31,319 nucleotides of DNA, taken from the IMG/VR virus record IMGVR_UViG_3300003432_000012, positions 1 through 31,319 of that record; one strand, given 5' to 3'. Position 1 is the stretch's first letter. Every line of letters starts with the position of its first letter. The stretch comes from a virus (lineage: Duplodnaviria > Caudoviricetes). Shown piece after piece: positions 1-31,319 of the stretch. The notes under the pieces are model-generated. The model was given only the letters and a program-made list of their open reading frames with translations, was not told the origin of the DNA and did not search any database. The translations under genes were made by a program, and so were the position numbers.

Positions 1-44
1 CGGCTTATGCTTATGATGACAACCTGGAAAGACAGGTTAATTAT

Positions 45-217
45 TTAAGAGGATGATATGAAATTACAAAAAAAAATAGGTTGTTACGTGGTTGAAGTTA
101 GTGACTCTAATGTGTTAACAATACGTGACTGCAATGGATGCATAGTTTTTATATCTGAAAATTATAGCGAAGAAATTTTAGAGTCAGCAATTAAAAGATT
201 AAGAGGATGATATGAAA
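45..217 (+). repeat. 19-bp perfect direct repeat TTAAGAGGATGATATGAAA (45-63 and 199-217); each copy is RBS plus start codon
   Basis: Read directly; the copies flank the 58-210 ORF. Confidence 0.85.
58..210 (+). CDS. Hypothetical 50-aa protein (MKLQKKIGCYVVEV...)
   Basis: Hand translation; AGAGGA RBS; abuts next gene; below ORF-track cutoff. Confidence 0.6.
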   Translation: MKLQKKIGCYVVEVSDSNVLTIRDCNGCIVFISENYSEEILESAIKRLRG

Positions 218-439
218 AATGATATAGAAGCATGGAAAGACATAGAGTTTTATGAGGGGTATTATCAGGTATCAAATAAAGGCAATGTTAAAAGATTAGA
301 AAAATTAATAAATAGTTCTTTCGGAGCAAAAAGAGTAATAAGAGAAAAAATTGTTAAGCCAACTTTAACAAAAACAGCAAAAACAGGCAAAGGATATTTG
401 TCAATAGGATTAAGTCAGGTAAAACATGGAGGTTTTTAA
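212..439 (+). CDS. NUMOD4-motif protein lacking the HNH nuclease domain (truncated homing-endonuclease type)
   Basis: WKDIEFYEGYYQVSNKGNVK is a typical NUMOD4 motif; the ORF ends after GYLSIGL, before any HNH. Confidence 0.75.
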   Translation: MKNDIEAWKDIEFYEGYYQVSNKGNVKRLEKLINSSFGAKRVIREKIVKPTLTKTAKTGKGYLSIGLSQVKHGGF

Positions 440-853
440 ATGAGGTGTGAATATTGCAATTCAATTATGAAAAAAGAATCCATAAGTTCGGCATCGCTAA
501 GGCTTTATTGGGCATGGATGACGGATATGTCAAAGACTCAGGTTGAAGCAATGAAAGGCCGCACTAAGGATGACTGGCATTGGGAAATGAAAATGAAGTA
601 TTTAGTTCCAATTTTCATAAGGGATGATTCAGAGTTTGCAGAGATGCATAATTGTTTACTTAGAGTATTGTCGTCGTCTATTTTTTCAGATCGACAAACA
701 ATAAAAGAGAAATTTTACGGCAATCTATCAATAACAGATGCAACACCGAAACAGGCTACAGAATACCTTAATGACATAGAGCGGTTCTGTCATTCTCAAG
801 GTGTGATGTTACGAACAGACACAGCCCTTTATAGGAAATGTTTTGGATTATGA
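440..853 (+). CDS. NinB/Orf-like recombination mediator
   Basis: LYWAWMTD...DDWHWEMK...S-T-DATPKQATEYLNDIERF..SQGV pattern; next to SSB. Confidence 0.6.
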   Translation: MRCEYCNSIMKKESISSASLRLYWAWMTDMSKTQVEAMKGRTKDDWHWEMKMKYLVPIFIRDDSEFAEMHNCLLRVLSSSIFSDRQTIKEKFYGNLSITDATPKQATEYLNDIERFCHSQGVMLRTDTALYRKCFGL

Positions 854-996
854 TTGAATTTTTATGTAGTTTTGTTTTTATGTTATGGATAAGTATTAGT
901 AAGGATTTATTTTTTTATAATCTCAAGTGGTGGGCTTATGTTCTGCCGTTTTCAATTGCTATAGAAATAATTAAACTTATAATTAATAAAGGATAA
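850..996 (+). CDS. Small hydrophobic (membrane) protein, 48 aa
   Basis: Hand translation MIEFLCSFVFMLWISISKDLFFYNLKWWAYVLPFSIAIEIIKLIINKG; ATGA overlap with upstream stop. Confidence 0.55.
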   Translation: MIEFLCSFVFMLWISISKDLFFYNLKWWAYVLPFSIAIEIIKLIINKG

Positions 997-999
997 AAA

Positions 1000-1368
1000 A
1001 TGAGAGGAACAATAATAGGTAACTGTACAGATGATGCAGTATACAAACAACTATCTAACGGTGGTGTGTTATCCGTAAATGTTGCCGAGAATGTGGGCTA
1101 CGGAGATAACAAGACCACTGTTTACTATCGGGTTAATATCTTTGGAAAACGAAGCGAAGGCCGTTTAAAAGAGTTTTTAACTAAGGGTAGGAATGTAACA
1201 GTCATAGGTGAATTTGTCCAAAAACAGTACCAGAAGAAAGACGGAACAATAGGCTATTCTAACGACATTAGAGTAGATGACATATTTCCTCATGGAAAGC
1301 TTGAAAAGTTGGGAGAATCAAAGCCAGTAAATAACTTTGATGACTTTGATGATGATATTAGTTTTTAA
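1000..1368 (+). CDS. ssb: Single-stranded DNA-binding protein
   Basis: OB-fold SSB pattern (IIGN..DA, VNIFGKR, L.KG..V.V.GE) and acidic C-terminal tail DDFDDDISF. Confidence 0.92.
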   Translation: MRGTIIGNCTDDAVYKQLSNGGVLSVNVAENVGYGDNKTTVYYRVNIFGKRSEGRLKEFLTKGRNVTVIGEFVQKQYQKKDGTIGYSNDIRVDDIFPHGKLEKLGESKPVNNFDDFDDDISF

Positions 1369-1370
1369 TT

Positions 1371-1679
1371 ATGAGACCGTCGAAGATAAAAATAGGCGAT
1401 AAATTCGATCTATTGACAATAGATAGAAAAGACCACATAAACAGGCATGGAAAGATTGTTTATGTGTGTAAGTGTATATGCGGCAATGAAGTTAAAAAAA
1501 CACAACAAGGACTTGCAAAGATGGTAAAAGCTGGAAGTCATATTAATTGTGGATGTGGTCAAAAAAATAGCTCATGGAACACAAGACGAAAAGAATTAAT
1601 TGATATGCAGCGCAAAATACCTGATGTTATTTATAAAGAAGTTATCATCGCTAATGTTAGCTCATGGTCTTGCTATTAA
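1371..1679 (+). CDS. Cys-rich protein resembling the N-terminal module of HNH/AP2 phage endonucleases
   Basis: IGDKFDLLTI...VCKCICGNE...NCGC; no HNH domain follows. Confidence 0.55.
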   Translation: MRPSKIKIGDKFDLLTIDRKDHINRHGKIVYVCKCICGNEVKKTQQGLAKMVKAGSHINCGCGQKNSSWNTRRKELIDMQRKIPDVIYKEVIIANVSSWSCY

Positions 1680-2026
1680 TGAACACAGAGCATAATAATC
1701 AATGCGCTTACTTTAGGTGGGTAAGGATTGCATATAAAGATAAGGTTATATTTGCAGTACCCAATCAGAGAAAACAATCAGCAAGAAACGGAAAATGGAT
1801 GAAAGACGAAGGAGTGTTAGCCGGGATTCCTGATATTATCATTGCTTCAAAGTCTGGTGTATACCACGGTATGTTTATTGAGATGAAATCAGAAAAAGGG
1901 AAGCTAAGTAAAAGCCAGAAAGAAATAATAGATAAGCTTGAATCTGAGGGTTATTTTGTGAAGGTTTGCTATTCATGGATTGAAGCAAAAGAAGAAACAG
2001 AGAAATATTTTAATGTATTGGCCTAA
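1679..2026 (+). CDS. VRR-NUC domain nuclease (Holliday-junction resolvase type)
   Basis: EH..Q, FAVPN, GVLAGIPD...FIEMKSEKGKLSKSQ PD-(D/E)xK motif; start placed at TAATG overlap (track start 1664). Confidence 0.88.
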   Translation: MNTEHNNQCAYFRWVRIAYKDKVIFAVPNQRKQSARNGKWMKDEGVLAGIPDIIIASKSGVYHGMFIEMKSEKGKLSKSQKEIIDKLESEGYFVKVCYSWIEAKEETEKYFNVLA

Positions 2027-2264
2027 TTTTAAATTACCACCAATTAACCTATGGAGTTTGCCAGTGTACAAAAACGACGAAGCGATGAATTTTGAATTAC
2101 AGCCATATCAGCAAGATTATAACTGGCTAAAGGCACGGCAACCAGGAGCAACATTGGCGCAACTAGAGACATTCGCTGATAAAGTTGCATTTGCTATTAA
2201 TGATAACCCTAATCAGAGTATTGACGAGATTCGGGCAACAGTTTATAGATTAATGGGGTTTTGA
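2013..2264 (+). CDS. Hypothetical protein
   Basis: ORF track; ATG at 2013 preferred to TTG at 1980. Confidence 0.55.
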   Translation: MYWPNFKLPPINLWSLPVYKNDEAMNFELQPYQQDYNWLKARQPGATLAQLETFADKVAFAINDNPNQSIDEIRATVYRLMGF

Positions 2265-2265
2265 T

Positions 2266-2454
2266 ATGATTGAAGCAATCGTAACTTTATTTATTATTGT
2301 CATTATTCAATTTTATTTAATAGATAAATTGATGAAAGAAATAATTTTTTGCCAAAAAAGTCTATTGAAGCAAGACAAGATTAACAAAGAAATAATCGAG
2401 CTGTTAACACGAAACATGGAGCAGTTAGGGTTATTTCTGACTGGTAAGATATGA
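2266..2454 (+). CDS. Hypothetical protein with N-terminal TM helix
   Basis: MIEAIVTLFIIVIIQFYLI hydrophobic segment; tight operon spacing. Confidence 0.6.
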   Translation: MIEAIVTLFIIVIIQFYLIDKLMKEIIFCQKSLLKQDKINKEIIELLTRNMEQLGLFLTGKI

Positions 2455-2630
2455 ACGGATTTAAAGGCTATACAGCTCCACTGTTTATAGGCTATCCAGA
2501 AGTACAGACAACCATAATTAATCCCCTATGCGAGATATGCGGACAACACAGATCTAAATCACATATACAATGCTCAAAGATAAAACAGGCAAGATATGAA
2601 CAACAAAGACAAAGCCAAAGAGCTATTTAA
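2451..2630 (+). CDS. Small putative Zn-binding protein, 59 aa
   Basis: Hand translation ...PLCEICGQHRSKSHIQCSKIKQ...; ATGA overlap. Confidence 0.6.
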   Translation: MNGFKGYTAPLFIGYPEVQTTIINPLCEICGQHRSKSHIQCSKIKQARYEQQRQSQRAI

Positions 2631-2721
2631 AAAGGCTGGAAAGCTGGTAGAAGAGATAAACGAACTTATTAAAAAAAGACAAGAAAAACAATGGTTAGAT
2701 GAATTTGCAGGTAAAAAATGA
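2596..2721 (+). CDS. Hypothetical 41-aa helical protein
   Basis: Hand translation MNNKDKAKELFKKAGKLVEEINELIKKRQEKQWLDEFAGKK; stop overlaps next ATG. Confidence 0.45.
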   Translation: MNNKDKAKELFKKAGKLVEEINELIKKRQEKQWLDEFAGKK

Positions 2722-2906
2722 ACGCACAAAGAGCAAACGAAAAGAAGCGCAAAGAATCCGGACAGGTAAGGCTTAGTCATGTTTGGGTATATCCTGCTAT
2801 TGAAGAATCTGTAAAGAGCTACATTAAGAATATGAACTTGATAGAATCAAGATTCAGAAAATCACGCGGTGAGCCAGTGTTTGAGGATGGTCGGTTTAAA
2901 AAGTGA
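2718..2906 (+). CDS. Small basic protein, possible ribbon-helix-helix DNA binder
   Basis: QR..EKKRKESG.VR...VWV.P followed by an amphipathic helix. Confidence 0.5.
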   Translation: MNAQRANEKKRKESGQVRLSHVWVYPAIEESVKSYIKNMNLIESRFRKSRGEPVFEDGRFKK

Positions 2907-2937
2907 AATAGTTCACAAATTTATTTTATCTTAGGTA

Positions 2938-2965
2938 TTGCATTATGCGCGTAATGTGATAGACT
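2938..2965 (+). promoter_or_regulatory. Sigma70-type promoter with operator-like palindrome
   Basis: TTGCAT-16 nt-TAGACT with extended TG; imperfect palindrome CATTATGCGCGTAATG at 2941-2956; GGAGG RBS downstream. Confidence 0.65.
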
Positions 2966-3004
2966 GTATTTCAAGTTAAACAGAAACACAAACCGGAGGA
3001 TGAA

Positions 3005-3175
3005 ATGACAACACAAGAAATACAAAGACAACAACACAACCAAATCATGAATCGTTTAGGTGATTTGGTTCGCAGAGCAGATGATCTGTTAGGAGAGACA
3101 CCTGATTGGGTTATCGAAGCAATGAGAAAGAATGAAAGAAACAACAACAAATATTCAAGGTGGGACGATGAGTGA
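3005..3175 (+). CDS. Hypothetical 56-aa protein, first gene after the promoter
   Basis: Hand translation MTTQEIQRQQHNQIMNRLGDLVRRADDLL...; strong GGAGG RBS. Confidence 0.7.
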   Translation: MTTQEIQRQQHNQIMNRLGDLVRRADDLLGETPDWVIEAMRKNERNNNKYSRWDDE

Positions 3176-3368
3176 TTGGAAACAAGATTATCTGGATGAG
3201 TTAAAGCGCACTACTGGCAAAGTGGCTAATCTTGATCCTATAAATGGTGCTTGGTTTAGGCTTGTTATAGAAGGAGAAAAAGCTCCTAGAACTTTTAGCA
3301 GTTATAGGAAAAAAGAAATAATCGAATTTACAGAAATATTAAAAGATGTTCCAACAATAGGGGAATAA
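3168..3368 (+). CDS. Hypothetical protein
   Basis: ORF track 3132-3368; ATG at 3168 has an AAGGTGG RBS. Confidence 0.6.
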   Translation: MSDWKQDYLDELKRTTGKVANLDPINGAWFRLVIEGEKAPRTFSSYRKKEIIEFTEILKDVPTIGE

Positions 3369-4162
3369 TGATGAACTCTAAAATAACTTACATAATCGCT
3401 TTTATACTGATACTAATTGCTGCATCTGGCGATAGTTTTGCTTATGATATGAGAGCCTATATAGTTTCAGGGCAAAATACATTTGTAAATGCCTATGATC
3501 AGGATGTAGCAAGGTTTACATTTTGGCCTGATGGAAGATGCAAGCAATACAAAAAGTCTGGTACATGCCTAAGCTGGCGCAAAGAATACAATAAAGCCGG
3601 ATGGGTTGAGGCAACTACAGGGCTAATTAACTTTGGCTATGATGGAAGCATGTCAGAATGTGGCGACGTTAGACCGAAGCACAGAGATAAGGGCGAGACG
3701 ATATTCTATAAACGCGGTAACAAATATGATTGCTTGCCGTTTGCTGGTTACGGCGGAATAACAGAAGCATGGACTAATAGAGCAATGCAAGTGCAAGGCA
3801 CATCAGATGCAAAGAAAGATCAAAGAGTGTTCATGATGAGTCGATTAGTTGAGTTTTTGCCAACTTACACATTAGATGGTGGCAATAGGCAAACATATCA
3901 TAATGTTATCCATTTTATTGCATTGCACGGAAGTACTGAGAAATTTATGGCAAGATGCAAGCGTCAATTAAGGGCTGGCCCCGTGGCTTATTCAAAGAAA
4001 AAAGGTTATAATATCAATGCTATGGAGTATTGGGCGGCTGAAGGAGTAGGAATAATCAAAAAAGATACTCCTTATGTTGAGAATGAGCCAGGACACAGAG
4101 GAAATAAACAATGTTTCGGTTATATGTTCGATAACGTTAACAGGGCAATGTACTTAAAATGA
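3368..4162 (+). CDS. Exported protein of unknown function
   Basis: 264-aa ORF; signal peptide ending SFA; several Cys. Confidence 0.75.
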   Translation: MMNSKITYIIAFILILIAASGDSFAYDMRAYIVSGQNTFVNAYDQDVARFTFWPDGRCKQYKKSGTCLSWRKEYNKAGWVEATTGLINFGYDGSMSECGDVRPKHRDKGETIFYKRGNKYDCLPFAGYGGITEAWTNRAMQVQGTSDAKKDQRVFMMSRLVEFLPTYTLDGGNRQTYHNVIHFIALHGSTEKFMARCKRQLRAGPVAYSKKKGYNINAMEYWAAEGVGIIKKDTPYVENEPGHRGNKQCFGYMFDNVNRAMYLK

Positions 4163-4272
4163 AACTACAAATATTAGCAGGATTGGCATTACTTTACATT
4201 ATTGCAGTATTGACAACAGAAAAAGAAGAAACATATATTTATAGACAAATGGCAAACCAGGAGGAAAAATGA
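4159..4272 (+). CDS. Small membrane protein, 37 aa
   Basis: Hand translation MKLQILAGLALLYIIAVLTTEKEE...; ATGA overlaps at both ends. Confidence 0.5.
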   Translation: MKLQILAGLALLYIIAVLTTEKEETYIYRQMANQEEK

Positions 4273-4448
4273 CAAAGCGAGAATTTATAAGGATATATTG
4301 TAAAGAATCGGAAATAACATGGAAAGAGCTAAAAAAAGAAGTCGCATGCCTGCCATGCAAATGCAGTGAAGAAGGGTGTAATGGATGGGCTATGGTGCAC
4401 AATAACAAAGAATCAATAGATATGCATAATTATTTATACAATAGGTGA
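4269..4448 (+). CDS. Small Cys-cluster phage protein, 59 aa
   Basis: Hand translation ...ACLPCKCSEEGCNGWAMV...; CAGGAGG RBS. Confidence 0.65.
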   Translation: MTKREFIRIYCKESEITWKELKKEVACLPCKCSEEGCNGWAMVHNNKESIDMHNYLYNR

Positions 4449-4453
4449 TAACA

Positions 4454-4690
4454 ATGAAAAAAGAAATGAGAGATAGAATGCGTGAAATTAAGCAATACGA
4501 GTATAACAAGTTAATAGGCAGCTCTCAAAATTACAATCAATCAGGCTTGGTAAATATTGATCCTGTATACGCTGACCAAGAAATAGAAAAAGAAGAAAAT
4601 GGAAGGCTCTTGATATGCTGGATATTGGCAGCAACGGCACTATTCACTGCAAGTGGATTAATATTTATTATTAGCAAGGTGATGGAATGA
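4454..4690 (+). CDS. Hypothetical protein with C-terminal TM helix
   Basis: ORF track; AGGTGA RBS; LLICWILAATALFTASGLIFII. Confidence 0.6.
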   Translation: MKKEMRDRMREIKQYEYNKLIGSSQNYNQSGLVNIDPVYADQEIEKEENGRLLICWILAATALFTASGLIFIISKVME

Positions 4691-4860
4691 ACTGCGACTG
4701 CCATAAAGATTTGTTAAGAAGATTACAAGTATACAACATCATTCAGTTTCTTGATAATCCTCACCAGAACTGGCATAGAAAGATGATGATTAGAAAGTAT
4801 TGGGCGCAAGATAATATTGAGTGTGCTGTATCTTGGATAGCAATATATTATTGTGTATGA
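4687..4860 (+). CDS. Hypothetical 57-aa protein
   Basis: Hand translation MNCDCHKDLLRRLQV...; ATGA overlap. Confidence 0.45.
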   Translation: MNCDCHKDLLRRLQVYNIIQFLDNPHQNWHRKMMIRKYWAQDNIECAVSWIAIYYCV

Positions 4861-4970
4861 TTATAGGCACTAATGAACAATAAGGAATTAGTAATGCTTT
4901 GATTGCAGACTTAGCATTATTATTAAACCGCTCCTTGCATAGTGGGAGTATTCCGAATAGACTATGCACC

Positions 4971-4993
4971 AACCCCCGTAACAGGGGTTTTTT
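4971..4993 (+). terminator. Intrinsic terminator closing the early/middle region
   Basis: AACCCC-CGTAACA-GGGGTT followed by a T run. Confidence 0.8.
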
Positions 4994-5007
4994 ATTGTCT
5001 AAAGAAT

Positions 5008-5055
5008 TTGACATAAATAATTTACTATGCTATATAGCAAATATTATGTTATAAT
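5008..5055 (+). promoter_or_regulatory. Promoter(s) for the packaging/morphogenesis operon
   Basis: TTGACA at 5008-5013 with TATATA 17 nt downstream; perfect extended -10 TGTTATAAT at 5047-5055. Confidence 0.6.
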
Positions 5056-5110
5056 GTATCAATAGAAACTTAACTATAGAAAATAAAGGATCTTTACACA
5101 AAGATAGTAT

Positions 5111-5446
5111 ATGGCATTTGAACCAGGACATAAGAAGATAGGCGGAAAGGAAAAAGGAACTCCAAACAAGACAAGCAGGAGCTTAATAGCACAATTAGAC
5201 GAGCTAGGGATGGCAGAAGGTAAAGATCATCCTGTTATATGGATGTATAAAGTAGCTCACGGATTGATTAAGCTTGATCGTGTTATTGATGATGTTGTTA
5301 TCCCTGATGCAGCAACACCAGAACTAAAGGTTAGTTGCATGAAAGAAGTGGCTAAATACGTAAGCCCACAACTTAAAGCAATTGAGCATAGCGGCAAGGT
5401 AGACCAAGCAATTACATATTTAGAATCCATTGATAAGGATATATGA
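5111..5446 (+). CDS. terS: Terminase small subunit (putative)
   Basis: Directly upstream of TerL; N-terminal FEPGHKKIGG..KGTPNK motif; C-terminal KAIEHSG. Confidence 0.75.
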   Translation: MAFEPGHKKIGGKEKGTPNKTSRSLIAQLDELGMAEGKDHPVIWMYKVAHGLIKLDRVIDDVVIPDAATPELKVSCMKEVAKYVSPQLKAIEHSGKVDQAITYLESIDKDI

Positions 5447-6786
5447 AGTTAACCGATAAGCAGAAGGAAGCACAAAAGATACTGGCTAATCCTTCAGATC
5501 GCATATTAAACTTCATGTTGTTTGGTGGTAGCCGTTCAGGCAAGACATTTCTTTTAACGCGTAATACAGCAGTAAGAGCAATTAAAGCTCCTGGATCAAG
5601 ACATTCTATTAATAGGTTCAGGTTTAACGCATGTAAACAGTCAATAGCGTTAGAGACATTCCCAAACGTAATGGCTAAGTGCTTTCCCAATGTAGCTTAT
5701 AAGATTGATAAAACAGATTGGTATGCCAAGTTCGATAATGAGTCAGAAATATGGTTTAACGGACTGGACGATAAGGAAAGAGTCGAGAAAGCATTGGGTA
5801 AGGAATATGCAACAATCTACAATAATGAGTGCTCTCAAATCCCTGTATCATCCAGAGACATAATGCGCACACGCCTAGCACAGAAGATAAGTGATATAGA
5901 AGGCAACCCGCTTAATCTTAGAGAGTACAACGATTGCAACCCGCCTAATAAGCTGCATTGGTCATATCTTAACTTCATACGCAAGCTTAACTCAGAGACT
6001 AAGCAAAACCTTCCCAATCCTGAGGACTATTTTAGTTTCCAGATGAACCCTAAAGACAACATGGAAAATATAGCGCCTAACTATATTGAAATGTTAATGA
6101 GCCAATCGGCAAGAGTGCAACGGAGGTTTTTACATGGTGAATTTGCAGAAGCCAACCCTAACGCGCTTTTTGATGAGTCTAGTATTGATAAGTGGCGTGT
6201 TGTGGATGGAAACCTACCTGATTTTGTCCGTGTTGTGGTTGCTGTTGACCCTTCCGGTTCAGGTGATACAGATAACGCTGACAATGATGCAATAGGAATA
6301 TGCGTAGCTGCATTGGGTACAGATGGCAATGGTTATCTGTTGGAAGATTGTACCGTTAAGTGTGGACCTAAAACATGGGGTGATATTGCCACTAGCGCAT
6401 TTGATCGTCATAACGCTGATGTTATTGTAGCTGAGATGAATTTTGGCGGTGAGATGGTAAGACACGTTATACAGACAGCAAGGCCACGTACACCATTTAA
6501 ACCTGTTAGTGCTTCGCGTGGTAAATGTGTGAGAGCAGAGCCGATTAGCGCATTGTATGAGACGGGTAAGATCCGGCACGTTGGTTATTTCACAGAATTA
6601 GAAGATGAACTCTGTGCTTTCTCCACTATTGGCTATACAGGCGATAACTCACCTAACAGAGCTGACGCTGCGATATGGGCTTTCACTGAACTATTCCCAG
6701 GTATCGTTAAGCCACGAATAGAAAGAGTAGATAGTGCTATATTCAAGCCTAAATTTACAGCTAAATCATCATGGATGGCAAGATGA
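5443..6786 (+). CDS. terL: Terminase large subunit
   Basis: Walker A GGSRSGKT, Walker B-like IYNNE, coupling motif CNP, RNase H-like VAVDP and C-terminal NRADA. Confidence 0.95.
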   Translation: MKLTDKQKEAQKILANPSDRILNFMLFGGSRSGKTFLLTRNTAVRAIKAPGSRHSINRFRFNACKQSIALETFPNVMAKCFPNVAYKIDKTDWYAKFDNESEIWFNGLDDKERVEKALGKEYATIYNNECSQIPVSSRDIMRTRLAQKISDIEGNPLNLREYNDCNPPNKLHWSYLNFIRKLNSETKQNLPNPEDYFSFQMNPKDNMENIAPNYIEMLMSQSARVQRRFLHGEFAEANPNALFDESSIDKWRVVDGNLPDFVRVVVAVDPSGSGDTDNADNDAIGICVAALGTDGNGYLLEDCTVKCGPKTWGDIATSAFDRHNADVIVAEMNFGGEMVRHVIQTARPRTPFKPVSASRGKCVRAEPISALYETGKIRHVGYFTELEDELCAFSTIGYTGDNSPNRADAAIWAFTELFPGIVKPRIERVDSAIFKPKFTAKSSWMAR

Positions 6787-8951
6787 AGAAATCTATCGTT
6801 GAGTTAGCTAAAGAGCGTGATGACTATTGTAAGTCTTATTATGCGACCAGTAGAGAGCTATCGAGGGATGATATTGCTTTTGTCATGGGTGACTCTGACA
6901 ATATGTATCAATGGCCTGATGAAGTAAGGAAAACAATAGACGGAAAAGTTACGCTTACAGTCAACATAACAGCGCAACACTGTAATGCGATAACGAATAA
7001 CATTCGCATGAATCGCCCTCAATCTAAAGTAATCCCTCAAGATGGTAATGCAGATAAAAAGACTGCAGAAATTATGGAAGGATGGGTTAGGTCGGTACAG
7101 TCCTATAGTAACTCTGATGATGCTCATGATTGTGCAATGGAGTTTAGCGTATGGGGTGGCGAAGGATATTGGAGAGTAACGCTTGATTATGAAGATGAGA
7201 ACTCATTTAACGAAGTCCCATTCATCAAGCCTATACAAGACCCTAGCATGGTTTATATTGACCCATTTGCACAGGCATTAGATAAGAGCGATGCACGATA
7301 CGGATTTATTAAGTGCATTATCCCTAACGATGAATTTGACAATGACCCTGAGTTTTCAGGAGTACAGCGCGAATCATGGCCTATCGATGGCAATTGGGTA
7401 ATGAAAGATTCAGTCGTGATAGCTGAATACTTCTATTGCGATGAGATCAATGACACCTTAGAAATGTATCAGGATGGTACATCAGGGCTAAAGTCAGAGA
7501 ATAAAGAAATAACTTTACCAGATGGCACTGTTCAGCCGTCAAAGCCTTTAGCATTAAGCAAAGATGGAAAGCCAATAAAACGTAAGACTACCCGCAAACA
7601 ATGGTACTGGTGCAAGCTGGTAGGTGGACACAGTGAGCCAATACAAAAACGTATGTGGCCTGGTAAGTATCTTCCTATTGTTGGCACATACGGAAAGTCT
7701 TACAATATAGACGGTCAGCACGTAGTTAAAGGCGTTGTAAGGGATTTAAAAGACCCTGCACGAATAGTCAATTACTCATACAGTGCTGCAATAGAAACGG
7801 TGGCACTACAGACTAAAGTACCATTTATTGCCAGTCATGAAGCGATTAACGGATTTGAGCGGGAATGGGCACAAGCTAACACATCTAATGATCCTTATCT
7901 TCCGTACAATCAGTATGACGGTGAAGGAAAGCCAATAGAGAAACCAGAGAGACAACAAGCGGCAGTTATGCCATCTGCTCAGTTACAGCTATTATCTATC
8001 TCTATTGAAAACCTCAAAGAAGCTTCGGGTCAACATGCCGCAGTATTCGGTCAGTCTGGCAATGAGTCAAGCGGTGTAGCAATACAGCGTAGAAAGCAAC
8101 AAGGCGAAGTAGCGACATTTCACTACCCTGACAACCTAAGCCGCGCGTTAAGATATGAATGTGTGATATTACTTGACTTAATGCCTAAAGTGTGCACAGA
8201 AGAACAGATAGTAAGAATATTAGGCTTAGACGGTAAAGAAGAGCAAGCCAAGCTGCAGCCTAATCTACCTCAAGCTTTTGCTGAAACCTCACGTCAAGAC
8301 TTAAAGGGTATATTTAACCCTGCTGTAGGCAAGTATGATGTAGCAATCACTACAGGGCCTAGCTATGCAACACAACGGCAGGAAACAGCCGAAATGTTAA
8401 GCAATCTGGCACAGAAAGACCCACGATTTATGGCTATTGCTGGCGATATATTCTTTAGGGCACTGGATGTGCCATTAGCTGAAGATTTAGCCAGAAGATA
8501 TGAAAAAACCATTGATCCTAAGTTAATGGATGATACAGAAGATATGCCTATACCTCCACAAGCCCAGGCACAAATGGCTGAAATGAACGCAGCACTTGAA
8601 CAAGCCGCACAAAAGGTTCAGCTTATGGATTCAGAGTTTCAAAAACTCATGGATGAAAAGGCTAATCTTGAAGCACAGGCAAGAGACGCTAAAGCTAAGG
8701 CTACAATGAGTGACATTGAAGCTAAGGAAGCTAAAAGTTTATTGACCATTGGCAAAGCATCACAAGGCATGAAAGAAGAAAGCGACGATTTAAATCCTGA
8801 TATAGAGGAAATAATGTACAGGATAGCTGAACAAGAAACAAAACAGGATGCCATGCTTGATGGTATCTATCGATTAATGGAAGTTGTAGCCGCAAAGGTT
8901 GGGGTTACTGAAGAAACTTACCCAACAGAATCAATAGAGGAAATGCAATGA
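6783..8951 (+). CDS. Portal protein, P22 gp1-like
   Basis: About 720 aa after TerL; QWP, GVVRDLKDP.R..NY, SGVAI..R..QG, GKYDV...GPSYATQRQE motifs; C-terminal coiled coil; alternative start 6771. Confidence 0.93.
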   Translation: MKKSIVELAKERDDYCKSYYATSRELSRDDIAFVMGDSDNMYQWPDEVRKTIDGKVTLTVNITAQHCNAITNNIRMNRPQSKVIPQDGNADKKTAEIMEGWVRSVQSYSNSDDAHDCAMEFSVWGGEGYWRVTLDYEDENSFNEVPFIKPIQDPSMVYIDPFAQALDKSDARYGFIKCIIPNDEFDNDPEFSGVQRESWPIDGNWVMKDSVVIAEYFYCDEINDTLEMYQDGTSGLKSENKEITLPDGTVQPSKPLALSKDGKPIKRKTTRKQWYWCKLVGGHSEPIQKRMWPGKYLPIVGTYGKSYNIDGQHVVKGVVRDLKDPARIVNYSYSAAIETVALQTKVPFIASHEAINGFEREWAQANTSNDPYLPYNQYDGEGKPIEKPERQQAAVMPSAQLQLLSISIENLKEASGQHAAVFGQSGNESSGVAIQRRKQQGEVATFHYPDNLSRALRYECVILLDLMPKVCTEEQIVRILGLDGKEEQAKLQPNLPQAFAETSRQDLKGIFNPAVGKYDVAITTGPSYATQRQETAEMLSNLAQKDPRFMAIAGDIFFRALDVPLAEDLARRYEKTIDPKLMDDTEDMPIPPQAQAQMAEMNAALEQAAQKVQLMDSEFQKLMDEKANLEAQARDAKAKATMSDIEAKEAKSLLTIGKASQGMKEESDDLNPDIEEIMYRIAEQETKQDAMLDGIYRLMEVVAAKVGVTEETYPTESIEEMQ

Positions 8952-11146
8952 GATTAAGCCCAGGTCAAAGCTTAGGTGTAAGCGGTATCAGTAGTTCAGG
9001 TGCAACTGTATCATATAATTTTACAGAAATTAGTTTGGTTACTAACTCTCCTATCAGAATAGGAAGTGATACCCTGTCTAATGTCATTGGGAATAAAGTT
9101 GTAATTACTGCTGGCATCAACCCTATAGAAGTAACATCATTTAATGTTTCGTCAAATAGTCAAGAAAGCATAGCGATACAGCTAATATCAGGTGCTTCTA
9201 GTGAAGATATAGCTAGCGGTGTAATAGACAAGCTTAACGATTGCAGCCTTGAAAATAATATATGGTTATTTAGTCCACTTCAGCCAAATGATGCAAGTCA
9301 AGCCGTCGAAGTTGTAAGATTGTCGGTAGTGTCTTCAGCGACAGACGCAACAAATAACGTAAGCGCAATAAATACAGCTATCCAAAATTTCAACAACATT
9401 ATTATAGTTGGACAGGGCGTTGCAGAAATAAATGGGCGTGTTGTCCAACGTAGCAATACCGTTGTATCAATGCAGAAAGGACTTAAATTAAAACAAAGAG
9501 ACAACACGAACTCTAATAATTTATGGGTTACTGATGCTTACGACACAATGTCATCACATGCGACCGTCACGCCAAGCTGGACTTCAGGGCATCTATTTAA
9601 CCTTCAATGGACAGCTCATGAAGTTGTTACCAATGATTCAGTTTGGATTCGCGCTGATACGTTGACAGCAACAAGCACAACACCAGAATACTTAGGTGTT
9701 TTTTCGGTAGAATCAGTAACGGACGCTGATAACATTGTATTACGCACAATCAAGCCTCCTATAGCTGCACCTCAAATTACAGGCGGTGTGTTCAAAGCGG
9801 TAAAAGCCACCACTAATTTTGTAATGGAAGATATAACCATTGACTACAATACAGCAAATAACACAGCCCCATCTTTAGACACAGGAAGGCATTGCGTTGT
9901 TATTGGGGGCGCTTCAAGATTTGAGCTAAATAGATTGAATATCCAAAATGCAAATAAGTATTGCTTATGTATTGGTGGTGTTACCGCGTTTAAAGTAAAA
10001 GATTTTACGTATGATTCTAACTCTGACGGTATCAAAGTTTATGGGCCTTGCTGGGGTGATTGGGTTGTCGATGGAATAAGGGGGCAAGGTAAAGACGACA
10101 TAATCTCGGTACACACAGGAGAGGATCAAATATTATTTAGTCAATATAGATTCGTATTCGGCAATGTTTTTGATGGCGTGGTAAAGAATGTATTTGCTAA
10201 GACGACCGTTGGGGCTATAGCCACATACACATCAGATAACGAGTTTATGGACAGCATAACGTTTAAAGATTGTTCTGTAGATACGAATAGTTATTGTTTC
10301 AAAGCTTTCACTGCTTATACAACAGGAAAAGGGGGGACAATAACTCTTGATAATGTCACCGGCATAAATAGAGCCGGAACGGCATGTATAAGCTTCCAAA
10401 AGCCTCAATGGCAAACAATAAATATTATAAATTGTCGGCCTCTTATGCTGCATACTCGATTTATTGAGTTTGTGTTAAATGGTTCTGCTAAAAATATCAA
10501 TATCGATAAAATAACGGCTGATGTAGCGTTCCCTACTACTGGTTTACAAGTACCTGTAATGGTAGATCAATACACGATTGACATACTCACGGTAACAAAG
10601 TCTAAGTTCAAGAAAAATGGGACACAAACGATGAGGGTTGTTAACCTCAATCCTCTATCTGCGGTTAAAAAATTAATTGTCGAAGGCAACCAAATAAACA
10701 CAGTAGACGTTGTTACAGTTGGATCAGGATTGGCCTCTGTACCAAAGCTAAATGCTAATGGGAATGTCTTTGAATCTGCGACTCAAGTGTTTAGTTTGGC
10801 ATCGGCGGCTGATTGTTATGCTAACAATAACACGATGACAGGTGTAACCGGAGGGGTATTACGAGCCAACGGTACTTTTGCAGCAAGCTTAACAACAGAC
10901 GGGCAAAACACTTTAGTTTCTGGAAACTGGTTTGTCATTCCATCGGGGACTCCTACTCTAACTTTTAAAGGCGAAGATATAGCGATTGATGTCGGCGCAA
11001 CTGGGGTTTCTAGGACAGCCGGTGCTAAGTTAAAGAATACAGCGGCAGGGCGTGGTACTTTAGTTCAAAATGAATTAGTAGTCTGCGACACAACAGCAGC
11101 CGCTAATAGCTGGCATCAAGTAACCGTACCAACAAACGTATTCTAA
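8948..11146 (+). CDS. Beta-helix (pectin-lyase fold) spike/fibre protein, possible depolymerase
   Basis: DATNNVSAINTAI cap motif; SNSDGIKV...GKDDIISV as in GH28/tailspike beta-helices; N/T/V-rich repeats. Confidence 0.7.
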   Translation: MRLSPGQSLGVSGISSSGATVSYNFTEISLVTNSPIRIGSDTLSNVIGNKVVITAGINPIEVTSFNVSSNSQESIAIQLISGASSEDIASGVIDKLNDCSLENNIWLFSPLQPNDASQAVEVVRLSVVSSATDATNNVSAINTAIQNFNNIIIVGQGVAEINGRVVQRSNTVVSMQKGLKLKQRDNTNSNNLWVTDAYDTMSSHATVTPSWTSGHLFNLQWTAHEVVTNDSVWIRADTLTATSTTPEYLGVFSVESVTDADNIVLRTIKPPIAAPQITGGVFKAVKATTNFVMEDITIDYNTANNTAPSLDTGRHCVVIGGASRFELNRLNIQNANKYCLCIGGVTAFKVKDFTYDSNSDGIKVYGPCWGDWVVDGIRGQGKDDIISVHTGEDQILFSQYRFVFGNVFDGVVKNVFAKTTVGAIATYTSDNEFMDSITFKDCSVDTNSYCFKAFTAYTTGKGGTITLDNVTGINRAGTACISFQKPQWQTINIINCRPLMLHTRFIEFVLNGSAKNINIDKITADVAFPTTGLQVPVMVDQYTIDILTVTKSKFKKNGTQTMRVVNLNPLSAVKKLIVEGNQINTVDVVTVGSGLASVPKLNANGNVFESATQVFSLASAADCYANNNTMTGVTGGVLRANGTFAASLTTDGQNTLVSGNWFVIPSGTPTLTFKGEDIAIDVGATGVSRTAGAKLKNTAAGRGTLVQNELVVCDTTAAANSWHQVTVPTNVF

Positions 11147-11230
11147 AGGAAACTATGTTACGGCTGGATGGGCTGAGTAAAACAATTTTTAAGCGACTAG
11201 ACGCATTCTAGGTTTATTTAAGGTGTAAAA

Positions 11231-11890
11231 ATGGAAGAAACAGAAGTTACTGAACTCGAAAATCAGGAAGCCGAAACCCAAGAGGTAGAAGCAAAGACAG
11301 AGCGAACTTTTACGCAAGCTGAACTCAATGCTATTGTGCAAAAGAGGGTAGCTAAAGCTGAAAAGAGAGCGATGGCGCAACAAGAGACTCCAAAGATAGC
11401 GCAGCCTTCAAAATCAGATTATGAGTCGGAAGATGAATGGTTAGACGCTAAACTTGAATGGAGAGAGCAACAAAGGGCTTTAGTTAAGGAATCAACCAGC
11501 TTTATAAAGAAGTCGGAAGATGCTTATAAAAAGGCCGAAAAACTACCTGAATTTGACAGGGAAACTTTCAATGATTACTTGGAAGATTATGAAAATGTAA
11601 TCAAACCTGAATTCATCAGGGCATTAGTGGATAGTGATAAAGCTCCAGAATTGATGGCTTATATCAACATGAATCCCACAGAACTAAATAACCTTGAGGG
11701 CTTAAGTTCTGCAAGGCAAGCGGCTTATATTGGCAAGCTTGAAACAAAGTTAGAAAAAACAATGAAAGAGCCTAATGACCCTATGACAAGTGCAAGGGGA
11801 TCAGGCACTAATGAAATTAACCCGCTCAAAATGAGTCCTGAACAATACCGCGAATATAGAGCGAAACAGGGCGCAAGATGGGCAAGATAA
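11231..11890 (+). CDS. Scaffolding protein
   Basis: Acidic, helical, RTFTQAELNAIVQKR motif, basic C-terminal helix MSPEQYREYRAKQ; just upstream of coat. Confidence 0.85.
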   Translation: MEETEVTELENQEAETQEVEAKTERTFTQAELNAIVQKRVAKAEKRAMAQQETPKIAQPSKSDYESEDEWLDAKLEWREQQRALVKESTSFIKKSEDAYKKAEKLPEFDRETFNDYLEDYENVIKPEFIRALVDSDKAPELMAYINMNPTELNNLEGLSSARQAAYIGKLETKLEKTMKEPNDPMTSARGSGTNEINPLKMSPEQYREYRAKQGARWAR

Positions 11891-11899
11891 GGAACTAAA

Positions 11900-13099
11900 A
11901 TGGCTAATACTTTATCAGCGAGTGCTCTAGTTGCTCGTGAATCAGTACCAGTACTGAAAAACCTACTTTCTTTTAGTAAGAAAGTTAACCGTAAATATGA
12001 AGATGAATTTGCCGGAGCTGGACGTTATTCGCCAGGGCAAACCATCAACATCAAAAGACCGCCACGTTATACGTATCGTGCTGGTCGCTCTGCTATTCCT
12101 CAAGATACCGTTGTATCAACTATCCCATTAACCTTGAATCAAGGTGGTTGTGATATTTACAACACTGGTCTTGATTTAACTGTATTGTCTAAGGCATTGG
12201 ATAAGCAGTTAGAAGCGGCTTTGGCTACTGTTGCCAATGAAATTGACCGTCAAGGATTAGAAATGGCTCGTTATTCTGCATTTAACGTAATCAATCCTAC
12301 TGGAACAGTGCCTAGCACACAAGCATTGGCTGTAGCTGCTGCAACTGATTGTTATGCTAGATTGTCAGAAATGGGCGCTCCTAAAATGGATCGCTGCTTT
12401 ATTGCTAATCCAAAGACAAACGGCTATCTAGTTGCTGGTATGTCTGGTATGTTTAACAGCGTTTCAACAATTTCAGGCCAAAACCAATCAGGCGAAATGA
12501 AAAACGCTCTAGGTTTTGATTTTGGATGGGATCAAAACGTCAACGTGCATACTAACGGCGCTGCTACTGCAACCAACATTAACGGTGCAAACCAAACTGG
12601 CTCTAGCATTACTGTTGTGGCTGTTGCTGGTGGTACTTTGACAAAAGGCACTATTATCACGTTGCCAGGTGTATTTGCAGTTAACCCACAAACACGGGTG
12701 ACTACTGGTTCATTGGCTAACTTTATTGTTACTGCTGATGCTTTGGCAGGCGCAACTACAATAAACATTAGTCCTGCTATTGTTACCTCTGGTCAGTTCC
12801 AAAACGTAACAGCAAGCCCAACAACTGCCGCCCCTTATGTTATTCAAGGCGCTGCATCTACCTCATACGCTGCTAACATAGCTTATGCTGAGGATGCCTT
12901 TACTTTGGCAATGGTTAACATGCATCAACCATCTAAAGGCACAGGCGCTTCATCTTCAATGTATTCAGAGGATGGTTTTACCGTTAAAGTAACTGAGTAC
13001 TATGACGGTGCAGAAGATACCACTAACATGCGTCTTGATATTTTATTTGGGTGGGCCGCAACCTATCCCGAACTGGCTTGCCGTTTCCACGTACTATAA
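11900..13099 (+). CDS. Major capsid protein, P22 coat (gp5) family
   Basis: MANTL...L.N.L.F...VNR.Y.DEF...G.TINIKRP; C-terminal RLDILFGW...YPE.A. Confidence 0.93.
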   Translation: MANTLSASALVARESVPVLKNLLSFSKKVNRKYEDEFAGAGRYSPGQTINIKRPPRYTYRAGRSAIPQDTVVSTIPLTLNQGGCDIYNTGLDLTVLSKALDKQLEAALATVANEIDRQGLEMARYSAFNVINPTGTVPSTQALAVAAATDCYARLSEMGAPKMDRCFIANPKTNGYLVAGMSGMFNSVSTISGQNQSGEMKNALGFDFGWDQNVNVHTNGAATATNINGANQTGSSITVVAVAGGTLTKGTIITLPGVFAVNPQTRVTTGSLANFIVTADALAGATTINISPAIVTSGQFQNVTASPTTAAPYVIQGAASTSYAANIAYAEDAFTLAMVNMHQPSKGTGASSSMYSEDGFTVKVTEYYDGAEDTTNMRLDILFGWAATYPELACRFHVL

Positions 13100-13108
13100 G
13101 GAACTGAA

Positions 13109-13504
13109 ATGACTGTATTATTAAATAGAGCTTATATGGGCCGTGTTTCCGGCGCTGTAGCTCAGTTCGGTAAAAGTGCTGAAGATGCACTTATATCTCA
13201 AGGGCTGGCTACTGCTGCGTTAGATACCGCAACCTCAACGGGTGCTTATACCCAAAATACGCCACAAGGCAAAGCGGCTATTGCTGCCGGTCAGTCTAGT
13301 GTGGTGATTACAAACAGCCTGGTAGATGCTAACACTCATGTATTTGCAGTAGTAGCTCAAGCAACGGCTGATGGAACTTTGCTTAGGGTTGAGCGAGTAG
13401 TTACTGCTAACGGTAGTTTTACTGTCTTTGGCACAGCTAACGCTACAGCGACAACTCTTATAGATTGGGCTATCATTACACCTGATATAGCAAGCGGGAC
13501 TTAA
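13109..13504 (+). CDS. Putative capsid decoration/cement protein
   Basis: Small A/T/V-rich beta protein after coat with the same AAGGAACT RBS. Confidence 0.6.
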   Translation: MTVLLNRAYMGRVSGAVAQFGKSAEDALISQGLATAALDTATSTGAYTQNTPQGKAAIAAGQSSVVITNSLVDANTHVFAVVAQATADGTLLRVERVVTANGSFTVFGTANATATTLIDWAIITPDIASGT

Positions 13505-13506
13505 AA

Positions 13507-14184
13507 ATGAAAGCGGCTAAGTTAATTGAAAAAGCAACAACATACGCGGGGATAAGAGCCTTAGGGTCAGCCCTGGACGGTGATACTTTGGATTTTGGCT
13601 TAGCCGTGCTCAATTCGATGCTTGAAAGCTGGCAAGAAGATAATTTATTTATCCCTTATGTTCAAGATATAGTAACAACGGTTACAGGATCTCCCGTCAG
13701 CATAGGAACTGGTCAAACTATTAATGTTGCAAGACCAAGAGACATAAAAGATACATCATTTATACGCTTTAATGGTGTAGATTCTCCGATAAAATTAGTA
13801 TCGGAAGAAGAATATAACCGTATTGCTAACAAGTCATTAAGCTCAGTCTACTCATGGATTGGCTATTATGACAAGCAGTATCCTGTAGGACATTTGTATT
13901 TATATCCTGCCCCAACAAATTCAAGCCTGCACATCATTGTTGATGCAGTATTACCCCAATTTGCAGACTATACAACCGATTATAATATTGGCATAGGCTA
14001 TCAGAACGCTATAGAACTATCATTGGCTGAGTTACTTTGTTTAGGTCTAAGGGCACTACCGTCAGGACTGGAAAAACAGGCAATGCTTGCACGTAAAGTC
14101 ATTAGACGAAATAATGTAAGCATTTGGCCTATGGAGCTTCCTAACGTAGTTACTAACCGATTTAGGAATATACGTGCAAGTTGA
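13507..14184 (+). CDS. Head-to-tail adaptor (P22 gp4-like)
   Basis: LI..A...AGI...G......D..L..LNSMLESW and GY..A....LA..L motifs; synteny. Confidence 0.8.
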   Translation: MKAAKLIEKATTYAGIRALGSALDGDTLDFGLAVLNSMLESWQEDNLFIPYVQDIVTTVTGSPVSIGTGQTINVARPRDIKDTSFIRFNGVDSPIKLVSEEEYNRIANKSLSSVYSWIGYYDKQYPVGHLYLYPAPTNSSLHIIVDAVLPQFADYTTDYNIGIGYQNAIELSLAELLCLGLRALPSGLEKQAMLARKVIRRNNVSIWPMELPNVVTNRFRNIRAS

Positions 14185-15598
14185 TCTACCTATAGGCGGA
14201 ACAGTAGGGCAAGGTAGAAGCCTTAACGCTAACAGTGGCGAAAATCTTAACTGCTATATTGAGGTGACTAATGACGGTAAACCCTGTCTTATTGGGACAC
14301 CAGGCCTTAATTACAAAATCACATTTCCGAGCTCTCCTATTCGCGGGTGTTATTCAGATTCAAGTGTATCTTATTGGGTAGCTGGCAACGATGTTTATAA
14401 GGTCAATGCGGATTTATCATTTAACCGTATAGGTGGATTATTAACAAATGCCGCTCCTGTAAACTTCGCGTCCAGTGGCCTTGATATAATGATAGTTGAT
14501 GGAACATTTGGCTATTATATTCATGTTGCAACCGATGTTGTCACTCAAATAACAGATCCAGACTTCCCTGCTAATCCTGTCGATGTAGCATACTGGAAAA
14601 GCTATTTTCTAGTGACAATTGCTAATTCACAAGTATTCTATTTAAGCGAAAAGTCTTTAATTGCAACAGACTGGAACGGGCTTGATTTTGCAACAGCAGA
14701 AGGAAACCCAGATAAAACGGCTGCATTAGAGATTTATCAAGATGAGGCAGTGTTTATTGGCTATCGTTCTGTAGAAGTATGGGGGTTTACTGGAAATGTA
14801 AACTTTCCTATGCAACGCAATACAGGAGTTGTGATTGATCGCGGTTGTACTGCTCCACGTTCTGTAGCTAGGGTTGATGATTCCTTAATATGGTTAGGTG
14901 GTAATAATAACGGTCGTAACGTAATTTACAGGATGACTGGCTACAGTGTTGATCGCATATCAACGCATGAAATAGAACAGCAAATAGCAAAATTAAGCTT
15001 TACTGATGATGCTTTCTCAATGACTTACCAACAAGAAGGACATAGCTTCTATATTATTCAGTTTCCTAGTGCAAACTATACTTTATGTTTCGATACTTCT
15101 ACAGGGTTATGGCATAGGCGCTCATATAATGAACCAAGTACCGGAGCTGATAACTTTTGGCGTGGCTCTGCATTATGTTTTAATAATCAGTTTCATTTAG
15201 TCGGTGATATTGAGAATGGTAATGTCTATTCTCTGGAGCTTGATACTTACACGGATAACGGTGCTTTAATCGTAAGACAAAGAGAAACCACTGTATCAGA
15301 GCAACTATTTAACAGTATATTTTATAAATCAATTCGATTCTATATTGAACAAGGAACAGGAAACCAGTTGCCTCCAGGTGATGACCCTAAAATAAATCTG
15401 CAATGGTCTAATGACTCAGGTCATACGTGGTCTAATTGGCGTACAATAAGCACAGGGAAAACAGGCCAATATGGTGTAGTTCCTCAGATTTACGGCTTAG
15501 GAATAGGAAGGCAAAGGGTGTGGCGTATTCGCTTCACAGAAGCCTGTAAATTCGTACTAATGGGGATTGTTATTGATATAGAACAAGGTGTTTCATGA
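14174..15598 (+). CDS. Tail hub / DNA stabilisation protein (P22 gp10-like)
   Basis: 474 aa; GTPGL, FATAEGNPD, SVEVW, GC.A..S, ISTHEIE, WSNDSGHTWS motifs. Confidence 0.9.
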   Translation: MQVDLPIGGTVGQGRSLNANSGENLNCYIEVTNDGKPCLIGTPGLNYKITFPSSPIRGCYSDSSVSYWVAGNDVYKVNADLSFNRIGGLLTNAAPVNFASSGLDIMIVDGTFGYYIHVATDVVTQITDPDFPANPVDVAYWKSYFLVTIANSQVFYLSEKSLIATDWNGLDFATAEGNPDKTAALEIYQDEAVFIGYRSVEVWGFTGNVNFPMQRNTGVVIDRGCTAPRSVARVDDSLIWLGGNNNGRNVIYRMTGYSVDRISTHEIEQQIAKLSFTDDAFSMTYQQEGHSFYIIQFPSANYTLCFDTSTGLWHRRSYNEPSTGADNFWRGSALCFNNQFHLVGDIENGNVYSLELDTYTDNGALIVRQRETTVSEQLFNSIFYKSIRFYIEQGTGNQLPPGDDPKINLQWSNDSGHTWSNWRTISTGKTGQYGVVPQIYGLGIGRQRVWRIRFTEACKFVLMGIVIDIEQGVS

Positions 15599-15876
15599 AA
15601 AACCTTAAAGCAACTGCTCAATTCGTAGATAAACAGGGTAAATTGACTCCCGAAGCGTTTATGTCGCTAAAGTCAAGTACAGACGAGTTTAAAACACTAA
15701 TCACAGCACAGTATCAAGCCCCTGAAAGATGCAAAATAGTTCTTCCTGCTGCTGTATTGGTTAACGTGGCTCGCGGAAATAGTGCTTATGTGATAACAAC
15801 AAACCAAGTTGATTTAAATGAAGGTGATGTAATGACACTAGGAATAGCAACTAACGTAGTAATAGTCCCATTATGA
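15595..15876 (+). CDS. Small virion-associated hypothetical protein
   Basis: Position after gp10-like gene; FVDKQGKLTPE N-terminus. Confidence 0.55.
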   Translation: MKNLKATAQFVDKQGKLTPEAFMSLKSSTDEFKTLITAQYQAPERCKIVLPAAVLVNVARGNSAYVITTNQVDLNEGDVMTLGIATNVVIVPL

Positions 15877-16448
15877 ACAATTATAAAAATATCTTAAAGA
15901 ATGTTGATGTAAGCCCTTTAATGAAAGAAGTTAATATAAACATTGATAGGTTTGTCAAGATACAAAAAGACGTAAGACCGGGCCAGGCAGGATTTGAACA
16001 TAGAGAGCTTGACTTTGCCATATTAAGAATGACAACGATTCCTCCTGATGTAATGACTAACAAGGAAAGCTACAAAAAGGGATCTGATGAACTAATAGCG
16101 CATGATTGCCCGTTATATGATGAATTTCCAGCAACAAGGGATTTTGTCTACTCGCTATTTGCAGCGTTAAAGTGTGGCACGATAGGGAGAGTAGCAATAA
16201 TAATAATACCACCTGGATGCAATGTTTACGGGCATTTTGATACAGGGCTATCTGCTGATTTCTATACACGATACCATCTAATGATATGCGGAGAGCCTAA
16301 TAATTGGGCGCATGTTGGCTTAGGTGAAGATCAGGAGCACTTAGAAATGCTTACCGGAGAATGTTGGACGTTTAACCACAAGAAATGGCATTCATTTAGC
16401 AATCTAAGCGAAAGCCCTAGAATTTATCTTAATATTGATATGGCATAA
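15873..16448 (+). CDS. Aspartyl/asparaginyl beta-hydroxylase-family 2OG-Fe(II) oxygenase
   Basis: PPG..V.GHFD (HxD), RYHL, GECWTFNHKKWHS..N.S..PRI.L.ID (distal His and 2OG-binding Arg). Confidence 0.85.
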   Translation: MNNYKNILKNVDVSPLMKEVNINIDRFVKIQKDVRPGQAGFEHRELDFAILRMTTIPPDVMTNKESYKKGSDELIAHDCPLYDEFPATRDFVYSLFAALKCGTIGRVAIIIIPPGCNVYGHFDTGLSADFYTRYHLMICGEPNNWAHVGLGEDQEHLEMLTGECWTFNHKKWHSFSNLSESPRIYLNIDMA

Positions 16449-16450
16449 CT

Positions 16451-17521
16451 ATGAATCCGATTCAGAAGTATATAAATACTATTGTCTATCCTGCACAGTT
16501 CAATTTCTTTGCGGCAGCGATAGCGGCAGCGGCAACGGTGGCGGCAACGGCCTACACTATAGCGTCAAGCGAAAGCAGCGCAGATGCAGGACAAGCGGCG
16601 GCGGCTAAAGCTGGTGAAAATGCTGCTGGCATTACTAATGACCAGATGAACGAACTGCGCAAGGCAAGGGATAATGCAAATAAGTATCAGTTACCCTATT
16701 ACGATACAGGAACTAACGCACAGAATAAGCTTGGTTATATGATGGGACTAGGGAATACTGTAGAAACTCCTGTAGATAATAGCGTAGGTGTGTTTCTAGG
16801 CCAAAAACAAGCGCAACTGCAACAACATTTAGCATCTAAGCCAGATGCAAAAAATAAAGCCGCATTAAAGAAATGGCAAACACAAAAACAAAACATTAAT
16901 AACCAGATTAAAGATATCAAAGCTAATGGAGAAAGCTCAACATTCTATAATAAATGGAATCAAAACCAGCCACAAACTAAAAAGGTAGAATTACCTATAG
17001 ATTCAACTTATGGATCTTTATTGAAGGATTTTAGTGCTGAAGATTTTCAGGTTGATCCAGGGTATCAATTTAGAAAAGATCAGGGTAACAAGGCAATCGA
17101 CAACAAATTAGCCGCTATGGGTGGCGTTCAAAGTGGGTTGGCATTGAAGGATGCAATGACTTTTAACCAAGGATTAGCGGCTCAAGAGTACCAAGGCGCA
17201 TTTGACAGGTATATGACCCAAAAGGGTTATAAAACCAATACCCTGTTTAATATGGCAGGAACTGGACAAAGGGCTGCTGATAACATCAGTCAAAATAATA
17301 ACCAATTTGGGGCTAATGTATCCAATGCGTTAGCTCAAAAAGGACAGGCTCAACAAGACGCAATCTATCAAGGTGCTAATGCTAAAATAGCTGGCAACAC
17401 TGGGACAGCTAATGCGGTTGGAAGCATAGGTAAGGGTATATCTGCAATTGCTGGGTATAACTCAGGGATGAAAACAGGCTATGGGAATACCGGAGTTGAT
17501 TCTAGCGCGTGGGGTGCATAA
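16451..17521 (+). CDS. DNA ejection (pilot) protein, P22 gp7-like
   Basis: Ala-rich N-terminus, PYY.TG..A, DPGYQFR.DQG...AA.GG..SG.ALK motif. Confidence 0.85.
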   Translation: MNPIQKYINTIVYPAQFNFFAAAIAAAATVAATAYTIASSESSADAGQAAAAKAGENAAGITNDQMNELRKARDNANKYQLPYYDTGTNAQNKLGYMMGLGNTVETPVDNSVGVFLGQKQAQLQQHLASKPDAKNKAALKKWQTQKQNINNQIKDIKANGESSTFYNKWNQNQPQTKKVELPIDSTYGSLLKDFSAEDFQVDPGYQFRKDQGNKAIDNKLAAMGGVQSGLALKDAMTFNQGLAAQEYQGAFDRYMTQKGYKTNTLFNMAGTGQRAADNISQNNNQFGANVSNALAQKGQAQQDAIYQGANAKIAGNTGTANAVGSIGKGISAIAGYNSGMKTGYGNTGVDSSAWGA

Positions 17522-18744
17522 TGGGACTTGATAATAGATTGATTGCAATGTCCGGTGATCTTCCAGATTTTGCAGGAACATACATAGATGCTCAGGCGCA
17601 AGGAATGAAGGTAGGCGCAGCAAAACAGGAAATGGAAAGATCTAATAAACTAGCTCAACTTATGGCTGCAAAACCTAAAGACATGCCTGTGTCTCAGTAT
17701 CTTGACTCACAAGGAATGGGAACACAAGCGTTAGAATATGGAAAGCAGGAAGCGGATATAGCTAAAACTCAGGCTGATACGTCTAAGGCATCCTTAGAAG
17801 GCCATATTAAGCAACTTGACATTGCTGCAAGGGTAGCACAGGGGTTTTTATCACAACCTCAATTAAGCAAGCAAGCTATTTTAGACGGTGCTCAACAGTA
17901 CGCACAGCAAGGAATCATTAAGCCTGAAGATTTACAGGGTATGCAACAAAAACTTTCAGCATTGCCTGATGATGATGCAACATTAAGACAGTTTCTTAAT
18001 CAAGCTGTACAGTCAGGAATGGAAGCTAAAGACAAGTTAAGCCTTGCTTTACAGCAATCGCAGCAAGATATAACCAGTCAAAACAATTTAGTTAGTCAAG
18101 ATCTTAGGGCTAAAGAATTTGGACTAGACCAGCAAAAGTTCGGTGAAACTCAAGGTAACAATGCTTTTGAAAGAAAGTACAAAGTTGCAGGGCTCGAAAG
18201 ACAAAAGGCCAATGATGAATTTAATCAAGGGATAGCAACACAAAACCAACAGCTTAATGAGTATAAGGCTAGAAATCCTCAAGGATCAAACGTAGTTAGC
18301 GCAAGTCAGAAACGTATGGATGCTGATGCAGTTTTATCCATATTGTCACAAGCAGAGCCATTATTGGATGATTCAACTAGCAGTATGGTTGGAGCTGGTA
18401 TAGATATGGCGGCTGGCGCAGTTGGATATGGCACAAAGGGGGCTAACGCAGCGGCGCAGCTTAAAGCTTTAGAAGGTGCTTTAATTTCAAAAATGCCTAA
18501 AATGTCAGGACCGCAATCTGATAAAGATGTATTGCTTTATAAGCAAATGGCGGGGCAGATAGGAGATAGCACAATACCTATTTCAACCAGAAAGGCAGCA
18601 ATTAAAACCATTAGAACGCTTAATGAGAAATATGCAAGCCCTGAAAATGTTAGTGGCGCATGGGACGATAATACAATTATCAAGCAATATGGCGGAACTC
18701 CTGAACAGTTAGCTAAATACAAAGCCATGAAGGGGCGAAAATAA
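17521..18744 (+). CDS. DNA ejection protein, P22 gp20 position
   Basis: Q/A-rich helical protein; GPQSDKD motif; TAATG coupling (track start GTG 17509). Confidence 0.7.
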   Translation: MGLDNRLIAMSGDLPDFAGTYIDAQAQGMKVGAAKQEMERSNKLAQLMAAKPKDMPVSQYLDSQGMGTQALEYGKQEADIAKTQADTSKASLEGHIKQLDIAARVAQGFLSQPQLSKQAILDGAQQYAQQGIIKPEDLQGMQQKLSALPDDDATLRQFLNQAVQSGMEAKDKLSLALQQSQQDITSQNNLVSQDLRAKEFGLDQQKFGETQGNNAFERKYKVAGLERQKANDEFNQGIATQNQQLNEYKARNPQGSNVVSASQKRMDADAVLSILSQAEPLLDDSTSSMVGAGIDMAAGAVGYGTKGANAAAQLKALEGALISKMPKMSGPQSDKDVLLYKQMAGQIGDSTIPISTRKAAIKTIRTLNEKYASPENVSGAWDDNTIIKQYGGTPEQLAKYKAMKGRK

Positions 18745-20888
18745 TGCCTAAAGTTGACCCTAAATACTTGCTGCAAGGATTACTCGATAGAGGGTTACAG
18801 CCCCATCAAGCGGCTGGTGTGATGGGTAATATTGCGCTAGAAAATAGCCAATTTGATACAGGCGCAAAAGAGCAAAACCCAATGACTGAAAGCGCAAGAA
18901 AGCAGGGCGGCGGATTTGGTCTTATGCAATGGACAGCACCGGAACGCAAACAAGGGCTATATAACTTTGCCAATATGCAAGGAAAGCCTGTAGATGACCC
19001 TGACGTTCAGCTTGATTACTTCATGGAAGAAATGAAGGGAAGCCACAAGAAAGCTATGAAAGCTTTGGAAATGTCAAGCAACCCACGTCAAGCGGCTTTT
19101 GCTGTATCAAGACATTACGAAATCCCTAGTAAAAAATACGCTCATAATGACAAGCGCATGAGTGCTGCTGAACAGTTCTTTAAGCTTATTAATCCAATCG
19201 GTGAAGCGCAAGCAGACGAAATTCCACAAGGATTTGACCCCGTTGAGTATAAGCAGTTTTTAGATAGTGAAGCACAGCAACAGCCGCAACAAGAATCTAG
19301 TTTTGATCCTGAAGAGTATAAGCAATTCTTAGAGCAAGAAAAATCCAATAGTGAGCCACGATTAGGGCAAGAAATAGCGCAAGGAATAACGGATATAGGT
19401 GCTGGAGTTCTTAAAGGTGCATCTAATATAGGCAATACTTTGTTAAGTGCTGGAGATACCTATAATGAACTGGTAGGTAACAAAAACGCATTGTCTAATC
19501 TTGATTCTACTGGTGAACAACGTCGGCAAGAGATGACACAAGCATTACAGGATCAAGGCGCTAACACAGATTCAACCGCTTTTAATGTTGGAGAGATAGG
19601 AACAGAAATAGCTGGAGCTGCTGGTGTTGGTAATGCGTTAGCTGCTGGTGCTAAGTCAATACCTGTTATATCGAAACTCGCTGAACCTATAGCAACGGCT
19701 GGAATGAAAGGCAAGATTGCAGAAAAAGTTATAGGTGGCGGTATTAGTGGTGCTGCTCAAACTGGGCTAGTGTCTGGAAGCCCTAAAGATGCTGGCACAG
19801 GTGCGCTGGTAGGAATGGCTTTGCCTCCTACTTTAGCAGTTGCTAATAAAGCTGGATCAACTATTGGTAGCGGATTGGGCAAGGCAGGAAAGGCTATCAT
19901 GCCAGAACTCAGTAAAGAGGTTAAAGATTTGGCTATTAAAGCCAAAAGTTATGGTATAGACATACCTTTGGATAGATTATATGATTCTAAGCCACTAAAT
20001 GCTTTAGCTTCAGGATTAAACTATGTTCCAATGAGCGGCAGGGCTGGAACCGAGGAAAAGATAGCCAAACAACTAAATAAGGCAGTATCTAAAACAATAG
20101 GCCAAGATACTCATAACATAACTAAAGCGTTAAGAGATGCCAAAACAGTATTAAGCCAAAAGTTTGACGATACTTTGAAGAATAACTCGGTTAATATCGA
20201 CAAGAAATTAGTTGATGAACTAGGAAAGATTCAGTCAAATACTTCTCGCATATTTGGCGGTGAAGTTCCAAAGACTATACAAGCGCAATTAGACGAGATA
20301 GTTAAAACAGCTAATAACGGCGTTCTTGATGGTGAAAATGCTTATAGAATAAAAAGAGAACTTGACCGAATGGGTAAAGGCTCTAGTAATGAAGCTTTCC
20401 ATTTTAGAGAGATAAAAGACTCTTTAATGGGGGCTTTAAATAGGTCTTTAGGTGCTGACAAGGCAAAAGAGTTTAGCAAAGTTCGTGAACAATACTCTAA
20501 TATGCTTACCCTTGAAAAACTAGCCAAGAATGGTGCTGAAGGTGATATTAGTATTGCCAGATTAGCAAACATTAAGAAACCTAAGAGCAAAGAGCTTCAG
20601 GACTTAGCAGACATAGCGGCTCAGTTTGTAAAAGCAAGAGAGGGGCAACACGGAAGCGCACAGAGGGCAGCGGCGGCGGCTATTACTCTTGGTACTGCTG
20701 GCGCTCCTGCTTTAGCTACTGGTGCGGCTGTTGGCAACATGGCTAACAAGCTATTGAACAGTAAGACTTTACGAGACAAGGCTACAGGCTCAACCACTAA
20801 GCAACTGCTTGCCAAGAGAGATAATCTGCTTAACCTTTTAGCTCAGAAATCAGCGCCCTTAGTAGTGACCAAAGAAACACAAGAATAA
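18744..20888 (+). CDS. Large ejection protein (gp16 position) with N-terminal phage-tail-lysozyme domain
   Basis: GL.PHQAAGVMGNI.LE..F....E...GGFGLMQWT..R...L...QLDY...E lysozyme-like motif; G/A-rich hydrophobic segments. Confidence 0.85.
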   Translation: MPKVDPKYLLQGLLDRGLQPHQAAGVMGNIALENSQFDTGAKEQNPMTESARKQGGGFGLMQWTAPERKQGLYNFANMQGKPVDDPDVQLDYFMEEMKGSHKKAMKALEMSSNPRQAAFAVSRHYEIPSKKYAHNDKRMSAAEQFFKLINPIGEAQADEIPQGFDPVEYKQFLDSEAQQQPQQESSFDPEEYKQFLEQEKSNSEPRLGQEIAQGITDIGAGVLKGASNIGNTLLSAGDTYNELVGNKNALSNLDSTGEQRRQEMTQALQDQGANTDSTAFNVGEIGTEIAGAAGVGNALAAGAKSIPVISKLAEPIATAGMKGKIAEKVIGGGISGAAQTGLVSGSPKDAGTGALVGMALPPTLAVANKAGSTIGSGLGKAGKAIMPELSKEVKDLAIKAKSYGIDIPLDRLYDSKPLNALASGLNYVPMSGRAGTEEKIAKQLNKAVSKTIGQDTHNITKALRDAKTVLSQKFDDTLKNNSVNIDKKLVDELGKIQSNTSRIFGGEVPKTIQAQLDEIVKTANNGVLDGENAYRIKRELDRMGKGSSNEAFHFREIKDSLMGALNRSLGADKAKEFSKVREQYSNMLTLEKLAKNGAEGDISIARLANIKKPKSKELQDLADIAAQFVKAREGQHGSAQRAAAAAITLGTAGAPALATGAAVGNMANKLLNSKTLRDKATGSTTKQLLAKRDNLLNLLAQKSAPLVVTKETQE

Positions 20889-20931
20889 CTAAGCCGATAG
20901 CTTTATAAATGCGGTATTGTAAATATGTCAT
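20830..20931 (-). CDS. 33-aa single-TM protein, apparently leaderless; candidate superinfection-exclusion protein
   Basis: Hand translation MTYLQYRIYKAIGLVILVFLWSLLRALISELKG; perfect extended -10 lies 7 nt upstream of the ATG. Confidence 0.6.
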   Translation of the reverse strand: MTYLQYRIYKAIGLVILVFLWSLLRALISELKG

Positions 20932-20938
20932 GTGTGAT

Positions 20939-20947
20939 ATTATAACA
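20939..20947 (-). promoter_or_regulatory. Extended -10 promoter TGTTATAAT, antisense to the late operon
   Basis: TATTATGTTATAAT (20952..20939) is identical to 5042-5055 upstream of terS. Confidence 0.6.
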
Positions 20948-20964
20948 TAATAAACGAGATAATT

Positions 20965-22077
20965 ATGCCTGGATCAGTAGCGGTATTCCCATCAGAACAG
21001 TTTTTAAATGTAAGCGGTCAGCCTGTAGCAAACGGAACGTTAACAGTCTATGCGGCTAATACCTTAACTTTAGCACCAACATGGACAGATAAAGACCAGA
21101 CTACACTAAATACTAACCCTATCATATTGAACGCTTTAGGAGAGCCACCAGCATCTATATGGCTTAATTCAGGGAGCTATTATGATATGGTATTAAAAGA
21201 TAGCTTAGGCGCAACAATACGAACCTATAATGATGTAGTAGGCGCTAATTCAAGCCCAGCAACAAGCGTTGGTGAATGGATGCAGTTTACCGGAGCGCTA
21301 ACTTATGTTGACCCTAATACATTTACCACCCCAGGGAACCAGACAGTAACATTTCAGGCAGGTAGGAAAATACTTTGTTATGTAAGTCCAGGATTGACAA
21401 TACAGGGAACTGTAATTAGTTCTACGTTCACGACTTCAACATCTGTAATAGTTAGATTCCCATCTGTTTCAACAGTTCTTAATGCTGGCCTTACTCGTGT
21501 TGATTTAAGCCTTATTACACCATTACTTAGTCCTATTTGGGCTGGTGACAATGGTGTTGTTGATTTAACTGGATATTCTGGTGCAGACGTTGTGTTAGGT
21601 ATTGGACAAGCTGCTGTTTATGATGTATCTGCAATTACTACCTTGCCATTAAGAATAGCTACAGGTGACAATCAGCTATATGAATTAAGGGTGTTGCCAA
21701 CCAATGTTGCTGGAGCAACTTTCGCAAACCCTACAAACTTGCAACCTAATAATGCAAATACCGGAGCTGGCGCGGTAACAAGGATAGCTATGTTTGCTCA
21801 ACAAGGCGGCGCTCCTATTGCTAGTGGTGTATTTACTACGGAAAACGTTTTTGTTCTTGATGGTGCAAACACGATAAATAAAATTCGTGTAGAGATATGC
21901 ACTAGGACTAATGGAAAAACTATAGAAAGTAACTCAAGCAATACAAGCGCCACAAGCAATATAATAACAACCACACAAGGCAGGTGGTCTGATACGGTTA
22001 CAGCATGGGCAAGTCTTGGTACTATTAACTTTGGCGCGGCAATAACTGGACGAATTTCAGTGAGGAGAATAATGTGA
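20965..22077 (+). CDS. Tail fibre / receptor-binding protein
   Basis: N-terminal virion-anchor motif QF....GQP.ANG.L.VY.A.T...A.T.TD......NTNPIILNA.G; T/S/G-rich beta body; P22 gene 9 position. Confidence 0.75.
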   Translation: MPGSVAVFPSEQFLNVSGQPVANGTLTVYAANTLTLAPTWTDKDQTTLNTNPIILNALGEPPASIWLNSGSYYDMVLKDSLGATIRTYNDVVGANSSPATSVGEWMQFTGALTYVDPNTFTTPGNQTVTFQAGRKILCYVSPGLTIQGTVISSTFTTSTSVIVRFPSVSTVLNAGLTRVDLSLITPLLSPIWAGDNGVVDLTGYSGADVVLGIGQAAVYDVSAITTLPLRIATGDNQLYELRVLPTNVAGATFANPTNLQPNNANTGAGAVTRIAMFAQQGGAPIASGVFTTENVFVLDGANTINKIRVEICTRTNGKTIESNSSNTSATSNIITTTQGRWSDTVTAWASLGTINFGAAITGRISVRRIM

Positions 22078-22340
22078 TTTATGTGATTGGTGCTGTATTA
22101 GCATTATTTTTTATATTGTCGATAGTTATTTTCTTTTATCAAAAAAGAAATGAATCGTTAGATAAAAAGGTAAAAGAAGAAACAACAGCAAAGGAACAGT
22201 CAAACGCTGTTATCATGCAGAAAGTCAAAGAAGATGGTGCATTGAAGAAAGTAGAGATTGAGCTAAGAAATAGGCGGAAGTTTGACCAGCAAAAAATAGA
22301 TGCTGGTGATCGGTCGGGGTTTGAAGATGATAAATACTAA
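22074..22340 (+). CDS. Putative inner-membrane spanin (Rz-like)
   Basis: N-terminal TM plus charged coiled coil; next to endolysin. Confidence 0.5.
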   Translation: MIYVIGAVLALFFILSIVIFFYQKRNESLDKKVKEETTAKEQSNAVIMQKVKEDGALKKVEIELRNRRKFDQQKIDAGDRSGFEDDKY

Positions 22341-22884
22341 AGCCTTTTTTGATGCATACAGGCTTAAATTTGGCTCTTTAAAACAATCTCAGGTTGATGG
22401 TATTAATCAATTGCTTTCGTTCGGTGCTGGGTTTGATAAGCGTTATTTTGCTTATATGATGGCAACTGTAAAACATGAGTGTGCAGACACATGGAAGCCA
22501 ATAACAGAATACGGAAGTAAGGACTATTTTAATAAGTATGATGCAGATACAAGATTGGGCCAAAGACTAGGAAACATTGTTGATGGTGATGGTTATAGGT
22601 ACAGGGGGAGGGGATACGTCCAGATTACAGGCCGCGCAAACTATGAAAGATTAGGCAATATAATAGAGGTTGATTTAATAAACAATCCAGACCTTGCGCT
22701 AGACCCTGTTAATGCGTTTAGCATCATGAAAATAGGCATGGAAAAAGGGTTATTCACTGGAAAAAGGCTATCTGATTACATCAACCAATCATGCAACTAT
22801 TTACAAGCTAGAAGGATTATTAACGGCATGGATAGAGCTGAATTAATTGCTGGCTATGCTAAATTCTTTGAAGGGATATTATGA
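22327..22884 (+). CDS. Endolysin, glycoside hydrolase family 19
   Basis: AYMMATVKHE, PITEYG, LGN..DGDGYRYRGRGYVQITGRANY, ARRIING; alternative start 22300. Confidence 0.92.
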   Translation: MINTKAFFDAYRLKFGSLKQSQVDGINQLLSFGAGFDKRYFAYMMATVKHECADTWKPITEYGSKDYFNKYDADTRLGQRLGNIVDGDGYRYRGRGYVQITGRANYERLGNIIEVDLINNPDLALDPVNAFSIMKIGMEKGLFTGKRLSDYINQSCNYLQARRIINGMDRAELIAGYAKFFEGIL

Positions 22885-23147
22885 GAACAATACTATTCAT
22901 TAACCTATTCATAATACTATTCATGCTTCTATCAATGTATGGATGTACAGAAATACAGGTTAAATATTTACCTATTGATCTTACTCAAAAGCTACCAGAA
23001 AAATCAATATTGCCAGTTGTTAAAAAAGAAGAGCTTAGATGTTTAACTGATGATGTTTACAAAAGACTGGAATATAGACAATGGCTACTAAAAAAAGATT
23101 CGTTAACATGCAGGGCGTTAATAGAAACAACAAAGAAAGCAGAATAA
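22881..23147 (+). CDS. Lipoprotein, putative outer-membrane spanin (Rz1-like)
   Basis: Signal peptide with lipobox-like MYGC; Pro-containing linker; two further Cys. Confidence 0.6.
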   Translation: MRTILFINLFIILFMLLSMYGCTEIQVKYLPIDLTQKLPEKSILPVVKKEELRCLTDDVYKRLEYRQWLLKKDSLTCRALIETTKKAE

Positions 23148-23190
23148 AAAAAGCCCTAGCGACCGCGATTCCGCAATCCTAACTAGGGCT
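23146..23190 (-). terminator. Intrinsic terminator (minus strand)
   Basis: AGCCCTAG/CTAGGGCT 8-bp stem around a structured 23-nt loop; A7 at 23146-23152 reads as a U tract on the minus strand. Confidence 0.7.
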
Positions 23191-23221
23191 AAACAGGAGG
23201 TTGAGAGGATGAATCTCAACC
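23146..23221 (-). ncRNA. Candidate small RNA carrying anti-Shine-Dalgarno seeds
   Basis: Own promoter; 5' hairpin GGUUGAGA-UUCAUCC-UCUCAACC, then UCCUGUUU, then terminator hairpin and U7; no ORF. Confidence 0.6.
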
Positions 23222-23223
23222 CA

Positions 23224-23251
23224 ATAATACCATAAAGTAAATAAAATGCAA
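23224..23251 (-). promoter_or_regulatory. Sigma70-type promoter for the candidate sRNA
   Basis: Minus strand TTGCAT-16 nt-TATTAT with extended TG. Confidence 0.55.
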
Positions 23252-23270
23252 AAGAAAAAGAAAGGCGGAA

Positions 23271-23501
23271 ATGGCAAAAAGTGTTAATTGCTTAAATACT
23301 TCTGGATTCGCTGGTGTATCATTTGACAAACGGCGTGGGGCATGGATGGCTTACGTTTACAGAAACAAAAAAAATACCTTTATCGGAAGGGATTACGCAA
23401 CATCCGACGAAGCCAATCAAGCAAGAGAGAAATATCTAAATGATGATAAGATTATTATTCCTACTGTTCGCAGTATCTTCAGTTCAAGCTGGAACCGTTA
23501 A
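23271..23501 (+). CDS. Stand-alone AP2-domain DNA-binding protein
   Basis: NTSGFAGVSFDKRRGAWMAYV......IG..Y.T..EA..AR. Confidence 0.8.
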   Translation: MAKSVNCLNTSGFAGVSFDKRRGAWMAYVYRNKKNTFIGRDYATSDEANQAREKYLNDDKIIIPTVRSIFSSSWNR

Positions 23502-24942
23502 GCTTTCGTGGGATGCAAGCCCAACTCAAGCATGTACAGCAACCATAACTACTGATTGTGTTGCTGGTTATGACTTGTATTATGGCATTGATAACATTAA
23601 CTTAACCACTCTAATTGACGTTGGTAATGTTACAACTCACACATTAAACAATGTCACAGAGGGGGTTAGATATTACTATGCGTTGAAGTCCTATAATACA
23701 GATCACTCACAAACCTCAGTATTTTCAAATATTGTCTCATCTGTTGCGTTTTCCTCAGCGTCAAGTAATGTTTTAGGAGGGATAAAGCCTATTAATTTTG
23801 GAAATGATGGGGAAGGAGTTGAATTAGGGGTTAAGTTTAAGCCGATTGTTGACGGTAAGATATTGGCTTTAAAGGCTTACATACCGGAAGGGTTTACTGG
23901 AAATAGAAGTGTTAGCTTATGGGATTCAACTGGTGTATTGATGGGAACGGCGACACTGGCAGACGATGGGTTTACAAATGCGTGGGTTTCTATTCCTTTT
24001 GAAACTCCTGTATCTGTTATAGCGGGAACTCAATATGTTGCGTCTTTTTACTCACCTAATGGCTTATTTGCTTATGAATCTAATGGATTCTCTACTCCTA
24101 AGATAGCTAACAATCTTTATTTCTTTGGTAGTAATGAAATTGATGGTGGTAATGGTGTTTACAGTTATTCATTAGCAAGTGTATTCCCTACATCATCATA
24201 TAATGCGACTAATTATTTTGTGGATGTTGTATTTGAAAGAAATGCACCATTACCTATTACTTCTTATGTTCCCCCTGTTGGCTTGAAAGCATGGTACAAG
24301 TTAAATGGTAACTTAAACGATGAGTTTGGTAATCACGGTATATCAAATGGCTCAACAATGCCTTTATTTCAGTCCGATCCTGAATCAAGTAAAACAGTAG
24401 CTTATTTTGATGGTATAGACGATATTGTAACAGTTCCTTATGATTCTTTAATTAACCTAAAGAATGGATCAAATACTCAATTTACGGTGTCTGTTTGGCA
24501 TAAACCTAACAGCATAATGACATCTTCAAAAGCCCTATTATGGCGTTATACAGACTTGCCAAACTATCTTAATGTATGGGGAGTGTATGCTAATTATACA
24601 TCCTCGGGCGGCCCTATGGGCGGATTTAGCCATAACACAACAGGCGGTTATTACTCAGTAAAAGGGGCAACTACCCCATCTTTAGGTATATGGCAGCATT
24701 TAGCACTCACCTATGATTCAATTACTGGAATACAGAGGCTTTATATTGATGGGGCTTTGGCGGTAACAACCCAAAGAACCGCAGGAACTCAGATAGTTAC
24801 ATCATTAGGCACACTTAATATAGGTGGTTCGTTCAAGTTTACACCTGGTGGTGATCATTATAATGGATGGTTAAGAGACGTAATGATCTTTAATAGATCA
24901 TTAGATGCAACCGAAATATCAAACATTTACCTTCAATCATGA
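23440..24942 (+). CDS. Exported multidomain protein: fibronectin III, DUF4082-like and LamG/ConA-like lectin domains
   Basis: Signal peptide ending VQA; FN3 LSWDAS..GY.LYYG...YYYALKSYN; VELGVKF...YVAS...NYFVDVVF; LamG FTVSVW...WQHLALTYD...LYIDG...DVMIFNRSL. Confidence 0.85.
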   Translation: MMIRLLFLLFAVSSVQAGTVKLSWDASPTQACTATITTDCVAGYDLYYGIDNINLTTLIDVGNVTTHTLNNVTEGVRYYYALKSYNTDHSQTSVFSNIVSSVAFSSASSNVLGGIKPINFGNDGEGVELGVKFKPIVDGKILALKAYIPEGFTGNRSVSLWDSTGVLMGTATLADDGFTNAWVSIPFETPVSVIAGTQYVASFYSPNGLFAYESNGFSTPKIANNLYFFGSNEIDGGNGVYSYSLASVFPTSSYNATNYFVDVVFERNAPLPITSYVPPVGLKAWYKLNGNLNDEFGNHGISNGSTMPLFQSDPESSKTVAYFDGIDDIVTVPYDSLINLKNGSNTQFTVSVWHKPNSIMTSSKALLWRYTDLPNYLNVWGVYANYTSSGGPMGGFSHNTTGGYYSVKGATTPSLGIWQHLALTYDSITGIQRLYIDGALAVTTQRTAGTQIVTSLGTLNIGGSFKFTPGGDHYNGWLRDVMIFNRSLDATEISNIYLQS

Positions 24943-26078
24943 AATACATTACTTTTATTTTACTTGTTATAAGCTTTAAAGTAGGTGCTGCTGTTAGTGT
25001 GTTAACGCCCAACATGTCAGCAGCACAATGGGATGCTAATTATCTTAACTCTAATGCCCTATTGACCACTTGTAACCCTGCTGGCACTTCAGGGCCAACG
25101 GTATGCGCTGAACATTTTGCATGGGTTCAGGATAATTGGGTAAGGTCATATATTTCAATGGCTCTATTTACAGGTGATACTAAGTACCTAATAAAAGCCA
25201 GAGACACAATAGACTTTATGCTTACAAAACGCAGTGTTGATGGCGGCTGGGGCTATGAAATGGGTACGGCTCAATATATCTTAGATTCTGCAATGATTTC
25301 TAGGTGTATTGCCCTATATGTATATGTTGTGAATAGAGACTCAAGATTTATTAACTATAGGGATTATGCTGATGGTTATCTGTCTATTATTGAGCCTATC
25401 ATACATAAGTTTGATTATCAATGGGTTGATAACACGCCATTATCTAGCGGATCAAGCTTCTACAGATATGCAACCTGTCCTGCAAACCCTCAAGCATTAT
25501 GCGGTACAACATCGCTATTGATGTATAACCAGGGGGCAGCAATGGCATCCGCAATGCTCTTGGTAGACAAAACATACAGACTTAAAGGATTGTCCCCAGA
25601 TCCTGGCTACATGGATAAGGTTACTAAAAGCGTACAGTATTTCCTTAACTTTGCACAAATTTTTAATCAGTCCTACGTATGGAATTATCAAGGCGGTAGA
25701 CCAGATGGGACTCCAACAACTGAAGATTTAAGTCATGGTCATGTTGATGTGATGTTTTTAGCATGGACTAACGGAATAGGCGGCATGACTTTTGACAAGC
25801 TAGAATTACTATCCAATACATTAGGTAAAAAGTTGATGAATGGAGAGGCCGGCCCCTATGATGTATCTGGAAAAGTAGATGCTTCATTAACAGTGCCTAC
25901 CATGAATTCTAAGGCTATTGTAGGTTTTGATTATATTGAGCTATCTGACTACAACCCAATGTTGTTAGACAGGATAATCTATTTATTCAACACTAAGATA
26001 ATGAACACGGCGGGTAATAATGCGGCTCTAGGTTGGGCTGAGATATTACGCAAAAAAGCATTAATCGAACTTTTTTAA
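24939..26078 (+). CDS. Exported (alpha/alpha)6-barrel, glycosidase/epimerase-like protein
   Basis: Signal peptide; TGDTKYL, YNQG, YVWNY, EDLSHG motifs in a helical-repeat protein; family not resolved. Confidence 0.6.
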   Translation: MKYITFILLVISFKVGAAVSVLTPNMSAAQWDANYLNSNALLTTCNPAGTSGPTVCAEHFAWVQDNWVRSYISMALFTGDTKYLIKARDTIDFMLTKRSVDGGWGYEMGTAQYILDSAMISRCIALYVYVVNRDSRFINYRDYADGYLSIIEPIIHKFDYQWVDNTPLSSGSSFYRYATCPANPQALCGTTSLLMYNQGAAMASAMLLVDKTYRLKGLSPDPGYMDKVTKSVQYFLNFAQIFNQSYVWNYQGGRPDGTPTTEDLSHGHVDVMFLAWTNGIGGMTFDKLELLSNTLGKKLMNGEAGPYDVSGKVDASLTVPTMNSKAIVGFDYIELSDYNPMLLDRIIYLFNTKIMNTAGNNAALGWAEILRKKALIELF

Positions 26079-26086
26079 GGTGACTT

Positions 26087-26242
26087 ATGGACTTAAAACA
26101 ATACAGCACACAATCTGGACTTATCAAACTTGTATTTGCTATTATGGGCTTTGCCGGTATGTGGTTTGAAAAAGACATTAGTCAGATAGTTTTGTTGTAT
26201 GGACTTGTTTCGGGCGCTCATGGCGTTACAAGCAAGGAATAA
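26087..26242 (+). CDS. Small two-TM protein, holin candidate, 51 aa
   Basis: Hand translation MDLKQYSTQSGLIKLVFAIMGFAGMWFEKDISQIVLLYGLVSGAHGVTSKE; AAGGTGA RBS. Confidence 0.6.
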   Translation: MDLKQYSTQSGLIKLVFAIMGFAGMWFEKDISQIVLLYGLVSGAHGVTSKE

Positions 26243-26626
26243 ATGCAAGTGGAAAACAGGGAGGTTAGACCAGAACTAGACAACAGGCTAGTTGAAGTAT
26301 TCAAGAGTTTGGGATCAATAGAATCCAGGCTTGATGAAATGGAAAAGAAAACTAACATTAATGCTCAAAATCATATCCAATTAGAAAAAGAGCTGTTCAC
26401 GAACTTCAAAGAACTGAAAGAGACAGTTATTAAGATCAATGAACAGCTCATAGTAGCCGCTGCTTTAGAAAAAGAACGGCAAGAAACACGGGCTAGCATT
26501 GCGCTAGAAAGGCGGGAGTCTGACAAGGCAAATAAAAGCATGTTGCCTAAAATGCTTGATGCTGCGGTTAAATTCTGTACTCTAATTGGGTTCTTATGGG
26601 CCTTATTCACTATCCTGCAAAAATGA
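26243..26626 (+). CDS. Coiled-coil protein with C-terminal TM (holin/antiholin-associated type)
   Basis: Heptad-rich body; C-terminal FCTLIGFLWALFTIL; last gene of the late strand. Confidence 0.6.
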   Translation: MQVENREVRPELDNRLVEVFKSLGSIESRLDEMEKKTNINAQNHIQLEKELFTNFKELKETVIKINEQLIVAAALEKERQETRASIALERRESDKANKSMLPKMLDAAVKFCTLIGFLWALFTILQK

Positions 26627-26986
26627 TCTTATTTCATCGTCAGTCAATGGCTCTGCATTTTTAAAGTACCGCTTATTTAAGCACTCAAAATATCCTGTTG
26701 ATTGATCTTTAGCAACAACAACCGCTATATCCTTCATCTTTTCTGATATATCCCATACATGGCATAAACGCCTTAATGGTGTTTCCTCATACCATTCAGG
26801 TTCAATGTGTTTACTCCATCTATTAGGGTCACTAAAATACATATCATGCCTAAACGCGCCTAAATGAATAAATCCGTTTTTTAGTTCTAGCACATGAAAT
26901 TTATTTTCATTATCGTAAAGTTTACCCCCATCTAATAACCATTGCCATATTTCTGCCGTTGTTTTAAAGTCGCTCATTTTACTCAC
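26603..26986 (-). CDS. Hypothetical protein
   Basis: ORF track; abuts the recombinase gene. Confidence 0.7.
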   Translation of the reverse strand: MSKMSDFKTTAEIWQWLLDGGKLYDNENKFHVLELKNGFIHLGAFRHDMYFSDPNRWSKHIEPEWYEETPLRRLCHVWDISEKMKDIAVVVAKDQSTGYFECLNKRYFKNAEPLTDDEIRSFLQDSE

Positions 26987-27709
26987 CTACTCAATTGGAT
27001 CAATCATTCCAGATTCTTTTAACTCGGTCTTTTTGTTCAAAAAATATTGTTTTATATCTGCATCGGCTTTCCATTCATAGAACATTTGAGTCCACATCAG
27101 ATTTAGTTCTTCTATTGATTCCGCGTTAGTTACAAATAGTTTAAGCGTATCAATAGCCAATTGTTTTAAATCTTCTGCCCTATCTTTTGTTGATATTGAC
27201 TTCCAGTTGTTAGTTAAGTCAATGACTGTTTCAGATAGCTCAATTAACTCATGTGCGTTAGCCGGTAACTCGCTTGATTCTTTGTATTTTGAACCGTCCC
27301 ATCTTCCCTCATATATAGCAGATCCTATTCCTAATTGTTTCATGGCAACACTCAAAGCATCGGTTAATGCCATTTTGTAACCTTCATCACTGTTATGCAA
27401 TCCGGCTGATTCTTTTGATACTAGCTTGCTACCCCCTAAACCTGGGATTGGAAGCGATTTAACGCCGTCTACGACCGTGAAAAGGTTAACCTGCACAAAT
27501 ACCATTAGTTCACCGTTTTCACATTGTGCTGTCCATTTTTCGGCTATTTCGTATGTCCATCCAAAACCAATAGGGCCAAAATGCTCAGTAATAGCCTTAA
27601 TTCGCCACTGAGGGTTTACATCAGTCATTCCCTTAAGTCTACCTGCTCCTATCTGCTTTAATGCAGACTTTGGCGGCTCAGATACTTTATTCCATAATTC
27701 AAGATTCAT
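26987..27709 (-). CDS. Rad52/Sak-like single-strand annealing recombinase
   Basis: MTDVNPQWRIKAITEHFGPIGFGW...G.GGS...DEGYKMALTDALS.A.K.LG. Confidence 0.8.
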   Translation of the reverse strand: MNLELWNKVSEPPKSALKQIGAGRLKGMTDVNPQWRIKAITEHFGPIGFGWTYEIAEKWTAQCENGELMVFVQVNLFTVVDGVKSLPIPGLGGSKLVSKESAGLHNSDEGYKMALTDALSVAMKQLGIGSAIYEGRWDGSKYKESSELPANAHELIELSETVIDLTNNWKSISTKDRAEDLKQLAIDTLKLFVTNAESIEELNLMWTQMFYEWKADADIKQYFLNKKTELKESGMIDPIE

Positions 27710-27909
27710 TAGTCATTCTCCGTTAGTGCATCAGCTCTCGCGTCTATTTCATACATGTGCGCGTCTATTTCTTCTTGTAAGTTAGACCACTTGTAATCAT
27801 TATGATTGGCCCATCTGCGAGACTTCCAACCGCATGAGCAGTCATACCAGTGCTCTTGGTTAAAATCATCTCCCTCACTTTGCACAATAACAACGTGCTC
27901 AAGATTCAT
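27709..27909 (-). CDS. Small hypothetical protein (CxCG motif)
   Basis: ATG at 27909 has a GAGG RBS; YDCSCGWKS. Confidence 0.6.
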   Translation of the reverse strand: MNLEHVVIVQSEGDDFNQEHWYDCSCGWKSRRWANHNDYKWSNLQEEIDAHMYEIDARADALTEND

Positions 27910-28216
27910 AATTGACCTCAACAAAGTCTGTAGACATATTCACGTCTGGAACAGGAAAATCTAAAGGTTTCCATTCTTCTATCGCTAATAATTCTTGCTT
28001 TCTTGTTTCAAGGCGTTTTCTTTCTGCAAAGTGCTTTCCATCTTCAATAGCAATAGCCTTATCAATCAGATCTATTTCTTTGCTTAATGTTTCTGATGTC
28101 GGCTTATCTGGAAGATCAACATCAACAAACTCTGTTAACTGCACCCATCCTGCAGGGGTAAAATCAAACAGGCATATGCTGTAATCTTGTTTAAATGCTG
28201 CAACTTGTGTTTTCAT
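27899..28216 (-). CDS. Hypothetical protein
   Basis: ORF track; GAGGA RBS. Confidence 0.7.
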   Translation of the reverse strand: MKTQVAAFKQDYSICLFDFTPAGWVQLTEFVDVDLPDKPTSETLSKEIDLIDKAIAIEDGKHFAERKRLETRKQELLAIEEWKPLDFPVPDVNMSTDFVEVNYES

Positions 28217-28242
28217 CTTTTAATCCTCAATAAATATTTAAT

Positions 28243-28266
28243 TAAATAAGCTATCGAAACAATAGC
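28243..28266 (-). terminator. Weak terminator/attenuator hairpin after the first leftward gene
   Basis: Minus strand GCTATTG-TTT-CGATAGC followed by TTATTT. Confidence 0.45.
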
Positions 28267-28276
28267 CATTACTATC

Positions 28277-28525
28277 TTATCTATAATCTTTTTCATTCGG
28301 CACAACCGTTAAAAAGTCATAAGTGCTATTTCCTTCTAATGTCTTAACCGGATTCAACAAGTCAAGTTCATCCAGGTGTACTGCATTATCCCAAAACCCT
28401 GTATTGTGGTCGATATAGCGGTTAACGTATTCATCCACTATGATAGTAAAATAAAACTCCTTATCATTATTGTTCCATACTTTGCAAAACTTAGGGTATG
28501 GTGATTGGCATTGTGTAAATTTCAT
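28277..28525 (-). CDS. Hypothetical protein, first gene of the leftward early operon
   Basis: Strong AGGAGG RBS; promoter immediately upstream. Confidence 0.7.
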   Translation of the reverse strand: MKFTQCQSPYPKFCKVWNNNDKEFYFTIIVDEYVNRYIDHNTGFWDNAVHLDELDLLNPVKTLEGNSTYDFLTVVPNEKDYR

Positions 28526-28550
28526 TTCATCCTCCTGTTAAGTTGAGTAC

Positions 28551-28579
28551 AGTCTATCAAAATAGTTTCGATGTGTCAA
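28551..28579 (-). promoter_or_regulatory. Leftward early promoter
   Basis: TTGACA-17 nt-TAGACT with extended TG. Confidence 0.8.
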
Positions 28580-28613
28580 ACAAAATAATTTCACATAACG
28601 AAACAAATATTTC

Positions 28614-28642
28614 TTGACACGAAACAAAATACAAACTATGCT
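28614..28642 (+). promoter_or_regulatory. Rightward early promoter
   Basis: TTGACA-17 nt-TATGCT; GAGAGGA RBS downstream. Confidence 0.8.
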
Positions 28643-28668
28643 GTATCCAACTTACGAGAGGACACAAA

Positions 28669-28944
28669 ATGATTAGAATAGAAAGCACAGAATTAAGGCA
28701 AAAAAAAATGACAGATAAGTATTCAAACGGTATAAATTTGTATGCAGGTAAGTGGAAAATAGGAAGTGTATGGTGGAACGGTTCAAGCGTTCCAACTGAT
28801 GAGCAAGGCAATAAATTAAATTATGCTGTTTCTTGTGAATTGCCAGGAATAAAAAATAGACTTGGTGACTTTATAAAAGAAAGTGAAGGTGTGGAAAGAT
28901 TACAAAAAGCATTTGATATTTGGCTTAAAGGCATATCACAATGA
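28669..28944 (+). CDS. Hypothetical protein, first gene of the rightward early operon
   Basis: ORF track, RBS and promoter. Confidence 0.7.
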   Translation: MIRIESTELRQKKMTDKYSNGINLYAGKWKIGSVWWNGSSVPTDEQGNKLNYAVSCELPGIKNRLGDFIKESEGVERLQKAFDIWLKGISQ

Positions 28945-29168
28945 CAATAAACGAAATGATTAGAGAAATGAAAGCAAAAGGCTTTAGCTATAAAGTAATA
29001 GCAGATTTGATAGATGAAGAAATGCAAAAAAAATATATCCATATATCTGTTAAAGGATTAAGCCCTCAAAGACTTGGTGTTATTGCATCAATAACAAGCA
29101 GAGAATGTACAACAACTTGTGATATTAGAGATTCAATTAAAAAAACCTACAGGAGATTATGCAAATAA
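28941..29168 (+). CDS. Small basic protein, possible HTH regulator
   Basis: IREMKAKGFSYKVIADLI resembles an HTH start; ATGA overlap. Confidence 0.5.
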   Translation: MTINEMIREMKAKGFSYKVIADLIDEEMQKKYIHISVKGLSPQRLGVIASITSRECTTTCDIRDSIKKTYRRLCK

Positions 29169-29213
29169 AGCCTTGCAAGCACAATAAACAATTTAACTAA
29201 ACTAGGATTAAAA

Positions 29214-29891
29214 ATGAAAAAACTACTTACAATTATACTTTTACTGCCTATAACGGCTTTTGCAACAGGAAGAGGATATGAAACAAGCGGAAGTTCGACA
29301 CAAAATGCGAACCTTAGTGCATTCCAATCAACAACAGTTAAAAGCTCAACAAACTCAACTGCTATTAGTGGATCAATGGCTACAGGTGGCTCAGCTTATT
29401 CAAACAGTCAAGGCGGCAGGGGCGGAAGTGCGTCAGTAAATAACTCAGTTCGTGGCGGTGATGGTGGGTTCGCAGTCAATGAAGGGAATAGCGTGCGGTT
29501 TAATCAAGTACAGCAAACTCCGTTCGCTTATGCTCCTGGCCTTGCTCAATCATTTAGTCAGGATAATTGCGCTAATACTGCGTCTGTTGGCGTTAGTGCT
29601 GGATTCGGTGCTCTTGCTGCTGGCGCTCCGGTTGAGTCAGATAGCTGTAACCGTAGAAAGGACGTTACATTATGGCTTGTTACTGGGCAAAACCGCATAG
29701 CATGTGAGCGCATGACGGATGATAATGCAAATATGGAGGCTATGAAACGTGCAGGGATGGACTGTAAAACTTTAACAGAAATAAAACCACCTGTTAACGT
29801 GCCAGTTAATCGTGACTTAACCGTCTACGACAAAATGGATTATGTTGCAGACAAACAAATCCAATACCTCAACAAAAAACTAGGAAAATAA
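29214..29891 (+). CDS. Exported Ser/Gly-rich protein with Cys-patterned C-terminal domain
   Basis: Signal peptide ending AFA; S/G/N low-complexity linker; AP...SQDNC...S.GVS.G.....G.P.E...C.R. Confidence 0.75.
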   Translation: MKKLLTIILLLPITAFATGRGYETSGSSTQNANLSAFQSTTVKSSTNSTAISGSMATGGSAYSNSQGGRGGSASVNNSVRGGDGGFAVNEGNSVRFNQVQQTPFAYAPGLAQSFSQDNCANTASVGVSAGFGALAAGAPVESDSCNRRKDVTLWLVTGQNRIACERMTDDNANMEAMKRAGMDCKTLTEIKPPVNVPVNRDLTVYDKMDYVADKQIQYLNKKLGK

Positions 29892-30392
29892 ATGAAATAC
29901 TTAATCAGCTTTACCTTATTGTTACTGTCTTTTACTGCAAGTGCTATTGAAACAGGTTTTACGCAGATTGGTTTCTATTCCGGTGCTGCCGACAGAGACA
30001 CTTACACAGTGGATTGTAGAACTATTCCCAATGTGCGAAAAGTTGTAGCACAGGCCATCTTTAATGACATTGCTTATGCTAATGATGTTTTGGCAACATT
30101 TAGGGTTACAAATAGCAACAATGCACAAAGCCGATTAATTTATGATAAGTCTACCTACAATGTTGAAACAGACATTTATAACTTTAGAGGTACTTATACG
30201 CCTATGTTGGAAATTGCGGTCAATCAATACACATTTGCTTATGTTAATTTGTCCAGATCGCAAGCCCCTGCCGCTCCAGGTGTCTATAATGTAAATTTAG
30301 CAACAAAGGCGCGGTTCTGGTGTGTTAACGCTTCTAACCAGTATTTTAACCCACCTAACTATTGGTTGAGTTACAACGGCAACGGCATTTAA
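29892..30392 (+). CDS. Exported beta-rich protein of unknown function
   Basis: Signal peptide ending ASA; two Cys bracket the domain. Confidence 0.7.
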   Translation: MKYLISFTLLLLSFTASAIETGFTQIGFYSGAADRDTYTVDCRTIPNVRKVVAQAIFNDIAYANDVLATFRVTNSNNAQSRLIYDKSTYNVETDIYNFRGTYTPMLEIAVNQYTFAYVNLSRSQAPAAPGVYNVNLATKARFWCVNASNQYFNPPNYWLSYNGNGI

Positions 30393-30433
30393 TTTTAACA
30401 GCGCAAGGACGCGCATTTTTATGGGGAATTATC

Positions 30434-30706
30434 ATGAAGCTAACAGTTAGACAAGCAATAAACAAAAATTGCAAAGAATGTATTTATGATCCACAAGATA
30501 AAGGAACATGGATCGAGCAAGTTGAAGCATGTGCTATTACAATTTGTCCATTTTATGAACATCGTAAATTAACAGGAAAAACCAAAGCAATTTTGAAAGA
30601 AAAACATTTAGCAACACTACCACAAGCCGAAAAAGATTTGTATCTGGAAAAGGTAGAAAAACAACGTGCCAAAATGACTATTTTGCATAATTCAGGAGTA
30701 TTGTAA
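30434..30706 (+). CDS. Putative Zn-binding phage protein
   Basis: RQAINKNCKECIYD...GTW.EQVE.C....CPFY..R; ATG at 30434 has a GGGG RBS. Confidence 0.7.
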   Translation: MKLTVRQAINKNCKECIYDPQDKGTWIEQVEACAITICPFYEHRKLTGKTKAILKEKHLATLPQAEKDLYLEKVEKQRAKMTILHNSGVL

Positions 30707-30783
30707 TGATAGATTTAATTATGTGGATAGGTTTATTGATTTATGTTGCGTTGTGCTTGTGTAAGCCGCCAGGAATGAAATGA
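30706..30783 (+). CDS. 25-aa hydrophobic mini-protein
   Basis: Hand translation MIDLIMWIGLLIYVALCLCKPPGMK; AGGAG RBS; coupled stop/start. Confidence 0.4.
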   Translation: MIDLIMWIGLLIYVALCLCKPPGMK

Positions 30784-30860
30784 TTAGCCAATATCTGTTT
30801 TTCTTTATCTGCTATGTGGTAGCGCATATACTAACAATAATTTATAGGGTGAAAAAATGA
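30780..30860 (+). CDS. 26-aa hydrophobic mini-protein
   Basis: Hand translation MISQYLFFFICYVVAHILTIIYRVKK; ATGA overlaps at both ends. Confidence 0.4.
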   Translation: MISQYLFFFICYVVAHILTIIYRVKK

Positions 30861-31222
30861 AAAGCTGGACAACTGAAAAAGCAATTGATTTGTGTAAGCA
30901 TATAGAAAAAATATGTACTGCTTATGGGTGTCATGTCGCCTTAACAGGAGGAACGCTATACAAAGAAGGAAAAAGAAAAGACTTAGATATTTTGTTTTAT
31001 AGGATTAGGCAAGTTAAAGAAATTGATATAAACGGGTTATTTATTGCATTATCTGAAATAGGTGTTTATAGGGTTAGTGGTTTTGGATGGTGTTATAAAG
31101 CTACATTAATGGATGAATACAACATTGATTGTTTTTTTCCTGAAGAACAAGGAGGAGATTATGTCCCTTCGGATGTGAGTCCAGATATTACGCTTGATTT
31201 AAGTTTATTACAAAATCGTTAA
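30857..31222 (+). CDS. Minimal Pol-beta-superfamily nucleotidyltransferase-like protein
   Basis: HVALTGG.LYK.G.RKDLDILF (hG[GS]...DxD) and a third Asp in NIDCFF. Confidence 0.65.
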   Translation: MKSWTTEKAIDLCKHIEKICTAYGCHVALTGGTLYKEGKRKDLDILFYRIRQVKEIDINGLFIALSEIGVYRVSGFGWCYKATLMDEYNIDCFFPEEQGGDYVPSDVSPDITLDLSLLQNR

Positions 31223-31224
31223 AT

Positions 31225-31319
31225 ATGGAATTAAGAAAGTACCAGAACGACATTATAAAAAAACTCAAGCAATCAATAAAACAAGGACATAGAAGGATAA
31301 TAATACAATTACACGTAGG
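31225..31319 (+). CDS. SF2 (DEAD/ResIII-like) helicase, N-terminus cut by the window edge
   Basis: MELRKYQNDII..L......G.RRIIIQLHVG: Q-motif leading into the Walker A region. Confidence 0.7.
   Translation, partial: MELRKYQNDIIKKLKQSIKQGHRRIIIQLHV

Follow-up and report, generated by a model that had tools for sequence, protein, structure and literature searches.

The window analysed here is the entire 31,319-base record of an uncultured wetland phage, rated about 81% complete. PHROGs matches to terminase, portal, scaffold, coat, head closure and ejection proteins and to a chitinase-type endolysin identify it as a P22-like podophage; among cultured phages, Rhodoferax phage P26218 has the closest coat protein (57%), and the closest complete relative is the genome G002 (38,458 bases; terminase 84%, coat 67%). 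Contigs at least 99% identical to the window come from soil and wetland metagenome runs, and the contigs of runs X4, X9 and X10 that span the putative small RNA (sRNA) element described here are identical to it. A host search in GTDB with the terminase returned two short MAG contigs from unrelated groups, at 57-63% identity. The element lies within the rightward late operon, between the lysis and tail genes, and is flanked by the gene that follows the endolysin (22881-23147) and by a stand-alone AP2-domain gene on the plus strand (23271-23501; Pfam AP2 E 2.4e-5, below the gathering score), which is linked to the sRNA unit. A preliminary description of this DNA had labelled the gene before the gap as o-spanin-like, a label that finds no backing in PHROGs or Pfam, neither of which gives a match. 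A 13-codon lysine-rich ORF on the plus strand (23246-23287) overlaps the AP2 start, and the variant contig considered below has no difference listed over 23246-23270.

The gap between the flanking genes (23148-23270) holds no ORF of at least 50 aa, and the gene-less minus-strand unit proposed for this location (23146-23251) can be read there directly. Its promoter elements are present as claimed, with a -35 hexamer TTGCAT (23251-23246) downstream of a T-rich tract, a 16-base spacer, and an extended -10 element of the form TG-N-TATTAT (minus strand, 23224-23232) in which TATTAT occupies 23229-23224 and the TG occupies 23232-23231 (-15/-14). Extended -10 promoter sites number two in the window versus about 1.1 expected in shuffles, so that the promoter alone is little proof. 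The terminator, also claimed with a U7 tract, is a bulged hairpin with an inner G.U-rich stem (minus strand, 23146-23190; inner stem 23161-23178), and it ranks first among the 138 hairpin-plus-T-run sites in the window (-23.5 kcal/mol versus -12.8 for the next). The nearest end of a leftward gene is more than 3.4 kb away. The G.U pairs form on the minus strand only, and through them the 77-mer folds better on that strand (-35.2 versus -27.9; z -5.2; 0 of 200 shuffles). Rfam gives no match at the gathering score in the window and no fitting one among nine weak matches at E<=10. Taken together, the rank of the terminator, the strand-specific folding and the conservation of the promoter in one variant contig make a small-RNA gene on the minus strand well supported, and the unit, predicted from sequence, is likely to be a real phage sRNA gene.

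The RNA had been described as about 75 nt long. Given an optimal spacing of 7 bp between the -10 element and the start, as reported in PMC12825309, transcription would begin near 23217 rather than at 23221, and the predicted length becomes about 72 nt (minus strand, 23146-23217). An inverted repeat of 8 bp around a 7-nt loop (23199-23221) is only partly inside this predicted RNA. The seed had been placed in the loop of a hairpin formed by this repeat; the repeat is indeed present, but because a start at 23217 falls inside the 5' arm, the 72-nt form retains just 4-5 bp, the 5' hairpin is weak, and the supposed loop seed would be largely single-stranded and open. With a start one base after 23217, 0 bp of the 5' hairpin remain in the fold.

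A natural variant of the locus is available from run X13 (contig 18, 214 bases), a single contig of low depth (2.6) whose differences were interpreted by hand. It aligns to 23185-23391 at about 85% identity, with 23 substitutions and 8 gap letters (19 of the substitutions and all of the gaps are listed). The -35 hexamer and the TG are unchanged, and the 16-base spacer carries 5 substitutions, a 1-nt deletion and a 1-nt insertion, its length being kept because the deletion is balanced by the insertion. The lone change in the -10 element gives the full consensus TATAAT on the minus strand and a worse -10 on the plus strand. Two changes, at 23221-23222 and thus upstream of the predicted start, remove the outer hairpin pair(s) on the minus strand and introduce a stop into a mini-ORF on the opposite strand, where an outer pair is retained as G.U. 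The end of the RNA that carries the seeds lies in the zone of the unlisted differences, and has no gaps and at most 4 substitutions. In the AP2 gene the frame is kept and 5 of the 11 listed changes are synonymous; such a codon-wise pattern makes assembly error an unlikely source of the differences.

The plus strand of the same segment contains two features that the preliminary description did not include. A promoter-like site facing the AP2 gene (TTGAGA-16-AATAAT; 23201-23228) overlaps the minus-strand promoter, such that the two -10 elements overlap and the two starts, placed by promoter spacing, would be 18 bp apart. Judged by these predicted starts, the geometry fits that of a bidirectional sigma-70 promoter, and the plus-strand -10 decays in the variant. 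The second feature, an SD followed by an 8-codon mini-ORF (23209-23235), is reduced to 4 codons in the variant; a functional 8-codon peptide was considered as a product and rejected because of this stop at codon 5. On the plus strand, the 7-nt loop of the inverted repeat displays GGAUGAA.

Two seeds can be recognized in the predicted RNA by string matching. Seed A, UUCAUCCUCU (minus strand, 23204-23213), is the complement of the early-gene tag AGAGGATGAA, and seed B, AACCUCCUGUUU (minus strand, 23191-23202), which is also indicated by cofolding, joins an anti-SD core to the complement of AAACAG. All eight of the target strings cited in the preliminary description were recovered at their positions. 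On the plus strand, the tag lies in the RBS of ORF 58-210 (48-56; string match and predicted duplex), in that of the HNH-related ORF 212-439 (202-210; string match) and in that of ORF 3005-3175 (2996-3004), the first gene behind the promoter-like site at 2938-2965. Matches to seed B lie in the RBS of the NinB-like ORF 440-853 (428-434), where the strongest duplex is predicted, and in that of ORF 4269-4448 (4258-4264), the first gene behind the promoter-like site at 4210-4239. The 14-nt RBS of the first leftward gene (28525; minus strand, 28526-28539) is matched by both seeds, and a 7-nt match occurs in the RBS of the first rightward gene (plus strand, 28656-28662). Perfect complementarity of 7-9 nt therefore extends to seven early start regions; those of the first genes that follow the four promoter-like early sites (2938-2965, read by eye; 4210-4239; 28579-28551; and 28614-28642) are among them. 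The earlier statement that the RNA matches the first RBS behind each of three early promoters is thus borne out for the RBSs (7-9 nt each) and revised for the promoter-like sites, which are four.

Several other features of the early region were observed. The divergent early promoters stand back to back at 28551-28642 with no repressor gene between them, a layout shared by G002, and an HTH-like ORF is present at 28941-29168. The early promoter-like sites at 2938-2980, 28545-28579 (minus strand) and 28614-28655 have in common the sequence GTA-N-YCAA-N-TTA just downstream of the -10, which suggests either a duplicated promoter-leader cassette or the site of a common regulator.

The ATGA within the target strings is not the start codon; it sits in the spacer, in the arrangement GAGGATGA-W-ATG, and at 208-210 its TGA is the stop of the upstream gene. 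The window contains five copies of GAGGATGA, of which four are in early RBSs (none in late start regions) and one, the sole copy outside an RBS, is in the sRNA element. The same string is found in 0 of 178 GAGG-containing start regions mechanically called in the other phage loci that were fetched. By their flanking sequence the four tags are probably two duplicated pairs (58 and 212 share 19 nt; 3005 and 28525 share promoter and RBS sequence), and hence do not represent four independent events. A second, upstream match that contains ACAG accompanies three of the four tagged sites, being predicted at 58 and 3005, possible at 28525 and absent at 212. Each of the tagged starts (49-61, 203-215, 2996-3008, and 28522-28534 on the minus strand) also reads as ATG, one codon and TGA over the true start, like a two-codon minigene right behind the SD, an arrangement that we take to resemble the bar minigenes of lambda.

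The strength of the early match was evaluated on start regions divided into early and late by our own assignment from gene order; 48 regions were kept after removal of ORFs 1980, 4899, 17509 and 30362, and cofolding used 50. Matches of at least 7 nt to the 28-nt 5' part of the RNA occur in 8 of 26 early regions versus 0 of 22 late regions (p=0.004), one of the eight (2718) being matched outside its SD. Matches of 9 nt occur in four start regions (p=0.003 in 5000 shuffles when both GAGG cores are kept; p=0.07 when GAGGATG is kept). When strong perfect matches are counted, the 5' part ranks first among 62,584 windows of the genome, with seven start regions, all of them early, versus two for the next intergenic window among those listed and the 5-6 that coding windows get by chance; when 7-nt matches are simply counted, the 5' part is equalled or surpassed by other windows and by real start regions. 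In cofolding with a start at 23217, the ten best partners among the 50 regions are all early (early versus late p=0.0007), and none of 60 full shuffles matched the gap between early and late, compared with 1 of 60 shuffles that preserved the cores. Among shuffles that keep the anti-SD cores, 22 of 60 attain the mean energy of the four first genes and 9 of 60 that of the top seven. To the best start regions the 72-mer is predicted to bind with a net -14 to -17 kcal/mol and the 77-mer with -8 to -10 kcal/mol; a start at 23222 would close the hairpin and cut the predicted binding by half. The plain 16S anti-SD tail motif has no significant early preference (p=0.15). The claimed preference for early RBSs over background SD sites consequently holds under most nulls, including the early-late count and the ranking among genome windows, and is weaker when the anti-SD cores are fixed, its targets not being independent. 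Duplex prediction against shuffled controls, which had been proposed for phage and host start regions and here covers those of the phage, likewise upholds the early-late gap under core-preserving shuffling, but not the mean for the four first genes.

Searches for related elements covered viral contigs, phage and plasmid records, and the relatives of the phage. The exact hairpin has 0 matches among viral contigs. For the seed pattern, the 109 distinct contexts listed of about 300 (including that of the window) contain no other with a stem of more than 2 bp, and the best 40 of these 109 consist almost wholly of ordinary start regions or intron-like sites in other viral contigs that lack the hairpin. 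A pattern of promoter plus start returned 16 loci, none with the seed, and a pattern of seed plus -10 returned 6 loci, none with the terminator. A blastn search of 50,697 phage records yielded, among the 20 matches listed of 86, nothing beyond short ones at E>=0.1, with no Escherichia phage in the organism tally, and plasmid records gave no homologue of the element. The element is absent from five related virus records; scans with the endolysin, tail and ejection proteins were empty or led back to no more than the window's record and G002, and the o-spanin-like and AP2 proteins found only themselves among proteins of near length. G002 has neither the sRNA element nor a tag common to its start regions nor a mirror window that stands out, which, as one comparison, is consistent with the tag and the RNA going together. 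Comparative support for this element is thinner than it would be in a family rich in relatives. A G002 hairpin with an anti-SD-like loop (L082:13055-13160) was tried as an analogue and set aside, as it did not stand out (2 matches).

Some structured RNAs were noted in the course of these comparisons. The G002 segment L082:13055-13160 (minus strand) is a long terminator hairpin (z -5.4) with a CU-rich top complementary to two early RBSs of that phage. Between the first two early genes of G002, L082:17670-17860 (minus strand) forms a 165-nt multibranch RNA with a 16-bp closing stem (z -3.4), at least five GGA motifs and no Rfam match, and this structured leader includes a 15/16 match to the inner hairpin of the terminator. 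The exact pattern of the inner hairpin occurs at 45 loci, several of them in structured intergenic RNAs, which by a rough estimate is about the chance level, and the literature on this string yielded nothing relevant. The 16-nt G.U-rich hairpin itself (window 23161-23178, minus strand) lies within longer predicted stems at L082:17803-17818, L210:2001-2016 and L216:2001-2016, and is also present in L208, L218, L220, L224, L230 and L248, with no Rfam match. Its contexts appear structured (e.g., a terminator between a cro-like gene and the next gene in L210, and the first early leader in G002).

The best reading of the locus, unproven and in our judgment about evenly poised between right and wrong, is that of a trans-acting anti-RBS sRNA that damps the early translation of the phage itself during the lytic cycle. 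Host sigma-70 polymerase would transcribe the RNA of about 72 nt against the direction of the late operon, and the RNA would accumulate after infection. Its open CU-rich 5' part would then pair over the SD and spacer of the genes that head the early operons and lower initiation, and at some targets the second upstream match containing ACAG could provide a two-point pairing like that of the a'/b' loops of C4 RNA. The most plausible timing would be a delayed negative feedback in the lytic cycle, and at a later stage the fully complementary late transcript running through the locus might titrate or neutralise the sRNA. Maintenance of a carrier state, which had been offered as a second option, is weak; the window is about 81% complete, and the role is made less probable by G002, which has no integrase or CI match among 55 non-structural ORFs and where an Arc-like protein was the sole notice. 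A more far-reaching version, which we advance tentatively and regard as possible rather than probable, is that of a repressor-less lytic podophage that times its early phase by RNA alone, with a private tag on the first RBS of every early operon, one stand-alone sRNA lying antisense in the late operon to read that tag, and late transcription to cancel it.

The sRNA could instead be real and directed at the host, acting on the G/A-rich SD sites of host mRNAs or, as an anti-sRNA like AgvB or AsxR, on the GGA repeats of a CsrB/Rsm-type RNA, and the match to early RBSs would then come incidentally with any anti-SD or anti-GGA sequence. GGA motifs that we take to be of the CsrA-binding type are complementary to both seeds. 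Core-preserving shuffles retain much of the binding energy, and the short length of the RNA and its position convergent to the late operon resemble those of the anti-sRNAs of EHEC prophages (PMC4104026). We nevertheless judge a host-directed RNA somewhat unlikely, since among the loci checked GAGGATGA is private to the early genes of this phage, its only other copy in the window is the element, and an RNA aimed at the host should leave the first genes of the phage itself alone.

Other explanations dispense with an active antisense RNA. The locus might combine a strong terminator for leftward early read-through with a bidirectional promoter for the AP2 gene, leaving the short minus-strand RNA as a by-product and the likeness to an RBS as a relic or a live plus-strand start. 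The leftward operon that ends at 26603 overlaps a late gene end and has just a weak terminator-like site there; the overlapping -10 elements would give starts at the 18-bp spacing reported as the commonest among bidirectional promoters (PMC12825309); the plus strand carries a textbook arrangement of SD, 8 nt and ATG, of the kind found at the start regions that, with intron-like sites, make up nearly all of the best 40 of 109 pattern matches elsewhere; and the full 8-bp hairpin suits the plus strand better than a transcript from 23217. This account is unlikely in view of the variant, which improves the minus-strand -10 to consensus as it worsens the plus-strand -10 and cuts the mini-ORF to 4 codons, and it offers no reason why the 27-nt stretch from start to terminator should be the genome's best mirror of early RBSs. 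Alternatively, a protein may read GAGGATGA, whether CsrA/RsmA of the host or a phage-encoded repressor or nuclease akin to T4 RegA/RegB, and the plus-strand hairpin of the late mRNA would serve it as decoy or as binding site; or else the inverted repeat may be a DNA operator over both promoters. GGAUGAA is displayed in the plus-strand loop, where the variant keeps the outer pair as G.U; T4 RegB is reported to cleave GGAG in early mRNAs (PMC1702504); and the repeat spans the minus-strand start site and the plus-strand -35. Yet the 51 ORFs of the window give no RegA/RegB or CsrA match in PHROGs, the window has no second copy of the inverted repeat at up to 1 mismatch, and the minus-strand promoter and terminator are left unexplained, which together render a protein reader or an operator quite improbable.

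Among known systems, the C4 antisense RNA of P1/P7 is similar in size to the anti-RBS sRNA proposed here (about 77 nt), is phage-encoded and acts on the phage's own mRNA, one region occluding the RBS and a second pairing upstream (PMC5320573); the present RNA is predicted to act likewise on the phage's own mRNA by RBS occlusion. C4 is described as having three stem-loops, as cut from a precursor by RNase P, and as serving lysogenic immunity (PMC5320573), whereas the present unit is equipped with a promoter and a terminator of its own, is predicted to act on several operons, and belongs to a phage with no visible repressor. The C4 model of Rfam has 0 matches in the window at the gathering score, and the family is not among the nine weak matches at E<=10; in place of the stem-loops P1-P3, the predicted fold has one weak or moderate hairpin and the terminator (at most two hairpins). 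With regard to RNase P processing, the conserved promoter immediately upstream suggests a primary transcript. As predicted, the unit would thus work like C4 while failing the tests of its fold and model. With AgvB and AsxR of EHEC prophages, reported as Hfq-bound RNAs of 51-60 nt that target host sRNAs and share a conserved 3' region of about 42 nt (PMC4104026), the unit shares a gene convergent to the late operon, on the minus strand between lysis and tail genes, and a short 5' seed on a large terminator hairpin. It differs in its length of about 72 nt and in having phage mRNAs as its predicted targets, and the shared 3' region was not found, with no sequence match among the 20 listed of 86 blastn matches in the 50,697 phage records. 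Mycobacterial 6C is a CU-rich anti-SD bacterial sRNA whose pyrimidine-rich single-stranded regions pair with many mRNAs (PMC6486639), and the open pyrimidine-rich regions and many mRNA targets are similar here; 6C is host-encoded, acts on host targets, and is unrelated in sequence and fold. T4 RegB also inactivates early mRNAs through a motif common to their SD regions (PMC1702504), but it is a protein endonuclease and not an RNA, with no homologue found in the window.

The start-associated sequence (SAS) of Cluster K mycobacteriophages is a 13-mer extended RBS tag found in 11-19 copies on non-structural genes, with a reader, RNA or protein, that the sources state to be unknown (PMC3203893, PMC11373665). 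As with SAS, the tag here is confined to non-structural genes (GAGGATGA marks 4 early start regions and no late one), apart from a lone copy outside gene starts; one SAS copy is reported on the opposite strand and not tied to a gene start in four Cluster K genomes (PMC3203893), and this copy is itself a candidate antisense reader. The present system differs in its sequence, in its copy number (a 13-nt consensus present 4 times, with 3 further partial sites), and in offering a candidate RNA reader with a promoter and a terminator. If the timing by RNA alone were true, it would name the long-sought kind of reader for SAS-type tags, and the pair of sRNA and tag would give a testable model for start-associated sequences. 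A multi-operon anti-RBS phage RNA is not described in the portions available of a 2025 review of phage sRNAs (PMC12197685), and no such case was found in the literature on phage sRNAs at early RBSs or against CsrB/RsmZ, covered mostly as open-access main texts. In the reviewed sources, again as far as available, a phage sRNA with a phage target either lies cis-antisense to one gene (sar, OOP, aQ, sas) or is directed at one antirepressor message (C4, 24B_1) (e.g., PMC12197685). Compared with such pairing to a single phage message, one RNA that reads an RBS tag common to several early operons would constitute a different way to time a phage programme.
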